A DNA stretch of 64,000 bases. It comes from a virus (Duplodnaviria > Caudoviricetes). Below the pieces are notes generated by a model that was not told where the DNA came from, ran no database searches, and saw only the letters and a program-made list of their open reading frames with translations. Both the position numbers and the translations under genes were made by a program. Of this stretch, positions 1 to 64,000 are shown in pieces. The first letter of the stretch is position 1; every line of letters begins with the position of its first letter. The stretch spans positions 1-64,000 of the IMG/VR virus record IMGVR_UViG_2929541355_000001; one strand, 5' to 3'.

Positions 1-150
1 CCTCGAATCCGACTCCTGGACCCAGGTCGGCGACCGCATCATCTGCGACCGCCTCGACCCTGCCCACACCGCAGCCCGCGGCGGCCCCAGCCCCCTCCTG
101 CTCCACCCCACCCGCGACGCCATGACCGTCACCCACGCCAGCAGCAGCCC

Positions 151-372
151 ATGACCGAGTACGAGATCGCCTGCCTCGGCAAAACCCCGTTCCCCAGCCG
201 GCGCACTGCCCGACGCAGAGCCCGACAGATACGCGGCGAAGGCGGACCCCACTTCCACACCTACCGGTGCGAATTCTGCGGCGACACGCACATCGGGCAC
301 ACCGCAGGCCACGCCACCTACCTCCGCGCCGGACGCCACGGCCCCATACCCGTACAGGAGTACGCAGCATGA
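151..372 (+). CDS. small Zn-binding hypothetical phage protein
   Basis: ORF with C...YRCEFC...H motif; ATGA overlap with next gene. Confidence 0.6.
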   Translation: MTEYEIACLGKTPFPSRRTARRRARQIRGEGGPHFHTYRCEFCGDTHIGHTAGHATYLRAGRHGPIPVQEYAA

Positions 373-1118
373 CCACCGCCCCTGACGCTCCAGCCGACGA
401 GACGTTCAACGTGTACCTCGCTGGCGAACAGATCAACGAAAGCCTCGGCCTCGGCTACGTCTACATCACCACCCCCCTCGGCAACGTACGCATGACCGCC
501 GAAGAGGCCGACCGCCTTGGATCAGCCCTCCAATGCGCCGCCGCCACCGACCGCCGGATGAACCTCTCCGACACCGAGGCCGTCAACCCGTACCTCGATC
601 CGTACCCGTGGTCAGCCGAGCCCGCCCTCACCGTCACCGTCTACGGGCTCCCAGCGGCCCAGGGCAGCAAGGCATACAAGGGCCACCGCACCGACAAAGC
701 CACCGGGCGCCGGCTCCCCGTCCTCGTAGAGCAGTCCAAGCGTGTGAAGCCCTGGCGGGCCCGCGTTCAGGAAGCCGCCACTCAGACCCTCATCGTCAAG
801 CACGTCCGGCGATACGGCGGATACCCCGCCGGGGGCGCAACGCCGCTCCGCGGCCCTGTCCGTATCGACGTCGCCTTCACGATGAAGAAACCCACCAGCG
901 CACGGAAGACGATCCGCACCTACCCGGCCGTCAGCCCCGACCTGGACAAGGTCCTCCGCTCCACTTTTGACGCCCTCACCCAGGCCAAAGCGTGGGAAGA
1001 CGACGGCCGCGTCATCGAGATCCACACAACCCAGTGCTACCCCGGCGAGCACCCCGACGCCCTCGACCAGCCCGGCGCCATCATCCGCCTCTACACCCTC
1101 ACCGGAGACCCGTCATGA
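369..1118 (+). CDS. rusA: RusA-like Holliday junction resolvase with N-terminal extension
   Basis: motifs VYGLPAAQGSK, PDLDKVLRSTFDAL, WEDDGRV; ATG at 369 overlaps upstream stop. Confidence 0.85.
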   Translation: MTTAPDAPADETFNVYLAGEQINESLGLGYVYITTPLGNVRMTAEEADRLGSALQCAAATDRRMNLSDTEAVNPYLDPYPWSAEPALTVTVYGLPAAQGSKAYKGHRTDKATGRRLPVLVEQSKRVKPWRARVQEAATQTLIVKHVRRYGGYPAGGATPLRGPVRIDVAFTMKKPTSARKTIRTYPAVSPDLDKVLRSTFDALTQAKAWEDDGRVIEIHTTQCYPGEHPDALDQPGAIIRLYTLTGDPS

Positions 1119-1801
1119 CCATCCTCAACGCCGGAACCCGCCGTCACACAACATGGGCCGCAAGCGCCCCCGCCACACCGGACTGGAAGACCCGCAGCAT
1201 CTGCCGCACCGGCGAGATGTCGGACGACTTCTTCAGCACGTCCACGGCCGCCACGAAGCGGGCGCGGGCCCTGTGCCTGGGGTGCCCCGTCATCGTCGAG
1301 TGCCTGAACAACCAGCGGCAGGTCGACGACACGATCTACCGGTGGGGTGTTGGTGGAGGTCTCGACCCGGATCAGCGGCGGGCTCTGGAGTTGGAGGAGC
1401 TGCTCGGTCACGTTCCGAATCTGGGGATGGCCCGGGTGTTGGTGTCGCCGCGGTGGTTGTACCAGCTGAAGTCGTTGCGGTCCCGGTGCCGGTCGCTGGA
1501 GGACCTGGTGGCGGCGCTCCGCGAGGACGGGCTGATCGTGGATGAGGTGACGGTTCGAGTCGCGGTGTGGTGGTCCGGTGGTGAGGGGGCACGCATGGCC
1601 CGCCTGGCCCCCGATGACCGACGGTCGTGGCGGCAGCAGCTGCGGGACGACTACACGGGGGTGGTTTTGGCCCTGCACGAGCTGGGTGCCCGGCGTGCCG
1701 ACATCGCCGCGTACCTGGGGAACCCGGGCACGAACGCGGCGAAGGGTGTCTCCGAGATCGTCAACGCGGCCGCGAAGGCCGGGATGGAGTTGGCGGCATG
1801 A
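1115..1801 (+). CDS. WhiB-family Fe-S transcription factor with C-terminal extension
   Basis: W...C-x22-C-x2-CPV-x2-C and GVGGG turn (variant of GVWGG). Confidence 0.85.
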   Translation: MTILNAGTRRHTTWAASAPATPDWKTRSICRTGEMSDDFFSTSTAATKRARALCLGCPVIVECLNNQRQVDDTIYRWGVGGGLDPDQRRALELEELLGHVPNLGMARVLVSPRWLYQLKSLRSRCRSLEDLVAALREDGLIVDEVTVRVAVWWSGGEGARMARLAPDDRRSWRQQLRDDYTGVVLALHELGARRADIAAYLGNPGTNAAKGVSEIVNAAAKAGMELAA

Positions 1802-2592
1802 GCATTCCGACTGCTGTGCAGCGCGGTGACCTTGCGGAGTCGATGCTGCCTGTTGCCGCGCACATGGCGGCCCTGGTTCACGGCGACGGTGGGCCGGAGG
1901 ATGTTCAGGAGACCTTGCAGCCCCTCACGGAGGAGCAGCGCAACGCCTTGATCGTGGTCCTGGCCGGCCTTGTCGACCCGGACCAGCCGATGGGGAAGCT
2001 CCTCGGCTGGCTGGACCGTAACGAGCATGGCGCCCTGACCGTCCCGAACTGGGGCGATCGCACTCCGCTCCGAGACCTTGCGCCCGAGCCCGAGGTGGGC
2101 GACGACTACATCGACCCGATTGCAGTCGACCAGTACATTCTGGGCGCCCGCATCGAGGTGACGGACAACGAGTTCCTTGCCGTTCTGGGTCGGGCTGCGG
2201 CGCTGGGCCTGTCGATGGGGGAACTCGACCGCCGGCGCGGGGTGTCGCGGGGCATGAACGGTGACCGGGTCAACCGGATGCGGAAGGCGTACCAGCGGGC
2301 CGGCCTCGCCGCCCCCGCAGTCCTGGCACCCCAAGCACAGAAGCAGCCCGAGTTCACCAACGCCGAAGTCATCGAGATCCGTGAGAAGTACGCCGCGGGC
2401 GGGATCACGGACCTGGAGCTGTCGATGCAGTACGGGCGGACCCGGAAGAGCATCTCGTGCCTGCTGTCCGGGACGAGCTACCGGGACGCGGGCGGCCCGA
2501 TCCGCCCCGCACGGATACCCCGGCCGAAGGAAGAGTCGCGGGCCGGGTCCAACGGGCACACAGGGCCCGCCGATGTCGCACAAGCAAGCTGA
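1798..2592 (+). CDS. HTH-containing hypothetical DNA-binding protein
   Basis: C-terminal EVIEIREKYAAGGITDLELSMQYGRTRKSIS HTH-like segment. Confidence 0.6.
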   Translation: MSIPTAVQRGDLAESMLPVAAHMAALVHGDGGPEDVQETLQPLTEEQRNALIVVLAGLVDPDQPMGKLLGWLDRNEHGALTVPNWGDRTPLRDLAPEPEVGDDYIDPIAVDQYILGARIEVTDNEFLAVLGRAAALGLSMGELDRRRGVSRGMNGDRVNRMRKAYQRAGLAAPAVLAPQAQKQPEFTNAEVIEIREKYAAGGITDLELSMQYGRTRKSISCLLSGTSYRDAGGPIRPARIPRPKEESRAGSNGHTGPADVAQAS

Positions 2593-2610
2593 CGAGAGAA
2601 GGAACAGAAC

Positions 2611-3144
2611 ATGGCTGGCGAGACAGTGATCACCGTATGCGGCAATCTGGTCGACGATCCGGAGCTCCGGTTCACCCCTAGCGGCGCCGCGGTGGCGAAG
2701 TTCCGGGTGGCGTCCGTGCCGCGGGTGATGAACAAGGAGACGCAGCAGTGGGAGGACGCGAAGGACGGGTTGTTCCTGACGTGCTCGGTGTGGCGGCAGG
2801 CTGCTGAGAACGCTGCTGAGACGTTGTCGCGGGGTATGCGGGTCATTGTGCAGGGCCGGCTGAAGCAGCGGTCGTACGAGGACGGCCAGGGTGTGAAGCG
2901 GACCGTGTACGAGCTGGATGTCGACGACGTCGGGCCGAGCCTGAAGAACGCCACGGCGAAGGTGACGAAGACGGCGGGTGGGCAGCGTCCGGAGGTGCAG
3001 CAGGCGGCGCGTCAGCAGGGCGCAGCGTCGGCGGGGGATCCGTGGGCGCAGGGCACGCCGGGGACGCAGCCGTCGGGCGGCGGTGGTTGGGGGCAGCAGG
3101 CCGGCGGCCAGCAGGGCGGAGGGGATTCCGAGCCCCCGTTCTAG
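2611..3144 (+). CDS. ssb: single-stranded DNA-binding protein
   Basis: [32 protein letters not shown]-terminus, Gly/Gln tail ending DSEPPF. Confidence 0.97.
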
Positions 3145-3162
3145 AGGACGCGTGAGCGGTTG

Positions 3163-3193
3163 AGGGTCCGGTCCTTCGGGGTCGGGCCCTTTG
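3163..3193 (+). terminator. intrinsic terminator after ssb
   Basis: AGGGTCCGGTCC-TTCG-GGGTCGGGCCCT then TTG; C(UUCG)G loop. Confidence 0.75.
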
Positions 3194-3218
3194 TCGTGCC
3201 CGAGTTCCGTCATTCGTA

Positions 3219-3248
3219 TTGCACGTGCACTAGAAATGTGGGTACTCT
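3219..3248 (+). promoter_or_regulatory. HrdB-like promoter with GCACGTGCACTA element
   Basis: TTGCAC-N18-TACTCT upstream of RBS/ATG at 3302; near-twin at 20554-20583. Confidence 0.65.
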
Positions 3249-3301
3249 GGCATAGCCGACAACGACCCGAACCCAGGGTCGGAGCGAACAAGGGAACTCA
3301 C

Positions 3302-3449
3302 ATGGCCACGAAGAACCCCACCAAGCGGTACCCCCTTCACCGTCTGGGTCGGACGTTTCCCGCACTACTTCAACCTTCGCGAGAAGGCGGACTCCTGCGC
3401 CCGCCTCTACGGCGTGAGCGTCACCGTGAACAAGGTCTCCGCAAAGTGA
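3302..3449 (+). pseudogene. small ORF apparently frameshifted at C5 run 3331-3335
   Basis: removing one C gives high-GC3 reading MATKNPTKRYPFTVWVGRFPHYFNLREKADSCARLYGVSVTVNKVSAK ending in a GTGA overlap. Confidence 0.5.
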
Positions 3450-3553
3450 ACTGCGACTGCGGAAGCTGCGGCAACACCTGCTGCCCCCACGACGCCAACT
3501 GCACTTCCCAGCAGGTCCAGCCGTCCGACCCCAGCGACGACTACGGGCTCTGA
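3446..3553 (+). CDS. 35-aa Cys-rich peptide
   Basis: GTG start overlapping upstream stop; MNCDCGSCGNTCCPHDANCTSQQVQPSDPSDDYGL, high GC3. Confidence 0.45.
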   Translation: MNCDCGSCGNTCCPHDANCTSQQVQPSDPSDDYGL

Positions 3554-3659
3554 CCACCTGACCGGTCTCCCCACCCCCTGGGAGACCACCCGGGCCGCAC
3601 CCTCACCCCTCCCGAGGGTGCGGCCCCACCCCCTTCCTGAGACGAGACGGGAGAACCCC

Positions 3660-3986
3660 ATGCCCGATACCGCCACCTGCCGGATCAAGGACTGCGGCCG
3701 GCCCCGCGCCCACTACCGCACCATCTGCCAGACCCACCGGCAGCGCATCCGGAAGTGGGGCGACCCGCACTTCACGCAGTGGGGGACCGCAGACATGCAG
3801 GACGTCGAACTCATCGCGAGGGACCGGCGGCCGGCCGAGGGGCTGACCCGGTTGGAGCGTGTCCTGGTCGCCCGCGGCCTCACCGCCCGACAGGTTCCCG
3901 CGCATGAGGTTGCCCGCATCGTCGGTGTTGAGCAGCGCACCGTCGAGCGGTGGCGGGCCAAGGACCGGCAGGAGGCCGCGGCGTGA
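3660..3986 (+). CDS. Zn-finger + HTH DNA-binding protein
   Basis: CRIKDC...CQTH...WGDP Zn module; C-terminal AHEVARIVGVEQRTVERWR HTH. Confidence 0.75.
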   Translation: MPDTATCRIKDCGRPRAHYRTICQTHRQRIRKWGDPHFTQWGTADMQDVELIARDRRPAEGLTRLERVLVARGLTARQVPAHEVARIVGVEQRTVERWRAKDRQEAAA

Positions 3987-4132
3987 GCGCCCCGACCCCG
4001 GAGCAGCGTGCCGAGATCCGAGCCCTGCTCGCCGAACGCCGCGCCCGCCTCTACGCCTGGGACCGGTTCACCGCCAGTGCCCGCCGTACCGCCCGGACCA
4101 CCATTCGCAACTCCCGGAAGGAACCTCGATGA
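3983..4132 (+). CDS. hypothetical protein
   Basis: GTGA/ATGA-coupled in operon. Confidence 0.5.
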   Translation: MSAPTPEQRAEIRALLAERRARLYAWDRFTASARRTARTTIRNSRKEPR

Positions 4133-4524
4133 CCACCCACACCACCCCCCGCGTTCAGGCCGGCGTCAACGCGGTCACCGTGATGCTCCTGAACAAGTAC
4201 TCCCGCCGTTTCACTCACCGGGCGCCCGGTGACTCCCGGGACGTGTGGCAGCTCGTCGCGGACTTCCTCCAGGACCAGGGCCTTCTCCGCGACAAGGACG
4301 CAGACACCAAAGTCCAGCACTTCCAAGCGCAGGTCCGCATCGCTGACGCCCAGGCACGGGCGTCCCGTGCACATGCCGCACAGATGACCAGCCTGGCCCG
4401 TGCCGCCCTCAACACCCTGCCCGACGACGACCCGAAGAAGGCTCGGGCGAAGCAGCGGCTCGATGACGCCCGACGCGGCTTCCAGACCCAGCTGCAGCAG
4501 GCCGGCCGCACTAACACCAACTGA
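4129..4524 (+). CDS. hypothetical protein
   Basis: [10 protein letters not shown], coupled, high GC3. Confidence 0.6.
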   Translation: MTTHTTPRVQAGVNAVTVMLLNKYSRRFTHRAPGDSRDVWQLVADFLQDQGLLRDKDADTKVQHFQAQVRIADAQARASRAHAAQMTSLARAALNTLPDDDPKKARAKQRLDDARRGFQTQLQQAGRTNTN

Positions 4525-4535
4525 AAGGCGCTCCG

Positions 4536-4754
4536 ATGAACACGCCCAACCCCCACTCCGATGACGCTACGCAGCCCTACCAGTCCCGCGCTCTCCCTCC
4601 CCGCAACACCCCTTGCGCCTGCGGCCATGCCGGGCTGGACCACCATCACGCCGGCACGAAGTGCTGGGCGAACCTGCCCCGCACGATCGGACCGAACGGA
4701 GTCTGGGGCCCGGTCCGGGTCTGCACCTGTGCAGGGTTCAAGGTCGCCCCGTGA
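4536..4754 (+). CDS. small Cys/His-rich hypothetical protein
   Basis: CACGH...H...C...CTC motif; RBS GAAAGG. Confidence 0.6.
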   Translation: MNTPNPHSDDATQPYQSRALPPRNTPCACGHAGLDHHHAGTKCWANLPRTIGPNGVWGPVRVCTCAGFKVAP

Positions 4755-5038
4755 CCGCCGCCCGTGCCCGTCTCGCCGCCATGGTCACGTTCGCTGCGCA
4801 GGCTGACAGGGATGAGTTCGACTCCCGGGTCGAAAACGTCGTCGTTGCCGAGATCAGGAAACACGTCCTCGCCAACCGGCGGGACGCTGTGCAGGCGCAG
4901 ATGCGGATCGCTCAGCTGGAGAAGGCGCTGTGTCAGTGCGAGCCCGAACGTGAGCACGCCGACTACAGCATGCCGGCCGAGTACGTGCACGCCGCGGACT
5001 GTGCAGTCACGGCCGCCTTGCAGGCGGCCACCCCGTGA
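4751..5038 (+). CDS. hypothetical protein
   Basis: coupled ORF, CQC...HAADC motif. Confidence 0.55.
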   Translation: MTAARARLAAMVTFAAQADRDEFDSRVENVVVAEIRKHVLANRRDAVQAQMRIAQLEKALCQCEPEREHADYSMPAEYVHAADCAVTAALQAATP

Positions 5039-5220
5039 GCACCCACATCCGTCACCAGGCCGCACCGAACCCGGACGGCTGCCGGTGGTGCGGCTTTGAC
5101 CGCCCCCACGGCTGGCAGTACCTGCCGTCGGTCGGCCTCCACCAGTGGGGGCCGCCCACCAACGCCCAACGCCTCGCCCGCATGAAGGCCCGCCGCAACG
5201 CCCGGAAGGACACCCGATGA
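5035..5220 (+). CDS. small hypothetical phage protein
   Basis: PDGCRWCG...H...PT..QRLARMKARR, a type seen in Streptomyces phages. Confidence 0.6.
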   Translation: MSTHIRHQAAPNPDGCRWCGFDRPHGWQYLPSVGLHQWGPPTNAQRLARMKARRNARKDTR

Positions 5221-5717
5221 CCGCTGCCCTGCACCCCGACGCCGCCCTCGCGAAACACCGGACGCTGAAGCACTGGAACGAAGCCGAGCACGGCCGGCCT
5301 GCACGAACCGAGTACCTGACCGGATGGGATGTGAGCAGGACTGGCAACGGGTCGCTGCTGCTGTCCGCCCGGGTGGTGGGGCCGGATCCGGGGGCAGCGT
5401 TGCGGGAGTTCGGTGCGTGGCAGCAGATGCGTCTGGCCCGCTGGGTTGACCCGGCCATGGGGGATCAGTCGCCGCTTCTCGACTTCTCCGTCCCGGGCCG
5501 TACGGCGTTCACGTGGCGGATGGACGGGGTGTGGGTGGAGGTGTGGCATCCGAACACGCCCGCACCGGTCCCGGGGCCGGTGCGGGCCGCACAGACCCCT
5601 TCCCGGCCCGTTCCCGCCCCGCCCGTACAGCGCCCCACCGTCAGCACGCCGTCCGGGCGGCTTCCCCTCAGCCGCCTCGCCCGCATCCGCCGCACCCTCA
5701 CCACGAAGGAGAACTGA
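5217..5717 (+). CDS. hypothetical protein
   Basis: coupled ORF with RBS GAAGGA. Confidence 0.6.
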   Translation: MTAALHPDAALAKHRTLKHWNEAEHGRPARTEYLTGWDVSRTGNGSLLLSARVVGPDPGAALREFGAWQQMRLARWVDPAMGDQSPLLDFSVPGRTAFTWRMDGVWVEVWHPNTPAPVPGPVRAAQTPSRPVPAPPVQRPTVSTPSGRLPLSRLARIRRTLTTKEN

Positions 5718-5719
5718 CC

Positions 5720-6118
5720 ATGACCGACGCCACTGCCGAGGCTGCTGACACCGACGTCGATGCGTCGCCCGGCACGCTTCGTACCGACCTGGCCCAACTG
5801 CACCTTCGTGCCAGCGTCTCACCGCTTCCCAAGCACCCGGCCGCAATGGGATGGCAGATGACCGCCGGAAGTCTGGCCGCACTCGCCAGCCGCCTCCTCG
5901 ACGTCGTCCAGTCCACCGCACCGGACAAGGCCGCAGAGATCGCCGCGTGGTTCGCCGGACCGTTCGGTGACGGGCCGGACCTTGAGGAGCACCACGACTG
6001 GGTCACGGACCACGTCGCGGGCAGCTGGGACGTCACCGAGGCCTGGATTCAGGAAGCCAGGCAGCTCGCCGTACAGGCCCAGCAGGCCACAGCACACCAT
6101 GAGACGAAGGAGAACTGA
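5720..6118 (+). CDS. hypothetical protein
   Basis: strong RBS AAGGAG. Confidence 0.65.
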   Translation: MTDATAEAADTDVDASPGTLRTDLAQLHLRASVSPLPKHPAAMGWQMTAGSLAALASRLLDVVQSTAPDKAAEIAAWFAGPFGDGPDLEEHHDWVTDHVAGSWDVTEAWIQEARQLAVQAQQATAHHETKEN

Positions 6119-6121
6119 CCC

Positions 6122-6571
6122 ATGTCCGACATCCACACGCACTTCAGCTTCTCGTACGCCAACTACCTGGTGCTCCCTCGCACCCTGCTCCAGTCCATGC
6201 CCGCCGAGTGGCAGCACCAGTTCGTCGCCCTGCTTGAGCAGATGGACACCGCGTTCGTGCACCAGGAGCAGGCCGAGGCGTACGAGGTCATCCCCAGCAC
6301 CGAGCACATCGTCGGCGAGATGACCGACCTGCAGCTGAAGATGGCCGGCATCAGCGCCGACCTGTACGGCGGGGAGAAGCCTTCGGTCGACCTGGTGGGC
6401 GAGGACCTCTTGGAGTGGCAGGAGAAGCACGAGACCGCCCGCCCGTCGTACTCCCGAAACGGTGAGGAGCTGGACGCCGGCGAGCGGGTGCTGATTCCTA
6501 CGCTCGACCCGGTGCCGCACTACAACCGCGGCCGCACCCATGTGGAGCCGCGGCTGGGCGGCGATCAGTGA
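6122..6571 (+). CDS. hypothetical phage protein
   Basis: IHTHFSFSYANYLVLPRTLLQSMP..WQ and DPVPHYNRGR; strong RBS. Confidence 0.75.
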   Translation: MSDIHTHFSFSYANYLVLPRTLLQSMPAEWQHQFVALLEQMDTAFVHQEQAEAYEVIPSTEHIVGEMTDLQLKMAGISADLYGGEKPSVDLVGEDLLEWQEKHETARPSYSRNGEELDAGERVLIPTLDPVPHYNRGRTHVEPRLGGDQ

Positions 6572-7119
6572 CCGCCCCCGTGCAGGTGGGCCCGTCGCCG
6601 GTTGGTGGCGGGCCCACGGTTTTTCAGGACCGTGACGAGCTCCTGGCCGACGTCGGTGACCGTATCCGTGCCGAACGCCGCGCCCTTGGCTGGTCGCAGG
6701 AGCAGCTCGGGCAGCGCAGCAACATGTCGTGGCGGGCCATCAAGCGCCTGGAGCACGGCGAGACGAGCCTGCCACTGCTCGTCCTCGCTGACGTGTGCAA
6801 CGGGCTGGGCGTGTCCATGAGCGGGCTGCTGTCCGAGCAGTGGGTGATGCCGGCCGTCCCGCCGAGACGGCGCGGCGTCCCGTCCGTGCTGTCGCCGCGG
6901 ATGGCTGCTGTTCTCCGGGCAGCAGTGCCTGGGGTTCCGCTGACGCAGGTTGCGCTGCAGTTGGGGATGCCGAGGCCGGTCGTGTCGTCTCGGTTGTCGG
7001 AGGCGTACCGGGTGTTGGGGGTGTCGGATCTGCCGCGTGATGAGCGGAGGGCGGCGGCGATGCGGGTTGCTGAGGCGCGCGGGCTACTGGCTCCCGTCCG
7101 GGTGGTCGACGCAGCGTGA
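6568..7119 (+). CDS. XRE-HTH + LuxR-like HTH transcriptional regulator
   Basis: RIRAERRALGWSQEQLG...IKRLEHG; second LSPRMAAVL...VALQLGMP..VVSSRLSEAYRVLGV. Confidence 0.8.
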   Translation: MTAPVQVGPSPVGGGPTVFQDRDELLADVGDRIRAERRALGWSQEQLGQRSNMSWRAIKRLEHGETSLPLLVLADVCNGLGVSMSGLLSEQWVMPAVPPRRRGVPSVLSPRMAAVLRAAVPGVPLTQVALQLGMPRPVVSSRLSEAYRVLGVSDLPRDERRAAAMRVAEARGLLAPVRVVDAA

Positions 7120-7247
7120 CCGGTTGAGGTGTGCGGCGGCCCGGTTCTTGATCGAACTATCCCCGCCGCCCCGACCGGAGACCCCTACCCAGCAGTACAC
7201 CCCACTTGTTCGTAACCCGCCGTCACATCCCCGCCCTTGGAGGGCTC

Positions 7248-7451
7248 ATGTTCCGTAAGCAGTTCAGCACTGCCCTGATCGTCATGTGGTTTGCCGCCGG
7301 TGCCGTGTTCGGTGGCATCTGGTACCTGTCCACTGGTCACCTGCCGCCTCTGTGGGCGCGTATAGCCGCGCCCGTCGCCTTGTACCCCGTCCTGACACCG
7401 CTTGAGGCTGCTCTGGCTCGGCGCAGCAGCCGCCGCGGAGCAGTGTCGTGA
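7248..7451 (+). CDS. small two-TM membrane protein
   Basis: RBS GGAGG; two hydrophobic stretches. Confidence 0.55.
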   Translation: MFRKQFSTALIVMWFAAGAVFGGIWYLSTGHLPPLWARIAAPVALYPVLTPLEAALARRSSRRGAVS

Positions 7452-7681
7452 TGCCGCCCCGCCGCCGCGCGGACTGCCGGTTCTGCACACGGCGCCCCGC
7501 CGTCACCCAGGACGGCCGGCTCTGGCCCCACGGCCCGATACAGGCCCGGTGCCGTGGCTCCCGCCGGTGGCCCGCCACCCACGACCAACCCCGCCGCTAC
7601 TGGCCGACCCGGCACCACGGACGCCACGTCGTCACCATCCCCGGACCCGACACCTGGAACCCCAAGGAGATCGCAGCATGA
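7448..7681 (+). CDS. hypothetical Zn-binding protein
   Basis: CRFC...H...CRGS motif. Confidence 0.45.
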   Translation: MMPPRRRADCRFCTRRPAVTQDGRLWPHGPIQARCRGSRRWPATHDQPRRYWPTRHHGRHVVTIPGPDTWNPKEIAA

Positions 7682-7962
7682 CCGCACAGCAGACACCCCT
7701 GTGGGAGCGGCTCACCGAACTGAGCAGGCTCAACGACGGCTGGCTCGACGGCTACGGCAAGGCGCCCGCTGAAGAGGTCCTCCAGCTCGCCGGGAAGATC
7801 GCGACCGCGCTCCCGCACACGCTCGGCCAGATCCTCATCACGCCCACGGAAGCAGGGGGTGTCCAGCTCGAATGGTCTGACCAGCACGGTGGCCACGAGA
7901 TTGAGGTGATGCCGGACCTGCACCTGTTCCTGCTCACCGTCGAGCCTGAGGGATCGAGCTGA
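7678..7962 (+). CDS. hypothetical protein
   Basis: L..L.DGWLDGYGKAP...ITPT.AGGVQLEW; RBS AAGGAG. Confidence 0.65.
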   Translation: MTAQQTPLWERLTELSRLNDGWLDGYGKAPAEEVLQLAGKIATALPHTLGQILITPTEAGGVQLEWSDQHGGHEIEVMPDLHLFLLTVEPEGSS

Positions 7963-8156
7963 TGCCGCAGAAGTGGACGGGTCTGTGTGGCTACTGCGAG
8001 CGTGAGTACGTCCTGACCAAGGGCATGCGGCTCCGGAAGCATCAGGCCGATCCTCGCGAGTTCGGCAGAGAGAGCAGGTACCACGTCTGCCCGGGGTCCA
8101 ACGGCATTCCGATAGCCCGTCGAGCGGTAGCACCCCAACGGAGGTGGACGTGGTGA
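7962..8156 (+). CDS. hypothetical Zn-binding protein
   Basis: CGYC...LRKH...CPGS. Confidence 0.5.
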   Translation: MPQKWTGLCGYCEREYVLTKGMRLRKHQADPREFGRESRYHVCPGSNGIPIARRAVAPQRRWTW

Positions 8157-8800
8157 CGCCCCGGAACTCGGCGGCTGCGAAGGCTGCCGCTCTGCGCGCG
8201 GGCGCCGGCCGTGGGCCGCAGGCGAACGATGAGGCAGCCCAGTGGGAGCGGGGGGCGAAGGGTGAGGAAGCCACGGTGCGTCTCCTGCGTGCTCTGAATG
8301 GTCCGTGGTGGCGTCGGTGGCTTCTGCGGGCGCTGGGACGGCCGGGGTGGGTGGTTCGGCACGACCTCCGATTACGGGGCCGCCGCTTCAATGTCGATCA
8401 CGTTGGCGTGTCGCCGTGCGGGACGGCGGTGGTGGTCCTGGACACGAAGGCCTGGCACCGCGGCCGTACCACCGCAGCACCGGGAGGTCGGGTGCACTGC
8501 GGCCTGGAGGACCGACACGACGAGGTGGAGAAGGTCGTGAAGTACGCGCGGCTCATCCAGACGGCGCTGAACATGCCGGGGGTGACGGTGCTGCCGCTGA
8601 TGGTGGTGCACGGTTCCCCGGTGGCCGGCGGGTTCCTCCAGGCGCGGGTGACGGGGTGGGAGGGGCCGGTGTACGTGCTGGGCCCGGACCGGCTGCTCCC
8701 CACGTTGGCCGGCGCTCCGAAGGTGACGGATGCGCGGCGCGCGGCCGCGGTGGTGGCCCGGGTCGATTCGGTGCTTACGCCGTACACGGAGCCTGGCTGA
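8153..8800 (+). CDS. NERD-domain (PD-(D/E)xK) nuclease; contains a TTA codon
   Basis: WERGAKGEE...HDLRL...NVDHV...VVVLDTKAW; TTA at 8372-8374 in frame. Confidence 0.85.
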   Translation: MTPRNSAAAKAAALRAGAGRGPQANDEAAQWERGAKGEEATVRLLRALNGPWWRRWLLRALGRPGWVVRHDLRLRGRRFNVDHVGVSPCGTAVVVLDTKAWHRGRTTAAPGGRVHCGLEDRHDEVEKVVKYARLIQTALNMPGVTVLPLMVVHGSPVAGGFLQARVTGWEGPVYVLGPDRLLPTLAGAPKVTDARRAAAVVARVDSVLTPYTEPG

Positions 8801-8833
8801 GTCGTACGGTCGGCGCGGGTGCCGCCCAAGCAG

Positions 8834-8868
8834 AGCGGCCCACTGTCCCCAGGGGATGGTGGGCTGCT
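8834..8868. terminator. hairpin between convergent genes
   Basis: AGCGGCCCACTGTCCCC/GGGGATGGTGGGCTGCT inverted repeat. Confidence 0.6.
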
Positions 8869-8877
8869 TCTCTGCGT

Positions 8878-9150
8878 TCAGAGCAGGGGGCGGCACGCTG
8901 GGGTGTCGGTGTCCGCAGTGGGTAGCGGGCGGTGCCCTTCATCCCAGTGGTTGGACCAGGAGCACAGCCCGCACGCGTACCGGCCGTCGAGCCCGAACAC
9001 TTCGGCTTCGCAGCCGCGGCACCGTGTGCTGGTGATCTCGGGCGCGTACGTAGGGGCGGGGGCGGCGGAGGACCAGCCGCATTGGTTGGTGCAGGTCCAG
9101 GACCCGTCGGGGCCCTGTGCGGCTGCTGCGCCGCAGTTTCCGCATTGCAT
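8878..9150 (-). CDS. double Zn-ribbon protein
   Basis: RBS GGAGG; CGNC...CTNQC and CRGC...CGLC. Confidence 0.6.
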   Translation of the reverse strand: MQCGNCGAAAAQGPDGSWTCTNQCGWSSAAPAPTYAPEITSTRCRGCEAEVFGLDGRYACGLCSWSNHWDEGHRPLPTADTDTPACRPLL

Positions 9151-9285
9151 GGTGACCTCCCCTGCGGGGTGGCCTCGCCGACGGGGGTGGCGGCGAGGCC
9201 GGGTCCAGTGTGGCAGGGCTGGGTGGGGGTGGGCAGGGTTTCGGGCGTGCGGGTGAGGGGTCGGCGCGCCGTTCGCATCCGGTAT

Positions 9286-9308
9286 TCGAACAGACGTAGC
9301 ATTGGTGC
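9286..9308 (+). promoter_or_regulatory. degenerate LexA-like box overlapping a leaderless promoter
   Basis: TCGAAC-AGAC-GTAGCA (one perfect actinobacterial SOS half-site); -10 TAGCAT 6 nt before GTG at 9309. Confidence 0.4.
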
Positions 9309-9659
9309 GTGCCGAAAACCTTCCCCTTCCCCCAGGACCTCCGCGACGCCCAGCTCGCCCTCCACGAGGCGCGTGCCGTGTCCGAGGAGTACGCCCGCAC
9401 CCTCCCGTGGTCGGCTGAGCCACTGCCTGGGTGGGAGTCGGACAAGCAGCTCCACACCACCTACGGCTCCTCCAAGCCGGACAGCCCCGGCTACACGGAG
9501 GAGCAGGCCGCCCGGGTCGCTGAGTACCGGGCCCGGGTGCTGGAGCTGTCCGCGACCGTGATGACACACCCGTACTGGGGCACCCTCACCGACGACGTGC
9601 TCGCGGCCCGCATGGCGCTCAAGCATGCCCACGAGCAGCCCGCCGAGGTTGGGGCGTAG
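9309..9659 (+). CDS. hypothetical protein
   Basis: FPQDLRDAQLALH...LPWS.EP...HPYW...ARMALKH; high GC3. Confidence 0.75.
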   Translation: MPKTFPFPQDLRDAQLALHEARAVSEEYARTLPWSAEPLPGWESDKQLHTTYGSSKPDSPGYTEEQAARVAEYRARVLELSATVMTHPYWGTLTDDVLAARMALKHAHEQPAEVGA

Positions 9660-9661
9660 CC

Positions 9662-9985
9662 GTGTCCGGCGACGTCTCCGACCTGGACAAAAACCGGGCG
9701 CTGGCGGCCTGGCTGGAGTATCAGCTGCGCCAGGTGAAGAACCGGGTCCGGGAGCTGGAAGCCGCGGCCGAGCAGGAGGCGCGGGTGCGGGCGAGGGGTT
9801 CGGCGTCGTGGGTGATCCAGCCTCAGCACGCTGACCGCCCTGCGGTGCTCCACCGCGGGGACTGCGCCCTCGCTACAGGGAAACAGGTCCCGATCGGCCG
9901 GGTGGAGGCGCGGGTCGCGCTGGGGGAGTCGTACATCGTGACGTGCGAGACCTGCCGGCCCGAGACAGGGCTGGCGGACGGGTAG
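9662..9985 (+). CDS. DUF6233-like Zn-binding protein
   Basis: W...LHRGDC...EARVAL...CETCRPE. Confidence 0.7.
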   Translation: MSGDVSDLDKNRALAAWLEYQLRQVKNRVRELEAAAEQEARVRARGSASWVIQPQHADRPAVLHRGDCALATGKQVPIGRVEARVALGESYIVTCETCRPETGLADG

Positions 9986-10073
9986 GCCGTACGGACCGCA
10001 TGGCGGGCGTCTCGGCTGGGATGCTTTCAGGATCGGGGGGTGGACTTCCCGGTCCTCTTGCGGGTGACCTCTC

Positions 10074-10102
10074 TTGACACTTCGATGTACGTACATCATA
10101 GT
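10074..10102 (+). promoter_or_regulatory. consensus promoter with palindromic operator
   Basis: TTGACA-N17-CATAGT; perfect 14-bp palindrome GATGTACGTACATC at 10084-10097. Confidence 0.75.
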
Positions 10103-10131
10103 GGAGTCATCGCCAAGGGGAGGGGAACCCA

Positions 10132-10638
10132 ATGAACACCACTACCGCCGCCGACACCGCCAAGGTCACCGTCGCCACCATCCGCGACTGGGCCCGCCGC
10201 GGCATCATCGCCGCAACCAAGGTCGCCGGCCGGTGGGTCATCGACACCACCTCCCTCACCCGCCGCATCGCCATCGGCGCCATGAAGCGCCCCGCCCGCA
10301 AGGTCGTTCTCTCCGTCGAGACGATGGTCGCGATCGGCGGTAGCCGCTGGCAGCGCAACGGCATGGACCGCGTCTACTTCAACAGCTGGGCCGAGCTCGC
10401 CGGCATTGAGACCACCCGCTACAACACCGGCAACATCTCCTCCGCCAGCTACCAGGGCGCCGGCGTCTCCAACAGCCAGGCCTACAAGCTCCTCGGCTCG
10501 ATCGACAAGGTCTGGTTCGACGCCGCCGACGGCAAGCTCCACGCCCGCTACGGCTACGACGAGTCCCGCGTCGCCAGCCGCGAAGAGGTCTGGGACGCAG
10601 TCGCCACCGGCATCCGCGCCGCTATCGCCGCTCTCTGA
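10132..10638 (+). CDS. MerR/excisionase-like HTH fused to unknown domain
   Basis: MNTTTAADTAKVTVATIRDWARRGII.ATKVAGRWVI. Confidence 0.8.
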   Translation: MNTTTAADTAKVTVATIRDWARRGIIAATKVAGRWVIDTTSLTRRIAIGAMKRPARKVVLSVETMVAIGGSRWQRNGMDRVYFNSWAELAGIETTRYNTGNISSASYQGAGVSNSQAYKLLGSIDKVWFDAADGKLHARYGYDESRVASREEVWDAVATGIRAAIAAL

Positions 10639-10670
10639 ATCGCCACCCGCAGACTTTGAAGGGAACCGCC

Positions 10671-11240
10671 ATGACCTACAGGACCACCACCGAATACGGC
10701 ACCTGGTGCAACCGGGTCAACGCCTACTCAAGCAGCCCCGACGCCGACGTCCTCGACTACATCAACGGCGGCGACAGCGACTGGCAGACCCGCCTTGCCG
10801 AGTCCGGGGCCCTCGAACTGATCCAGGACGAGTACCGGCAGGCCATCAACGACGCCCTGCCCAACAGTGTCAGCCTGTCCGGGGACCTGTTCATCGGCCC
10901 GGCCGACCGGGATGAGGGCGAGTTCGCCGACTACCCGACCGACGAGTACGGCAGCCTCGACTTCAAGGTCATCGTCGAGGACATCGACCTGGCGCCGATC
11001 GTCGAGCGCAACGAGCCGCTCACCCTGGAAGAGATCGGGCGGTGGGAGATGAAGTCGACGGCAAAGCACCCGGCAAAGGTGGCGTCCATGGCCATGTCCC
11101 GAGCAAAGCTGAAGCCTCACGTGTACCTGCCGCACCCGGACTCGAAGCGTCCGCAGGCCATCTATCTCAAGGGCGCTGTCCTGGAGGCGCTCGCCAAGCG
11201 CCCCGGTAAGGGAGCCCGTACCGACAGGGAGACGGCGTGA
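10671..11240 (+). CDS. hypothetical protein with acidic N-domain and basic HTH-like C-domain
   Basis: C-terminus RPGKGARTDR typical of small actinobacterial DNA-binding proteins. Confidence 0.7.
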   Translation: MTYRTTTEYGTWCNRVNAYSSSPDADVLDYINGGDSDWQTRLAESGALELIQDEYRQAINDALPNSVSLSGDLFIGPADRDEGEFADYPTDEYGSLDFKVIVEDIDLAPIVERNEPLTLEEIGRWEMKSTAKHPAKVASMAMSRAKLKPHVYLPHPDSKRPQAIYLKGAVLEALAKRPGKGARTDRETA

Positions 11241-12115
11241 CGGTCCGCCCTTCCAACCTCCCGCGGCTGCGCCGGCAGACACTGCGGAACCTGAAAGACC
11301 CGGCATCAGCGCTGCGTGCCAACACCGACGCCGACATGGTGCCGGGCCTGGATGCCCTTGCCTCGCACCTGGACGTCGCTGACATGTTCTGGATTCAGCA
11401 GGACATGGCCGCGCTCTCCATGCACGCCGGTGAGCAGCTGGCGGCCGCGCGGTGGGCGACCGCGGACCGGCCCGCACCATGCGGGCTGCTGTACTGGCAG
11501 GGCGGCATCGGGCACATGGACGCCCAGGGCGTACAGATCCCCGTTGAGGCGTGCGTGTGGGGCCCGTATGAGGGAGGGATGCTGCTGTGGCTGCTCATGT
11601 CCCGGGACCGGCTCGTCGCCGAGACCCGGAAGAAGGGCCACGCTTTCGACATCGTCGAGGAGAAGGTGCCCCCGCTGGTCCCTATCTACGGCGCCACGCT
11701 TCCCGTCACCACGGACCCGGCATCCATGGCTGACCTGGACCCCGGCCTGCCGCAGCCTGTTGTCGCAGCGCTGGCGTCCGCCTGGCTCCTGATGCAGCAG
11801 CCCCTCCTCATCGACCGCACCCGAGAGCGGGCAGACAAGCCCACGTCGCGCGCCTACGCACGAGACGGATTGCCCACACCCGACGTCACCGTCGTCGACC
11901 TGCGCCGCCAGTACACCCCGCAAGACCAGGACCCGGACGCCGACGGAAACGGCCGGCACTACCGGCACCGCTGGGTCGTCTCCGGGCACTGGCGCAACCA
12001 AGCCCACGGACCTGAGCAGTCGCTACGCAGGCAGACGTGGGTGCCCGCGCACATGAAGGGGCCTGACGGGGCGCCACTCTTGTCGACGGAGAAGGTGAAT
12101 GTCTGGCGGCGGTGA
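11237..12115 (+). CDS. hypothetical phage protein
   Basis: C-terminal RWVVSGHWRNQAHGP....RRQTWVPAHMKGP motif. Confidence 0.75.
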   Translation: MTVRPSNLPRLRRQTLRNLKDPASALRANTDADMVPGLDALASHLDVADMFWIQQDMAALSMHAGEQLAAARWATADRPAPCGLLYWQGGIGHMDAQGVQIPVEACVWGPYEGGMLLWLLMSRDRLVAETRKKGHAFDIVEEKVPPLVPIYGATLPVTTDPASMADLDPGLPQPVVAALASAWLLMQQPLLIDRTRERADKPTSRAYARDGLPTPDVTVVDLRRQYTPQDQDPDADGNGRHYRHRWVVSGHWRNQAHGPEQSLRRQTWVPAHMKGPDGAPLLSTEKVNVWRR

Positions 12116-12130
12116 CCTTCACGCACAGCT

Positions 12131-12164
12131 GCGCCCCGCTTGGCCTGACGGCTGAGCGGGGCGC
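12131..12164. terminator. hairpin at the junction of the rightward and leftward arms
   Basis: GCGCCCCGCTTGGCC-TGAC-GGCTGAGCGGGGCGC. Confidence 0.7.
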
Positions 12165-12256
12165 TTCCGTCGTTGTCGCCCGGTGGTGGCATCGGCTTCG
12201 AGGCGGGGCCACCACCGGGCAGGAACAGCGTGGCACGGGGCACTGACAGGCCGCGG

Positions 12257-12568
12257 TCAGTGTTCGGCGGCATGGGCGTGTAGCCGGGCCAGCCCTTTAT
12301 CGGTGAGCCATACCGGTGTGCCGTTGAGGAGGCAGAGGTCGCACTTGGTGGGGCAGGCGTGCGCAGCGAACTCCAGATGCCCGTAGCTGACCTCGCGGGC
12401 GTACGCGGCGTCCACGACCGTCTGCGGATAGGTGGCGCAGAGGGTTCGCCAGGGCGTGGGCAGCTTGATCCGGGCCCACCCAGTGGAGGCTCCGAAGGCT
12501 CTCTGATGGTCGCGGATGGCTTCGAGGAGGGTGAGGGTGGTGATGTCACCCGCTGACGAATCGGCCAT
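12257..12568 (-). CDS. hypothetical protein (paralogue of C-domain of 13044-13622)
   Basis: DITTL.LL.AI.DH...W.TLCA.YP..VV.AAY.RE...GHL...WLTDKG shared. Confidence 0.65.
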   Translation of the reverse strand: MADSSAGDITTLTLLEAIRDHQRAFGASTGWARIKLPTPWRTLCATYPQTVVDAAYAREVSYGHLEFAAHACPTKCDLCLLNGTPVWLTDKGLARLHAHAAEH

Positions 12569-13044
12569 CAGATACCACTGTTACGGCGTTGGCGGCGCAG
12601 GCTACGGGCGACCTCGGCCCCGACTACGGCAGGATCGTCCCAGCCGTGAACGGTGACCGTAGTGGCGGCCTTGAGGGGTTCCGGGCATTCGTGCGGGTCC
12701 TCCACGGTCCACTGGCCCCACTGGCGGCATGCGTCGCAGCACCCCCAGCCTTCGACGACGATCTCGTGGTACCGGTACGGCGTTCCGTCAGGATGGGTGG
12801 GCCGCCCGTTCTGGCGGTCCGGCAAAGCAAGTCCGCAACCGTGTTCGCCGACGCTGACGAGCTTGGCGCAGCCGCCGCTGCCCTCCAGGCGCTGCTTGAT
12901 GCGCTGCTCCGGGCTGACCCGTGTTGCGCCACCGGCGTCCTCTGCCTGGATCCGCAGGGAGCGAACTTGGAACACGCAGACCGCTGTCCCGGCGCAGGCG
13001 GTGAGGGATACGGCGAGGCTGATGATGCTGAGGGTCAGGGACAT
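12568..13044 (-). CDS. membrane-anchored hypothetical protein
   Basis: N-terminal hydrophobic helix; coupled to both neighbours. Confidence 0.55.
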   Translation of the reverse strand: MSLTLSIISLAVSLTACAGTAVCVFQVRSLRIQAEDAGGATRVSPEQRIKQRLEGSGGCAKLVSVGEHGCGLALPDRQNGRPTHPDGTPYRYHEIVVEGWGCCDACRQWGQWTVEDPHECPEPLKAATTVTVHGWDDPAVVGAEVARSLRRQRRNSGI

Positions 13045-13622
13045 CAGGCGCCCGCCTTCAGGTCGGTGAGCTTGGCGTCGCCTTTGTCGGTGAGCCAGCT
13101 GGTGCGAAGACTGACGCCGCAGTCCAGGTGGCCGCGGTCGTCTTCGCGGATGTACGCCGCAGTGACGACTTTCTCCGGGTAGACCGCGCACAGCGTCCAC
13201 CACGCCCCGGGGAGCTCCCACCGGCGCTTGCCGGGCGGGACTGGGCGTGTGCGGTGGTCGTCGATGGCCCGGAGGAGCGCCAGGGTGGTGATGTCGGAAC
13301 GCTTCGGCTCTGGCGGCGGGGTGCGCAGAGGGGCGTGCCGCACCACCTTGGCGGCCTCGTTGGGGCGGTTCGGGTCGAGGTAGCGGTGCCCGTCGGTGTT
13401 GACGAGGAACTCGGTGTACTCGATCAGCTGCGTGCCGTCGGGTTCGGTGATGATGCTGGTCGGGTCCTGGACGGATACGCCCTTGGGTTCGATGCCGTGC
13501 TCGCGCAGCCACGCCTGAAGTTTGGCGTCTCGCGGGGTGCCGCAGATGTAGGGCCAGGTCTCCGGGGTGACGAGGAGGACCGGAGGGGCGGCGGGTTCCG
13601 GGGAAGGGAGCATGTTTTCCAT
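13044..13622 (-). CDS. two-domain hypothetical protein
   Basis: domains shared with 12257-12568 and 48524-49015. Confidence 0.7.
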   Translation of the reverse strand: MENMLPSPEPAAPPVLLVTPETWPYICGTPRDAKLQAWLREHGIEPKGVSVQDPTSIITEPDGTQLIEYTEFLVNTDGHRYLDPNRPNEAAKVVRHAPLRTPPPEPKRSDITTLALLRAIDDHRTRPVPPGKRRWELPGAWWTLCAVYPEKVVTAAYIREDDRGHLDCGVSLRTSWLTDKGDAKLTDLKAGA

Positions 13623-13696
13623 GCTGTGCCCGTGCGCTCGGTTTGCTGCCCCCGCTCGGGTGCGGGCCGAGGTCGAGGGCAGGGCGGGTGCTGGGG

Positions 13697-14737
13697 TCAG
13701 TCCTGCCAGGTGCCGCGGAGTGCGGACAGGGTGAAGCCGGGGCCGAATGCGGCCGCGACGCCGAGTGCCCCGTCGGTGGGTGGGGTGGTGTGGGTGCGGG
13801 CGAGGATGTCGAGGACGCTGACCCCGCCGAGGTTGCCGTTCTCGTTGAGGGAGGCGTAGGAGTGGTGGGCGTCCACGTCGTCGAGTCCCAGGGCTTGGGC
13901 GACGTCGCGGATGATGCTGGGCCCGCCGGGGTGGATGACCGCGAAGTCGACCAGGTCGTTGCCGAGCCAGTCACGAAGGACGGGCATGGTCTGCGCGGCG
14001 GACGCGGGGGCTTGGCGGGTGGAGTCGAAGTGCATGCCGGACTCGTCGAGGCGGCCGGCGTACCGGTCGAGGCTGTCGGGGAGCCAGTACTCCAGGGTGT
14101 CGTCGATGCGGAGGCCGGGCTGGAGCTGCGCGCCGGTGACGATGGTCGCGGCCGCGGAGTCGGCGAACAGCGCCTTGTAGATCATGGAGGGGATCGACGT
14201 GTCGGCGTGGTTGTAGGACGTCGACAGGCACTCCGTCGCGACGACGAGCACGGTGTCCGCAGGCCGGGCGGTGACGTAGTCGTGCGCGCGGATGAGGGAG
14301 TGGACCCCGCCGGCACACGCCAGGGTGGTCATGGGGAGGCGCCGCGTCGTTGAGGGCAGGCCCAGGGCGGCGATGAGGTGCACGTCGAGGTTCGGGACGG
14401 AGTACCCGGTGGCGTGCGACGTGATGACCGCGCTGATGTCCGACGGCTGGAGGCCGGCCGCAGCGATGGCCCGCGTGGCGGCGTCGGTCGCCATGGTCAG
14501 GGCGTCGTCGAATGCGGCCTGGGTTCGTTCGTGCACGCCGGCGTCCCCGGCGACGGTGGGGGACTGCAGCGGGCGGGTGAAGTGCCGTGTGCTCACCCCG
14601 CAGTTGCCTATCGCCCGGAGGATGACGCTCAGCCTCGGGTGGTCGTGGTGCCGGGACTGGATGTCGTCGAGGATCTCGGCGGTCGTGACCTTGTGGGCGG
14701 GAAGGGTGACCTGGGGGGTGGTGACATGGGCGGGCAC
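13697..14737 (-). CDS. type III polyketide synthase (PhlD/RppA/germicidin-synthase-like)
   Basis: catalytic triad motifs LACAGG, IHPGG, NGNLGG; LFAD and AAFGPGFT; GGAGG RBS before GTG at 14737. Confidence 0.93.
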   Translation of the reverse strand: MPAHVTTPQVTLPAHKVTTAEILDDIQSRHHDHPRLSVILRAIGNCGVSTRHFTRPLQSPTVAGDAGVHERTQAAFDDALTMATDAATRAIAAAGLQPSDISAVITSHATGYSVPNLDVHLIAALGLPSTTRRLPMTTLACAGGVHSLIRAHDYVTARPADTVLVVATECLSTSYNHADTSIPSMIYKALFADSAAATIVTGAQLQPGLRIDDTLEYWLPDSLDRYAGRLDESGMHFDSTRQAPASAAQTMPVLRDWLGNDLVDFAVIHPGGPSIIRDVAQALGLDDVDAHHSYASLNENGNLGGVSVLDILARTHTTPPTDGALGVAAAFGPGFTLSALRGTWQD

Positions 14738-14843
14738 GGGTCCTCCACGGGCTCGGGGCAGTTCGCCCAACTTACGACTGGGTGGCTGGATCATTGCCCC
14801 TGGCTGGTTCTGGTGGTGCCGGTGTGACGGGTGAGGTTGCGGG

Positions 14844-15680
14844 CTATGCGGTGCCGGGCGGGGTGTGTGCGGGGGAGCGGAGCGGTGTTCGGGGCCCGGA
14901 ACGTTTCTCCTTGTTGAACACGAGGATCATGAGGCGGGCCCCTTTGGCGGACTCGGGTGTGGCTGAGCACATGGTGACCCAGCCGGGGCCGTGCGTGGCG
15001 TGGTTGAGGGGCCGTTCGTCACCGTCGGGGTGGAGGGTGACGCCGGGTGCTTCGTACAGGGGGCCGGCGACCGGGTCGGCGAGGACGTCGGCTTCGAGCT
15101 GCTGGAGGGTGGGGTCACGCCGAGCGGCGAGCGCGCCACGGAGCTGGGGCAGAACGCGCGGCGCCCACTGATGTTCCCAGTCGGTGAGGACGGTGCGGGC
15201 TTCGTCGGAGAGGCACATCCAGCGCAGGGTGTTCTCCGGGATCTGGCCGGACGGGAACATCGACGCCCAGTTCTTGTTGTGCGCGATGACGTTCCACGCC
15301 GCGTCCCCCATGTACGCCATGTGCTGGATGCCGTCGAGGGCGGCCTGCCATGCCGCGGGGACTTGGTACCCGGTCTCGGGGTACAGGTGGCGGGGCGGTT
15401 CCTCCTCGCGTGCGTACCGGTACAGCAGCACCCATTCATCCTCGGTGAGCCGATACAGGCGGGCCACGGCGCGCAGCAGGTCGTCGGACGGGTTGTGGTT
15501 CCGCCCGTTCTCCAGCAGGTAGCACGTGTTGATGGGCTGGCCGATCAGTTCGTCGACCTGGTGCTGGGAAAGGCCTGGGGCTCGGCGTCCGGAGCCGGCG
15601 GGGCGGGACATCCCGACGGTCCTGGGGTCCGTGCGGTCGCGTCGGTCTCTCAGAAACTTCTTCAGCGACTTCTTGTGCAT
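14844..15680 (-). CDS. MmyB-family regulator (XRE-HTH + PAS-like ligand-binding domain)
   Basis: L..FLRDRR...P..VG....GRRAPGLSQ..V...LENGR..NPS..LL..VA; AYMGDAAWNVIAHN; NTLRW. Confidence 0.88.
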   Translation of the reverse strand: MHKKSLKKFLRDRRDRTDPRTVGMSRPAGSGRRAPGLSQHQVDELIGQPINTCYLLENGRNHNPSDDLLRAVARLYRLTEDEWVLLYRYAREEEPPRHLYPETGYQVPAAWQAALDGIQHMAYMGDAAWNVIAHNKNWASMFPSGQIPENTLRWMCLSDEARTVLTDWEHQWAPRVLPQLRGALAARRDPTLQQLEADVLADPVAGPLYEAPGVTLHPDGDERPLNHATHGPGWVTMCSATPESAKGARLMILVFNKEKRSGPRTPLRSPAHTPPGTA

Positions 15681-15722
15681 GTGTGGCAATCCCCCGTGGA
15701 TGCGCCGTAGTTGGACTGCGGC

Positions 15723-15771
15723 AGTCTATTTAATGACGGTGGCTTTCGTAATAAAAACTGCAGGAAGATAA
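15723..15771 (-). promoter_or_regulatory. AT-rich promoter of the mmyB-like gene with MARE-like box
   Basis: minus-strand TTACGA-N17-TAGACT (15751-15723); adjacent AAAACTGCAGGAAGATAA (15754-15771). Confidence 0.5.
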
Positions 15772-16003
15772 ACGGCTGGTGGTCCGTCATGCTGTGCGTG
15801 ACGCGGTCCTGGCCTTGCGGTTTCATTGCCAGTGATCACGTGGATACACCGCTCTACGGGAACCGCACTTCCCGGAACCACGGTTACGGGGAGAGCGTAG
15901 GATCGGCGGCCGAATTCCGGTGTGTGGTATCGGAATGCTTCGCAGCACGGCCCCGGTTTCTACGCTTCCCCCACCAATCCACCCCACTGCTCTGGGTAGG
16001 GGT

Positions 16004-16531
16004 TCACAGGCTGTCGGCGCTGCACTGGCCGTCGGCCTTCTCTGCTGTCCGGGGCTGCTCGGCCTGCAGCTCGGCCACCTGCCGCTCTGCTGCGATTGCC
16101 CGCTCGTGGGCCTGCCTGGTGACGTCTCGCATGTCACGCCGGCCGGTGTGCCCAACCCACAGCTCATCCCACGCCTGCTCAAGGTCCCGGATCCGCTGCC
16201 GGAGCCCGTCCGGGTCCCGCTCGGTACGAAGCTCGGCCAGTTCGGCCTCCATGCGCTTCATGTCGCTCGCGGTGTGCTTGGCCTGGTTCTCCTTGCCCTT
16301 CGCGTAACCGCGGTGGAACGCTGCCCGCCGGTCCTCCCGCGGGGCTTCCTGAATCGACGACAGCAACGACTCAGCAGCATCCCGGTGTGCGGCCGCCGCC
16401 TCGGGGTCGGTGAGTTCCAGTTCCTCAAGGCCTACGCCGTATGTGTAGCTGCGGCACAGCTTCTCGGCGAGCTCGGCCAGGCGCTGCTCCCGGGTGGGCT
16501 CGGCGTTGTCGGCTGGCGGCTGGTCGGTCAC
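16004..16531 (-). CDS. coiled-coil hypothetical protein
   Basis: RBS GGAGG, coupled ORF. Confidence 0.6.
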   Translation of the reverse strand: MTDQPPADNAEPTREQRLAELAEKLCRSYTYGVGLEELELTDPEAAAAHRDAAESLLSSIQEAPREDRRAAFHRGYAKGKENQAKHTASDMKRMEAELAELRTERDPDGLRQRIRDLEQAWDELWVGHTGRRDMRDVTRQAHERAIAAERQVAELQAEQPRTAEKADGQCSADSL

Positions 16532-16827
16532 TTGATGGCCTCCGTGGTGGTGGGCTGCTGCGCCTGGTCGAGGGCGTCGCGGTACTCGCGGGCGACGAGG
16601 GCGGCGTCTGCGGGCGCCCAGCCACCTTCGTGCCAGGTCTGGTAGCGGTCGCAGAGGGCCCGCACGCGGTCGACGGCGTCCTCGGTGTCCTCCAGGCGGC
16701 GGACGAGGTCGCGGAGTTCTGTGGTGAACCGGTCGGCTTCCTCGGGGAGGAGGGCGCCGCGTCGGGCTCGGTCGATGAGGTGGTTGAGCCGGGCTTCGAC
16801 CACGTCGGACGGCAGGCACTCGGTCAT
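16528..16827 (-). CDS. hypothetical protein
   Basis: RBS AAGGAG; L..LIDRARRGALLPEEA motif. Confidence 0.65.
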   Translation of the reverse strand: MTECLPSDVVEARLNHLIDRARRGALLPEEADRFTTELRDLVRRLEDTEDAVDRVRALCDRYQTWHEGGWAPADAALVAREYRDALDQAQQPTTTEAIK

Positions 16828-17036
16828 CGGGTCGGCTCCTTTCGGTGCGTGGTGGTGCAGTCGGGGCAGAGGTCGCGACCGGGCTGGCGGGTCCAGCCGT
16901 CGCGCCGGCCGTCGGCGCGGACCTGCGCGGCGGTGCGGGACACGAACCGGGGTCGGACGGCGGCCGAGTTGGGGCAGTCGTTCTGGCCGGTGGGTCCGTC
17001 GCAGGCGATCTCGTAGCCCAGATGGTGGGCGGTCAT
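16824..17036 (-). CDS. small Zn-binding hypothetical protein
   Basis: CDG...C...GW...DLCPDC. Confidence 0.65.
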   Translation of the reverse strand: MTAHHLGYEIACDGPTGQNDCPNSAAVRPRFVSRTAAQVRADGRRDGWTRQPGRDLCPDCTTTHRKEPTR

Positions 17037-17209
17037 CGGGGCTGCTCCTCGGCGGCGGGGTTCAGGCGGCGATCGGCTTCCTCGATCAGGAGCCGAAGGC
17101 GGTCGGAGTGCGGGCCGCTGGTTGCGGCCAGCGCTGCGGCGTCTTCCGCGCTGATCTCGATGTGGACGCGTGCTTCGTCGCGCCGGCGGTTGGTGTAGAC
17201 GATGTCCAT
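17033..17209 (-). CDS. hypothetical protein (58 aa)
   Basis: MDIVYTNRRDEARVHIEIS..., coupled both sides. Confidence 0.5.
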   Translation of the reverse strand: MDIVYTNRRRDEARVHIEISAEDAAALAATSGPHSDRLRLLIEEADRRLNPAAEEQPR

Positions 17210-17658
17210 CAGGCGGCTTCCCAGAGGGTGCGGGCGATGTGGTCTATGCCGTGCGAGTCACGCGGGCGGGAGGGGTGCGACCAGCCAGGGCGGGGCGGGC
17301 GTTGCGCAAGGACGCGCCAGCCAGCTGCGCGAAGGCTGGATCCGGCCTCGGTGGCCTGCGTGTACGTGATCAGCCGCGTGTAGCCGAGGGCTTTCGCGGC
17401 TCGCCATGCGGCGCCGTACAGGAGGCTGTTGGCGTTGCGGGTGCCGTCGGTGGCGGTGCGGGTGACTTCGAGGGTCTGGCCGTCGTCGAGGTGGCGGGCG
17501 ACGGGTCGGCCGACGATGGCGATGCCGCGTAGGACTCCGTCGTCGTCGGCTGCTCCGATGGCGAAGATCATGCCGACGGGCGGCGGGTGGTGACGGTGCC
17601 ACATGGCGCAGAAGGCACGAGCGTCACGGAATCGGACGGGGGTGAGGTGAAGGCTCAT
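17209..17658 (-). CDS. XF1762-family / Mom-like GNAT-fold protein (putative DNA base modifier)
   Basis: HRHH.PPVG, GIAIVGRPVAR.LDDG.TLEVTR, NANSLLYGAAWRAAKALGY.RLITYT, E.GSSLRAAGW. Confidence 0.8.
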   Translation of the reverse strand: MSLHLTPVRFRDARAFCAMWHRHHPPPVGMIFAIGAADDDGVLRGIAIVGRPVARHLDDGQTLEVTRTATDGTRNANSLLYGAAWRAAKALGYTRLITYTQATEAGSSLRAAGWRVLAQRPPRPGWSHPSRPRDSHGIDHIARTLWEAA

Positions 17659-17843
17659 GCGTCCGGTCCTCCTTCGAGTGCGTCGTGGTCTTGCCGGTCG
17701 GTGCCCACGCCCCTGCTGTGTGGCCGCGGCTGCCCGTGTCCGGGCCGTGCACGGTCGCGGTGGCCCTCCCGGAGCAGCAGCACCGCACAGGCGGTGAGCG
17801 CGGCGAGGAGGGCCAGCGCGGGGGCGTGGTGGGCCAGGGTCAC
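17655..17843 (-). CDS. small membrane protein
   Basis: hydrophobic ALALLAALTACAVLLL; GTGA coupling. Confidence 0.45.
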   Translation of the reverse strand: MTLAHHAPALALLAALTACAVLLLREGHRDRARPGHGQPRPHSRGVGTDRQDHDALEGGPDA

Positions 17844-19099
17844 GGGGCGGGGTGGTACAGCTGGTGGAACATGTCGACGGAATGGGCGGCACCACTCATG
17901 CCGCCGTGCCACTCGAACGCCACCGTGTCGCCGCTGTACTTGTCGACCCACAGGCGGGTGACGGTGACGGTGCGGGCCCTGGTGCGGCACTCGTACCGGT
18001 CGCCCACGGCCAGTGGCGGCGCCTCGGTCTCGGTGTCCGGCTGGTCGAGGACGGCCCGGCAGTGGGCGTGCTCGGGGGTGCGCCCCCGAACCCGCGCCAC
18101 GCAGCATTCGCCGCAGGCGCCGCCGGTCGCGACTCCGAGGATGTTGACCGGGTCCGCCGCCTCGGTCTCGGGCTGCTGCGCCTCGTCGTCGGCGTGGGGG
18201 GTGCGCACGTACCCGTGGTGGTGGGTTTCGCGGGGGTCACCGCAGTGTGCGCACAGGCCGATCGTGTCGGGCTGCTGCGCCTCGTCGGCCATGCGGCGGA
18301 GCAGCTCGATGGCCTCGGTGAAGGCGGCGGCTGCGGAGACGCGGGAGTCGACCGGGCCAGCGACGAGCGCGTTGGCGGCCTCCCGCAGCACGGCGGCCCG
18401 GTCGGTGCGCAGCCGTTCCACCTCGGCCCGCAGGCGGATGCAGGCCTGCTTGTACTCCTGCTTCCGCTGGTCGGCTTCGGCGAGCGTCCGTCGGTAGCCC
18501 GAAACCGCGTCACGCAGTTCCTGCTGCTCGGCGTCCGCGACGGCCATGTAAACGGCGAGGGTGTTGCGGTCGACCTCGCGACCAGCGGCGTGGGCAGCAG
18601 CCTCCCAACGGGCGCGGCGGTCGGCGGGCGTGGTCTCGGGGGTGCCGTACACGCGGTGCCGGGACGCGTACACCCCGGAGTGCTCCCCGCCCACCAGCAG
18701 CTCCAGGCGCGGCCCGTCCTGCCGCCAGCTGTAGTCCGGGCACGACGGCTCGTCCTCCTGCCAGCAGTCGATCGTGCCCTGCCTCGCCGCATCCACGGTC
18801 GCGAAGTGGGCCCAGACGGACTCGTCCTCATGCCACACGGTCCACACCTCGGACAGCGGGGCGGGTGCGGTCTCGGGCTGCTGGTCGGTGGTGCCGAGGA
18901 CCAGCTCCGTGTGGGGCAGGACGGCCAGGACCGCATCGGCGAGGGGCTGCGCACGGTGCAGCCGGATCTCCTCGGCCGTCGCGGTGAGCGGCAGCCCGCC
19001 GGGGCTGTTGTGCTGAGGTCCGGCGTAGCGCGGCTTCAAGGCGTCGGCCAGCGCCTGGGCGATGCGGTCGTGCAGTTCGGTGGGTGTGGTGTCGGGCAT
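17840..19099 (-). CDS. mosaic multi-domain hypothetical protein
   Basis: 419-aa ORF, RBS GAGGAG, repeated QQPET/QQPDT linkers. Confidence 0.7.
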   Translation of the reverse strand: MPDTTPTELHDRIAQALADALKPRYAGPQHNSPGGLPLTATAEEIRLHRAQPLADAVLAVLPHTELVLGTTDQQPETAPAPLSEVWTVWHEDESVWAHFATVDAARQGTIDCWQEDEPSCPDYSWRQDGPRLELLVGGEHSGVYASRHRVYGTPETTPADRRARWEAAAHAAGREVDRNTLAVYMAVADAEQQELRDAVSGYRRTLAEADQRKQEYKQACIRLRAEVERLRTDRAAVLREAANALVAGPVDSRVSAAAAFTEAIELLRRMADEAQQPDTIGLCAHCGDPRETHHHGYVRTPHADDEAQQPETEAADPVNILGVATGGACGECCVARVRGRTPEHAHCRAVLDQPDTETEAPPLAVGDRYECRTRARTVTVTRLWVDKYSGDTVAFEWHGGMSGAAHSVDMFHQLYHPAP

Positions 19100-19166
19100 G
19101 TGGGACTCCTCGGTACGGTGAGCGGGCGCCCCGGCCGGATAGTCCCCGGCCGGGGCGTACTGCGTG

Positions 19167-19799
19167 TCATGCGGCGTCGCCGAATAGGGCGGGTTGACCG
19201 TTGATCTCGGCGGACCAGGCGAGGGTGGCCGGCAGGTTGGTGTCGGGGCCGAAAGCTATGTATGTGCCGTCGGCAGTGAGGCAGCCGAACTCGTGGGCGA
19301 GGCGTAGGCGTCGGCGGGAGTTGACCCGTCCCATGTGGACGGTCTTGCCGCGGTTGATGGCTTCGGCTGCGAGTTGGCGTGCGGCTCGTCCGGTCTTCCA
19401 TTCGGTGGATCCGGCCAGGAACAGAACGTCGAGGTCGTCCCAGGGAATGAGCCCGTGCTCGCACCCGTCTTGTGCAGCGAACGCGGCGGGGGCTCCCAGC
19501 TGGCGGATGCGGGGGAGCCAGGGCAGGGACTCGGCCAGGGTGCCGGCGGCGTCGAACGGAATGTCGGGGGCGACGGCCCACAGGCAGCGGTCGGCGCCGT
19601 AGCGGGTGACGGTGCGCTCCAGCCAGTCGAACCAGGCAGCGGCACCGGGCCAGCCCTTGCCGAACTTCCCGTTGTCGCAGGCGTACAGCGCTCCGTCGGG
19701 GATGCGGTTGCCCTGCGCCGGGGTCGTCATGCAGCCGAGGAGACCGGCTGTCATGGCGGTGCGGACGTCAGGCCCGGACGGTGTGGCGAGGTAGAGCAC
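19167..19799 (-). CDS. TGT-fold / DpdA-like putative deazapurine DNA-modification protein
   Basis: motifs DNGKF, VAPD, AQDG, LFLAGSTEWK, HMGRVNS, TADGT in TGT-barrel order; next to a Vut transporter. Confidence 0.6.
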   Translation of the reverse strand: MLYLATPSGPDVRTAMTAGLLGCMTTPAQGNRIPDGALYACDNGKFGKGWPGAAAWFDWLERTVTRYGADRCLWAVAPDIPFDAAGTLAESLPWLPRIRQLGAPAAFAAQDGCEHGLIPWDDLDVLFLAGSTEWKTGRAARQLAAEAINRGKTVHMGRVNSRRRLRLAHEFGCLTADGTYIAFGPDTNLPATLAWSAEINGQPALFGDAA

Positions 19800-20307
19800 G
19801 ACGCCACCTCCTGACGGTGACGACTGCGGCGACGGGCAGGAGGGTGGCCCAGGCGAGTTTCCCGATGAGCTGTCCGCCGACGGTGGCGGTGGTGATGGGG
19901 AACCCGGCGAGGAGCAGGAACAGCAGCGTGTCGACGACCGCCCCGACGGCGTTGGAGGCGATGACGGCACGGGCCCAACCGCGGGACCGGAGCGGGGTGT
20001 ACACGCCCATGTCGGCCAGTTCCGCGGCAAGGAACGCGGCGGCGGATGCGACGGCCAGGGCGGGGCTGGTAGCCCACGTGAGGGCGGCGCCGGTGGTGAT
20101 CCCAGCGAGAACCCAGCCGCGGCCGAGCGTGTCTTGCACGGTGTCACGAAGGAGGAGCGCGGCCCCGGCGGCGAACGTGCCAGCAGTGGTGAGCAGGCCG
20201 GCGCCGACGGGGACCATGCCATACCGGGCGGTCAGATAGTTCGCGGCGGTGATGGCGCCGACGTACCCGGTGAGGGCGGCGGGGCCAGCAAGGCGGCGCT
20301 CGGTCAC
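19768..20307 (-). CDS. Vut_1/YhhQ-family queuosine-precursor transporter
   Basis: AANYL, LLLRDTVQDTLG, ALASAAAFLAAELAD..VY, SN.VG.VVDTLLF. Confidence 0.85.
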   Translation of the reverse strand: MTERRLAGPAALTGYVGAITAANYLTARYGMVPVGAGLLTTAGTFAAGAALLLRDTVQDTLGRGWVLAGITTGAALTWATSPALAVASAAAFLAAELADMGVYTPLRSRGWARAVIASNAVGAVVDTLLFLLLAGFPITTATVGGQLIGKLAWATLLPVAAVVTVRRWRRALPRHTVRA

Positions 20308-20472
20308 TTCATGCTCCTGGTCTGTGCGTTGTGCGCGGCGGTGCGGGTCTGGTGGACGTTGTGGCGGCGGGTGCGGGATCCTCCGTGGCTGGTGCACAGC
20401 TGGCCGGGGGTACTGCCGCAGGACGGGCAGGCGACAGCCAGGGCGGGGAAGTGGGCGGGGTCGGTCAGGCAT
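20304..20472 (-). pseudogene. Zn-finger ORF whose ATG is one base out of frame
   Basis: RBS AGGAG + ATG at 20472; high-GC3 frame LTDPAHFPALAVACPSCGSTPGQLCTSHGGSRTRRHNVHQTR lies +1. Confidence 0.45.
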
Positions 20473-20553
20473 GTGGGTCTCCTGGGGAAGGGGCCTGTTC
20501 TCAGGGTGGCGCGGACTTGGGCCGGTGCTCCCCCTGCTCAACCTTCGAGTGCC

Positions 20554-20583
20554 ACTCTACCCTGAAATGTAGTGCACGTGCCA
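20554..20583 (-). promoter_or_regulatory. promoter with GCACGTGCACTA element
   Basis: TGGCAC-N18-TAGAGT; twin of 3219-3248. Confidence 0.6.
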
Positions 20584-20693
20584 TATGGATGATGTCACGA
20601 GTGAGGCATGAACCAGCCCGGCACTTCAGCCGGCCCCGGACATGGCAACGCCCCCGGCAACAGCCAGGGGCGGAAGGGACAGCGGGAGGTCGG

Positions 20694-20996
20694 TCAGACG
20701 CGACGAGCCCGGTTCTCAGCAGCGCTGAGCTGGCTCGGTTCGGTACGGGGCGCGTTCTCGTACCAGCAGAACGGGCGGGTCGTGTCCGCGGCCGCGAACA
20801 CCCGAGTCGCCGCGCCCACAACCGTGCCGGGCTCGACACGGGCCCCGTCGATCGAGGCGAGCATGCGGGCTCCGTGGTGCTCACACCCCGGAGCGGCGTT
20901 CGCGTGCCCGTCGAGGATCGTCACCGCGTCGTGCGGGCCGGCACACGGCGTCCGGTCGTCCTCATGGGCGGCAGAACAACGGTCGGTGTCAGGCAC
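20694..20996 (-). CDS. hypothetical protein
   Basis: RBS GAGGAGG; RCSAAHEDD.TPC.GP...GCEHHGARMLAS. Confidence 0.7.
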   Translation of the reverse strand: MPDTDRCSAAHEDDRTPCAGPHDAVTILDGHANAAPGCEHHGARMLASIDGARVEPGTVVGAATRVFAAADTTRPFCWYENAPRTEPSQLSAAENRARRV

Positions 20997-21027
20997 GGCG
21001 GCCTCCTCGTTCGCGGTTCTCTGGACT

Positions 21028-21651
21028 CTACGCGGTGGTGCCGGCGTCCTCGATGTCGTCGTTGATGAGATATCCCCTCATGGTCGACAGCAGGTCGGCC
21101 GCCTCCCGCAGGTGCCCGTGCGCTACCGCGGTCGCTTGCTGCGCGTTCAGCAGCGCACGCAACAGCGCGGATACCGGCTCGCCCGGGACGCCACCGCCCG
21201 CCATCTGGATCATCTGCGCGCCTTCTAGGTGCCGGAGGGCGCGGGATATCTGCTTCAGGGATTCAGGGAGCGGTTCAAGGACCGCGGCAAGGCCATCAAC
21301 CTTGGAGAAGGCGTTGCCGTGGACGGTGCCGGTAAGCCCGCTCTCGCCGTGGGCGCCCTCGGTGTCGGGGGTTTGGTGGTCCGCGGCCTGGTCGTACGTA
21401 CCGGGCTTCCAGTCCGCAGACAGCGTGATCGCCTTCTCCGACTCGTACCGCTCCGGTTCGTCGTCCGTGGATGGCCACCTGACCTCTTCGTGGTAGGCGT
21501 CGACGAGAACACCGTCGCGGGACCCGTCGAAATCGCCCGGATCTTCGGCAATGTCGAGGTAGATAGGGGTGTCGTCGGGGAGCCCGTCGAGGGCTTGGCG
21601 GAGCTGCCCGGCGGTCCATACCTGCGGGACGTGTTCAAACGTGTCGGCCAT
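21028..21651 (-). CDS. DUF6225-like protein fused to a helical domain
   Basis: FEH.PQVWTAGQLR.AL.GLPDDTP; -10 CATTCT 6 nt upstream (leaderless). Confidence 0.65.
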   Translation of the reverse strand: MADTFEHVPQVWTAGQLRQALDGLPDDTPIYLDIAEDPGDFDGSRDGVLVDAYHEEVRWPSTDDEPERYESEKAITLSADWKPGTYDQAADHQTPDTEGAHGESGLTGTVHGNAFSKVDGLAAVLEPLPESLKQISRALRHLEGAQMIQMAGGGVPGEPVSALLRALLNAQQATAVAHGHLREAADLLSTMRGYLINDDIEDAGTTA

Positions 21652-21720
21652 GCGCACAGAATGCCGGACCGGGCTGACGGTGCGTGGGCGAACACGGCTG
21701 CACCCCGGCCGCGGCAGCGC

Positions 21721-21840
21721 CTACGAGGCGGCGTACACCGCCAGGATCACCACCGCGAGCAGGATCAGCCACAGCGGCATCCCGGACTTCGTGAACCGGC
21801 CGCGGTTGTCACGAGCTTGCGGTCGTCGGCGCTTCGCCAT
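21721..21840 (-). CDS. 39-aa basic single-TM peptide
   Basis: RBS GAGGGG; MAKRRRPQARDNRGRFTKSGMPLWLILLAVVILAVYAAS. Confidence 0.55.
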   Translation of the reverse strand: MAKRRRPQARDNRGRFTKSGMPLWLILLAVVILAVYAAS

Positions 21841-21929
21841 GGTCCGTGTCCCCCTCGTAGGCCTGGTGTCGGTTTCGACGGTGGGGCCGACCCGGTGTTC
21901 AGGCAAGGGCGCGAACCGGCCGAGTGGAG

Positions 21930-21977
21930 GCGCGACTGCGCCCCGAACCAAAGCACAGGTCCGGGGCGCAGTCGCGC
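21930..21977. terminator. long GC hairpin
   Basis: GCGCGACTGCGCCCCGAACC-N8-GGTCCGGGGCGCAGTCGCGC just after the stop at 21980. Confidence 0.75.
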
Positions 21978-21979
21978 GG

Positions 21980-22264
21980 TCAGACTTCGGGGTCTGCCCG
22001 GAAATAGCCGGGGGCGAGCTGTCCGAGGCGGTCGTCTCCCCCTGCGGCCAGCACGAGGAACACATGCAGACCGAGGTCGAAGATGCCGTGCTTGTCGTAG
22101 CTGAACCAGGTGTCCACCACTCGGTAGCGGTCGCCGTTGCCCAGCAGAACTCCGGCCCCGATGGGCAGGCTCAGAACGCCGTGCTCCTCCTGGTACAGGA
22201 CATCTGTCGAGTTCGCTTCGTGGAAGTACGTCGGCCACTGGTAGATGCCGGGGCTGTCCGCCAT
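21980..22264 (-). CDS. hypothetical moron protein
   Basis: RBS GGGGAGGG; own terminator. Confidence 0.6.
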   Translation of the reverse strand: MADSPGIYQWPTYFHEANSTDVLYQEEHGVLSLPIGAGVLLGNGDRYRVVDTWFSYDKHGIFDLGLHVFLVLAAGGDDRLGQLAPGYFRADPEV

Positions 22265-22352
22265 GTTTCCCTCCCCATGTTCGCGGAGCGCTTCAGGCGC
22301 CCCCGCTTCGATCATGCCCTGTGTTGGCCGGGACGGAGATGGGGACGATCTA

Positions 22353-22580
22353 TCAGGCTTCGGCCGTCCTGCTGCCGGAAGCGAAGAAGGCACGGATGAT
22401 CTCGCGTACCTCAAGGAACCGCTCCCAGGCGCCGATCGAGTGCCGGTACGCCCCCTGGGCCTCCTTGAGCGTCTTGGAGGCCTCGCGAAGCGTCTTCGTC
22501 ACTTTGTCGCTACACAGGGCGAGACGGTCGAGGAGCGCGATACACGCAGCGAGGAGGGAGGGGTGGGGTTCATCGGTCAT
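22353..22580 (-). CDS. hypothetical helical protein
   Basis: ORF with plausible codon usage. Confidence 0.4.
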   Translation of the reverse strand: MTDEPHPSLLAACIALLDRLALCSDKVTKTLREASKTLKEAQGAYRHSIGAWERFLEVREIIRAFFASGSRTAEA

Positions 22581-22710
22581 GGGATCGGCCTGTTCTCGGA
22601 TGGAAGCACGTCTCGGCATTACACAGCACGATGCGCGAATCCCGAACTTGGGACCAAGACGCCGTGCTGCTCCCGGCTTGCTCCAGGCGGTCATCCAGCG
22701 GCGACACCGG

Positions 22711-23973
22711 CTACGCCGCTGCTCCCGCAGCTCCTTGGGCCTCCTCATGCTTCCTGCGGCACGACCAGTGCTCCGGCAGCCCTTCCGGCCCGGTCATGCT
22801 CGCCACCATCCCGCAGCCGAACCGGCAGGGCGGAATCGGTTGACCTGCCGCGTCAAGCGAGACCTCCGCGGGCTGAGGCTTCTGGGCAGCGCGGGTCTCA
22901 AGAACGACCATGAGGCTCCCACGGCGCTCCTTCGGTTCAGACCGCACGTCAGATTCCGGGCGGTCCTCGGTGCACCGGTCCCTCCGGTCGCCCTGCAGTA
23001 CCGAAGGGGCGCGCACGGGAACATCGACGCCAGGGCCATTGGCCTCCAGGTACTTTTCCCAGTGCTCGGCGGATAGCCACCCATGCTGGCCGCTCCGCTG
23101 AAACGGAACGCGCTCGCCTGCCGCAGCCTCCACGATGAACTGGGTCAGTGTCAGGCCCTTCTGGTACCTCTCCTGTGCGAAGGAGCTCGCCAGGTGAAGG
23201 GGCACGAGGACGCGGTGCCATCCCCCGCAGTACCCAGTGGCGGTGGGATTCAGCGGGTCATAGGCAATCTCCGGGCACCGGTCGAGCGCACCGCTCTGAT
23301 TGCAATGCCCCTCCTCCATGACGAAGTTGCCGTCCCGGATCTCGATGGGGTTCTTCTGCACGCGGATCACGGAGGCCGGCAGGTGCGGTGTGCGGACGTA
23401 CGGAACCCTGCCGATGCCGGTGTGCTCGGGGTCGGTGAAATCCCACACGGACTGAATACCGCTGCTCTTCCGGAATCGTTCGCGGGTCCGCATGCCGCGA
23501 GCGGTCTGCGCACTCAGTTGCGGCTCGTAGCCCAGAACGATGCCGTTGTCGCCGATGATGCGAACGTCCAGACGTGCCCGCCCGTCTGCGGCCGTCGACT
23601 CGATATTGGCTCGGTAGCCGTGGTCTTCGGAGTCCTTCGCGACGCGTTCCTTGCGGGCGATGTGCTCGTCGGACTCGTGGCTGATGGGCTTCTCTCCGGG
23701 CTTGCGGTAATGAGAAGCAAACCATTGGCCGTCGCGCTCGACGAGGTACATGGGTACGCGGCGGTTGCGGATGTCCCGGCAGTCGGGGCAGATCAGCCCG
23801 CGCTCTTCGACGGGGACGCGCTTCCGCATGCGGAGGAGCTCGTCGAGGAGGCCTTCGCCGTGCGGTACGCCGAGGTCGGCCCGGTTCAGGTCGAGGTTGC
23901 GGCCGGCCGGTTCGTAGTAGACGGGGTTCCGGAAGAGGTCTTCGTCGCTGTCGATCTGAAAGTCGTCGTCCAT
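22711..23973 (-). CDS. CoiA-like nuclease (Zn ribbon + PD-(D/E)xK)
   Basis: LICPDC...FASH...ESDEH...K...E...RLDV...YEPQLS. Confidence 0.7.
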   Translation of the reverse strand: MDDDFQIDSDEDLFRNPVYYEPAGRNLDLNRADLGVPHGEGLLDELLRMRKRVPVEERGLICPDCRDIRNRRVPMYLVERDGQWFASHYRKPGEKPISHESDEHIARKERVAKDSEDHGYRANIESTAADGRARLDVRIIGDNGIVLGYEPQLSAQTARGMRTRERFRKSSGIQSVWDFTDPEHTGIGRVPYVRTPHLPASVIRVQKNPIEIRDGNFVMEEGHCNQSGALDRCPEIAYDPLNPTATGYCGGWHRVLVPLHLASSFAQERYQKGLTLTQFIVEAAAGERVPFQRSGQHGWLSAEHWEKYLEANGPGVDVPVRAPSVLQGDRRDRCTEDRPESDVRSEPKERRGSLMVVLETRAAQKPQPAEVSLDAAGQPIPPCRFGCGMVASMTGPEGLPEHWSCRRKHEEAQGAAGAAA

Positions 23974-24338
23974 TGGTGCTCCCCGCAGCCGCCACCAGTA
24001 GGACCAACCACGGTACGGGCAGGGTCTGACAATCAGGGCTGAGCGGCCAAGATCGGGCAATGGGCACGGTTTCCTGCGATGGCAGGCTCCTTCCTCAGAA
24101 AGACCCCACTGACGGCAACGTCGGATTCCGGCATCATCGACGGGGGCGACCAGAGGGGGATCCGTGAACTTCTCGTTCGAGTGCGGGTGGTGTGGGGCGG
24201 ACTGCGTGGTGTGGGGGGAGCCCATCATCTCCTGGTGGTCGCAGAAGTACCGCGTGGATGACTTCGACTGCTGGGCGTGTGGTACGACCTGCACTCCCCA
24301 CGACCCGCCCTGGACACCAGCCGACTGAACCCGGGCTT

Positions 24339-25019
24339 TCAGAGCGGGTCTGGCCCGCAGAGGGCGCAGTTCCTCTTCTTGGTGTTCTTCAACCGCAACT
24401 CCTCAGCGGTGTACAGCATGGGAAGGCGCGGCCAGTGGTAGTACGCGTGTTCCATGCCTAGGTCGCGGGCCGCTTGGATACTCGTCTCCATCGCGACCAG
24501 ACTCTTCTCTACGTTGTTCAATGACTGGCAGTCCCACCGGTGCAGCCGGGTTGCGCTCGCGCCCATGGCGTACGTCTTGCCCTCGTCGAGCTGCTTCTGC
24601 CATCTAGCGATGTCGGCGCGGGACTGCTCACGCACGCTTCGGATCTGGTAGCAGTCCTGGCAGATCCCCTTCATGTACTGGCATGAACAGCCGCCGCAGT
24701 CCTTGCAGGGCACGCATGCATGGGTCCGCTGTTCCGGGAGGACTGGGCTCTCGTGAACGGTGACGATCTCGCCTCTTCCCGCATGGTCCCTTAGGGCTGC
24801 TGCTCCGACCGATTCCAGTTCGGCGATGTACGGGCGAAGGTCGTCGGCTGAATCGAGACCACACAGGACTGCAATCTCCGCCAGGCCGCTCTCGTCCTCG
24901 TCGAGGCTGGCCAGGAGGAGGACGTAGGCGAGACGGGCGGTGGGGCTGATCTTCCTGTTCATGACGGTCGCACGATCGGCGACGAAGACGGGCTGAACGC
25001 GAGAGCGGATCATCGGCAT
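24339..25019 (-). CDS. wHTH + Zn-finger + DUF6233-like protein
   Basis: ISPTARLAYVLL HTH start; CKDC...CQDC; LHRWDC...CALCGP. Confidence 0.7.
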   Translation of the reverse strand: MPMIRSRVQPVFVADRATVMNRKISPTARLAYVLLLASLDEDESGLAEIAVLCGLDSADDLRPYIAELESVGAAALRDHAGRGEIVTVHESPVLPEQRTHACVPCKDCGGCSCQYMKGICQDCYQIRSVREQSRADIARWQKQLDEGKTYAMGASATRLHRWDCQSLNNVEKSLVAMETSIQAARDLGMEHAYYHWPRLPMLYTAEELRLKNTKKRNCALCGPDPL

Positions 25020-25073
25020 ACATGTCTCCTGAGAGGGCCGGGCCGGCCCGTGAAGGCCGACCCGGCAAGGTTG

Positions 25074-26450
25074 TCAGAACGGGGCGGGCGCGCCCGCGTT
25101 CTCGAGGTCATGACGCTCGGCAGCGGCTGCTTCGCAGTCCCGGCATAGCGGGCCGGCGGTCACCACGATGGATGCCGAGCAACGGTCGTTCCCGCAGTCC
25201 TTCAGTAGGACGCGGGGCTGTACGGGCCGCTGAGGTGGCAACGCGGCACCGGACGAACCGGCGGCCACGGAAGCGGCGTTCGAGCCCCCGGCCGCCTTCT
25301 GCCCGCGCGCACGGGCACGCTCAGCCTTTTGGTCAGCGTCCCGGACCGCGCACAGCCGACATGGCACCTTCGTGTCGATGTCCTGCCCGTTCTCGCACCG
25401 CGGGTCCGGGCACGCGAACCGGTCACCACGGCGCAACGGCTGCACCAGGGCAATCGCAACACCGACCGGCTTCTCGAACCGGTGGCTCTCGGCCCAGATG
25501 TCCGCGAACCCGTGATTCGACCACCGGTACCAGATCCGCTCACCCATCTGCTCCACCGTGCGGCCCTCGTCCATGGCGGTGAGGATCGCCGACGACAAGG
25601 CCGGCAGGTCGGGCAGGCCGTTGTCGAGGAGCTCCGGCGGGAACAGAGCCCGCACCCGGCGGACGACGTCGAGCTGCTCCCTGGTGTGGGCCGCCTTCTT
25701 GCTGCTGCCCTTGTCGTTCCGAGCCGGCCTGCGGGTGTCGTCGTGCGGTGTGGGGGAGGGGGCTGTCTTGCCGGACGCGGCGCAGCCGCCTTCGGCCTCA
25801 GGCCCTACTACCTCAGCTTGGAGGGCTACGCCGTCCACGGGGCTACGCCCCGAAGGGGCATCACCGTCTTCTTCTTGAACTGGGTCTGGTTGAACTTGGT
25901 CTAGTTGTTGGGCAGTGGGCGATTTCCCACCCTGCGAGGTGGGTTTTTCCCCACTTCCGGAGGTGGGGTTTTTCCCACCTCCGGGCTGACCTGCGGAAAC
26001 TTCTTGCGCCTTATCCTTGATCGGCTTCGACTTTTTGGCCTTCACATCCGGGTTGGCCTCGTAGAAGTCGGTCAGCGACAGCAGTCCCGTGTACCCCTCC
26101 GGCGGGTTGAAGCGGACCCAGTACCGGTAGCGGCGTCGCATCCCGCCGGCGTAGCGGAACTCCTGGAACCGAATGGCGCCGAGCGCGGCCAGCTCCTCTC
26201 GGTACTTCGCGACATCGCGGTAGTCCTTCAAGACCATCGCCTTCGCGACGGCCTTCTGTGATGGGAAGGCGATGCGCTTGCCGGGGGTGCGGTTGTTGAT
26301 GTGCTCGGCCAGGAAGGCGTACATCCGGTAGGCCTGCGCGGTACACCCACACAGAAGCACCCAAACAGGGACCGGGGTGTAGAAGGTGGGCCACTCCTCG
26401 GGGACAACCTCGTCCGAGTCTTCATTGAAGGCAAACGCTTCGCCGCTCAT
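25074..26450 (-). CDS. phage replication initiator (lambda O-like wHTH)
   Basis: FYTPVP.W...AYRMYAFL...AFPSQKAVA...EL..LGAI; internal iterons; C-terminal Zn motifs. Confidence 0.8.
   Translation of the reverse strand: MSGEAFAFNEDSDEVVPEEWPTFYTPVPVWVLLCGCTAQAYRMYAFLAEHINNRTPGKRIAFPSQKAVAKAMVLKDYRDVAKYREELAALGAIRFQEFRYAGGMRRRYRYWVRFNPPEGYTGLLSLTDFYEANPDVKAKKSKPIKDKAQEVSAGQPGGGKNPTSGSGEKPTSQGGKSPTAQQLDQVQPDPVQEEDGDAPSGRSPVDGVALQAEVVGPEAEGGCAASGKTAPSPTPHDDTRRPARNDKGSSKKAAHTREQLDVVRRVRALFPPELLDNGLPDLPALSSAILTAMDEGRTVEQMGERIWYRWSNHGFADIWAESHRFEKPVGVAIALVQPLRRGDRFACPDPRCENGQDIDTKVPCRLCAVRDADQKAERARARGQKAAGGSNAASVAAGSSGAALPPQRPVQPRVLLKDCGNDRCSASIVVTAGPLCRDCEAAAAERHDLENAGAPAPF
25914..25985. repeat. 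three 24-bp iterons (probable replication origin)
   Basis: AGTGGGCGATTTCCCACCCTGCGA / GGTGGGTTTTTCCCCACTTCCGGA / GGTGGGGTTTTTCCCACCTCCGGG, each with a GTGGG..CCCAC dyad; AT-richer tract alongside. Confidence 0.8.
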
Positions 26451-26527
26451 GACATCACCCCCGTCGTACGGAGGATCACGGAGCGTGGACTTGTTGGCGT
26501 AACTCTCGGACCCGATACTGTGTACAT
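26447..26527 (-). CDS. 26-aa leader peptide coupled to rep
   Basis: MYTVSGPRVTPTSPRSVILRTTGVMS; TGA overlaps rep ATG (ATGA). Confidence 0.4.
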   Translation of the reverse strand: MYTVSGPRVTPTSPRSVILRTTGVMS

Positions 26528-26630
26528 CGAGATCTGCTCTCTGAAGGTGGGACTCGTTGATCCAGCGGGCTGCGATCCGCTGTGGTGCTTGGAAGGCCGG
26601 TAGGAGCTGCGAACTCGCCGGCCTTCTTGC
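26526..26630 (+). ncRNA. predicted antisense counter-transcript to rep leader
   Basis: TTGTTG-N17-GATACT (26491-26519); two hairpins, the last followed by TTCTTG. Confidence 0.4.
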
Positions 26631-26677
26631 ATGTCCAGGACTACCGCGAACCGCGGCTATGTCAGGACGTAACCCGG

Positions 26678-26971
26678 TCACGATGCGCCGCCGGGCTTCG
26701 CCCGCGGCTTCTTGTCCGGCCCTCTCACGCCCGTCGGTGGCGGGTGCTTCCGGAAGTACTCCAGCAATATCCCCGTCTCCATCGTCCGCGCGTTCGCGAT
26801 GTTGATGTACGGGAGACGGTCTCCAGGCCCGAAGGGCCAGTCGTCGCGAGTACGCGCCATGTAACGGATGGTGTCGCCTGTGGCGTGTGTGGCGATGCCG
26901 AGTTCAACCAGGAGGCGGGCCGCAGCCTCGAAGGTGACGTACGGCGGCAGGTTGTCGGGGATGCTCACCAT
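26678..26971 (-). CDS. small putative DNA-binding protein upstream of rep
   Basis: VTFEAAARLL..LGI....T.DTIRYMAR...WPFG. Confidence 0.7.
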   Translation of the reverse strand: MVSIPDNLPPYVTFEAAARLLVELGIATHATGDTIRYMARTRDDWPFGPGDRLPYINIANARTMETGILLEYFRKHPPPTGVRGPDKKPRAKPGGAS

Positions 26972-27090
26972 GGGGGCTGCACCCCCTGAGGACCTTTTCG
27001 GAGTCCCGCAAAAGCGCATAGAGTCACTACGAACCCTTCTACCGGAGTGGTTCACGTGGCCGCTTGTCTTCGCAGGTCGGCGGCCATAAG

Positions 27091-27125
27091 GGCGGTCGGC
27101 CGGTGTGATGAACCGGTCGGCCGTC
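27091..27125 (-). terminator. hairpin after XRE regulator
   Basis: GGCGGTCGGCCGGT/ACCGGTCGGCCGTC inverted repeat. Confidence 0.55.
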
Positions 27126-27149
27126 ATTGAGCGTTCTAACGTGTGGCGG

Positions 27150-28397
27150 CTACTCCAGGGCACCCGTCCTTTCTGCGAGCTCCATCAGGTCGGCGGAAGC
27201 CTTCGACCCTGACACCAGGACCAGCTCCTTCACGGCCTGCCGGACTGCGGTGTGGTTCTGGACGGTCTCCGGCGAGATCTCCTCCGCGCGCAGCAGGCAG
27301 CCGACGGCGTCGGCCATGTGTCTCCGCTGCGCGTGAGCTCGCCCCAAGTCCATCAGCAGCCTCCCGCGACGCTCTGGTGACAGGGCCTCTGCGTTGATGG
27401 ACTGCCCGATGTCGAGTGCCTCGCCGGCGTCCCCGAGGTCTACGGCCGTGGAGACAGCCTGCACGGCCACGTTGGTTGGACCGAACTCAAGGTTGTAGTC
27501 GTTGCGGTCCTCCCCGAGGCGGCCAGCCACCTGCCGGGCCTTCTCGATCTCCGCCTTTGCTTCCGTCCGCTGGCTGCACCGGGCGTGTACAAGCGCCTTC
27601 GCGAGGTGGAGCGACCCCAGCACCGATAGACCCTCTTGAGGAAGATCCGTCTGGCCGGACAGCGCGTCGATCGCCCCACGGACTGCATGCTCAGCTTCGG
27701 CTGAAGATCCGAGGCGAACGAACGCGTGGACCATGCGATAGATGCCGGCGAACACGAGGAATGCGTCACCGGACATTTCGGCGGCGGCCACCGCCCGGTC
27801 GGCTGAGACCCACGAAGCGCGTGAGTCTCCCTGTCGTGCGAAGGCGGCAGCCAGAGCCTGATAGGCGCGGGCCAGCAACGTGTACGCCTGAGGCTGGTCG
27901 TCGGCCGGTGACGTACGTACAGCCCGTTCCAGGGCCGGGATGAGGGCGGTGACCATGTCGCTGACCTCGGAGAATCGCGCCTGATGAGTCAGGCCCCAAA
28001 TCTCGTCCACCTGGCCCGCCAGGTCGCCCAGATCGAGAACCTCGGTGTCGTCTCCGAGCAGCGCTGAGAGAGCCGGGTGGTCGGCGATTACTAGGCGGGC
28101 TCCATCCAGGTCGTTGGACGCTATGTGGACGTTCACCACGGGTGGTGCCGGGATTGGCGCACCTGGGTCCAGGGCCTGTGTCGGCACTCCCAGTGCGTCT
28201 GCGAGCTCCTGTAGGAGATCAAAGCGGCGAACCGGCTGGATACCTCGTTCAACCTGAGACATCCAACTTGGGGTGCGCCCGCTCAGCTGCGCGGCCAGTT
28301 GCTGCTGAGTCATGCCGTGCTCTTTGCGCAGCTCAGCTACCCGCTTACCGAATGCACGGTCTCTCGGGTCTACGTCCTTGCCTGTCGGCTTACTCAT
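27150..28397 (-). CDS. XRE-family repressor with helical-repeat (TPR-like) C-terminal domain
   Basis: GKRVAELRKEHGMTQQQLA...WMSQVERG; FGPTNV, LSPERRGRLLMDLGRA. Confidence 0.88.
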   Translation of the reverse strand: MSKPTGKDVDPRDRAFGKRVAELRKEHGMTQQQLAAQLSGRTPSWMSQVERGIQPVRRFDLLQELADALGVPTQALDPGAPIPAPPVVNVHIASNDLDGARLVIADHPALSALLGDDTEVLDLGDLAGQVDEIWGLTHQARFSEVSDMVTALIPALERAVRTSPADDQPQAYTLLARAYQALAAAFARQGDSRASWVSADRAVAAAEMSGDAFLVFAGIYRMVHAFVRLGSSAEAEHAVRGAIDALSGQTDLPQEGLSVLGSLHLAKALVHARCSQRTEAKAEIEKARQVAGRLGEDRNDYNLEFGPTNVAVQAVSTAVDLGDAGEALDIGQSINAEALSPERRGRLLMDLGRAHAQRRHMADAVGCLLRAEEISPETVQNHTAVRQAVKELVLVSGSKASADLMELAERTGALE

Positions 28398-28717
28398 GTC
28401 CCCTCCCCGGCGGGCCTCTTGCCGATTGTCTCGTTGAGGAACTCGACTTCGGTGCTGGTCAGGTACTGCTCCCGTTCGCTCAGCATGCGTTTGGTGTGGG
28501 GCTGAGACTCGTGCGCCTGGAAGGCGTCGTAGTCGGCGTACAGCTCGTAGAAGACCCGCACGAGCGGCTCATCCACTGGGACATGCGCGACGTAGACGAG
28601 GGTTCCGGGCTCCTCGCGGATGCCCTCCAACGTGCGGGCCACGAGTGCGTCGAACTTCTCAGCTGCTTCGGCGTCGCGGGTGGTGAACCGCACGGCGAGT
28701 GCGTATCCGCTGCTCAC
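28394..28717 (-). CDS. ABM-family (YgiN/LsrG-like) cofactor-free monooxygenase
   Basis: EEPGTLVY...FYELY.D.DAF.AH..QPH; GGAGGA RBS (alternative start 28738); coupled to XRE gene. Confidence 0.85.
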   Translation of the reverse strand: MSSGYALAVRFTTRDAEAAEKFDALVARTLEGIREEPGTLVYVAHVPVDEPLVRVFYELYADYDAFQAHESQPHTKRMLSEREQYLTSTEVEFLNETIGKRPAGEGT

Positions 28718-28744
28718 GCTTCCTCCTATAGGGGTCATGGGCAC

Positions 28745-28827
28745 AGTCTCACATTAAGCATTGTAGTGCTAGTGCGAGAGAAAAACTCTCTTCAGCGATT
28801 GACTCGCACTGTGAGTGTGCGTAGTGT
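28745..28827. promoter_or_regulatory. divergent switch region
   Basis: rightward TTGACT-N17-TAGTGT (28799-28827) with CGCAC-N7-GTGCG dyad; leftward TACAAT (28765-28760); inverted AGTGCGAG/CTCGCACT. Confidence 0.65.
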
Positions 28828-28854
28828 CGTCCATGTCACCTCAACGGGGACAGC

Positions 28855-28933
28855 AAAAAGGGCCTGGCGTGCGACCGCCAGGCCCTGGATGCGAACCAAG
28901 CCCGACCTGCGTACACAGGAGGCCGATCCGCAT
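28855..28933 (-). ncRNA. predicted antisense RNA over the transfer-operon leader
   Basis: minus-strand GTGCGG-N18-GATCCT; 11-bp hairpin 28859-28886 with U-tract on the minus strand. Confidence 0.35.
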
Positions 28934-29099
28934 GAATCAGGATCGCACACGCACTGCGAGTACCGCACTCGCCACCCCGCACGCCGACGAGCAGCTCCGC
29001 CGCACCGTCGCCGACCCCACCACCCGCCCCCGTCAGCTGATCGCCGCCGGCGTGAAGCGCGGCAACAGCCCCTTCACCATCCAGGCGGTGAACGCGTGA
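28932..29099 (+). CDS. hypothetical protein
   Basis: RBS AGGAGG. Confidence 0.55.
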   Translation: MNQDRTRTASTALATPHADEQLRRTVADPTTRPRQLIAAGVKRGNSPFTIQAVNA

Positions 29100-29539
29100 T
29101 GGCTGACAACACGTCGATCGCGCAGCAGCTCCTCGCCGCACTCCACAACCTGGACATGGCCGACCTGGCCGCGAACCCCACCGGTCAGCCCGTAGCCCGG
29201 ATCAGCATCCGCACCATGGGTGGCGAGTTCGTCGGTGAGCTTCAGCTCGGGCAGCGCGCCGCGGAGGAGACCACCAACGCCGCCTCCGCTGTTGCCGAGT
29301 ACGCCCTCGCGATGCCCGCCGACTACCAGGCCGGCCGCACCGCCCCCACCGCCAACTCCGAGCTTCACCCGATGGCCGCCGCCGAACTCATCGACATGTT
29401 CGACTCCCTCGACCTCGTCACCCTCACCAAGACCGTCCTCAACGCGGCCGCCCCCACGGACCGGCTCGCAGCAACGAAGGCCATCGACGACGTGTTCGGC
29501 CACATTCCCCACCCGGGCGTCGAGGACGGGGACCTGTGA
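29099..29539 (+). CDS. hypothetical protein
   Basis: coupled, high GC3. Confidence 0.65.
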   Translation: MADNTSIAQQLLAALHNLDMADLAANPTGQPVARISIRTMGGEFVGELQLGQRAAEETTNAASAVAEYALAMPADYQAGRTAPTANSELHPMAAAELIDMFDSLDLVTLTKTVLNAAAPTDRLAATKAIDDVFGHIPHPGVEDGDL

Positions 29540-29676
29540 TGACCGCCGAGGAGCAGCAGGCCAACGCGAACGCCCTGGCCGCACAGGAAGCTGCCCGCCA
29601 GCAGGCCGCAGCCGACCTCATCGCGGCGAACGCGGCCGCCGAAGACCTCGCGAAGCTCACCGGGGGTCAGCAGTGA
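29539..29676 (+). CDS. Ala/Gln-rich small protein
   Basis: coupled both sides. Confidence 0.55.
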   Translation: MTAEEQQANANALAAQEAARQQAAADLIAANAAAEDLAKLTGGQQ

Positions 29677-30050
29677 CTACCACCCGTGTCACCGAGTTCG
29701 ACAACGTCCTCGACGACCTGGCCGGCCTGACCTGGCTCCCCGGCATCACCCAGATCCTCGACGGGATCCGCGAAGCCCAGACCGCGATCAGCCGCGGCGA
29801 TCTCACCACCGACGCCACCCAAACCCTGATCGCCGGAATCGCCGGATCGGCTGGTGCCGACCTGGTTAGCGCCCTCGCCCACCTCACCGCCCACGCCACC
29901 AATCCGCACACCAACCCCGCCCTCCACCAGCTGCCGGCCACCCAGCAGAAGGAGACCCAGCACCACGGCGAAACCGCCCTCTTCCACCTCACCGACACCT
30001 GGCTCCACCAGCACGCATCCGAAGCCTCCGCCGCCATCAGCCAGTACTGA
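29673..30050 (+). CDS. hypothetical protein
   Basis: GTGA coupling, high GC3. Confidence 0.65.
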   Translation: MTTTRVTEFDNVLDDLAGLTWLPGITQILDGIREAQTAISRGDLTTDATQTLIAGIAGSAGADLVSALAHLTAHATNPHTNPALHQLPATQQKETQHHGETALFHLTDTWLHQHASEASAAISQY

Positions 30051-30068
30051 CCCCGGAAGGAACTCCGC

Positions 30069-30239
30069 ATGTTCGGCAAGCCCAACTCCCCGACCGCCGC
30101 CAGGAAGGCCGAAGCCAAACAGACCCGGCGCGACCACAACGCCCGCTTCAACAACGCCGACACCGACCCGACCAGCCCCGAGTACCTCGCCTCCCACGAC
30201 CAGGTCATCGCCGCCGAGAAGGCAGCCCGCAACCACTGA
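30069..30239 (+). CDS. small hypothetical protein (MFGK...)
   Basis: RBS GAAGGA. Confidence 0.6.
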   Translation: MFGKPNSPTAARKAEAKQTRRDHNARFNNADTDPTSPEYLASHDQVIAAEKAARNH

Positions 30240-30307
30240 CCACCCCACCCGCGGGGGTCCCGGCCGAGCCGACAGACCGGACCCCCCCCACCCCGAAAGG
30301 ACCCGCC

Positions 30308-30487
30308 ATGGATGCCGCCCAGGCCGCCGCCAACCTCCGCGCCGAGCTCATCACCGCCGGAATCCTCCACGACCCCACCAGCATGACCGACACCGACATC
30401 CAGAACATCACCACCGCCGCCCAGCAGCTCAACGCCGCCTCCGGCGGCAACACCTGGGACCTCGTCCACGCCGTCATCAGCCACTAA
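30308..30487 (+). CDS. small hypothetical protein
   Basis: RBS GAAAGGA. Confidence 0.6.
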   Translation: MDAAQAAANLRAELITAGILHDPTSMTDTDIQNITTAAQQLNAASGGNTWDLVHAVISH

Positions 30488-30504
30488 CCCCGGAAGGACC
30501 CGCC

Positions 30505-30732
30505 ATGACTACGCAGACCGAATCGGCGCCGGAATTCGTCGAGCTCATCACGGCCGATGGTGCCCGCTACCGCAAGGGCGACCTTGCCCCCAGCGGTCTC
30601 GGTATCGACGAGTTCGTGACCGTTGAGTCCCTCAAGGAATCCGGCGACTGGGTTGAGATCGGCCTCTCTCACGGATACGTCCTCAGCGTCCCCGAGACCC
30701 GCATCGCCCAGATCCTCACCCGCACCGTCTGA
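30505..30732 (+). CDS. small hypothetical protein
   Basis: RBS GAAGGA. Confidence 0.6.
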   Translation: MTTQTESAPEFVELITADGARYRKGDLAPSGLGIDEFVTVESLKESGDWVEIGLSHGYVLSVPETRIAQILTRTV

Positions 30733-30818
30733 TCTGGCCCGCCCTGTCGCCCCCAACCCACCGGTTGGTGACGGCAGAGAGGCCCGGACCACCCGGAGCC
30801 AACCCGAAGGAGAACACC

Positions 30819-31010
30819 ATGTTCGGCAAGAGCAAGCGCAAGGTCGCGACCACTCCCACCGCGCAGAACGACCAGTACCGCCTGAAGTCCACCGGCCGAC
30901 GGGTCACCCTCCTGGAGCACCTCGGCGGCGGTGACGTCCGTATCGCCATGGACAGCGGCCGCATCACCCGGGACGACATCGTCAGCGCCCGCGACATCAC
31001 CCCCGCCTGA
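30819..31010 (+). CDS. small hypothetical protein (MFGK...)
   Basis: RBS AAGGAG. Confidence 0.6.
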   Translation: MFGKSKRKVATTPTAQNDQYRLKSTGRRVTLLEHLGGGDVRIAMDSGRITRDDIVSARDITPA

Positions 31011-31099
31011 CCCGACAGCCCTACCGCCATCAGCCGACCGGCTGGTGGCGGTGGAGAGGCCCAGACCACCCCGGACCCAACAACCCCAAGGAGCCCCTC

Positions 31100-31312
31100 A
31101 TGGCCGGCAGCCGCCACTTCTTCCGCAACCAGCCCGCCGAGCAGACCCGCGCCGAGATCAAGGACGACATCAAGAACAGCCGCACGGCCCAGCGCGACCT
31201 CCAGGCCACCGGGCAGCACCGCCTCGCCGAAACCATGCGGGAGGCCGCCGACGAGCACCTCGACGAGCTGAACAACCTGAACAACGGCACCTGGACCCCC
31301 AACCACGCCTGA
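31100..31312 (+). CDS. small helical hypothetical protein
   Basis: RBS AAGGAG. Confidence 0.6.
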   Translation: MAGSRHFFRNQPAEQTRAEIKDDIKNSRTAQRDLQATGQHRLAETMREAADEHLDELNNLNNGTWTPNHA

Positions 31313-31396
31313 CCCGCAACGCCTGGGGGCGGCCGCCGAGCCGACAGACGACCGCCCCCCACCACGCTCCCGCCAGACACTCCGGAAGGACCCGCA

Positions 31397-31753
31397 ATGG
31401 CCGCCCAGACCACCCCCGACCAGCCCGTCACCACCGACGCCGAAGCCCGCATGCGGGTCTTCCAGATCATCGGCTCCGACCTCGACGCCCCCGCCGCCTA
31501 CACCGGCAACTGGCACACCGCCCTCAAGACCACCGCCGCCCGCTGGGCCGGAGACAACCCCGAGGCAGACAGCATCCGCACCTGCTGGTTCTGCGACGTC
31601 GAGACCGCCGCCAGTACCGCCCGCTGCGAATTCTGCGGCCACCACGCGGAGGACGGCCCCACCCCGGCCCTCAACGCACAGCACGTCATCGTCACCGGCA
31701 TCACCGGCTCTGGAAAGGGCCGCGCCCTCCAGATCATCGCCACCGCCGCCTGA
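31397..31753 (+). CDS. Zn-ribbon protein ending in an orphan Walker A
   Basis: CWFC...CEFCG; HVIVTGITGSGK. Confidence 0.6.
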   Translation: MAAQTTPDQPVTTDAEARMRVFQIIGSDLDAPAAYTGNWHTALKTTAARWAGDNPEADSIRTCWFCDVETAASTARCEFCGHHAEDGPTPALNAQHVIVTGITGSGKGRALQIIATAA

Positions 31754-31884
31754 TGCACAGCCACCTCGCCCGCTACGGCTTCGCCACCCTCACCCTCCTC
31801 TCCATCTACGCCGACATGACCGGCCCCGCACTCCTCTGCGCCATCGCCACCGCCTACGCCTGGAAAGGACACCGAACCCGATGA
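31753..31884 (+). CDS. small membrane protein
   Basis: hydrophobic 43 aa, coupled. Confidence 0.5.
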   Translation: MHSHLARYGFATLTLLSIYADMTGPALLCAIATAYAWKGHRTR

Positions 31885-32894
31885 AGACCCCCCTGGCCGG
31901 CCGGATCCGGAACCTGTCGCCGCTCCTCTACCCGGCAGCCTTCCTGTCCATCGCCTCCCTCGCCTGGACAACGTGGTCCCTCGTCGACCTCCTCGGCACC
32001 GGCCGGATCGGTGTCACCGTCGCCGTCGGCGCCGACGTCATCTGGGGATCCGTCATCCTCGCCGAAGCCCGCGGCCTCCGAATCCCCGTCTTCAAGACAG
32101 CCCGCAACCTCGTCCCCGCATTCGGCTGGGCCACCCTCCTCGTCGTCGCCGTCTTCCTCGCCTGGCACGGCATCGCCAAGGACTCCCTCGCCATGGCCGC
32201 TGCCGGCCCGTTCCTCCCCTTCGGCGCGAAGACCGTCTGGGCCCTCGCCCTCGCCGACATGCGAGACCCCTCCGCCCTCACCGACCAGGAGAAGACCACC
32301 CTCGCCGCCATGGAGCGCGGCATGCTCTTCGAGGAGCAGGAGCACCGCATCGAGATGCGGCGCCGCGAGATGGGTGCCGAGCGGCAGATGAGCGAGGTGT
32401 CCGTCGACTTCGACATCGAGCTGATGCGGCAGGACAAGACCCGCGAACTGAAACGCCGTCGCCCGCTCGAACTGACCGTCGGTGATGCGGGCGACGATGC
32501 GCACCGCATCAGTGATGCGCAGCAGGCCCACCGCATCACTGATGCACCCGCCTCATACAGCGCATCGTCGGCGCAGCGCACCATGCTCGCCGCCGCAGCG
32601 GACCGTACTGCTGCGGTTGGTGAAGCCGCTGATGAGACCAGTGATGCGCCCCTGATGCGGACCACACCGGCCCGCACTGCGGCGCCCCACACCGACCCTG
32701 AGGCGCTTCAGCTCGACGGCATGTCCAAGGCCGCCGCAGTCCGAGTGGTGCGTGATGCGGACCCCGCCGCATCAGCGCCGCAGATCGTTCAGCGCCTCGC
32801 GCATCACGGCATTGATGCGGACGCCGCATACGTGCGCACCGTCCTGTCCCGCACCCGGCAGCAGCGCTCCAACGGCAACGGCGGCTACCTCTAA
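31881..32894 (+). CDS. SpdB-like intramycelial spread protein (4 TM + coiled coil + C-terminal HTH)
   Basis: SLAWTTWSLVDLLG.G.IG.TVA.GAD..W; coiled coil; MSKAAAVR...AYVRTVLSR. Confidence 0.75.
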   Translation: MKTPLAGRIRNLSPLLYPAAFLSIASLAWTTWSLVDLLGTGRIGVTVAVGADVIWGSVILAEARGLRIPVFKTARNLVPAFGWATLLVVAVFLAWHGIAKDSLAMAAAGPFLPFGAKTVWALALADMRDPSALTDQEKTTLAAMERGMLFEEQEHRIEMRRREMGAERQMSEVSVDFDIELMRQDKTRELKRRRPLELTVGDAGDDAHRISDAQQAHRITDAPASYSASSAQRTMLAAAADRTAAVGEAADETSDAPLMRTTPARTAAPHTDPEALQLDGMSKAAAVRVVRDADPAASAPQIVQRLAHHGIDADAAYVRTVLSRTRQQRSNGNGGYL

Positions 32895-32906
32895 GCCGCC
32901 GCATCA
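32483..32906. repeat. cluster of TGATGCG/CGCATCA heptamers
   Basis: 11 exact copies counted by eye, including palindrome CGCATCA-G-TGATGCG at 32505-32519. Confidence 0.8.
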
Positions 32907-32938
32907 CCCGACCCCGCCCGCATTCGAAGGAGACCCGC

Positions 32939-33163
32939 ATGACCACCACCCAGCTTCCGCCCAGTGCCCCGGCCTTCTCCGCGTTCACGAGCCCCGACAT
33001 TCGGCCCAGCGGACCCGCCGGGCTCCCGGCCACCGACGAGCAGTACGAGGTCCTCGACATGGGTCAGATCCAGGAGGAGCTCGCCGCAGCCCTCCGCCAC
33101 ATCGAGGAACTGCCCCGCCGCTACCCCTACGAGGCCTCCGGAGCCACTACGGAAGCCCTCTAG
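32939..33163 (+). CDS. hypothetical protein
   Basis: RBS GAAGGAG. Confidence 0.55.
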   Translation: MTTTQLPPSAPAFSAFTSPDIRPSGPAGLPATDEQYEVLDMGQIQEELAAALRHIEELPRRYPYEASGATTEAL

Positions 33164-33194
33164 ACCACCCACCCCAAGCCTCATTTGAAAGGAA

Positions 33195-35471
33195 GTGCAG
33201 GAGGTGAGCGCAGACACGATCTTCTCGCTCGATCCCAGTTCGACGACACCCGAGCCCGACACGTTGAGTGATGGCGACGGCGGCGGGGCGGGGCGGGGCG
33301 GAAGCCAGAATGGCTCCCAAGGCCCCCTGGTGGTCGTCCAGCAGCCCCGCGGCGCTTCCCCGCCCCGCCCCGCCCCACGCCAATCTCGGGGCAATGCGGA
33401 TAACTCGCTACGTAACGGATACGCCGCAATCTCACACAGCGTCAGCGGCGAAACTGCGGCGATTGGAGCCGGATTCCTCCTCGGCGGCCCGGTTGGCGCT
33501 GTCATTGGCGGCCTTGTTGCACCCGCCGCCGCCGCTGCTGTGATGTGGCGCAGCAGGCGCCGCGAGCACGACGAGAACACCAACCAGAATGGTGCCGGCG
33601 CTGGAAACCCGGGCCGCGGCTCCTCTGGAAACGGGCACGGAACCGGCGGCCGGAACGGCGCCAGGGCGGACAGGAACAACAGCCCCGGCGGCGGTCGGCA
33701 CCGCACGCCGAACACCAACGGAAGCGGAAACAGTAACGGGCGTGGGGGCGCCGACGGGGTCAGCAACCACCGGAAGCCGAAGACGAAAGACCCCGTCGCC
33801 GACAAGCTCGGGAAGCTCGGCAAAGACCTCGCCAGCAAGTTGAAGAACAAGCGAGACAAGGACGGCGCCAGCAAGAACGAGAAGACCACGAAGGGCGGCA
33901 GCGCGAAGGGCCTGAGAGGCGGCCTGAGGGACGGCCTGAAGCTGAAGGACCGAGGCAAGCAGCCAGGAAGCAACCGCGTCTGGCGCGACCGCGGCGACAA
34001 GGGCAAGAAGAAGGGCAGCGACAACAACGTCTCAACGTCTTCGGCCCGAGACGGTCTCGACCCGAAGCGGCCGAAGGGCGGCGACGGCAAGGACAAGGGC
34101 CGGAAGAAGCGCGGGAAGGATGACGACGCCTCCGCAGCCACGGCCCGCGACGGCCTCGCCCCAAAGGATCCGAAGGGTCCGGAAAGTGGCGGCGGCGATC
34201 TCCCGCCGAAGCCCGAATACGAGCCGGACGAGTACATCGAAGCCGAGCTCGTTGACGACCTGCCTCCTAAGCCAGAAACCGGACCCGAGGACGTCATCGA
34301 CGGTGAAGCCATCGACGAGGACCGAATCGCGGCCGTACGCGCAAAGCGCGAGAAGAAGCTTCGCCGCGAAGCGCTCGCCGCCGGCCGGAAAGCGGCTGGG
34401 AAGGCGGCACGCAACGGCGCAGCAGAAGATCCGCGCCGCGTGAAGGTCAGAGTGACCCGCCAGGCAAACCACGCGATCGACCTCGAAGTGCAACGCGAGG
34501 ACCATCTGCTCGCCCTGACGAAGGCGGCAGAAACACCGAGGAGCACCCCCGTGAACTACCCCGCGATTCAGGCAGCACCCGTGGGCACCAGCACCGCCGG
34601 TGTCGCTATCGCCCGGCACATCAACGTACGAGGCACGACCGCGTACGCAATCCTGCGCGCGATGGCGGAACAGATCGCCCACGGCCTCCACAGCGACGAC
34701 GACGCCGACATGGCGGACCACGTCGTCGAGCTGACCGGCATCCCGAACATGTGCAAGAACCTCAGCACCGCCGTACAGGAAGCCGCCCGCGCCCTCGCCC
34801 GCACCGCGCCCCTCCACCCCTCCGTCATCAAGCACCTCAACAACGCCGCCGTCGCCGCCCGCACCGCCGGAGTCATGGCCGAGAACATCATGGTTGTCTT
34901 CGTTCAGGCGCACCGCGAGGACATCATCCGGGTCCTCGACCCGCGCATCGGCGAGGAGCGGTGGAACATCCGCAACGCCCCCGGCACCCTCGACGCGGCG
35001 AAACTCCGTGCAGCGATCGCCTCAGCGAACACGGCGCGCCTTGCCCTCCCCGGCGGCTCCTCGTCGCAGTCCACAGGAGGGCAGGGCGGCAGCAAACTCG
35101 TGCCGGCCTCGGACGGCAGCACGAAGAAGCTGATCAACCTCATGAAGAACTTCAACAGCGGCCACATGGTGAACGTCCTGTCCGAAGTCGCCGGCAGCGC
35201 AGCCGGTGTCGACGCGGTCGCCGAATCGATCGGCAAGCTCTACCGGCGCATGCAGAAGACATGGCCGACCGAGAACGTCGTCGATGACACGGTCATCCGG
35301 ACCGCTGGGCAGGTGCGCCGCGTCTCCACCGAGCTCCGAAAGGCGATCAAGGCGGCGCAGAAGGCGCACCAGCGCGAGCTGCGCCTGAATGCAACCGGCC
35401 GCGCCAGCAAGGGAGCACGCGCCGAACGCAAGTGGGACGTCGTCGGCCGACGCGGGTCGTCCGGTAACTAG
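33195..35471 (+). CDS. TraA-like transfer protein: TM, Gly/Lys-rich linker, two tandem helical domains
   Basis: duplicated C-terminal motif AH..D/E..R...R...E..W(N/D); directly upstream of TraB. Confidence 0.6.
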   Translation: MQEVSADTIFSLDPSSTTPEPDTLSDGDGGGAGRGGSQNGSQGPLVVVQQPRGASPPRPAPRQSRGNADNSLRNGYAAISHSVSGETAAIGAGFLLGGPVGAVIGGLVAPAAAAAVMWRSRRREHDENTNQNGAGAGNPGRGSSGNGHGTGGRNGARADRNNSPGGGRHRTPNTNGSGNSNGRGGADGVSNHRKPKTKDPVADKLGKLGKDLASKLKNKRDKDGASKNEKTTKGGSAKGLRGGLRDGLKLKDRGKQPGSNRVWRDRGDKGKKKGSDNNVSTSSARDGLDPKRPKGGDGKDKGRKKRGKDDDASAATARDGLAPKDPKGPESGGGDLPPKPEYEPDEYIEAELVDDLPPKPETGPEDVIDGEAIDEDRIAAVRAKREKKLRREALAAGRKAAGKAARNGAAEDPRRVKVRVTRQANHAIDLEVQREDHLLALTKAAETPRSTPVNYPAIQAAPVGTSTAGVAIARHINVRGTTAYAILRAMAEQIAHGLHSDDDADMADHVVELTGIPNMCKNLSTAVQEAARALARTAPLHPSVIKHLNNAAVAARTAGVMAENIMVVFVQAHREDIIRVLDPRIGEERWNIRNAPGTLDAAKLRAAIASANTARLALPGGSSSQSTGGQGGSKLVPASDGSTKKLINLMKNFNSGHMVNVLSEVAGSAAGVDAVAESIGKLYRRMQKTWPTENVVDDTVIRTAGQVRRVSTELRKAIKAAQKAHQRELRLNATGRASKGARAERKWDVVGRRGSSGN

Positions 35472-35487
35472 GAAAGGGAGACAGGAC

Positions 35488-37665
35488 ATGTCCAGTGCAG
35501 AACTGCCGGTGACGCTCACCGACAAGCCGAAGCGGTGGGATTTCTCGCGAGACGCCGTCACCCCCGGACGTCTCGTTGCGTGGGGCGGCGAGCTTGCTGT
35601 CGCCTCTGCGCTTGTGGCCCCGCTCGCCGACATCCCGTGGACAGCAGGCGCCGGAGCCGGCGTCATCTGCACGGGCGCAGCCGTCATGTACGAGCACGCC
35701 CGCGGATCGTGGCGTCGAGTCACCGTCGCCCGCGCCGCCTCATGGTTGTCCATGACCGGATGGCTCTCGTACACGCTCGCCGAAGGACCCACCCTGCTGA
35801 AGATGGCCTTCGGCGGCGCCATCTGGGCAACCGGAGCGGCCGTCAATATCGGCATGGACCGGTGGGGCGAAGAAACGAAAGCAGCCGAGAAGGAGCTCGA
35901 CCGCCAGCTGGAGAAGGGCGAGCAGATCAAGGGTGCGCAGGACTCCTGGGCGCGCCTCCTCGACGACGTCTGCGGCATCGAGGGCGCGGTCGCCGACCCC
36001 GTTGTCGACCGGTGGCGTTCCGGCGCTGGTGAAACCGTGAAGATCACACTCCCGGCTCAGATGAACGTTGATGCCCTCCGCGGCTACGAAGCCGCCCTCG
36101 CGGGCGCCCTGCACCTCCCCAAGGGTGGCGGCGTCTCCTTCAACGCTGGCGGCCCCACCGTCCCCCGCAACGTTGTCTTCATCGCCATCACCAGGAAAAA
36201 CATGATGTCCGGGGCGATTCCGTACCCGCGTCTGACACCGACCACGATCAACAAGCCGGTCGGCTTCGGGATCGTCGGCAACGGCGACGAAGCCGGTCTC
36301 AACCTCAAGGACGAAGGATTCATCGCGATCGGAGCCCAGGGCTCCGGCAAGACCGCCCTGATGAAGACCCTCGGGCTCGGGCTCGTCCGGTGCGTCGATG
36401 CGATCGTCATCGACCTCGATACCTCCGCGAAGATGTCCGCGGTCTTCGTGAACCCCTACCTGCGGTACGGCATCGGACGCCCCCTCATCGACTGGCCCGC
36501 CACGACCGAAGACGAGTGCCGCCTCGTCATCCAGGCAGCGAAGGCAGCCATCTCCGCCCGCAAGACCGAGTACGCCGACCTCCTCGAAGACGAAGACGTC
36601 GACAACCTCCCCGCCCGACCCGACATCCCTGCCATTCACATCCGGGTCGACGAGACCAAGTCCATGCCCGACGACGTCCTCGACGGCATCGACTTCATCA
36701 TCGAGGAAGGCCGCAGCGTCAACGTCCGCGTCAGCAACACCGGACTCCGCGCAACACGCGAATACATCACCGGCACGATGGACGAACTCACCCCCGGCCG
36801 CATTGGTCTACGCACAAACAACTCTTCCGAACTGCAGATGCTGTTCCCCGACGCCGGCGCACCCGACATGGCGATCTTCACCGACCCCGGCACCGTCGCC
36901 TACATGTCCACGACCAAGGGCCCGTTCCAGCCCACCCCGGCCAAGGCCTACGCCACCATGGCCGAAGCCTTCACGCAGGGCAGCGGCGACTACACACAGA
37001 TGCAGAACCTATTCATGGACGCCGCCCGCGAACTCTCCCCGATCCGCCCGGACATGGACGACATCACCGCCCGCGCCATGGGACTCGCCTGGACCCAGCG
37101 CTGGGCCCGCATCATCCCCAACCTTCGCGGCGACGCCTACGGCAACGTCACCGCCGAACGCATGCACGAGTCCGTCTGGGAGCTGTACACCTCCTGGGAA
37201 ACCCCCGCGTCGCCCGCCCTTCTCCTCGGACACATGACCGACGACGACGGCGACCCGATCACAGCCCCCCTGTCCGGGAAAGGCGCCGACATCCCGCGCC
37301 TCACCGAAACCCTCATCGACGAAGACGAACTTGAGCGCGCCGCCCAGCAGGAAGCAGCGATCGAACTCGCGAAGTCCGCGCCCCGCCCGAAGTCCAACGA
37401 CGACCTCGCCGTCGAGCTCTTCACTGCCCAGGGCGGCCCCGCGAAACCGTCTGAGATCTACCCCCTGATGGTCCGCGCCGGCTACGACAAGTCCGACCGA
37501 ACCTTCCGAGACCTGTGCGCCAAACTTGGCCTGCAAGACAGGCTAGTTAGGGGTGATGATGGAACCTACGCGGCCCCTGAAAGCGGTGAGGTTCCCAATG
37601 CAGCCGGACGAGTTCCCGGAGCTGAAGATGACCCCGATGGACACAGTGATGCTCCACATGGCTGA
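35488..37665 (+). CDS. traB: TraB-like FtsK/SpoIIIE conjugative dsDNA translocase
   Basis: N-terminal TMs, Walker A GAQGSGKT, Walker B IRVDE, C-terminal wHTH ending GDDGTY. Confidence 0.8.
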   Translation: MSSAELPVTLTDKPKRWDFSRDAVTPGRLVAWGGELAVASALVAPLADIPWTAGAGAGVICTGAAVMYEHARGSWRRVTVARAASWLSMTGWLSYTLAEGPTLLKMAFGGAIWATGAAVNIGMDRWGEETKAAEKELDRQLEKGEQIKGAQDSWARLLDDVCGIEGAVADPVVDRWRSGAGETVKITLPAQMNVDALRGYEAALAGALHLPKGGGVSFNAGGPTVPRNVVFIAITRKNMMSGAIPYPRLTPTTINKPVGFGIVGNGDEAGLNLKDEGFIAIGAQGSGKTALMKTLGLGLVRCVDAIVIDLDTSAKMSAVFVNPYLRYGIGRPLIDWPATTEDECRLVIQAAKAAISARKTEYADLLEDEDVDNLPARPDIPAIHIRVDETKSMPDDVLDGIDFIIEEGRSVNVRVSNTGLRATREYITGTMDELTPGRIGLRTNNSSELQMLFPDAGAPDMAIFTDPGTVAYMSTTKGPFQPTPAKAYATMAEAFTQGSGDYTQMQNLFMDAARELSPIRPDMDDITARAMGLAWTQRWARIIPNLRGDAYGNVTAERMHESVWELYTSWETPASPALLLGHMTDDDGDPITAPLSGKGADIPRLTETLIDEDELERAAQQEAAIELAKSAPRPKSNDDLAVELFTAQGGPAKPSEIYPLMVRAGYDKSDRTFRDLCAKLGLQDRLVRGDDGTYAAPESGEVPNAAGRVPGAEDDPDGHSDAPHG

Positions 37666-37771
37666 GCTGATCGAAGGCCTGAAGAAGGCCGGACTCAGCG
37701 AGAACTCAGCGGTGCGCTTCGCAGCCATCTACTTCAACGAGCAGTCCCGCAACGAGCCGGACGACGACTGA
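37598..37771 (+). CDS. small hypothetical protein overlapping traB 3' end
   Basis: GGTGAGG RBS; ELIEGLKKAGLSENSAV. Confidence 0.5.
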   Translation: MQPDEFPELKMTPMDTVMLHMAELIEGLKKAGLSENSAVRFAAIYFNEQSRNEPDDD

Positions 37772-37787
37772 CGCAACACACGACCAG

Positions 37788-37818
37788 GAAAGCCCCCGGG
37801 TCGTACCCGGGGGCTTTC
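37788..37818. terminator. intrinsic terminator
   Basis: GAAAGCCCCCGGG-TCGTA-CCCGGGGGCTTTC perfect 13-bp stem. Confidence 0.85.
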
Positions 37819-37865
37819 TGCGTCCACACCCACCTCACCGCCGCCACACGAAGGAGTGCCAGCCC

Positions 37866-38369
37866 GTGAACCGCCTGCCCGACCCGCTGCAGCCCACCAC
37901 CCAGGCCGGGCAGCCCACCGACACCGCCCGCGACCTCATCAACGCCGTCGAGGAAGCCCTCGCCGCCCGGCAGATCACCGCCTACCGCGACCCCACCCCG
38001 CTTCCCATCACCGGCACCACCCCGCCCGTCGCCCAGCCCGGCCGGCCGCCGATGTCTCAGAAGGCCACCGACATGAGCGGCCTCATGCTCGCCAGCGGCG
38101 CAACCACCGTCATGGTCGGCGGAACCGCCTCGCTCGTCATGCTCGCCAGTGGGTACGCCGACCCTGTCGTCTGCGCCATTGTCGTCGGCGCCCCCGCCGT
38201 TCTCGTACTTGCCCTCTCCCGCCTTGTCGGCAAGGCCAAGGCTGTCGTCGCAGCAGCACCCGCCACCAACCACCACCACTACAACGGGAACGTCACCGTC
38301 GACCAGCGCAGCCTCAACACGACGACCCGCGGCGTCATCGCGAACACCCGGAATGAACTTCCCAAGTGA
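37866..38369 (+). CDS. Spd/DUF6251-like two-TM protein
   Basis: YRDPTPLP..G.TPPVAQPGRPPMSQ; HHHYNGNVT..QR. Confidence 0.7.
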   Translation: MNRLPDPLQPTTQAGQPTDTARDLINAVEEALAARQITAYRDPTPLPITGTTPPVAQPGRPPMSQKATDMSGLMLASGATTVMVGGTASLVMLASGYADPVVCAIVVGAPAVLVLALSRLVGKAKAVVAAAPATNHHHYNGNVTVDQRSLNTTTRGVIANTRNELPK

Positions 38370-38577
38370 ACGAGCCCCTGCCCCGCACCACTGTGGTGGC
38401 CGCCCGCCTTTCCGGCGGGCGGCACCTCATCGCCAGCCTCGACCCGGACACCCCCGAACAGAACAGCCCCCTACGACGCCACCTACGCGCCGAGACCGCA
38501 CAAACGCCTAAAACCCACAGCACGACGCAACAGGCAACCCTTACCGCCGCACCAGCCGAGCCGAAAGCGTAGAAGGC

Positions 38578-39024
38578 ATGCAGACCACACACCTCGACGG
38601 GGCCGGTCCCGTCTCCGCTGTCATTCGCTCGATCGGCGTCCGCCACGAAGGCGCCCACGACTTGGTCACCGACGGCTTGTACGTTGACCTACGGCGTGCG
38701 CTCCGCAACCCCGCCGACGACCCCACCATGCGGTTCCGCACCGGCCTGGACGCCGACGTATACGCCCACGTCCTCGCGACACCCGGGGCACAGGAGCTGA
38801 TCGCCCGAACAGCAGTCCAGCTACGCGCTCTGGCCGACGAAGTCCCGACTGGACACCTGGTCCGCATGACCGTTGCATGCCAAGGCGGCCGCCATCGCTC
38901 CGTGGCGGTCGCGGAAGCGGTCGCCCGCCGCGTCTGGGCGGCCTGGGGAGGCAAATACGGAGTCGAGGTCGAACACCACCACATCGACCACCCGGTCCTA
39001 CCCGCCGCCACGACCGGCACCTGA
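38578..39024 (+). CDS. RapZ C-terminal-like (phosphatase-fold) protein
   Basis: SIG.RH, DLR..LRNP..DP.MR..TGLD, CQGGRHRSVA, VEHHHI. Confidence 0.8.
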   Translation: MQTTHLDGAGPVSAVIRSIGVRHEGAHDLVTDGLYVDLRRALRNPADDPTMRFRTGLDADVYAHVLATPGAQELIARTAVQLRALADEVPTGHLVRMTVACQGGRHRSVAVAEAVARRVWAAWGGKYGVEVEHHHIDHPVLPAATTGT

Positions 39025-39216
39025 ACCGGGGGAGGAGCAGCCCGGACAAACCCCCGAACGTACGCCACGCTGTAACTACACAGCCCGGTCGGGGAGCCCC
39101 GGTGTCCCCGCGCCCACTCCCCGGCCAGGCCGTGCCACGCATAACCGCCCGCAACCCGGGCACCAGACGATCTGACCCGAGCTCCAGCAGGCACATTCGA
39201 CCTGCTTGAGCACCTC

Positions 39217-39250
39217 GGAGCCCCCGCCAGCTGATGCTGGCGGGGGCTCC
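39217..39250. terminator. terminator between convergent genes
   Basis: GGAGCCCCCGCCAGC-TGAT-GCTGGCGGGGGCTCC. Confidence 0.8.
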
Positions 39251-39262
39251 GGCGTATTCCGG

Positions 39263-39967
39263 CTAGTGCACGGGCTTCCACACCGCGCACCGCTCCGACG
39301 TGAACTGACCATCCGACGCCGCGATCGTCACCGTGATCGACTGCGCCGACGTCGCCAGATTGTTCGCGATGATGTCACCGCCCTTCGACGTCCGCTCCCA
39401 GTAGCAGTCCTGCATGCGCCCCTTAGCCCGATACGTGCCCGGCGGAATCGTCTCCACGCCCTCCTCAGCCTCGGCCGCAGTCGGCGCCTTCGACGACACC
39501 ACGTACGTGCCATCCCCGAACCACCGGTCATAGCGGCCCGACACCGCCTGCTTCAACACCGGCTCCCACTTCGGGCACAGCTTCGGAATGCCGGCTTGCA
39601 GCACCGCCTTCCCGTCGTCGTCCATGTTCCCGGACTCGGCCAGCCACTGCGGCCGCGACGCCCCATCCACCGCGCTCACCGGCAGGGACTCACAGATGTC
39701 CGCCACAAAGTCTGACGCTGCCGGATACAGGTCATCGACAACCCAGCCCTTCTCATCAGCCAGCTTGTCCAGGTCCCCCTCAGGCGTATCCGGATATGCA
39801 GGCTCGGCCGGCACAGCCTCCTCCTCCGGCACCGGCGCATCCAACCCGCTCGCCGACGGACTTGAGGACGCCGAACCCCCAGCACCCCCGTCTCCACCAC
39901 ACCCCGACAACACGGCCACCGCGGCGAACCCCGCCACAACAACCCCCACCCCACGCATACGTCTCAT
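39263..39967 (-). CDS. lipoprotein (moron)
   Basis: lipobox LSGC; GDGTY.V...PGTY...CYWER...GDIIAN domain; -10 GATCCT 6 nt upstream. Confidence 0.85.
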   Translation of the reverse strand: MRRMRGVGVVVAGFAAVAVLSGCGGDGGAGGSASSSPSASGLDAPVPEEEAVPAEPAYPDTPEGDLDKLADEKGWVVDDLYPAASDFVADICESLPVSAVDGASRPQWLAESGNMDDDGKAVLQAGIPKLCPKWEPVLKQAVSGRYDRWFGDGTYVVSSKAPTAAEAEEGVETIPPGTYRAKGRMQDCYWERTSKGGDIIANNLATSAQSITVTIAASDGQFTSERCAVWKPVH

Positions 39968-40035
39968 GCCGCGCAGGATCCCACCAGAACCAGGCAGGGG
40001 GAAGGAAACCCCGCACATCGGGGATCATCGGTAAT

Positions 40036-40049
40036 AGGCGCGGGGCCTG
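40036..40049 (+). promoter_or_regulatory. late-gene leader motif, copy 1
   Basis: AGGCGCGGGGCCTG, identical at 42239 and 44179. Confidence 0.6.
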
Positions 40050-40077
40050 ACAACGACCAGCGGGAGCCCCGACCGCC

Positions 40078-40611
40078 ATGCCAGCCTCCAAAGCCAAGCA
40101 AGCACTCACCTCGGAACGGCGCACCAAGCTGTTCCAGCTCCGCCTCCAGGGCGTCAAGTACGACGACCCCCGCATCCTTGCCCTCGGCTACGCCACACCC
40201 AGTGCCGCCAGCAAGGACGTCATCCGCGGCCTCCAGTCCCGCCGCGACGACGAAGCCGCCGAGATCAGTGTCTACCGGCAGCAGGAGAACGAACGCCTCG
40301 ACTCCCTCCTCGAAGCCGTCTGGAACAAGGCCACCAGCCCCAGCCCCGTCTTCGACCGGGAGGGCATGGAGGTGGCGCGGGAGATCGACCTCAAGGCCGT
40401 CGACACCGTCCTCAAGCTCATGGACCGCCGCGCCAAACTCAACGGTCTCGACATGCCGCAGCGCACCGAGCTGTCCGGCCCCGACGGCGGCGCGGTCCCG
40501 TTCGGCACCGGCTCTCTCGATGAACTGAACACTCTGATGGGATTCGCTGGCCAGAACACCCTCGCAAAGGGTGTCAAGCAGGAGGATGCCGGTGACAACG
40601 CCGACGGATGA
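40078..40611 (+). CDS. terminase small subunit
   Basis: HTH start; ERLD.L...W; LKAVD..LK.MDRRAKL.GLD.P.RTELSG.DGG; precedes TerL. Confidence 0.8.
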   Translation: MPASKAKQALTSERRTKLFQLRLQGVKYDDPRILALGYATPSAASKDVIRGLQSRRDDEAAEISVYRQQENERLDSLLEAVWNKATSPSPVFDREGMEVAREIDLKAVDTVLKLMDRRAKLNGLDMPQRTELSGPDGGAVPFGTGSLDELNTLMGFAGQNTLAKGVKQEDAGDNADG

Positions 40612-42196
40612 ACTCCTCCAGGACGCTTTGCTCCACGAGTACCGCGAGTTGCCTGTAATCGAACGGCGCCGCATCGCCCACGCAGCCAGCCCCGACGTCC
40701 GGATGCATCTCGCCTGGGTGGAGCGGCATATGGCCATGGACCGTTCCCCTGGCGCTCTTGCCGCAGTCCTCACAGCGGGACGTGAGAAGCAAGCCCGGCA
40801 TCTCGACATGATCGACGACGTGTTCATGCGGATCGCCGCTGGCGAGCGAATGCAGGTAATGATCACGTGCCCTCCTCGGCACGGGAAGTCGCAGCGCGCC
40901 TCACGCTGGGGCCCTCTCTGGTACCTGCGCCGTCACCCCACTCATCGCGTCATGCTCGCCTCGTATGGTGCCGAACTGGCGGACGACCATGGCCGATGGG
41001 TACGCGACCAGCTCCGGGAGTACACCCACACGCTCGGAGTGCGCCTCGATGACGGCTCCCGCGCCGCCAACCGCTTCGACCTCGAGCAGCCCCGCGGGTC
41101 GTCTGTGCGCGGCGGCATGGTCACGGCCGGCGTCGGGGGTTCATTGAATGGTAAAGGATTTAATCTCGGCATCATCGACGACCCATTCAAGGGCAGCGAG
41201 GACGCCAACAGCCCAACCCAGCGCGAACGCAAGTGGGAGTGGTACCAGGCTGTCTTCTACACCCGTCGTGCCCCTGGTGCCTCAATCGTATTGATCAACA
41301 CGCGCTGGCACGAAGACGACTTGTCCGGGCGCATCCTTGCCACCGAACCCGAAAACTGGACCCTCATCGATCTGCCCGCCACCGCACTATCCAACGATGA
41401 CCCACTTGGCAGGAACATCGGGGACGCCTTGTGGCCCGAGCAATACGACGTCGAAGAGCTGGAACGGACCCGCAAAGCGGTCGGCGAGCGCGTCTGGTGG
41501 GCCCTCTATCAGCAGCAGCCCCGCCCACTGTCGGGTGGCGTGTGGAAGCAGTCGTGGATCGACGACCACCGCATCAGCACCGCAGTCCTGCGCAGCATCG
41601 ACCTCGACCGGATCGTCATCGCGGTCGACCCCGCCGGCGGAAAGTCCAGCTCGAATGACGAGGTCGGCATCACTGCAGCCGGATCCGCCTACGTGGAATC
41701 CCTCGGCGCACACCACTCCCATCCGGAGATGCGCGACGAGTTCTACGTCCTCGATGACAAGTCCGCGTCCCTCGGTGCGGATGAGTGGGGCATCGTCGCC
41801 TGCCAGCTCGCCATCGACTGGCAGGCCGACGCCATCGTCGTCGAGTCGAACTACGGCGGCGACATGACCGCCCAGGTCATCACCCAGGCCTGGCAGGAAC
41901 TCGCCCGCAAGGGCCTGACCGGGCGAATGCTCATGCCCCGCCTTATCCCCATCAACGCCAAACAGGGCAAGCGGCTGCGCGCCGAACCCATAGCCCAGCT
42001 GTACGGGCAAGGCCGCGTCCACCACGTCGGGCAGTTCACCAAGCTCGAAGGGCAGATGGTCACCTGGATGCCCGGCATGGACTCCCCGGACCGAATGGAC
42101 TCCGCCGTCCACGCCCTTACTGAGCTCGCCGAGATCGACGGCCTGGAGACGGCGATGGGCACCTACGACCGCGACGATCCGCCAGGCCGCCGCTGA
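40592..42196 (+). CDS. terminase large subunit
   Basis: PPRHGKS, GIIDDP, TRWHEDDL, ALYQQQP, AVDPA, PDRMDS. Confidence 0.95.
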   Translation: MTTPTDELLQDALLHEYRELPVIERRRIAHAASPDVRMHLAWVERHMAMDRSPGALAAVLTAGREKQARHLDMIDDVFMRIAAGERMQVMITCPPRHGKSQRASRWGPLWYLRRHPTHRVMLASYGAELADDHGRWVRDQLREYTHTLGVRLDDGSRAANRFDLEQPRGSSVRGGMVTAGVGGSLNGKGFNLGIIDDPFKGSEDANSPTQRERKWEWYQAVFYTRRAPGASIVLINTRWHEDDLSGRILATEPENWTLIDLPATALSNDDPLGRNIGDALWPEQYDVEELERTRKAVGERVWWALYQQQPRPLSGGVWKQSWIDDHRISTAVLRSIDLDRIVIAVDPAGGKSSSNDEVGITAAGSAYVESLGAHHSHPEMRDEFYVLDDKSASLGADEWGIVACQLAIDWQADAIVVESNYGGDMTAQVITQAWQELARKGLTGRMLMPRLIPINAKQGKRLRAEPIAQLYGQGRVHHVGQFTKLEGQMVTWMPGMDSPDRMDSAVHALTELAEIDGLETAMGTYDRDDPPGRR

Positions 42197-42211
42197 CCGG
42201 GGGCAGCGATC

Positions 42212-42252
42212 CAGGCCCCGCGCCCTACCCTGATCACAAGGCGCGGGGCCTG
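42212..42252 (+). promoter_or_regulatory. late-gene leader motif, copy 2, with inverted copy
   Basis: CAGGCCCCGCGCC-CTACCCTGATCACA-AGGCGCGGGGCCTG. Confidence 0.6.
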
Positions 42253-42275
42253 ATCACGTCCAGAAGGGGCGCCTG

Positions 42276-44153
42276 GTGGGCCTTGCCCGATTCATCGTCG
42301 ACCGGTGGAGCGCACTGAACTACAAGCGCGCGTTCGCCGACCCGGCGTACAAGCAGCCCAACCGTGAGGTCTTCCCTCACGCCATGCGCACCTGGGTGCC
42401 GAAGGAAGACCACCGGCGCCTCGCCTCGTACACCCTGTTCGCCGCCTACGCGCACAACCAGGCGTGGGAGATTGCGTCGATTCAGGACCACACCGACGCC
42501 TCCGCCCGGCGGGAGTTCGGCGACCCGGCCATGCTCGTCGCCGCGATCACCTCCCACATGCTGGGTCGCGAGCAGACCATCACCGTCACCGGGGCTGAGA
42601 ACGCCGAACCGTCCGACGGATCCACCCCGGACCCAGAAGCCGTGCACGCTGCCGCGGTACAGGAGCGCCTGCGCGCCTGGGCCAAGGCCGAACAGTTCGC
42701 CCTGCGCCTGCAGCAAGCCGAGCGTAAAGCGGTTCGCGAGGGCGACACTGTGTACCTGCTGGGCCTGGACGCAGCCAAGGGCCGGCCCCGCCTCTCCGTC
42801 ATCGACGCCGGCTTCTACTTCCCCGACCTCCCCGACAACGCTGGCGACTCCGCGGACTACCCCGACCGGATCCACTTCGCGTGGGAAGTCGACGCCGACC
42901 CCACCGTGTCCGGGGCCAAGGCCAAGCTCCGCCGCCTCACCTTCGAGCTCGGCCCGATCGGCACCCGCACCACCCCGGACACCGACGGCCCCCGACCCGT
43001 ACGCGTCCCCGCATACGACACCGACGGCGCAACCCCACTCATGACCGGCGGCGACGTCTACAACCCGGAGGCCGGCACGATCAGCCGCCTCTACCCGTGG
43101 AACGACACCCCGTCGACCATCACCTGCTACCTCACCGACGCCGAGTGGGACCTCGACGACATCAAGGCCGACCAGGACGTCCACACCCTCGACTACCGCT
43201 ACGCCACTTTCCTGACCCGCGACGACGGTGAAGTCCTCGACCACCTGGACCTCCAGCTGGACTTCATCCCCGCAGTCCACGTCCCGAACTCGATTCCCGA
43301 GGACGGGCACTGGGGCGAGTCATCCCTGGCGCCGCTCCTCCAGCTGTTCGACGAGCTGCAGGGCACCGACACCGACTCCTCTCGCGCCTCCGCGACCACC
43401 GGGGCCCCGATCCTTGGGATCGTGAACCCCGAGGCGAAGGGTGGCCGCCGCGGGGAGACGAAGAAGATCCGTGTCCAGCCCGGGATGTGCGTCGAGCTGT
43501 CGCAGGGCGGCAACCTCATCACCGTCGACACGTCCCCGCAGCTCGCCGAGCTCCGCAATAAGACCGCCGAACTGCAGGACCGGTTGTCCCTCAACGCCCG
43601 GATGCCCGCCGTGGCCCTGGGTGCCATCGATCCGACGAAGGCGCCGTCCGGGTTCGCGATCGACCTTTCCTACGGGCCGATGGACCCGATGCTCGACTCC
43701 ATGCACCTGCCGCGCGACGACAAGTACAGCCTGCTGTTCAAGATGGTCCAGCGCCTGTTCAAGGCCGGCCAGCACCCCGAGTGGACCGGCCCCGTCGTCG
43801 ACACCCGCCTCGTGTGGGGCACCTACAAGCCCACCGACAAGGCCGCCGTCCTGGAGCAGGTCCGCAGCGCGGTCAAGGACGGGGTGATGTCCCTGGAGAC
43901 CGGCATCCGCCTCCTGGACGAGGCCGGGTTCCCGATCAATGACGTCAGCGAAGAGATCGCGCGCATCCAGTCCCGCCAGTTCGAGCAGGCCCGTGCCCTC
44001 GCCGACGCCACCGGATCAACCGACGCTGTGGGTGACTTCCTCGGCATCGACATCAACCCCGACCCACCCCCTCCCGCGCCAGTACTGCCACCCACAGCGA
44101 ACCCCGCTGACCAGTCAGAGCAGCCGACCCAGGGGAGCAGGGGGAACGAATGA
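42276..44153 (+). CDS. portal protein
   Basis: position after TerL, 625 aa; FIPAVHVPN..WGES.L, APSG.AI, MS.ET.I motifs. Confidence 0.8.
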   Translation: MGLARFIVDRWSALNYKRAFADPAYKQPNREVFPHAMRTWVPKEDHRRLASYTLFAAYAHNQAWEIASIQDHTDASARREFGDPAMLVAAITSHMLGREQTITVTGAENAEPSDGSTPDPEAVHAAAVQERLRAWAKAEQFALRLQQAERKAVREGDTVYLLGLDAAKGRPRLSVIDAGFYFPDLPDNAGDSADYPDRIHFAWEVDADPTVSGAKAKLRRLTFELGPIGTRTTPDTDGPRPVRVPAYDTDGATPLMTGGDVYNPEAGTISRLYPWNDTPSTITCYLTDAEWDLDDIKADQDVHTLDYRYATFLTRDDGEVLDHLDLQLDFIPAVHVPNSIPEDGHWGESSLAPLLQLFDELQGTDTDSSRASATTGAPILGIVNPEAKGGRRGETKKIRVQPGMCVELSQGGNLITVDTSPQLAELRNKTAELQDRLSLNARMPAVALGAIDPTKAPSGFAIDLSYGPMDPMLDSMHLPRDDKYSLLFKMVQRLFKAGQHPEWTGPVVDTRLVWGTYKPTDKAAVLEQVRSAVKDGVMSLETGIRLLDEAGFPINDVSEEIARIQSRQFEQARALADATGSTDAVGDFLGIDINPDPPPPAPVLPPTANPADQSEQPTQGSRGNE

Positions 44154-44178
44154 CCCGGACCATGCTTTCCTTGGATCA

Positions 44179-44192
44179 AGGCGCGGGGCCTG
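44179..44192 (+). promoter_or_regulatory. late-gene leader motif, copy 3
   Basis: AGGCGCGGGGCCTG before scaffold RBS. Confidence 0.6.
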
Positions 44193-44218
44193 GAACAAGT
44201 TCGGGAGGACTTGCGCTT

Positions 44219-44962
44219 ATGCGTCGCCCCACGCAGCACCACAACACCCCTGCCATCCACTCCGTGTGGGCGCACCCGTACACCGGCATCCCTGGTCTCG
44301 GCGTGTTCTACAACGACGGCGGAGACCCGCCCACCGGTGGTGCCCCGAACCCGCAGGACCCCCCGAAGCCCGGCCCGCCCGCCACACCACGCACCTTCAC
44401 CCAGGACGAGCTCACCGCCCTGGCCGCGAAGGAGAAGGCCCAGGGAGAGCGTGCCGGCGCCAGGGCCGCGCTGGAGAAGTTCGCCACCGAACTCGGCTTC
44501 ACGAACGTCGAAGACGCCAAGGCGTTCATCGAGGAAGGCCGCAAGGCCAAGGAAGCCCAGCTGAGCGAGCAGGAGAAGAAGGAACGCGAACTCGCCGACC
44601 GCGAGGCCAAGGCCGACGCCCGCGAGAAGGCCGCCGAAGCCCGCGAACGCACCGCGAACCGACGCGCCGTCCTCGTCGGTCTCGGAGCCACCGGTGACGA
44701 CCTCGACGATGCCGCCGCCCTCCTGCGGGTCCCGGACGACGTCGACGACACGGACCTGCAGGAAGCGGCCGAGGCGCTGAAGAAGCGCCGCCCGGAGCTC
44801 TTCGGAGTGACCCGGCAGGCCGATCCGGCAGCAGTCCCCCCGGCCCCCACCGGGCTGCCCGCCGCGGGCGTACCCCGCCCCGGCGCCAACCAGCCCAAGC
44901 CCGGTGAGCGAGGCCTGGCCATGCTCAAGCGCCGAGGGAAGATTCCCGCCGACGCCAACTGA
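44219..44962 (+). CDS. capsid scaffolding protein
   Basis: TFTQDEL motif, coiled coil, L.KRRPELF. Confidence 0.85.
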   Translation: MRRPTQHHNTPAIHSVWAHPYTGIPGLGVFYNDGGDPPTGGAPNPQDPPKPGPPATPRTFTQDELTALAAKEKAQGERAGARAALEKFATELGFTNVEDAKAFIEEGRKAKEAQLSEQEKKERELADREAKADAREKAAEARERTANRRAVLVGLGATGDDLDDAAALLRVPDDVDDTDLQEAAEALKKRRPELFGVTRQADPAAVPPAPTGLPAAGVPRPGANQPKPGERGLAMLKRRGKIPADAN

Positions 44963-45060
44963 CCGCACCACCCGCACAATCTCGGGACCACGCCCCTCTC
45001 CTCGTGGACGCGCCACCCAGTCGGCGCCGCCTGAAACGCACACACCCTGAGGAGAGGGCA

Positions 45061-45807
45061 GTGAACGACTTCCAGCCCATGCGCACGAGCGAGGAAGCCA
45101 CCGCCGACCGGCCGTGGCTCGCCTCCCTCGTCGGCGTCCACGACGCCAACACCATCACCCTGGACCTGACGAAGTTCGTCGCCAGCGTCCACTACGAGGC
45201 CGGTACCGCCTTCCAGCCGCGGAACGTCATCAAGTCGGGCCTCCCGCTCGGCAAGGTCACCGCGACGGGCCTCTACGCTCCCTACGCGGGGCCGACGTCC
45301 GAGGTTCAAACCGTCACCGTCACCGGCACCCCGACCGGCGGCACCTACACGCTGACGTTCTCCGGACAGACCACTGCTGCGATCCCGTACAACGCGACCG
45401 CAGCGCAGGTGAAGACCGCACTGGAGAACCTGTCGAACATCGCGGCCGGAGAGATCACTGTCACCGGCGGCCCTCACCCGGGTTCCGCCATGGCCGTCAC
45501 GTTCAGCGGCCAGTTCATGGGCGACGACGTCGCCGCCATGACCGCGTCCGGCGCCAGCCTCACCGGCGGATCCACTCCTGGCGTCACCATCGGCACCTCC
45601 ATCGCCGGCGGCGCAGCCTCCGCCAGCGACGGCACCCAGATCTTCGCCGGGTTCCTCGCCACCGAGTCCCTGTTCGCGCCGGGATCCACCAAGACCAGCG
45701 GTGCGCTGCTGTGGTTCGGCGAGGTCTTCGCGGCCAAGTGCCCGATCCCCTTCGACCCGACCGACGTCGCCAGCGTCGCCCCCGGCGTCAACATCCACTA
45801 CCGGTAA
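45061..45807 (+). CDS. head decoration protein with Ig-like insertion
   Basis: IKSGLPLGKVTATGLYAPY ... AGFL; insert EVQTVTVTG.PTGGTYTLTF. Confidence 0.75.
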   Translation: MNDFQPMRTSEEATADRPWLASLVGVHDANTITLDLTKFVASVHYEAGTAFQPRNVIKSGLPLGKVTATGLYAPYAGPTSEVQTVTVTGTPTGGTYTLTFSGQTTAAIPYNATAAQVKTALENLSNIAAGEITVTGGPHPGSAMAVTFSGQFMGDDVAAMTASGASLTGGSTPGVTIGTSIAGGAASASDGTQIFAGFLATESLFAPGSTKTSGALLWFGEVFAAKCPIPFDPTDVASVAPGVNIHYR

Positions 45808-45822
45808 GCAAGGAGACCGACC

Positions 45823-46878
45823 ATGAGCACCACTCTCGACCGTCTCCTGCGGAACGTCACGCCGGAAGACCTCAACGTCTACATCAACGGGCTCCCCGTC
45901 CCGAACACGTTCGCGCTCACACAGAGCGTGATCCCGGAGCGGAAGATCTTCGGGCCGAAGTTCCGCATCACGTCTCAGCAGCGCCGCGTCAACGCAGCGA
46001 AGTTCCGGGCGTACAACACCCCGCACGCCCTCGCCAAGCGGCAGGCCGAGCGAGTCGTCAACGAGGGAATGCTTCCCTCCGTCGGCCAGACCCTGGACAT
46101 GGACGAACTGTCCCTGATCCTGTACCAGGCCAAGCGTGGCGCCGACGACCAGGAATTCATCCAGGCCCTGTACGACGACCTGGAACGGCACTTCACCTCC
46201 ATCAAGATCGCCATGGAGATCGCAGCCGGAGAACTCCTCACCACCGGCGTCGTCGACCTCCCCGGCCTCGGCCTGGACGTCGACTGGAACGTCCCCGACG
46301 CCAACAAGCCCGTCGCGGCCACCCCGTGGGACCAGGACGGAGCCACCCCCCTCACCGACGAGATGGCGTGGATCCGCTACCTCAAGAGCGTCGGCGCCCC
46401 GAAGCCGGCCCGCGTCATCACCTCCGAGCGTGCCGTCTCCGTGCTGGCCTCCAACCTGGAGTACCGCACCGCGTTCTGGAACTCCTCCAGCCCCAGCACC
46501 ACGCCTTCGACGACCCTGTCGCCGCCGGACGTCAACGCAGTCCGTGCCCGCTGGAACCTGCCCCCGGTCGAGATCTACGACGAGCAGGTCTGGTCCGACG
46601 ACCAGTACGTCCGCACCACCCCCGAGTCGCTGTGGGCCATGGTCCCTCCGAACCCGGACCAGTGGGCGCAGACCCAGTACGGCATCACGGCCGAGCAGGA
46701 CAATCTTGATGAGGGCGAGAACCCCGGCATCGAGGCCGCGCGGGAGCCGGGCATCTACGTCTCCTTCGAGAAGAACCAGAACCCGGTCTCCCTCTCCACC
46801 ACGGCCAACGCGATCGCGATGCCGGTCCTGTACGTCAACAACTTCCACATCAGCGCCACGGTGCTGTCGGAGGACTGA
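45823..46878 (+). CDS. major capsid protein (lambda E-like)
   Basis: AAKFRAYNT, LPSVGQ, E.AAGELLTTG...VDW.VP; position and size. Confidence 0.88.
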   Translation: MSTTLDRLLRNVTPEDLNVYINGLPVPNTFALTQSVIPERKIFGPKFRITSQQRRVNAAKFRAYNTPHALAKRQAERVVNEGMLPSVGQTLDMDELSLILYQAKRGADDQEFIQALYDDLERHFTSIKIAMEIAAGELLTTGVVDLPGLGLDVDWNVPDANKPVAATPWDQDGATPLTDEMAWIRYLKSVGAPKPARVITSERAVSVLASNLEYRTAFWNSSSPSTTPSTTLSPPDVNAVRARWNLPPVEIYDEQVWSDDQYVRTTPESLWAMVPPNPDQWAQTQYGITAEQDNLDEGENPGIEAAREPGIYVSFEKNQNPVSLSTTANAIAMPVLYVNNFHISATVLSED

Positions 46879-46881
46879 CTC

Positions 46882-47268
46882 ATGGCCAAGCTCGCACGGG
46901 CTGTGTTCGTGAGGGACCCGGACAAGCACCAGGACATCCTCCTGCGCGCGGGGGAGACGCCAGCACCGCAGTACGCGGCCCTGGTGAAGAACCCGGCGTG
47001 CTGGGAGGGCGGCAAGCTGCCCGCGGCCGCCAAGAAGCACCTCGCCGGCAGCGACGAGGGTGACAGCCAGGGACTGGGCGACAGCGCAGCCGCCCAGGAC
47101 GACGCCAGTGGCGGCGCCCAGGGCGGAGACGCTGACACCCAGTCCGACGAGAAGACGCCCACCGCGGGCGACGACTCCGACGACACCAAGCCGGCCGCCC
47201 GTAAGACGGCGGCCAAGAAGCCGGCCCGGGGCCGGACGGCCGCCGCTGAGGGCACCGGCGGCCAGTAA
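46882..47268 (+). CDS. hypothetical virion-associated protein
   Basis: LRAGE.P.P.YAALV.NP.CW plus low-complexity tail. Confidence 0.7.
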   Translation: MAKLARAVFVRDPDKHQDILLRAGETPAPQYAALVKNPACWEGGKLPAAAKKHLAGSDEGDSQGLGDSAAAQDDASGGAQGGDADTQSDEKTPTAGDDSDDTKPAARKTAAKKPARGRTAAAEGTGGQ

Positions 47269-47361
47269 GCGGTGTGTGGGCCCGGCACCCCTGGTGGGGC
47301 GCCAGAGCCGGGCCCACACCTGCACCCTTCCTTCCCGCCCCACACCTGACCGGAGGACCTG

Positions 47362-47697
47362 GTGGACGCAGCCGTACAGGCCTGGCTGATCTCCCAGCTC
47401 GGCACCGACACCGACCTCACTGACCTCGAGCTGCGCTATACCAGGCTCCGCACAGCACGGGCCGTGGCCATAGAGGTCGTCCGCGAACGCCTCGCCGGAC
47501 TGCTGGCCTCACCCGGCAGCGTCTCCGTGTCCGGCGTCGTCTCCGTGAACTTCTCCGCGAACATTGCCGCGTACGAACGGCAACTCACCATCCTTGAGTC
47601 CGGGGAGCCATCCGCACCGGACGATCCCACCGTTCCGGACGATGAGAGCAGCGACGGGCTTGGCCTGGTGTACCTAGTGGAACGGCCCCGCCGATGA
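47362..47697 (+). CDS. head-tail adaptor (putative)
   Basis: size, position, helical N-terminus. Confidence 0.6.
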   Translation: MDAAVQAWLISQLGTDTDLTDLELRYTRLRTARAVAIEVVRERLAGLLASPGSVSVSGVVSVNFSANIAAYERQLTILESGEPSAPDDPTVPDDESSDGLGLVYLVERPRR

Positions 47698-48527
47698 CCA
47701 CCCCAACGAGGCGCCGCACCCTCCGAGCTCGTCTCCTCAACTTCATTCGGGATGCCACCGGCCGACTTACTGCCGCCTGGCGCATCCTGACCACCGCACA
47801 GAACTGGCTCCTGGACACGCTTGCCGCCATCCGGCCCGGCCGCAGCGCCTCGGCCTGCATCCGCGCCGCTCAAGCCGTGTTCCAACGCAGCCTTGCCGAC
47901 TTCAACCGGGCCGTCGGAGCGTTCACCGAGCGCTGGGCCGCCACCGACCTCCCCCTCGCCTACCGCGAAGGCGCCTTCGGCATGCTCGACCGAGCCGACC
48001 GGCCCCGCCGCAGTTGGTCGTGGACTGCCCGCCACCAGGCATCCATCACCACCCTGTCGTCGCAGTACTACTCCGACCTCATGGGCCGCCTCCAGGAGGC
48101 TGTGCGCCGCGCCCAGGCATTCCTGCGCGCCGCCGTCGAGGCCGCCCGCCTGCGTGCCAGCCGGTTCGAGTACGGCTCGTTCAACCGCGAGGCCCTGCGC
48201 AACGAGCACCCCCTGGACACAGTCATCTACGCCAACAATGCTCGGCACCCCGTCGAAGCGTGGGCAGGGGCCGCCATCGCATGGCAGGCCGTGACTACCG
48301 CGAACGCCGGAGCCGTTGCTACCGCGTACGAACAGCTCGCCTGCACCCAGGTCAAGGTCCGTGACGGCGCCGACTGCGGCTGGATCAGCCACAAAGACCC
48401 TGACCGGGCCGACGGCACCATCCGCGACATCGACGACGCCCTCGCCCACCCCACAGCCCACGCCCACTGCATTCGGGAGTTCCTCCCGCACTTCGACCGC
48501 CCCGAGCCGCTGGGAGCCTTCGCATGA
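47694..48527 (+). CDS. minor capsid / MuF-like head morphogenesis protein
   Basis: DG.DCGW..H.DPD.A.G...HP.AH.HC.R. Confidence 0.65.
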   Translation: MTTPTRRRTLRARLLNFIRDATGRLTAAWRILTTAQNWLLDTLAAIRPGRSASACIRAAQAVFQRSLADFNRAVGAFTERWAATDLPLAYREGAFGMLDRADRPRRSWSWTARHQASITTLSSQYYSDLMGRLQEAVRRAQAFLRAAVEAARLRASRFEYGSFNREALRNEHPLDTVIYANNARHPVEAWAGAAIAWQAVTTANAGAVATAYEQLACTQVKVRDGADCGWISHKDPDRADGTIRDIDDALAHPTAHAHCIREFLPHFDRPEPLGAFA

Positions 48528-49015
48528 CAAAGCAGAAGATTGGGTCACAGCTCGATCAGCTGGGCCTGACGGTCGACATGGAGAACGGCGACCGCGTTGC
48601 CGAAGCGGTCGTGACCGTTACTACGTACCAGGGCGAAGGCATGCTGATGCATCACACACCCATTCGCGTACCCACCCCAGAGCCCAGGCCGGTGCCCTAC
48701 CCAGTGGAGCGGCGCGTCACCACGGTGGTCGATGCTGACCAGGTGCTCAGCGAAACCCAGCAGCAGCGCCTTCGCGTCTGGCTGGAGGCGAACGGCATCG
48801 ACCCGAAGTTCGTGTCCACCGGAGGGTCGATCACCGTGCACTCGCGCGCAGTGGACGGCAGCGAGGGCGCCTACAGGATTCGGTACACGGAGTACTGCCG
48901 GGACGAGAAAGGGCACAAGTTCATGGACCCAGGCGCCGGCGAGGCGGCGACAGTCGAACGTTGTGTCCTGCAGAGCGTGCCTCTCGACGAGGATCCGGAG
49001 GTGCCACTGCAATGA
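48524..49015 (+). CDS. hypothetical protein
   Basis: coupled; C-domain resembles N-domain of 13044-13622. Confidence 0.65.
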   Translation: MTKQKIGSQLDQLGLTVDMENGDRVAEAVVTVTTYQGEGMLMHHTPIRVPTPEPRPVPYPVERRVTTVVDADQVLSETQQQRLRVWLEANGIDPKFVSTGGSITVHSRAVDGSEGAYRIRYTEYCRDEKGHKFMDPGAGEAATVERCVLQSVPLDEDPEVPLQ

Positions 49016-49392
49016 ACGTCCCGAGCATGGCCGACCAGCCCCACCAGGTCCGCCTCACGTCCAACGGCCTCACCGGCACGGTGGAGGTCGACGGCTCCGA
49101 CATCAGCGCCCAGGTGCAGGGCTACAACCTCGAAGCCCGGGTCGGCGCCGCGCCGCTCCTCGTGCTGTACACCCGCCCAGGTGAAGGCGGTGTCACCTTC
49201 GAGGGCCTCGCCCACGTCGCCATCGGCGCCGAGCAGGACGCCGGGCCGTCCATCGCCGCGTTCCTCGGCAGCATCGACCCCAACACCCTCCAGCAGGCCG
49301 CCCTGAACCGGGACGACCTGGAGAACAGTAAAACCGGGGTCACCGCGGCGATCCTGGCGCAGCTCGCCGAGTGGGCGCAGGGGAGCAGCTGA
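49012..49392 (+). CDS. hypothetical protein
   Basis: G.VEVDG.DIS..V.GY.L; coupled. Confidence 0.65.
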   Translation: MNVPSMADQPHQVRLTSNGLTGTVEVDGSDISAQVQGYNLEARVGAAPLLVLYTRPGEGGVTFEGLAHVAIGAEQDAGPSIAAFLGSIDPNTLQQAALNRDDLENSKTGVTAAILAQLAEWAQGSS

Positions 49393-49847
49393 TGGCCGGC
49401 CTTGATGCAGCGCTCGCCGGCGTCACACGGTGGATCGGAACCAACCTTCTGATCGACACTGTGCGCATCGTGCTGCCGGGGGCCACCGAACCCGTCCTGA
49501 ACACAGAGACGGGTCAGCTCGAGTACCCGCAGAGCGACGTGCTGTATGAGGGGCCGGGTGCAATCGTCCCCGGTTCCGCGACCATGGAACGCTCCGCTGT
49601 TCCTGACGCCACGCAGCCGTGGGCCCAGCAGACCCGATCCTCGTACGTTCTCCTCACGCCTCTTGAAGCGCCGATCCCGCCGGAGAACGCCATCGCTTCC
49701 GCAGTCCAGGTCCATGACCCGCAGCGCACATCCCTGCTGGGCCGGACGTGGATCTGTGCCGACCCGGGCCAGGCTGGCACCGTCGAAGTGGTGCGCCGCA
49801 CCGCCCTGGGCCAGAACCGGGCCCCGCAGTCGGGAGGGACCCCATGA
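49392..49847 (+). CDS. DUF6093-like head-closure protein
   Basis: D.VRI......N.ETG......LYEGPG. Confidence 0.65.
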   Translation: MAGLDAALAGVTRWIGTNLLIDTVRIVLPGATEPVLNTETGQLEYPQSDVLYEGPGAIVPGSATMERSAVPDATQPWAQQTRSSYVLLTPLEAPIPPENAIASAVQVHDPQRTSLLGRTWICADPGQAGTVEVVRRTALGQNRAPQSGGTP

Positions 49848-50233
49848 CACCGGACGAGCTCGCCGACCGGCTGGAGAACGCCGCTGATCAACTCGGCGAC
49901 GCCATTGCCCGTCGGGTTGTGCACACCGCCGAACTCGGCCGGGGCATGATCAGGGCCAACGCCAGCGGCCGGCCGGGGCCGAACGTCATCACCGGGCGAT
50001 ACCGGTCGTCCTGGGAGATCACCGCCACCAGAATCCCGTACGGGGCGCAGTGCACCATCGGCACGAACGCACCGCAGGGCCGCCGCCTCGAGTTTGGGTT
50101 CTTCGACATGACCGACAGCATCGGCCGGCACTTCTACCAGCCACCATTCCCGCACGTCGGGCCTGCCGTCCCGCGCATGACTGCAACGCTGCGGGACCAG
50201 ATGGCCGGTGCCGTGCAGGAGGTGCTGTCTTGA
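49844..50233 (+). CDS. HK97 gp10-like neck protein
   Basis: PNVITG.YRSSW, GTN.PQ.RRLEFG, P.PH..PA. Confidence 0.8.
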   Translation: MTPDELADRLENAADQLGDAIARRVVHTAELGRGMIRANASGRPGPNVITGRYRSSWEITATRIPYGAQCTIGTNAPQGRRLEFGFFDMTDSIGRHFYQPPFPHVGPAVPRMTATLRDQMAGAVQEVLS

Positions 50234-50676
50234 TCGCACGCCTGCCCGTAACGATGGCTCTGTCCGCGCTCCTCGCCTCCGCGACGGGGTTTCCGGTCGG
50301 CCGCGGCCGCAAGCCGCTCGCCGACCCGCCGTACTACCTCCTGCACTCCGTCACCGCGGTGTACAGCGGCGCCCCGTTCAGCGACCTCCACGAGGACACG
50401 GCGCTCATCTACCAGGTGACCCCGGTGTCCGGCCCGGACCCGGACGTCCCTGACTCGCACGGAGTCGCCGACCAGGCCGAGCTGATGGCCGACCTCGCCC
50501 GCAAAGCCGTCCTCGGCCGCGACCCGGTGACCGGACTGTGGCTTCACGCCCTCGCCATCCCCGACGCGAACGTCATCGGACGCAGCCCAGACGCCGAACC
50601 GGGGGGATCATCCGACCCCACCGATGCCATCATGAGTTACGTGCAGAGGTTCAGGCTCGACCTGACCGCAACCTGA
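50230..50676 (+). CDS. tail terminator (putative)
   Basis: PPYY.L...YQVT.V...QAE..AD; precedes tail tube. Confidence 0.65.
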   Translation: MIARLPVTMALSALLASATGFPVGRGRKPLADPPYYLLHSVTAVYSGAPFSDLHEDTALIYQVTPVSGPDPDVPDSHGVADQAELMADLARKAVLGRDPVTGLWLHALAIPDANVIGRSPDAEPGGSSDPTDAIMSYVQRFRLDLTAT

Positions 50677-50809
50677 CCCCGGTCAGGCCTTCACCGCACC
50701 GCGGCGGGACCCCACGCGGACGCCACCACGCAGGTGGCCGCACCCACACACCACGTGTAAGGGGCCGGGTCCGCACCGCCGGATCGCCCCGGGACAAGGG
50801 GCCCATCCC

Positions 50810-51292
50810 ATGCCGGTCAAGAAGTACATGCGCCGCGGCACCTCGAAGTTCCACTTCCTCGAGACGATCGCCGCCGAAACCATGCTCCCCACCCGTACCG
50901 AGATCACCGCCGGTACCGAGTTCTCCGAGAAGATCGCCGCGATGGACGGCTGGACGGTCACGAACAACGAGATCGAAACGCCCGACATGGCGGACACCTA
51001 CGACTCGACGATCCCCGGATCCGACAAGGCCGAGACGTCCACGTTCACGTTCTACGAGGACGAGGTCGACGCCGACGTCGAGGAGATGCTCGCCAAGGGC
51101 ACCGTCGGATACGTCGTCATCTTCCGTAAGGGCGACGTCCCCGCGAACCAGTCCATGGACATCTTCCCGATCCGAGTCGCCTCCCAGTCCCCGCAGTACA
51201 CCGCGGACAACGAGGCCGCGAAGTTCGTCGTGACGTGCTCCATCACCTCCCGGCCGGTCCAGGGCGCCGCAGTACCCGCAACGACCCCGTGA
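50810..51292 (+). CDS. major tail tube protein
   Basis: PTR.EI.AG, I.TPD..., FP.RV.S; position. Confidence 0.85.
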   Translation: MPVKKYMRRGTSKFHFLETIAAETMLPTRTEITAGTEFSEKIAAMDGWTVTNNEIETPDMADTYDSTIPGSDKAETSTFTFYEDEVDADVEEMLAKGTVGYVVIFRKGDVPANQSMDIFPIRVASQSPQYTADNEAAKFVVTCSITSRPVQGAAVPATTP

Positions 51293-51393
51293 CCTGACCC
51301 CTCTCAGCTCCCGGCCGGGCCCGAGCAGTGTTCGGGAAGGGGCGCCGCACGGCGCCCGGCCGGGCCCCCTTCCCCTGACGGAGGACCCACCTC

Positions 51394-52316
51394 ATGACCA
51401 CGGCAAAGAAGACCACCGCCCCCATTCCGCCGCCCGCCGCTGTAGCAACGGACGCCCACTGGGCAGCCACCCGCGAACGGCTCCGCAACCGGGCCCGGCC
51501 CATCGCCCGCCTCACGATCTGCGACGACCACACAGCCAAGCAGGCTCTTGCCGAGGCCCAGTTCGACGTACAGCGGGCCCAGGACTCCGCCGACAGGGCC
51601 CCGGACGACGAAGCCGCCCAGACCAATCTGCGCGACGCCACGACAGCCCTCGTCCGCGCGAAGGAAGCATTCGACAAGGCGTCAATCCCGTTGCGGTTCC
51701 AAGCCCTGGACCGACGCACCTACAAGGAGCTCCTCGCCGCGCACCCGCCCACCGAAGACCAGGCCGAGGACGGCTACTCCTTCAACCTCGACACCCTCGG
51801 CCCCGTCCTCATCGCCGCGTCGTCCCTGGACGGGATGACAGAAGAAGACGCGGCCGACTTCCTCGACACCTGGGCACCGGCCGAAGCCGAGGCGCTCCTG
51901 AACACCGTATTCGGGGTGCAGCAGGAAGACCGCATGGACCTGGGAAAAGGCTGATCACGGATGACGTCCTGCGCGCAGAACTCCAGCTCTGCCACCACCA
52001 CGGCATCCCCCACAGTCAGCTCAAAGGCGCCGGGAACGGAACCTGGACGCCGAAGGACCGGATCAAGGCCCTCACCTACCAGGCATACGAGCAAACGGTG
52101 TGCCCCCAGTGCGGGACCCGCGAGTCCGAATGGGACCCCGAGTACGGCGGAGACCCCTACGCCTACGTCGCCAGCGCCCGTAAGTGCTTCGGGTGCGAGG
52201 AGATCCAGCGAGAGCAGCAACGGATCCCTGACGGGGTCGCTGGTGCCGGAATGAAAGTGGTGCTCCTGCCGGCCTCCGTGGCCGCGGCGATCGAAGTGCA
52301 GCAAAACCTGACCTGA
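51394..52316 (+). CDS. tail assembly chaperones G (51394-51954) and GT via -1 frameshift
   Basis: slippery G GGA AAA at 51942-51948 before TGA; -1 frame open to 52316. Confidence 0.85.
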
Positions 52317-52369
52317 CCCCGGGCGCCTGGCCCGGGTGGTGATTGAGCGACGAGGAGGGGTGCGAGCCA

Positions 52370-55300
52370 GTGGCCCAGTGGAACCTGAGCGTTGATCTGC
52401 GCGGTAGCGGCAACAACCTCGCCCGCACCCTGCAGACCAATGCCCGTCACGCCCGCACCCTCGCCGACGCAGCCCGCGACGCCCAGGGCGAAATCCGTGG
52501 CCTCGGCGCAGCATCCCGCACGGCGCAGGGCCACATCACAGGTGTGGGTCGCGCGTCCGACCAGGCCCGGACCCGCCTTCTGGGAATGGCCAGGCAGGCC
52601 CGGTCCGCAGCCGGAGAGTTCAGAGACCTGGCCCGCGCCGCCGAACTCGCTGAGCGGCGCCTGCGCGGCGCGATGCGCGACATCCGCATTACCGCACGCC
52701 TCGATGACGACACCGCCCCTGGCCGCGCCGCACTCCGTGCGTCCATCGACGACATCCAGCGCCTTAGCCCCGTCCGAATCCGGGTCCGATTCGACGGCGA
52801 CTCCACACAGATCGCGGCAGCTGCGGCCGCCATGCGAGATCTCCACACTCACGCTGACCGAACCGACACCGCCCTGACCCGGCTCGCTACCCGCAGTACC
52901 GCTGCCACCCTTGCCCTGCGCGCCACGAATGACGCCGCGGGCAACCTTGCTCGTACCCTGCGCACGCTTCGCCGCCGCGCCACAGACGCGGCCGGCGCAC
53001 TCGATGAGCTTTCCAGCCGCGCCCTGCTCGCGGTCGGCGGACTGCGCGCCCTGAACGCCACCGCCAGCACTACCGACAGCCATCTCACCTCCTTGTCCGA
53101 CCGGACCCGCACCCTGCGCACCGACCTCGACGACCTCGACAGCTCCCTGCGTCAGGTCGGTAGCCGCATGGGCGACCTCCGCGGGTCTGCCACCACGCTC
53201 GGGTCGTCCACCAACTCTGCGGCCGAGGGCACCAACAACCTGATGCTTGGCGCCGTCGCCCTGGCGACTGCCCTGATCCCCGTCGCCGCATCCGTCGTAC
53301 CCATCGCGGCCGGCCTGACCGCAGCTGGTGTCGCCATCGGCGCGTTCGGCGGGGCAGTCGCAGGGCAGATCGTCGCTCTGACGGAGTCGGCGGAGGCCGA
53401 GGAGAAGTACCAGAAGGCGGTCCGTGAGCACGGCACCGCATCTTCCGAGGCGGCCACGGCGGAGAAGGAATATCTGAGGACCGTTCACGAGATGCCCGCA
53501 GCCACCCGCGAGGCCGCCGCCGGGCTGTCCGTCCTGAAGGACGACTACAAGGACTGGTCGGACGCCCTCTCCGGCGACACGATGCCCGTCGTCACCAAGT
53601 CGATGAGCCTGTTCGGGTCGATCCTGCCCCGCCTGACACCTCTGGTGCGTGGCACATCGAAGGAGCTGGACCGGCTCCTGAACGTCGCCATGGGCGGCAT
53701 GCGCACCCCCGGTTTCGACCGGTTCGTCACCGCGTTCACCCGTTTCGCGACCGACTCCCTGAACCGCGGCACCACCGGAATCATCAAGTTCACCCAGGCC
53801 CTGGACACCGGGAACATCGGCGACAATCTGCGAGAGTTCCTCGACTACGCCCGCACCAACGGGCCCCTCGTCGCGGACACCCTCGGCAACCTCGCCCAGG
53901 CCGCCATGCATCTCCTCGTCGCCGCATCCGACATGGGCGTCAGCGTTCTGACCGCTGTCAACGCCCTTGCGAAACTCGTCAACGCGGTCCCCGCTCCCGC
54001 CCTGTCCGCGTTCCTGCAGCTGTACGCGGTCCTCAAGCTCGTGTCCCTCGGCGTCGCCATGGTCGGCGCCGCCTCCGGAGGGGCGGCGGCCGCGAACCTG
54101 GCCGCGTTCGTCCGCTCCGCCCGCTTCGGCGGTGTCGGCCCCGCCATCACCGGCGTCGTGCAGCGCATGTCCGCCCTACAGAAAGCGGCTGTCGGACTCG
54201 GTGTCCTCGGCCTCGTCGCGATCGGCATCGACAAGCTCGCAGACAAGGCGCGCGGAGCCCCGCCGGACGTCGACCGGCTGACCACATCCCTGAAACAGCT
54301 CGCCGTCACCGGCCGGATGACCGGAGAGCTCAAGGACACCTTCGGCGGATTTGACGGCCTCATCGAGTCGATGAAGAAGTACCAGGCCGAGGTCGGGAAG
54401 GCAGAAAAGGCCTCCGAAGGGGCGTTCGGGTTCCGCATCCCCGGTGTCAGTGACCTGTCCGACTGGTTCGGCGACAAGGCCAACGACCTGTCCCAGGGGG
54501 AGGAATCCCTCAACGCACTGAAGGACGACTTCAAGGGTGTCGACGAGGCACTCGCCCAGATGGCGTCGTCCGGGAACACGAAGGAAGCCGCGACCGGCTT
54601 CGACCTCCTCAGCAAAGCGGGAAAGAAGGCCGGCTGGTCTACGAAGGAACTCAGCGACCTTTTCCCCGAGTACAAGAACGCCCTCGCCGACCTGAAAGCC
54701 GAGCAGCAACTGGCCGCCGCCGGCTTGGGCCTGTTCGGCGAGCAGGCTCAGGCGACCAAGGCGAAACTGGACGCACAGAAGCAGTCGACGGATGGGCTGC
54801 GGCAGTCGGTCGTCGCCCTGAACGACGTCAACCGTGCCGCCCTCGGCGGAATGATCGGGTTCGAGGCGGGCATCGACGCCGCGGAGAAGGCGGCGAAGAA
54901 GAACGCCGGGTCGCTGCGCATGGTCAACGGCGAGCTGGACCTGAACTCCCCGAAGGCCCAGGCTGCCGCTACCGCCCTCGCAGACCTCGGGTCGAAGACC
55001 GATGCGGCAACGACCGCAGCCCGCGAGTCCGGGAAGTCCTGGGAGTACGTCAACGGGATCTACACGCGCGGCGAAAAGGCCATCATCAAGAACGCCATGG
55101 CGATGGGCCTGAGCAAGGCCGAAGCCAAGGCATTCGCCGCGACGGTCCTAACGATCCCCGACAAGAAGTCCACCCTGCTGGAGATGCGCACCGAGGACGC
55201 CATCGTCGGCCTCGACGCCGTCATCGCGAAGATCAAAGCAACGCCTGGCGCCAAGTCCGTCACCGTGAAGGCCCTCACCACCGATGCTGTGCGCCTCCTG

Positions 55301-57082
55301 GAGAACCTCGGCTTCCGCGTCACACACATGAAGGACGGCCGGTTCAAGGTCACCGCCCTGACCGGCGAAGCCATCGCCGGACTGGCCGGCGTACAGCGGA
55401 TGCGCAACGGCCTGAAAGACAAAACGATCCGCCTCACCACCATTCAGACGACGGTCAGGCGCACGATCGCGGAGAACAACACGATCGGCCGCCCTGGAGC
55501 CGGTGAGGGCGGACAGTCGAAGTACGCGGACGGTGGCATCGTCCACCGAGCCGCAGAGGGCCTGTTCGTCCCTGGGTACGCGCCCCGCCAGGACACGGTC
55601 CCCGCGATCCTGTCCCCGGGTGAAGGTGTCCTGGTGCCCGAGACGGTCCGCAAGCTCGGCGCGGCCACGGGCAAGGGCGGTCCAGGCGTCATCAAGGCCC
55701 TGAACATGTGGGGGCGCTACGGCAACAACATCATGGCGTTCTCCGGGGGCGGTACCGTCCCTCAGCGCTTCGCGTCCGGCGGCTTCACGTACGCGCCAAC
55801 AGGATCCCGCCGCAGCACCTCCGATGTGCAGTCCGCGTACTCCAACGCCCACCAGCCCATCACGAAGGACGACTACCTCAAGAAGATCCGGGCGCAGCAG
55901 AACGCCGTCGACAACCTGCACACCGCAGAGGCGCGGCTGCGCCAGGTCCGTAAGAGCAAGCACTCCCACGCCCAGTTGGTTGCGGCCGAGAACCGGGTGT
56001 CGAAGGCCCGTCGTGCCGTCACCACCGCAACCGAAGCGGCCCGCAAGGCCGAGACTCGGTATAAGAAGACTTTCTCCCTGTCCGACTGGCAGAAGACGTT
56101 GAACACCGCGGTGAAGGCCAACACGTCGTGGGAGTCGAATCTCAACAAGATTGCGGCCCGTGGTGGGGGAGCCGTCATCGACCAGCTCCGCGACATGGGC
56201 GAAGAGGGCGCCGCCATCGTCGCCGCCTTGGCCAAGGCTTCGACGAAGCAGTTCAACAGCATCGTCGCGAATCTGAAGAAGCTCGGCCCGCTCGCAAAGG
56301 CGTCCCTGGCGGACTACACGAAACAGCTCGCCGTCACGAACAGGACCAACACCGTCTTCCAGGGGAACCTGGCGAAACTGGCCGGCCAGGGCTACGGCGA
56401 CCTCGCCACGCAGCTGGCCGGGCAGGGCGACGAAGCCGCACAGAAGCTTGCTGCGGAAGCCGTGAAGTCGAAGACGAAGGCCTCGTCGGCGAACAAGGCG
56501 GCGAAGACGTCTGGTGCGCAGCTGTCCAGCGATGAGCTCGCCGAACTGATCCAGATCATCGCCGCGGTCAAGACATCCAAGACCGGCATCCATGACGTTG
56601 CCGGGTCCACGGGGCTCGGCGAGGACGAGATCATCACCATCGCCACAAAGGGATCCGCACAGATCAAGAGCAGCCTCGGGTCCCGGGCCACAAAGTTCCT
56701 TGTCGACCTCGGCCGGGCCAAGAAGGGGCTCTCCTACGCCAACGGCGGGATCCGCCCTGGCGTCTACTCCACCGCGGGCGGCGCTGTCACGTTTGCCGAG
56801 CCGTCCACGGGCGGGGAGGCCTATATCCCCCTCGGGGCGTCGAAGCGCGGCCGCGCCACCGACGTCCTGCGCGACGTTGCCGGCCGGTTCGGCGTCGGCC
56901 TCACCGACGCAGCTGGCGGAGCCGGGCGAGTGGTCATCGTCCGCGAGCAGGGCCCCCTCATCGGCTCGCAGACCTGGCAGGTCACCACCGGCGGAAATGC
57001 CACCGACACCGCACGGAAGATCGACGCCGACAACGGCTACCAGCTACGGCGCCTCGCGCGCGGAGGGGTCGCAGCACGATGA
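52370..57082 (+). CDS. tape measure protein
   Basis: about 1570 aa, Ala-rich helical; ADGG/ASGG/ANGG, LSPGE.V, FAEP.TGGEAYIPL. Confidence 0.93.
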   Translation: MAQWNLSVDLRGSGNNLARTLQTNARHARTLADAARDAQGEIRGLGAASRTAQGHITGVGRASDQARTRLLGMARQARSAAGEFRDLARAAELAERRLRGAMRDIRITARLDDDTAPGRAALRASIDDIQRLSPVRIRVRFDGDSTQIAAAAAAMRDLHTHADRTDTALTRLATRSTAATLALRATNDAAGNLARTLRTLRRRATDAAGALDELSSRALLAVGGLRALNATASTTDSHLTSLSDRTRTLRTDLDDLDSSLRQVGSRMGDLRGSATTLGSSTNSAAEGTNNLMLGAVALATALIPVAASVVPIAAGLTAAGVAIGAFGGAVAGQIVALTESAEAEEKYQKAVREHGTASSEAATAEKEYLRTVHEMPAATREAAAGLSVLKDDYKDWSDALSGDTMPVVTKSMSLFGSILPRLTPLVRGTSKELDRLLNVAMGGMRTPGFDRFVTAFTRFATDSLNRGTTGIIKFTQALDTGNIGDNLREFLDYARTNGPLVADTLGNLAQAAMHLLVAASDMGVSVLTAVNALAKLVNAVPAPALSAFLQLYAVLKLVSLGVAMVGAASGGAAAANLAAFVRSARFGGVGPAITGVVQRMSALQKAAVGLGVLGLVAIGIDKLADKARGAPPDVDRLTTSLKQLAVTGRMTGELKDTFGGFDGLIESMKKYQAEVGKAEKASEGAFGFRIPGVSDLSDWFGDKANDLSQGEESLNALKDDFKGVDEALAQMASSGNTKEAATGFDLLSKAGKKAGWSTKELSDLFPEYKNALADLKAEQQLAAAGLGLFGEQAQATKAKLDAQKQSTDGLRQSVVALNDVNRAALGGMIGFEAGIDAAEKAAKKNAGSLRMVNGELDLNSPKAQAAATALADLGSKTDAATTAARESGKSWEYVNGIYTRGEKAIIKNAMAMGLSKAEAKAFAATVLTIPDKKSTLLEMRTEDAIVGLDAVIAKIKATPGAKSVTVKALTTDAVRLLENLGFRVTHMKDGRFKVTALTGEAIAGLAGVQRMRNGLKDKTIRLTTIQTTVRRTIAENNTIGRPGAGEGGQSKYADGGIVHRAAEGLFVPGYAPRQDTVPAILSPGEGVLVPETVRKLGAATGKGGPGVIKALNMWGRYGNNIMAFSGGGTVPQRFASGGFTYAPTGSRRSTSDVQSAYSNAHQPITKDDYLKKIRAQQNAVDNLHTAEARLRQVRKSKHSHAQLVAAENRVSKARRAVTTATEAARKAETRYKKTFSLSDWQKTLNTAVKANTSWESNLNKIAARGGGAVIDQLRDMGEEGAAIVAALAKASTKQFNSIVANLKKLGPLAKASLADYTKQLAVTNRTNTVFQGNLAKLAGQGYGDLATQLAGQGDEAAQKLAAEAVKSKTKASSANKAAKTSGAQLSSDELAELIQIIAAVKTSKTGIHDVAGSTGLGEDEIITIATKGSAQIKSSLGSRATKFLVDLGRAKKGLSYANGGIRPGVYSTAGGAVTFAEPSTGGEAYIPLGASKRGRATDVLRDVAGRFGVGLTDAAGGAGRVVIVREQGPLIGSQTWQVTTGGNATDTARKIDADNGYQLRRLARGGVAAR

Positions 57083-57975
57083 CCACACCCGTAGAGCTCC
57101 TGGATGGGCAGCACCAGCTCGGCACCGTCCTGATCGGCAAGGGCACCCCGGTGACGATCGCGACGATCGAGGGCCTGGGCCTTCCGCCGATGCGGACCGG
57201 GGATGTGGAGCCGCCGGGGGAGGACGGGCTGTGGCTGGGCCGCGACTACTACGGCGGCCGCACGATCCGCATCGACGCCGCGGTTCGCCGCCCCGGCGAC
57301 GAGGCCGGCGCCCTCGACACGGTGTCCTCGATCCAGAGGAACTCCGACAACCGCAACATCCGCCAGGCGGGCGGGGCCACCGTGAACCTGCGCCTCAAGT
57401 TCCCCGGCCGGCCCACCCGTGTGGTCCGGGGCCGTGTCCGCAAGGCCGACACCGACCTACAGAAGGCGATCCACGGTTGGATTCCGGTCGATATCGAGTT
57501 CCAGTCCGACGACTACCTCTACTACACCGACGAGCCCGACACGACCGGCATCCCTCTCGCCGTCCTGTCCTCGGGCGGGCTGACGTTCCCCTTGATGTTC
57601 CCGTTCACCATCGACGGCGATCCGGCGGCGGTCGGTCGGCCCGGGTTCCTTGATGTCGGCGGCAACGCTTCTACGTGGCCGGTCCTGCGGGTCACCGGCC
57701 CGTGCGCGAACCCGGTGATCACACACGTCACGTCCGGCCGGACCTTGTCGGTGCAAGCGACCCTCGCGGCGGGGGAGTGGGTGGAGATCGATACCCGACC
57801 CGGGTGGCGGTCCGTCCTCCGCGACAACGGCGGTGCCGCCCCGCTCTCACCGACGAGCCGCATCGACCTGTTCCGCCTGTCGACCGGCATCAACGAGATC
57901 CGGTGGACGGCCACCGACCCGACCCTCACCAGCACGCTGGCCGTCACCTGGTGGCCTGCCTACAAGGCCCTCTAA
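57079..57975 (+). CDS. distal tail protein (Dit)
   Basis: PG.DG...G.D....RTI; FPL.FP; TWP.LRV.GP..NP. Confidence 0.8.
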   Translation: MTTPVELLDGQHQLGTVLIGKGTPVTIATIEGLGLPPMRTGDVEPPGEDGLWLGRDYYGGRTIRIDAAVRRPGDEAGALDTVSSIQRNSDNRNIRQAGGATVNLRLKFPGRPTRVVRGRVRKADTDLQKAIHGWIPVDIEFQSDDYLYYTDEPDTTGIPLAVLSSGGLTFPLMFPFTIDGDPAAVGRPGFLDVGGNASTWPVLRVTGPCANPVITHVTSGRTLSVQATLAAGEWVEIDTRPGWRSVLRDNGGAAPLSPTSRIDLFRLSTGINEIRWTATDPTLTSTLAVTWWPAYKAL

Positions 57976-57985
57976 GGAGCCCCTG

Positions 57986-58939
57986 ATGGCCCTCAACCCT
58001 GTCCCCATCGCTACGACCGGGGCATCCCACACCGCCCAGCAGTTCCGCATGATGATCAAAGACCTGTCGCGGGACAATCAAGGTGTCACCACAGGACTCG
58101 ACCTCAAGGTCACCGCCCTCGCCACCCCCGGTGCCGGTGTCCAGATCAGCGACGGGTCCGGTGTCATCGCCGGGAAGGTCTCCCCCGTCCAGGGCTACTA
58201 CTCCGCGTACAACATCGGCTCCGACACGGTCAACATCGCGTCGACCGGCGGCACACCCCGCTCCGACATGCTCGTCCTGCGCGTCGAAGACCCCCAGTAC
58301 GAAGGCACCCGGAACCCGGCAACGGACCCGATCGTGTTCTGGGAAGTCGTTCCGAACGTGTCCTCCACGGCCACGACCGTGCCGTCCGGGTACTCGGCGA
58401 TCCCGCTCGCCCGGATCGACATCCCCGCGTCCACGGCCACCATCACCAACGCCATGATCAAGGACCTGAGGAAGGTCGCGAACCCACGCCGCGACCGGAT
58501 CCTCACCCCGTACTACGTGGCCGGCGCCCTCACCGAGATCTCGGGCACTACATCAACGTGGCGGACCTTTCCGAACTTCACCCTCGCCACCCTCGCGATC
58601 CCCTCCTGGGCGGCCACTGCGAAGGTCGTCTTCTCCGTGTACGGGCTGCGCCTCACCACCGGCAACGTTTTCGGGGCGTTCCGGTTCCTCCTCGGCTCGT
58701 CCCTCGAAGCCGTGCAGTCCGTGTACATCGACGACAACGGCGGTACCGGTGTTCGCCGCATCTACGTGGAGATGGTCGAGACGATCGACCTCACCACCAC
58801 GGCCGGGGCGGCGTTGCGGGGCACGAACCAGACGATCAAGCCCCGCATGCGCACCGACTCCCTCAACACGGGGAAGATCGGCGCCGACACCAGCACCACG
58901 TTCAAGATCGATGTGGAGTTCCTGGAAGGCCCACTCTGA
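57986..58939 (+). CDS. minor tail protein
   Basis: PR.D.LV.RV.DP.Y...IPLARI..PA...IT...I.DLR. Confidence 0.75.
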   Translation: MALNPVPIATTGASHTAQQFRMMIKDLSRDNQGVTTGLDLKVTALATPGAGVQISDGSGVIAGKVSPVQGYYSAYNIGSDTVNIASTGGTPRSDMLVLRVEDPQYEGTRNPATDPIVFWEVVPNVSSTATTVPSGYSAIPLARIDIPASTATITNAMIKDLRKVANPRRDRILTPYYVAGALTEISGTTSTWRTFPNFTLATLAIPSWAATAKVVFSVYGLRLTTGNVFGAFRFLLGSSLEAVQSVYIDDNGGTGVRRIYVEMVETIDLTTTAGAALRGTNQTIKPRMRTDSLNTGKIGADTSTTFKIDVEFLEGPL

Positions 58940-60036
58940 TGGGCCGGTGGCGGTACTTCACCACGCACCCGCTGACCGGTGCGGTCCTCCACCCCGCCCT
59001 GCCGCTATCCAACGTGGAGTTCGGGTCAGAGGTCAACGGTCCGGGCTCGTTCACGGCGACGATCTCGCCGAGGTGGCTGAGCGCCAACGTCACGGCCCTG
59101 ATGCCGCACGTGTCCCTGATCTACGCCCAGGCCGGCAGCTACCTGCGCTGGGGTGGCCTCGTCTGGACCGTCGAAGCCGAGGACGCCGAGTACCGCATCG
59201 AGGCCGCATCCTGGTCGTCGTACCTGACGAAACGCCACGACACCCATGGTCGGCTGAACGGGCGCGGCCCCTACGTCAACGCTGACCCGTGCAACATCAT
59301 CCGCGACATTTGGGCGTACGCGCAGGAGCAGCCCGACGGGAACCTCGGCGTCGTTGTCGACTCCACCACCTCAAACGCCAAGGTCGGAACACCGACCGAG
59401 CCGTGGTCCTCCTACTGGTACGAGACCCCAGCCCTCGGTGACCAGCTCGACGACCTCGTCTCGGAGGACGGCGCCCCCCAATACACGAACACGTGCAGTT
59501 TCCAGACCAACGGCACCATTCGGAAGCGCATGGTCCTCGCCTACCCCCGGCTCGGGGCCCGCCGCACCGACATCACCTTCCGGACCGGCGTCAACATCAT
59601 CACCGCGCCCCCAGTCCAGTACAACGGCGACGACTTCGCGAACGTAGTCATCGGCACCGGCTCCGGTGAAGGCACCGCGACCCGGTACGCCGTCGACCCG
59701 GTCCGGGACGGGGGCCTGCGCATGGAGTCTGTGCTGGCCCTGCCCACCGTCAACGGCACCGACATCCTCGGCCGTCGCATCGCCGCCGAACGCAAACGGC
59801 GTCAGGTCATGGGCGACGTGCAGGAAATCACCATCCGGGACCACCCGGCCGCGCCCCTCGGCAGCTGGCAGATCGGCGACGACGTCCAGGTCAGCGTCCA
59901 CAACGACTGGGTTTCCTGGACCGGCTGGTCGCGGATCATCGCCGACTCCTACAAGCCCGGCGAGAACGAGGACACCGCGACCCTCAGCCTGCAACGAGCC
60001 GACACATTCCACTACGGATCACCGGAGACGGTCTGA
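58939..60036 (+). CDS. baseplate hub / minor tail protein
   Basis: LPL..V.F..VNGPG...WGG.VW; W..GD.V.V. Confidence 0.75.
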   Translation: MGRWRYFTTHPLTGAVLHPALPLSNVEFGSEVNGPGSFTATISPRWLSANVTALMPHVSLIYAQAGSYLRWGGLVWTVEAEDAEYRIEAASWSSYLTKRHDTHGRLNGRGPYVNADPCNIIRDIWAYAQEQPDGNLGVVVDSTTSNAKVGTPTEPWSSYWYETPALGDQLDDLVSEDGAPQYTNTCSFQTNGTIRKRMVLAYPRLGARRTDITFRTGVNIITAPPVQYNGDDFANVVIGTGSGEGTATRYAVDPVRDGGLRMESVLALPTVNGTDILGRRIAAERKRRQVMGDVQEITIRDHPAAPLGSWQIGDDVQVSVHNDWVSWTGWSRIIADSYKPGENEDTATLSLQRADTFHYGSPETV

Positions 60037-61886
60037 TGACGAACATCGCCACGGAGGTCGCCCGGCTGAAGAGCCAGATTGACCAGATCAAGAAGGGGCA
60101 GCGCCTCTCCCACGGCGCCAGCATCGAGAACGCTGCGATCGAAGTCCGCGACGACGGCGGATCCCTGCGCGCGATCGTCGGCCAACAGGGCGACGGCACC
60201 ACCGGCGCCATCATCGTGAACGGGCCCCCGCCTCCGCAGCCCTCCGCCCCGCTCGTCGCCTCCGTCCTCGGCGGCGTCACCGCATCCTGGGACGGGCAGT
60301 TCGACGGCGGGGCGGTCATGCCCCTGGACTGGGCCCGGGTGGAGGTGCACGCCTCCACCGCCCCCGACTTCATCCCCGACCCGGTGACCCTCCAGTCGAC
60401 GATCGAGACCGCGCAGGGCGCGACCGCCGTCATCGCCTGCGAGAACGATGTGTACGTGCGCCTGCAGGCCCGCACCACATCCGGCACCGCATCCACCCCG
60501 TCCAGCATCGTCGGCCCGTACGGGCCTGCTCCCGTTGTCGCCACCGACATCCTCGACGGCATCGTCACCACGGTGAAACTCGCCGACGACGCAGTCACCC
60601 AGGCCAAGGTCGCCGTCGGCGCAATCGGCACCACCGAGATTAGCGACAGCGCGATCACCACCCCGAAGATCGTGGCTGGGGCCGTACAGACCGCCCAGCT
60701 CGACGCCGAAGCCGTCAACGCCAGCAAGATTGCCGCAGGGGCGGTCACCACCACCAAACTCGACGCCCTCGCCGTGACCGCCGACAAAATCGACGCGAAC
60801 GCCGTAATTGTTGGGAAACTCGCCGCCGGGTCAGTCGATGCCACCGCCCTCAAAGCCGACGCGATCACTGGAAAGACCATCACCGGTGGAGTCATCAATG
60901 GTGCCGAATTCCACTCCGACGACGGCGCGGGCAGCCTCGTCGATATCCAAGACGGCACCGTCACCACCACCGCCGCGAACGGGTGGAAAATCGTCGTCGA
61001 CCCAACTCAGGCACTGCCCGTCATCGACTTCCTTGACGGCGAAGGAGACACGGCAGGATCAATCAACGCAACAGGCGACAACGCCTCACCTGCCCTGAAC
61101 ATCTCCTCAGGACCCTTTACCGACGGAGCCGTCACCGACTGGCGGTGGGTTACCGTCATGGGCCAGACCAGCGGCGCCAACGCATGCATCACAACACGAG
61201 TCCGCGAGTCCAACACCAACACCTTCAAGGGCGGCTACCTGGCGCTGAACCCATCCAACGCGCAACTCGCCCTGGTCGACAGCGCCAGCCCCACCACGAA
61301 CACAATCTTCCAGATCGAGGCGCAACAATTCATCTTCGATGAAGGGCGCGTCATCGTCGACCCCCCAGCCAGCACATTCCCTGCGCTCGCCGTACTCGCA
61401 AAGTCGGGACACACTGGCACTCTGATCAGATGTCAAGTGAACAGCGTCGACAAGTTCTATGTCACGCCAGCTGGAAACGTCGTCGCATCGGGCTCGATCA
61501 GCGGGGCGAGCGTGACGGCAACCGGTGCGGTCACCGCAGGAAGTGCAACAGCTACTGGTGCAGTCACCGCAGGGAGTATCACAACTGCTGGTGCGGTCAC
61601 CGCAGCCAGCGCCACCATCAGCGGTCTCCTCGCCGCAGGGAACATTGCGTTCGGCACGATTGTCGTCACAACGTCCGCCGCGAACTCGCCAGCCTCTGCT
61701 GCTGTCACGGGCCTCAACGTCGCAGGCACGACCTTCCGCGCCTTCGTCACCGGAAGCTCTGGCGTTCCCGGCACGCAGTTCCTCGGCGCCGCCGCTACCA
61801 ACCCCACCGCAAACGGTATGACCGTCACCGTCACCCGCACCAACGCCACGGCGACCAGCGTGTACTGGCTCCTCCTCGGCATTTGA
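60036..61886 (+). CDS. tail fibre / receptor-binding protein
   Basis: FN3-like segment, 10-aa (A/V)VT..K(L/I)A repeats, C-terminal W.L.G end. Confidence 0.8.
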   Translation: MTNIATEVARLKSQIDQIKKGQRLSHGASIENAAIEVRDDGGSLRAIVGQQGDGTTGAIIVNGPPPPQPSAPLVASVLGGVTASWDGQFDGGAVMPLDWARVEVHASTAPDFIPDPVTLQSTIETAQGATAVIACENDVYVRLQARTTSGTASTPSSIVGPYGPAPVVATDILDGIVTTVKLADDAVTQAKVAVGAIGTTEISDSAITTPKIVAGAVQTAQLDAEAVNASKIAAGAVTTTKLDALAVTADKIDANAVIVGKLAAGSVDATALKADAITGKTITGGVINGAEFHSDDGAGSLVDIQDGTVTTTAANGWKIVVDPTQALPVIDFLDGEGDTAGSINATGDNASPALNISSGPFTDGAVTDWRWVTVMGQTSGANACITTRVRESNTNTFKGGYLALNPSNAQLALVDSASPTTNTIFQIEAQQFIFDEGRVIVDPPASTFPALAVLAKSGHTGTLIRCQVNSVDKFYVTPAGNVVASGSISGASVTATGAVTAGSATATGAVTAGSITTAGAVTAASATISGLLAAGNIAFGTIVVTTSAANSPASAAVTGLNVAGTTFRAFVTGSSGVPGTQFLGAAATNPTANGMTVTVTRTNATATSVYWLLLGI

Positions 61887-61909
61887 CCACCAGCAAAGGA
61901 CACCACCAC

Positions 61910-62137
61910 ATGGCCACCAGCCCTCTCGACCCCGGCGTCACCTTCATCCCCGCCACCTACTACAGCGTCACCGCAACGGACAAGAATCCCGACTGCGTGA
62001 ACCTGAACAAGACCTTCGAAGTCACCCAGTTCTACTCCAACGACGGCCACAACCTCGTCGTTGCCTGCGGACTCTGCGGCCAACTCATGACGATCACGTC
62101 CGCGAGCATCCTCGACCCCCAGCCCGAGGTCGTCTGA
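61910..62137 (+). CDS. small Zn-binding tail-associated protein
   Basis: RBS AAAGGA; C.N...CGLCG...LDPQPE. Confidence 0.65.
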   Translation: MATSPLDPGVTFIPATYYSVTATDKNPDCVNLNKTFEVTQFYSNDGHNLVVACGLCGQLMTITSASILDPQPEVV

Positions 62138-62286
62138 CCGGGGGGAGCGTCAGCCCCGCACACCCGTACGCTGACCAGTAGGGCGACCCTCCGCCCCGCA
62201 CCACCCCCGAGGGACTGCCACCGGCCCCGGCCGGAGCAGCACACGCCACCAGCTCTGGGCGCGGGGAAGTGCAGGAGCGCGGGCTA

Positions 62287-63105
62287 GTGCCCACCGATCT
62301 CACGATCCGTACGTACGACACGCCGCCGCATCTCGGCCGCCACCAGGTCCTTGATGTGCGGAGTCTCGCGTACCGCCGCCCATACGACGGCCGACCCCTC
62401 CGGGCCACGGAGTGGGAACCCCGCATCCCCGTCCTCAACCAGCAGCAGCTCGTCGCGCAGGGCATCTACACCTCCCGCGACTACGGCCTCGACGACGACG
62501 TGGACGCCCTGTCGTCGTGCACCGGAAACGCCGGCACCGCCCTCCTGTCGGTCCTCCTCAGCAAGGAGCAGGCGAACGCCGCCGGCCTGAACACCGACGA
62601 CGCTGCGGCGGCCGAGCACTTCGCGATCGGCCTGTACGCGGATGCCACCGCCCGCGACGAGTGGCGCGACGCTCAGTGGCCCATCCAGGACGTCGGCTCG
62701 TCCGGCCTCGGCGTCGCCAAGGCGCTGCGCGACCGCGGGCTCATCGACCAGTACGGGCACGCCACCACCGCCGAGGAACTCTGCGCCCTACTGCAGACCG
62801 GACCCGTCCTCATGGGCATGAGTTGGTTTGATTCATTCTCGGCTCCGGACGGCCGCGGCTTCATCGACAGCGATTCAGCGTGGGCGGACTCGGCGCTGCA
62901 GGGCGGCCATGAGGTGTGCGTGACCGCACTTGAAGAGGTGGCGATGATTGACGGAGACCTGGTGCCAGAACATACGGTCCTCCGCTTTCGTCAGTCGTGG
63001 GGAGCGTCCTGGGGTGATCACGGAGAAGGGCGCATGCGCCTCAGCACCTACGAGGCGATGCGCCCTGGAATCGACATCTGCCAGCCACGCAGGGACTTCC
63101 GCTAG
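62287..63105 (+). CDS. papain-like (C1) cysteine peptidase
   Basis: LNQ...SCTGNA, GPV..G..W, GGHEV, QSWG.SWG..G (alternative start 62269). Confidence 0.8.
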   Translation: MPTDLTIRTYDTPPHLGRHQVLDVRSLAYRRPYDGRPLRATEWEPRIPVLNQQQLVAQGIYTSRDYGLDDDVDALSSCTGNAGTALLSVLLSKEQANAAGLNTDDAAAAEHFAIGLYADATARDEWRDAQWPIQDVGSSGLGVAKALRDRGLIDQYGHATTAEELCALLQTGPVLMGMSWFDSFSAPDGRGFIDSDSAWADSALQGGHEVCVTALEEVAMIDGDLVPEHTVLRFRQSWGASWGDHGEGRMRLSTYEAMRPGIDICQPRRDFR

Positions 63106-63998
63106 GCGGACAGCCCAGCCGCCCGCCGCCTCTGTTTCCATGCGGCCCTACAGGGTCGGCACGTCCGTTTCCCAGTCCGCGATACGGACGTGTTCACAGC
63201 GTTGAACGCGTGGCCGTTCTGGCAGTGCGTCTTCCGAGCGTTGATGGCGGATGGAGAGTTCCCGCGCATGGTGTTGGCCACCGAGTCCTCGGGCGCCAAG
63301 TGGGACGGATTGCAGCAGCGCCGATGGGGGCAGCCGAATCCCCCCTTGCATTCCTCTGCTCGGTGGCACAGGTGATCTATGGTCAGGCCGTCTGGGATAG
63401 GGCCCACGAACGTCTCGTAGACCAAGCGATGAGCCAGCGCGTGGCTGTCCCTGCTCTCTGTTCCTTTGGTATACGCGTACCCTCGCTTCGAAACTGCCCC
63501 TGTCCACGGCCAGCATTCTTCCGGCGCGCGCCGGTCGATGAGCCTCGTGAGACGCGCTTTGAGGTCGCCGTTCTGAATCTGCTGCACGACGAGCGGATCG
63601 CCGTACCGGCGCTTCCGGTATAGGTGTTTTTGGCACAGGCCGTGGCTCGCTGCGGCCCTCGGGTTCGGGCAGCCCTCAACCGCGCAGAGGGGCGCGGTGT
63701 CCCGATGGTGCTTCCCGTAGTGGTAGGAGCACCTTCCCTTTGAATCCACCGGTTTGTCGCAACCGTCCTCTGAGCACGTCGCCGACAAGGGGATCCTTCT
63801 TAGGCGACTAGGTGCGGGGTCGCCCGTCTTCTCCCAGCGGCGGAAGTGTTCGAGGCACCATCCCTTGCGTCGCGCCGCCCCGCTGCACTCCTCAATGGAG
63901 CATCGGGGCGGCAGTGGCGGCACCTTGCGCAAGGCAAGAGGGTCGCCATGGGCCCGCCATCTTTGGTAGTGCGTGGTGCACCAGCCGCGGACGTAGAC
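63102..63998 (-). CDS. HNH endonuclease with tandem Zn modules (5' end beyond window)
   Basis: CWPWTG, AHR..YE..VGPIPDGL.IDHLC...CCNP.HL; repeats C.....C...GWC..H. Confidence 0.9.
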   Translation of the reverse strand, partial: VYVRGWCTTHYQRWRAHGDPLALRKVPPLPPRCSIEECSGAARRKGWCLEHFRRWEKTGDPAPSRLRRIPLSATCSEDGCDKPVDSKGRCSYHYGKHHRDTAPLCAVEGCPNPRAAASHGLCQKHLYRKRRYGDPLVVQQIQNGDLKARLTRLIDRRAPEECWPWTGAVSKRGYAYTKGTESRDSHALAHRLVYETFVGPIPDGLTIDHLCHRAEECKGGFGCPHRRCCNPSHLAPEDSVANTMRGNSPSAINARKTHCQNGHAFNAVNTSVSRTGKRTCRPCRAAWKQRRRAAGLSA

Positions 63999-64000
63999 CG

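Follow-up and report, generated by a model that had tools for sequence, protein, structure and literature searches.

The window, a stretch of 64,000 nucleotides, forms part of a 92,286-bp virus record with terminal repeats, which is collinear with the Streptomyces plasmid-phage pZL12. Among the 98 open reading frames (ORFs) of this element, 56 match pZL12 with their order kept, including those for SSB, an FtsK/SpoIIIE-type protein (86%), the terminase (73%), the tape measure protein and ParA. A collinear genome that combines phage structural genes with plasmid partition/transfer genes identifies the element as a pZL12-like phage-plasmid, and not as the integrated prophage supposed in the original prediction. 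As that prediction had it, a gene for a type III polyketide synthase (PKS) lies directly behind one for an MmyB-type regulator, the two being adjacent on the minus strand and accompanied by the features listed below.

Features of the PKS-regulator locus, in coordinates of the window
Feature	Position	Strand	Details
Hairpin	12171..12250		conserved, 70-80 nt; where leftward and rightward gene sets converge
103-aa ORF	12257..12568	-	same strand as PKS
192-aa ORF	13044..13622	-	between PKS and hairpin; GC3 0.89
Type III PKS gene	13697..14737	-	346 aa from GTG 14737; GGAGGA at 14741-14746
Promoter-like block of PKS gene	14766..14803	-	CCAGGGGCAATG ... GTAAGTTGGG; -10-like TAAGTT at 14769-14774
MmyB-family regulator gene	14844..15680	-	278 aa; XRE-type HTH, then PAS-like ligand-binding domain
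Promoter-like block of regulator gene	15722..15771	-	AT-rich; family consensus TTTTCTTCGGgcAATtTTTAtTAccAAAg...TAATTAGACTG
Palindromic 7-bp word	15788..15794	-	CAGCATG; family consensus CATSATG; about 25 nt upstream of the AT-rich block

The pair belongs to a variable region: between 10 and 32 kb of the element, few ORFs have a match in pZL12. Three of the 10 ORFs around it have Pfam matches at E<=0.001 (HTH_17, Vut_1 and DUF6225, the first at 26 bits, just below its cut-off of 27) and two match PHROG families of unknown function. No recognised tailoring, export or resistance enzyme was found among these 10 ORFs with Pfam and PHROGs, which, as far as these collections reach, bears out the earlier remark that none lies nearby. 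Neither the PKS nor the regulator protein matched a PHROG family or a PADLOC model, and Rfam gave no match within 11800-16800.

The polyketide synthase and its regulator

The PKS open frame covers 13697-14794 on the minus strand (365 aa, the numbering used for residues here), and its likely start is the GTG given in the table, which has GGAGGA four bases 5' and yields the length found in most relatives. Both halves of the protein exceed the Pfam cut-off of 27 bits each (Chal_sti_synt_N, 59.4 bits; Chal_sti_synt_C, 41.5 bits), Cys160, His288 and Asn321 are invariant in 91 of 91 family rows, as is P352 of the GFGPG loop, and the structural model (pLDDT 91.3) resembles the S. coelicolor enzymes THNS (1U0M; TM 0.93, rmsd 1.9 A) and Gcs (3V7I; TM 0.93). 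These features mark it as an intact type III PKS of thiolase-type fold, as the recognition of its Cys-His-Asn motifs had already suggested. RppA/THNS and Gcs are likewise stand-alone bacterial type III PKSs with the fold and the triad in common, at identities to the window PKS of only 34% and 31%, respectively. Identity to the pZL12 counterpart, pZL12.100, is 56%, and the window enzyme sits in a 17-row clade (support 100), every row of which comes from an 83-103-kb contig or a virus record.

This PKS belongs to a subfamily that is distinct from RppA, Gcs and DpgA and still uncharacterised, whose members carry the database labels 'PhlD' or 'RppA-like'. The four positions that we take to be RppA markers (Cys106, Cys168, Tyr224 and Ala305 of THNS) are A, L, G and G in the window PKS and A/S/T, L/I, G and G across the family, while they are C, C, Y and A in an RppA-like gene (L072) which adjoins a P450. 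Since the marker residues are absent, orthology with RppA (THN synthase) was rejected, and so was assignment to DpgA, for which the NCBIfam equivalog NF042429 gave 86.6 bits against a cut-off of 425. PhlD, the NCBI name for many relatives, differs in its neighbourhood: it belongs to a phlACBD-type operon, and neighbours of this kind were found in none of the annotated contexts.

Two active-site positions which we take to be size-limiting, the equivalents of Gly256 and Ser338 of CHS, are occupied by glycine in 87 of 91 and in 91 of 91 rows, respectively, which suggests a roomy active site. The mycobacterial enzymes Pks11 and Pks18 rank among the top matches of the PKS, both in sequence and in fold. 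A roomy pocket and such relatives would suit an enzyme whose products, long-chain alkyl-resorcinols or alkyl-pyrones, become part of the membrane or spore coat and change the cell surface, a role for which SrsA, ArsB/C and Pks11/18 are models. However, identity to Pks11 is only 27-28%, and the partners of srs-type enzymes, a methyltransferase and a hydroxylase, were not found beside the cassette in any annotated context. We therefore regard such an envelope function as improbable, even though the regulator family binds fatty-acid-like ligands, as described in the accessible text on MltR (PMC3406030).

The regulator probably starts at ATG 15680, its open frame (14844-15689, minus strand) extending to TTG 15689; this start and a GGGGG ribosome site are conserved in an alignment of 36 regulator upstream regions. 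Both parts of the protein score above their Pfam cut-offs (HTH_31, 31.7 bits against 27; MLTR_LBD, 45.1 bits against 26.3), in line with the MmyB-type assignment made at the outset. The best Foldseek match of its model (pLDDT 89.6) is MltR (3PXP; E 4.5e-9, 285 columns), which, like MmyB, joins an XRE-type HTH to a PAS-like ligand domain. The regulator is only distantly related to MltR in sequence (profile E 0.0011, identity 15-16%), and the profile alignment to 3PXP stops short of the MltR head-group residues Tyr227, Tyr258 and Asn176. Identity to pZL12.99 is 52%, and the recognition helix TYxRLExG is conserved across copies. MltR, the only solved member of the MltR/MmyB family according to the accessible text of PMC3406030, holds myristic acid in its pocket, and for this reason the ligand of the window regulator may also be lipid-like.

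In the four closest comparisons, dN/dS was 0.23-0.40 for the PKS and 0.16-0.42 for the regulator, values that point to purifying selection on both genes; against pZL12 the ratios rise to 0.81 and 0.54, respectively, where dS is likely saturated. TTA codons occur in only one of 34 regulator genes and one of 34 PKS genes, a count that excludes nine further matches located 5' of start codons, and control through bldA was rejected.

Promoter-like blocks and the downstream hairpin

The block before the regulator gene carries a -10-like TAGACT at 15723-15728, and the CATSATG word upstream of it is conserved in the alignment of 36 upstream regions, in chromosomal as well as phage-plasmid copies. The block before the PKS gene has no TTGACA-like -35, and a GTAnGTTG word and a CAGGGGCAA word upstream of the PKS are kept in most copies. 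Both blocks are common to chromosomal and phage-plasmid copies. An AT-rich promoter had originally been assigned to the PKS: a separate, conserved promoter-like block does precede this gene, whereas the AT-rich one belongs to the regulator. A scan of 12000-17000 with an E. coli-type consensus returned 0 promoters, so the promoter assignments have conservation as their sole basis.

Matrices built for the two blocks were used to scan the whole 92-kb element. The regulator block scored 66.7 at its own site, the next readings being shifted or opposite-strand ones at the same place (best 2.5, against 5.3 for the best shuffle), and no second copy was found, the best score elsewhere being -7.3. For the PKS block, which scored 40.6 at its own site, no credible second copy was found either (next score 19.1, best shuffle 19.6). 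Nothing in these scans therefore ties the regulator to genes for lysis, lysogeny or transfer. The two blocks were also compared for a common operator word: they share 187 7-mers where shuffles share 126, and these fall at no consistent position. A GCAATGA/CGATGA-like word is present in both promoter regions of some copies.

Downstream of the PKS, the hairpin region matches pZL12 over 69 bases at 92.8% identity. It is 87-94% identical in six phage-plasmid loci including pZL12, always downstream of the PKS, and 46 columns, loop included, are invariant across 11 sequences. The predicted fold has an energy of -36.6 kcal/mol (z = -3.3). The hairpin was found in 30 plasmid records and lies 3-2100 bp past the PKS stop in 14 PKS-bearing ones; it is likely to be the end of the PKS transcript. 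The 192-aa ORF on the way to it has no Pfam, PHROG or PADLOC match and no pZL12 counterpart, and other phage-plasmids have different small ORFs or none at this place. No family was found in Pfam, PHROG or PADLOC for the 103-aa ORF.

Recurrence of the gene pair

The pair is present in 28 IMG/VR contigs, and in all 24 that were assessable the regulator gene directly precedes the PKS gene in the same orientation. In plasmid records this order and orientation were found within about 500 bp in 31 of 38 cases and within 1.2 kb in 35, and among the 28 loci of species genomes, chromosomal or other, that could be assessed, 22 have the regulator upstream and on the strand of the PKS. Among the 34 PLSDB plasmids with a pZL12-type terminase, 26 carry both genes, the other eight being in neither the PKS nor the regulator match list. 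Across 34 loci, distances between PKS copies and between regulator copies correlate (r = 0.855; 0 of 999 permutations as high). On these comparisons, regulator and PKS are gained and lost together. The recurrence looked for when the pair was first described was thus found, and its description as a two-gene module proved apt, the unit being self-contained and recurrent, with co-varying distances and both genes under purifying selection.

Because the module recurs, it is not a one-off capture, which had been named in advance among the outcomes refuting the original prediction and which the counts in terminase-positive plasmids and IMG/VR contigs contradict. A decaying hitch-hiker, functionless in the element, would fit the position of the cassette in its variable part and the eight terminase-positive plasmids without it. 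It is already contradicted by these same counts, by the intact frames and invariant catalytic residues, by dN/dS well below 1 in close pairs and by the clade of 17 rows from virus-sized contigs or virus records that includes the window PKS. One-off capture or a pseudogene was accordingly rejected, and we find this explanation scarcely credible.

The idea that the module is specific to phages did not hold. The pair is found in 21 of 301 Streptomyces species genomes, and only three of the 25 PKS-positive species genomes have a pZL12-type terminase; these counts come from a separate genome search, the contig scan, made with one protein and limited by pattern, having given only two relevant loci. 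In eight contexts (seven loci in chromosomes or large contigs and a complete contig of 94.8 kb) the neighbours are ordinary genes, and comparison of these contexts with the 98 ORFs of the element gave no match except the pair. Neighbours differ wholly between contexts, and no recurrent tailoring gene was found in the annotated ones. As the pair also stands alone in ordinary chromosomes, it looks like portable cargo.

Part of this material is already in print. pZL12 (GQ919031) and pSLE1 of S. leeuwenhoekii (LN831788) are 86-90-kb phage-plasmids, and in pZL12 the pair corresponds to pZL12.99 and pZL12.100 in the same gene order; the records of the two plasmids offer annotation only, as 'transcriptional regulator' and 'type III polyketide synthase ... 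similar to RppA'. The pSLE1 paper, in its accessible text, notes the PKS and states that the neighbouring genes indicate no natural-product cluster (PMC4487206). According to the accessible text of PMC10023795, a survey of 2112 actinobacterial prophages revealed small biosynthetic clusters in 13, and those with type III PKS were confined to plasmid prophages. The PKS genes of pZL12 and pSLE1 and the presence of type III PKS clusters in plasmid prophages are thus published, as far as these texts extend (PMC4487206, PMC10023795). Nothing on the pairing with an MmyB-type gene, on family-wide retention or on function was found in the records and texts searched. That no such phage system has been characterised, as first stated, agrees with these searches.

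Role of the cassette

We favour, with somewhat more confidence than doubt, the view that the pair is a self-contained, regulator-gated two-gene cassette, carried as cargo, which makes a small untailored polyketide and acts at the level of the host cell. The cassette would be horizontally mobile and built like a 'moron', with its own promoters and a terminator-like hairpin amid unrelated phage-plasmid genes. The sequence comparisons are consistent with this build: the promoter-like blocks are conserved, a hairpin follows the PKS, eight of 34 relatives lack the pair and it is present outside phages. The regulator would be made from its own conserved promoter and would combine its HTH with a PAS-like pocket that accepts an amphipathic small molecule; once bound to this ligand, it may activate the PKS promoter, which has a good -10 and no normal -35. 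Activation is suggested because the -35 is missing and MmyB is described as the activator of methylenomycin genes in the accessible text of PMC3406030. The PKS would then condense an acyl-CoA starter with malonyl-CoA, needing no carrier protein or partner enzyme, and the host cell would release or keep the resulting pyrone- or resorcinol-type product. The cassette would thereby act through lysogenic conversion and would not be wired into phage decision circuits. We propose that pZL12-like phage-plasmids keep it because it benefits the carrying cell.

Some observations run against reading the cassette as cargo. In two plasmids the regulator and PKS genes are separated, by a DUF6221 gene or by two small ORFs. 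Some family PKS genes (L040 and L052) have no regulator, and at L051 the regulator is on the opposite strand. Conversely, a close regulator homologue occurs without PKS on an S. melanogenes plasmid. In addition, retention by about three-quarters of the phage-plasmid family could mean that the cassette works for the element itself.

Phages seldom carry biosynthetic genes, and here one of them is half of a conserved regulator-enzyme cassette, which about three quarters of pZL12-like phage-plasmids in PLSDB keep and which moves between chromosomes, large plasmids and phage-plasmids. The comparison also delimits a type III PKS subfamily that is still uncharacterised, and this PKS is likely to be the enzyme partner of one branch within the MmyB regulators, a large family of which most members are orphans. 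The pair offers a minimal, tractable two-gene case in which to learn how a small metabolite serves a mobile element, be it as signal, weapon or surface change, and the presence of pZL12 and pSLE1 in cultured strains makes direct testing possible.

The product could alternatively be an antagonistic or protective metabolite, inhibiting germination or growth of non-carriers or blocking superinfecting phages. The moron architecture and retention in phage-plasmids would suit this function, and Gcs, a near structural neighbour of the PKS (TM 0.93), makes the germination inhibitor germicidin. Against it, no resistance or export gene was found beside the cassette with Pfam and PHROGs, no known defence-system model of PADLOC matches, and a single untailored product is expected to be of low potency, as is usual for type III PKSs. 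Published work bears on both sides: PMC10023795 cites metabolites by which Streptomyces blocks phage infection, and its accessible text also states that prophages yielded no clusters for known anti-phage molecules. We consider a weapon or shield rather unlikely. As part of the same explanation, and with an equally small chance, the regulator would be only a pathway-specific switch answering a host metabolite, much as MmyB-family members in antibiotic clusters are pathway regulators in the accessible text of PMC3406030. The setting differs from that of MmyB in that the window regulator serves a one-enzyme cassette and MmyB a multi-gene cluster, and in that no TetR-type furan or butyrolactone receptor lies beside the window regulator.

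The original prediction read the pair as a candidate phage signalling system of synthase and sensor. Its recurrent two-gene module was confirmed, and its phage-specificity and its link to lysis, lysogeny or transfer genes were not, no second copy of either promoter block having been found in the element. In its full form, an autoinducer loop, the diffusible PKS product would be the ligand of the adjacent regulator, and sensing of carrier density would tune lysis, plasmid maintenance or transfer. The strict linkage of synthase and sensor, gained and lost together, and their retention in 26 of 34 phage-plasmids of the pZL12 type argue for such a loop, and its product would need no tailoring or export gene, of which none was found. 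An amphipathic lipid, as held in the MltR pocket (PMC3406030, accessible text), also has the shape expected of alkyl-pyrones or alkyl-resorcinols. On the other hand, the cassette also stands alone among chromosomal housekeeping genes and has no fixed place beside recognisable lysogeny genes. Systems splitting into signal dialects would show a more diverged ligand domain; no such signature was found here, mean identity being 0.57 for the ligand domain and 0.59 for the DNA-binding part. We hold the loop to be possible, with a low probability. A related proposal, of similarly low probability, is that of a polyketide sender-receiver pair through which phage-plasmids and hosts share one chemical channel, the element listening or speaking; a shared channel is suggested because chromosomal and phage-plasmid copies have a conserved recognition helix and both conserved promoter blocks in common, a conservation that would suit the loop as well. 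If true, it would be the first case of a phage with a polyketide signal system.

How communication of this kind would work is illustrated by photopyrone signalling in Photorhabdus, which uses the PpyS synthase and the LuxR-type receptor PluR, and by dialkylresorcinol signalling, which uses DarABC and PauR. In both, a ketosynthase-type enzyme makes a pyrone or resorcinol that is sensed by a dedicated ligand-binding transcription factor. These pairs use other enzyme and receptor families and are chromosomal in Gammaproteobacteria, with binding shown; for the window pair such binding would be a prediction. Arbitrium (AimR/AimP) of Bacillus phages likewise couples a sensor with a signal-producing gene on a temperate phage, if the PKS product is a signal. 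Its signal is a peptide, it adjoins lysogeny control genes and it has a known target, aimX; the window cassette, in contrast, occurs outside phages too, and no link to phage control genes was found for it. In a sister group of stand-alone PKS genes, at about 40% identity, the PKS adjoins a TetR-type regulator in both plasmids inspected, one annotated as ScbR-family autoregulator-binding, a label also met in a third record, and the other only as TetR/AcrR; this arrangement would fit an autoinducer loop.

The regulator-PKS pair and its recurrence

The original prediction of a phage-borne type III polyketide synthase (PKS) gene lying directly behind an MmyB-type regulator gene was borne out, both open reading frames (ORFs) being confirmed in the window (G+C content 65-73%). 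The virus record is 92,286 bp long with terminal repeats, the window representing its first 64 kb, and 56 of the 98 ORFs called in it match the Streptomyces plasmid-phage pZL12 (GQ919031) in collinear order, including SSB, an FtsK/SpoIIIE-type protein (86%), the terminase (73%), portal, tape measure and ParA. pZL12 is catalogued as a complete phage genome and is cited, in a title of the reference list of PMC4487206, as a plasmid having a lytic phage cycle. Between 10 and 32 kb the virus record has little similarity to pZL12; the pair is nonetheless retained there, with 52% identity to the pZL12 regulator (pZL12.99) and 56% to its PKS (pZL12.100). Apart from the two upstream ORFs in the table, the cassette neighbours in the window had no family match.

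Features of the cassette region and copies of the hairpin (L-numbers are individual loci compared)
Feature	Position	Strand	Remarks
Type III PKS ORF	window 13697-14794	minus	third-position G+C 0.92, typical of real genes
Regulator ORF	window 14844-15689	minus	third-position G+C 0.87, typical of real genes
AT-rich block of regulator gene	window 15722-15771		upstream of regulator; conserved; its end coincides with the end of the originally predicted interval
Non-coding stretch upstream of regulator gene	window 15690-16527		about 840 bp, versus roughly 370-630 bp in annotated plasmids
ORF upstream of cassette	window 19768-20541		match to Vut_1 (putative vitamin uptake transporter, 36 bits) and PHROG 4899
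ORF upstream of cassette	window 21028-21657		match to DUF6225
Hairpin element	window 12171-12250		after two small ORFs downstream of PKS; nucleotide conservation
Hairpin copies elsewhere	L010:7392-7468, L001:9298-9364, L012:6024-6102, L013:6505-6576, L016:6654-6720, L017:6088-6148		

The pair recurs elsewhere. In IMG/VR, the PKS is encoded on 28 contigs, mostly of 83-99 kb; 24 of these carry the regulator on the same strand, 59-537 bp ahead of the PKS, and in the other four the PKS runs into the contig end. A PLSDB search with the PKS (E<=1e-40) gave 83 matching records, the best 60 of which were compared, and pairing was counted by coordinates against a regulator search (60 of 63 records listed). 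At least 38 records have a PKS of at least 44% identity (38 of 60 among the matches listed), 31 of them being plasmids of 85-102 kb. In 31 of the 38 PKS records the regulator is upstream on the same strand, at no more than about 500 bp from the PKS; among the matches listed, two small ORFs separate the genes in one record, where the distance is 889 bp, three have the regulator 1.1-1.2 kb away, one has it 3.7 kb away and divergent, and for two no regulator match is listed. Surveying one genome each from 301 Streptomyces species (E<=1e-60) recovered the PKS in 25 genomes at 29 places, with the regulator 75-230 bp upstream at 22 places (21 genomes) and no upstream regulator at six. Three of these six have 41-43% PKS identity, and one of the six combines a PKS bearing a stop codon with a regulator on the opposite strand; the one place left is on a contig too short for judging. 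Genes inserted between regulator and PKS were seen in the NBC_01259 plasmid (a DUF6221 gene, L010:5859-6239) and in pCQ4 (two hypothetical ORFs, L015:4938-5593).

Across 34 loci, the pairwise distances of PKS and regulator were correlated with r = 0.855, a value reached by 0 of 999 permutations. In the four closest comparisons the PKS gave dN/dS values of 0.23-0.40 and the regulator 0.16-0.42; values against pZL12 were higher (0.81 and 0.54, respectively), dS being probably saturated.

Identity of the enzyme and the regulator

The PKS ORF has Pfam matches to the two halves of the chalcone/stilbene synthase family. Since its relatives are mostly of 346 aa, spanning 95% of the 365-aa frame, and the GGAGGA preceding the GTG at 14737 is an arrangement conserved among them, the start was placed at 14737. 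Among proteins of solved structure, the closest in sequence are THNS of S. coelicolor (1U0M, 193 bits), Gcs (3V7I, 152 bits) and Pks11 of M. tuberculosis (128 bits), and a structure model built with 22 sequences (pLDDT 91.3) superposes on both THNS and Gcs with a TM of 0.93, at 34% and 31% identity. Cys160, His288 and Asn321 are invariant in 91/91 family rows. The pZL12 record labels the PKS 'similar to RppA' and the RefSeq label is 'PhlD'. At four positions taken as characteristic of THN synthases, C, C, Y and A are found in an RppA-like gene adjoining a P450 (L072); the cassette family has A/S/T, L/I, G (87/91 rows) and G (91/91 rows), and an RppA identity was ruled out by the lack of these marks. 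DpgA was rejected as well, its NCBIfam model giving 86.6 bits where the cut-off is 425. On this evidence the cassette enzyme is a type III PKS of a separate subfamily and not an RppA, despite the database labels. Some genomes carry two or three family PKS genes: G276 (L036, L049, L052), G145 (L040, L050) and G169 (L024, L051).

The regulator matches HTH_31 (31.7 bits, cut-off 27) and MLTR_LBD (45.1 bits, cut-off 26.3) in Pfam, and most likely starts at ATG 15680, which is preceded by a conserved GGGGG site. Its recognition helix, TYxRLExG, is nearly invariant among the copies. The top Foldseek match of the structure model (19 sequences, pLDDT 89.6) is MltR 3PXP over 285 columns (E 4.5e-9), followed by PAS domains; the sequence profile reaches 3PXP weakly (E 0.0011). 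Two chromosomal copies have another, more distant MmyB-type gene nearby (36-38% identity; L065:1410-2279, L070:18098-18985), which adjoins the PKS in one case and is some 1 kb past it in the other. The S. melanogenes plasmid NZ_CP108296 (L011:5001-7685), which carries primase and ParAB genes, has a regulator homologue of 54% identity but no PKS; downstream of this homologue come a small ORF and then genes for a DUF3995 protein, a sigma factor and an SRPBCC protein. The listed regulator matches also include four plasmids close to 220 kb in size and one of 176 kb that are in none of the listed PKS rows.

Phage-plasmid and chromosomal settings

In a FastTree phylogeny of 95 PKS rows, from which the 41 database proteins encoded on contigs below 83 kb or of 103-150 kb were left out, the window PKS falls in a 17-row clade (support 100) composed entirely of 83-103-kb contigs or virus records. 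The pZL12 PKS belongs to a second clade of that kind (11/12 rows), and a 40-row clade comes almost wholly from large contigs (38/40). The size label changes 9 times on the tree versus 27-32 times when shuffled, this label being an imperfect proxy for phage-plasmids, as a 94.8-kb contig is none. A pZL12-type terminase (at least 55% identity) was found in 34 PLSDB plasmids (all 42 matching records listed), 26 of them among the PKS rows; the other eight are absent from the best 60 of 83 PKS rows (down to 33.6% identity) and from 60 of 63 regulator rows. Five more PKS-bearing plasmids (88-102 kb) have no terminase match at this identity, and among the 25 species genomes positive for the PKS the terminase is present in only 3. 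Modules are mosaic: the S. californicus plasmid has a terminase of 94% but a PKS of 58% identity and the NBC_01259 plasmid a PKS of 92% but a terminase of 64%.

When the 98 ORFs of the element were compared with 40 kb of sequence surrounding seven chromosomal or large-contig copies, and with the whole 94.8-kb contig, none matched there except the two cassette genes. The chromosomal and large-contig neighbours differ by place and are ordinary genes (MurT-type ligase, TetR and MarR regulators, acyl-CoA dehydrogenase, MFS and EamA transporters, isochorismatase, short-chain dehydrogenase, acyltransferase). The pair is not confined to phages and is retained within one phage-plasmid family; it forms a closed cassette of two genes that has moron architecture, is mobile and under selection, and is enriched in that family. 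It represents a minimal regulator-plus-enzyme biosynthetic unit, here conserved phage-plasmid cargo, and is of interest because it is easily tested.

In PLSDB matches H169, H181, H182, H184, H189 and H199 the terminase gene is split in two or overlaid by HNH/LAGLIDADG homing-endonuclease annotations, which suggests an intron or intein.

Control regions and proposed function

Upstream of the regulator gene, a CATSATG word, an AT-rich block (TTTTCTTCGG..AAT.TTTA.TA..AAAG), a TAGACT-type -10 and the ribosome site are common to chromosomal and phage-plasmid copies; phage-plasmid copies have further conserved words, CCGYGCTGCGAAGC and CTCTTCCCGCCAC, at a distance of 270-330 nt upstream. GTAnGTTG is found about 35-45 nt ahead of the PKS ribosome site in most copies and CAGGGGCAA at the expected -35 position in many. 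With its good -10 and odd -35, this putative promoter would resemble activator-dependent ones.

In phage-plasmids a non-coding hairpin of 70-80 nt lies downstream of the PKS, separated from it by at most two small ORFs, which are unrelated. Its nucleotide identity (84-94%) is far above that of adjoining genes, its loop CGAAGCCGATGC is invariant, and it occurs in 30 Streptomyces plasmids, large PKS-less ones included. Since a plain terminator does not explain an invariant loop, the hairpin may have another role, as a protein site, small RNA or module boundary.

From knowledge of the two families, the regulator would gate the PKS promoter on sensing a ligand, probably amphipathic because the only solved relative contains myristic acid, according to PMC3406030. 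The PKS product would be small, untailored and of the pyrone or resorcinol type, and the carrying cell would be the beneficiary. The original prediction proposed that the product could be sensed by the adjacent regulator as a phage signal. Such a sender-receiver system fits the strict, recurrent pairing and the TetR-type regulator beside the PKS in sister-group plasmids, but we consider it improbable, and three results weaken it: the cassette also resides in chromosomes, the 92-kb element contains no further target sites that we could find (neither promoter-like block was detected in it a second time), and the ligand domain of the regulator is not extra-diverged. The observation behind the prediction was thus confirmed and widened, its interpretation partly supported.

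The PKS was already annotated in the pZL12 record. The pSLE1 paper (S. leeuwenhoekii plasmid; PMC4487206) mentions the PKS and the absence of cluster neighbours, and a prophage survey reports T3PKS only in plasmid prophages (PMC10023795). In the main texts of the papers searched, no paper joining 'MmyB' with 'type III polyketide synthase' was found, nor anything on function or regulator pairing of phage-plasmid, prophage or phage-encoded type III PKS.

Stand-alone type III PKS genes of a sister group (about 40% identity) were observed on linear plasmids (L073:6013-9165, L074:5977-9626). In both plasmids inspected, the neighbours of the PKS are a TetR-type regulator in convergent orientation, a small ATP-binding protein and an XRE-type gene. 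The TetR-type gene is annotated as ScbR-family autoregulator-binding in one plasmid and only as TetR/AcrR in the other, and a third record bears the ScbR label under the match.
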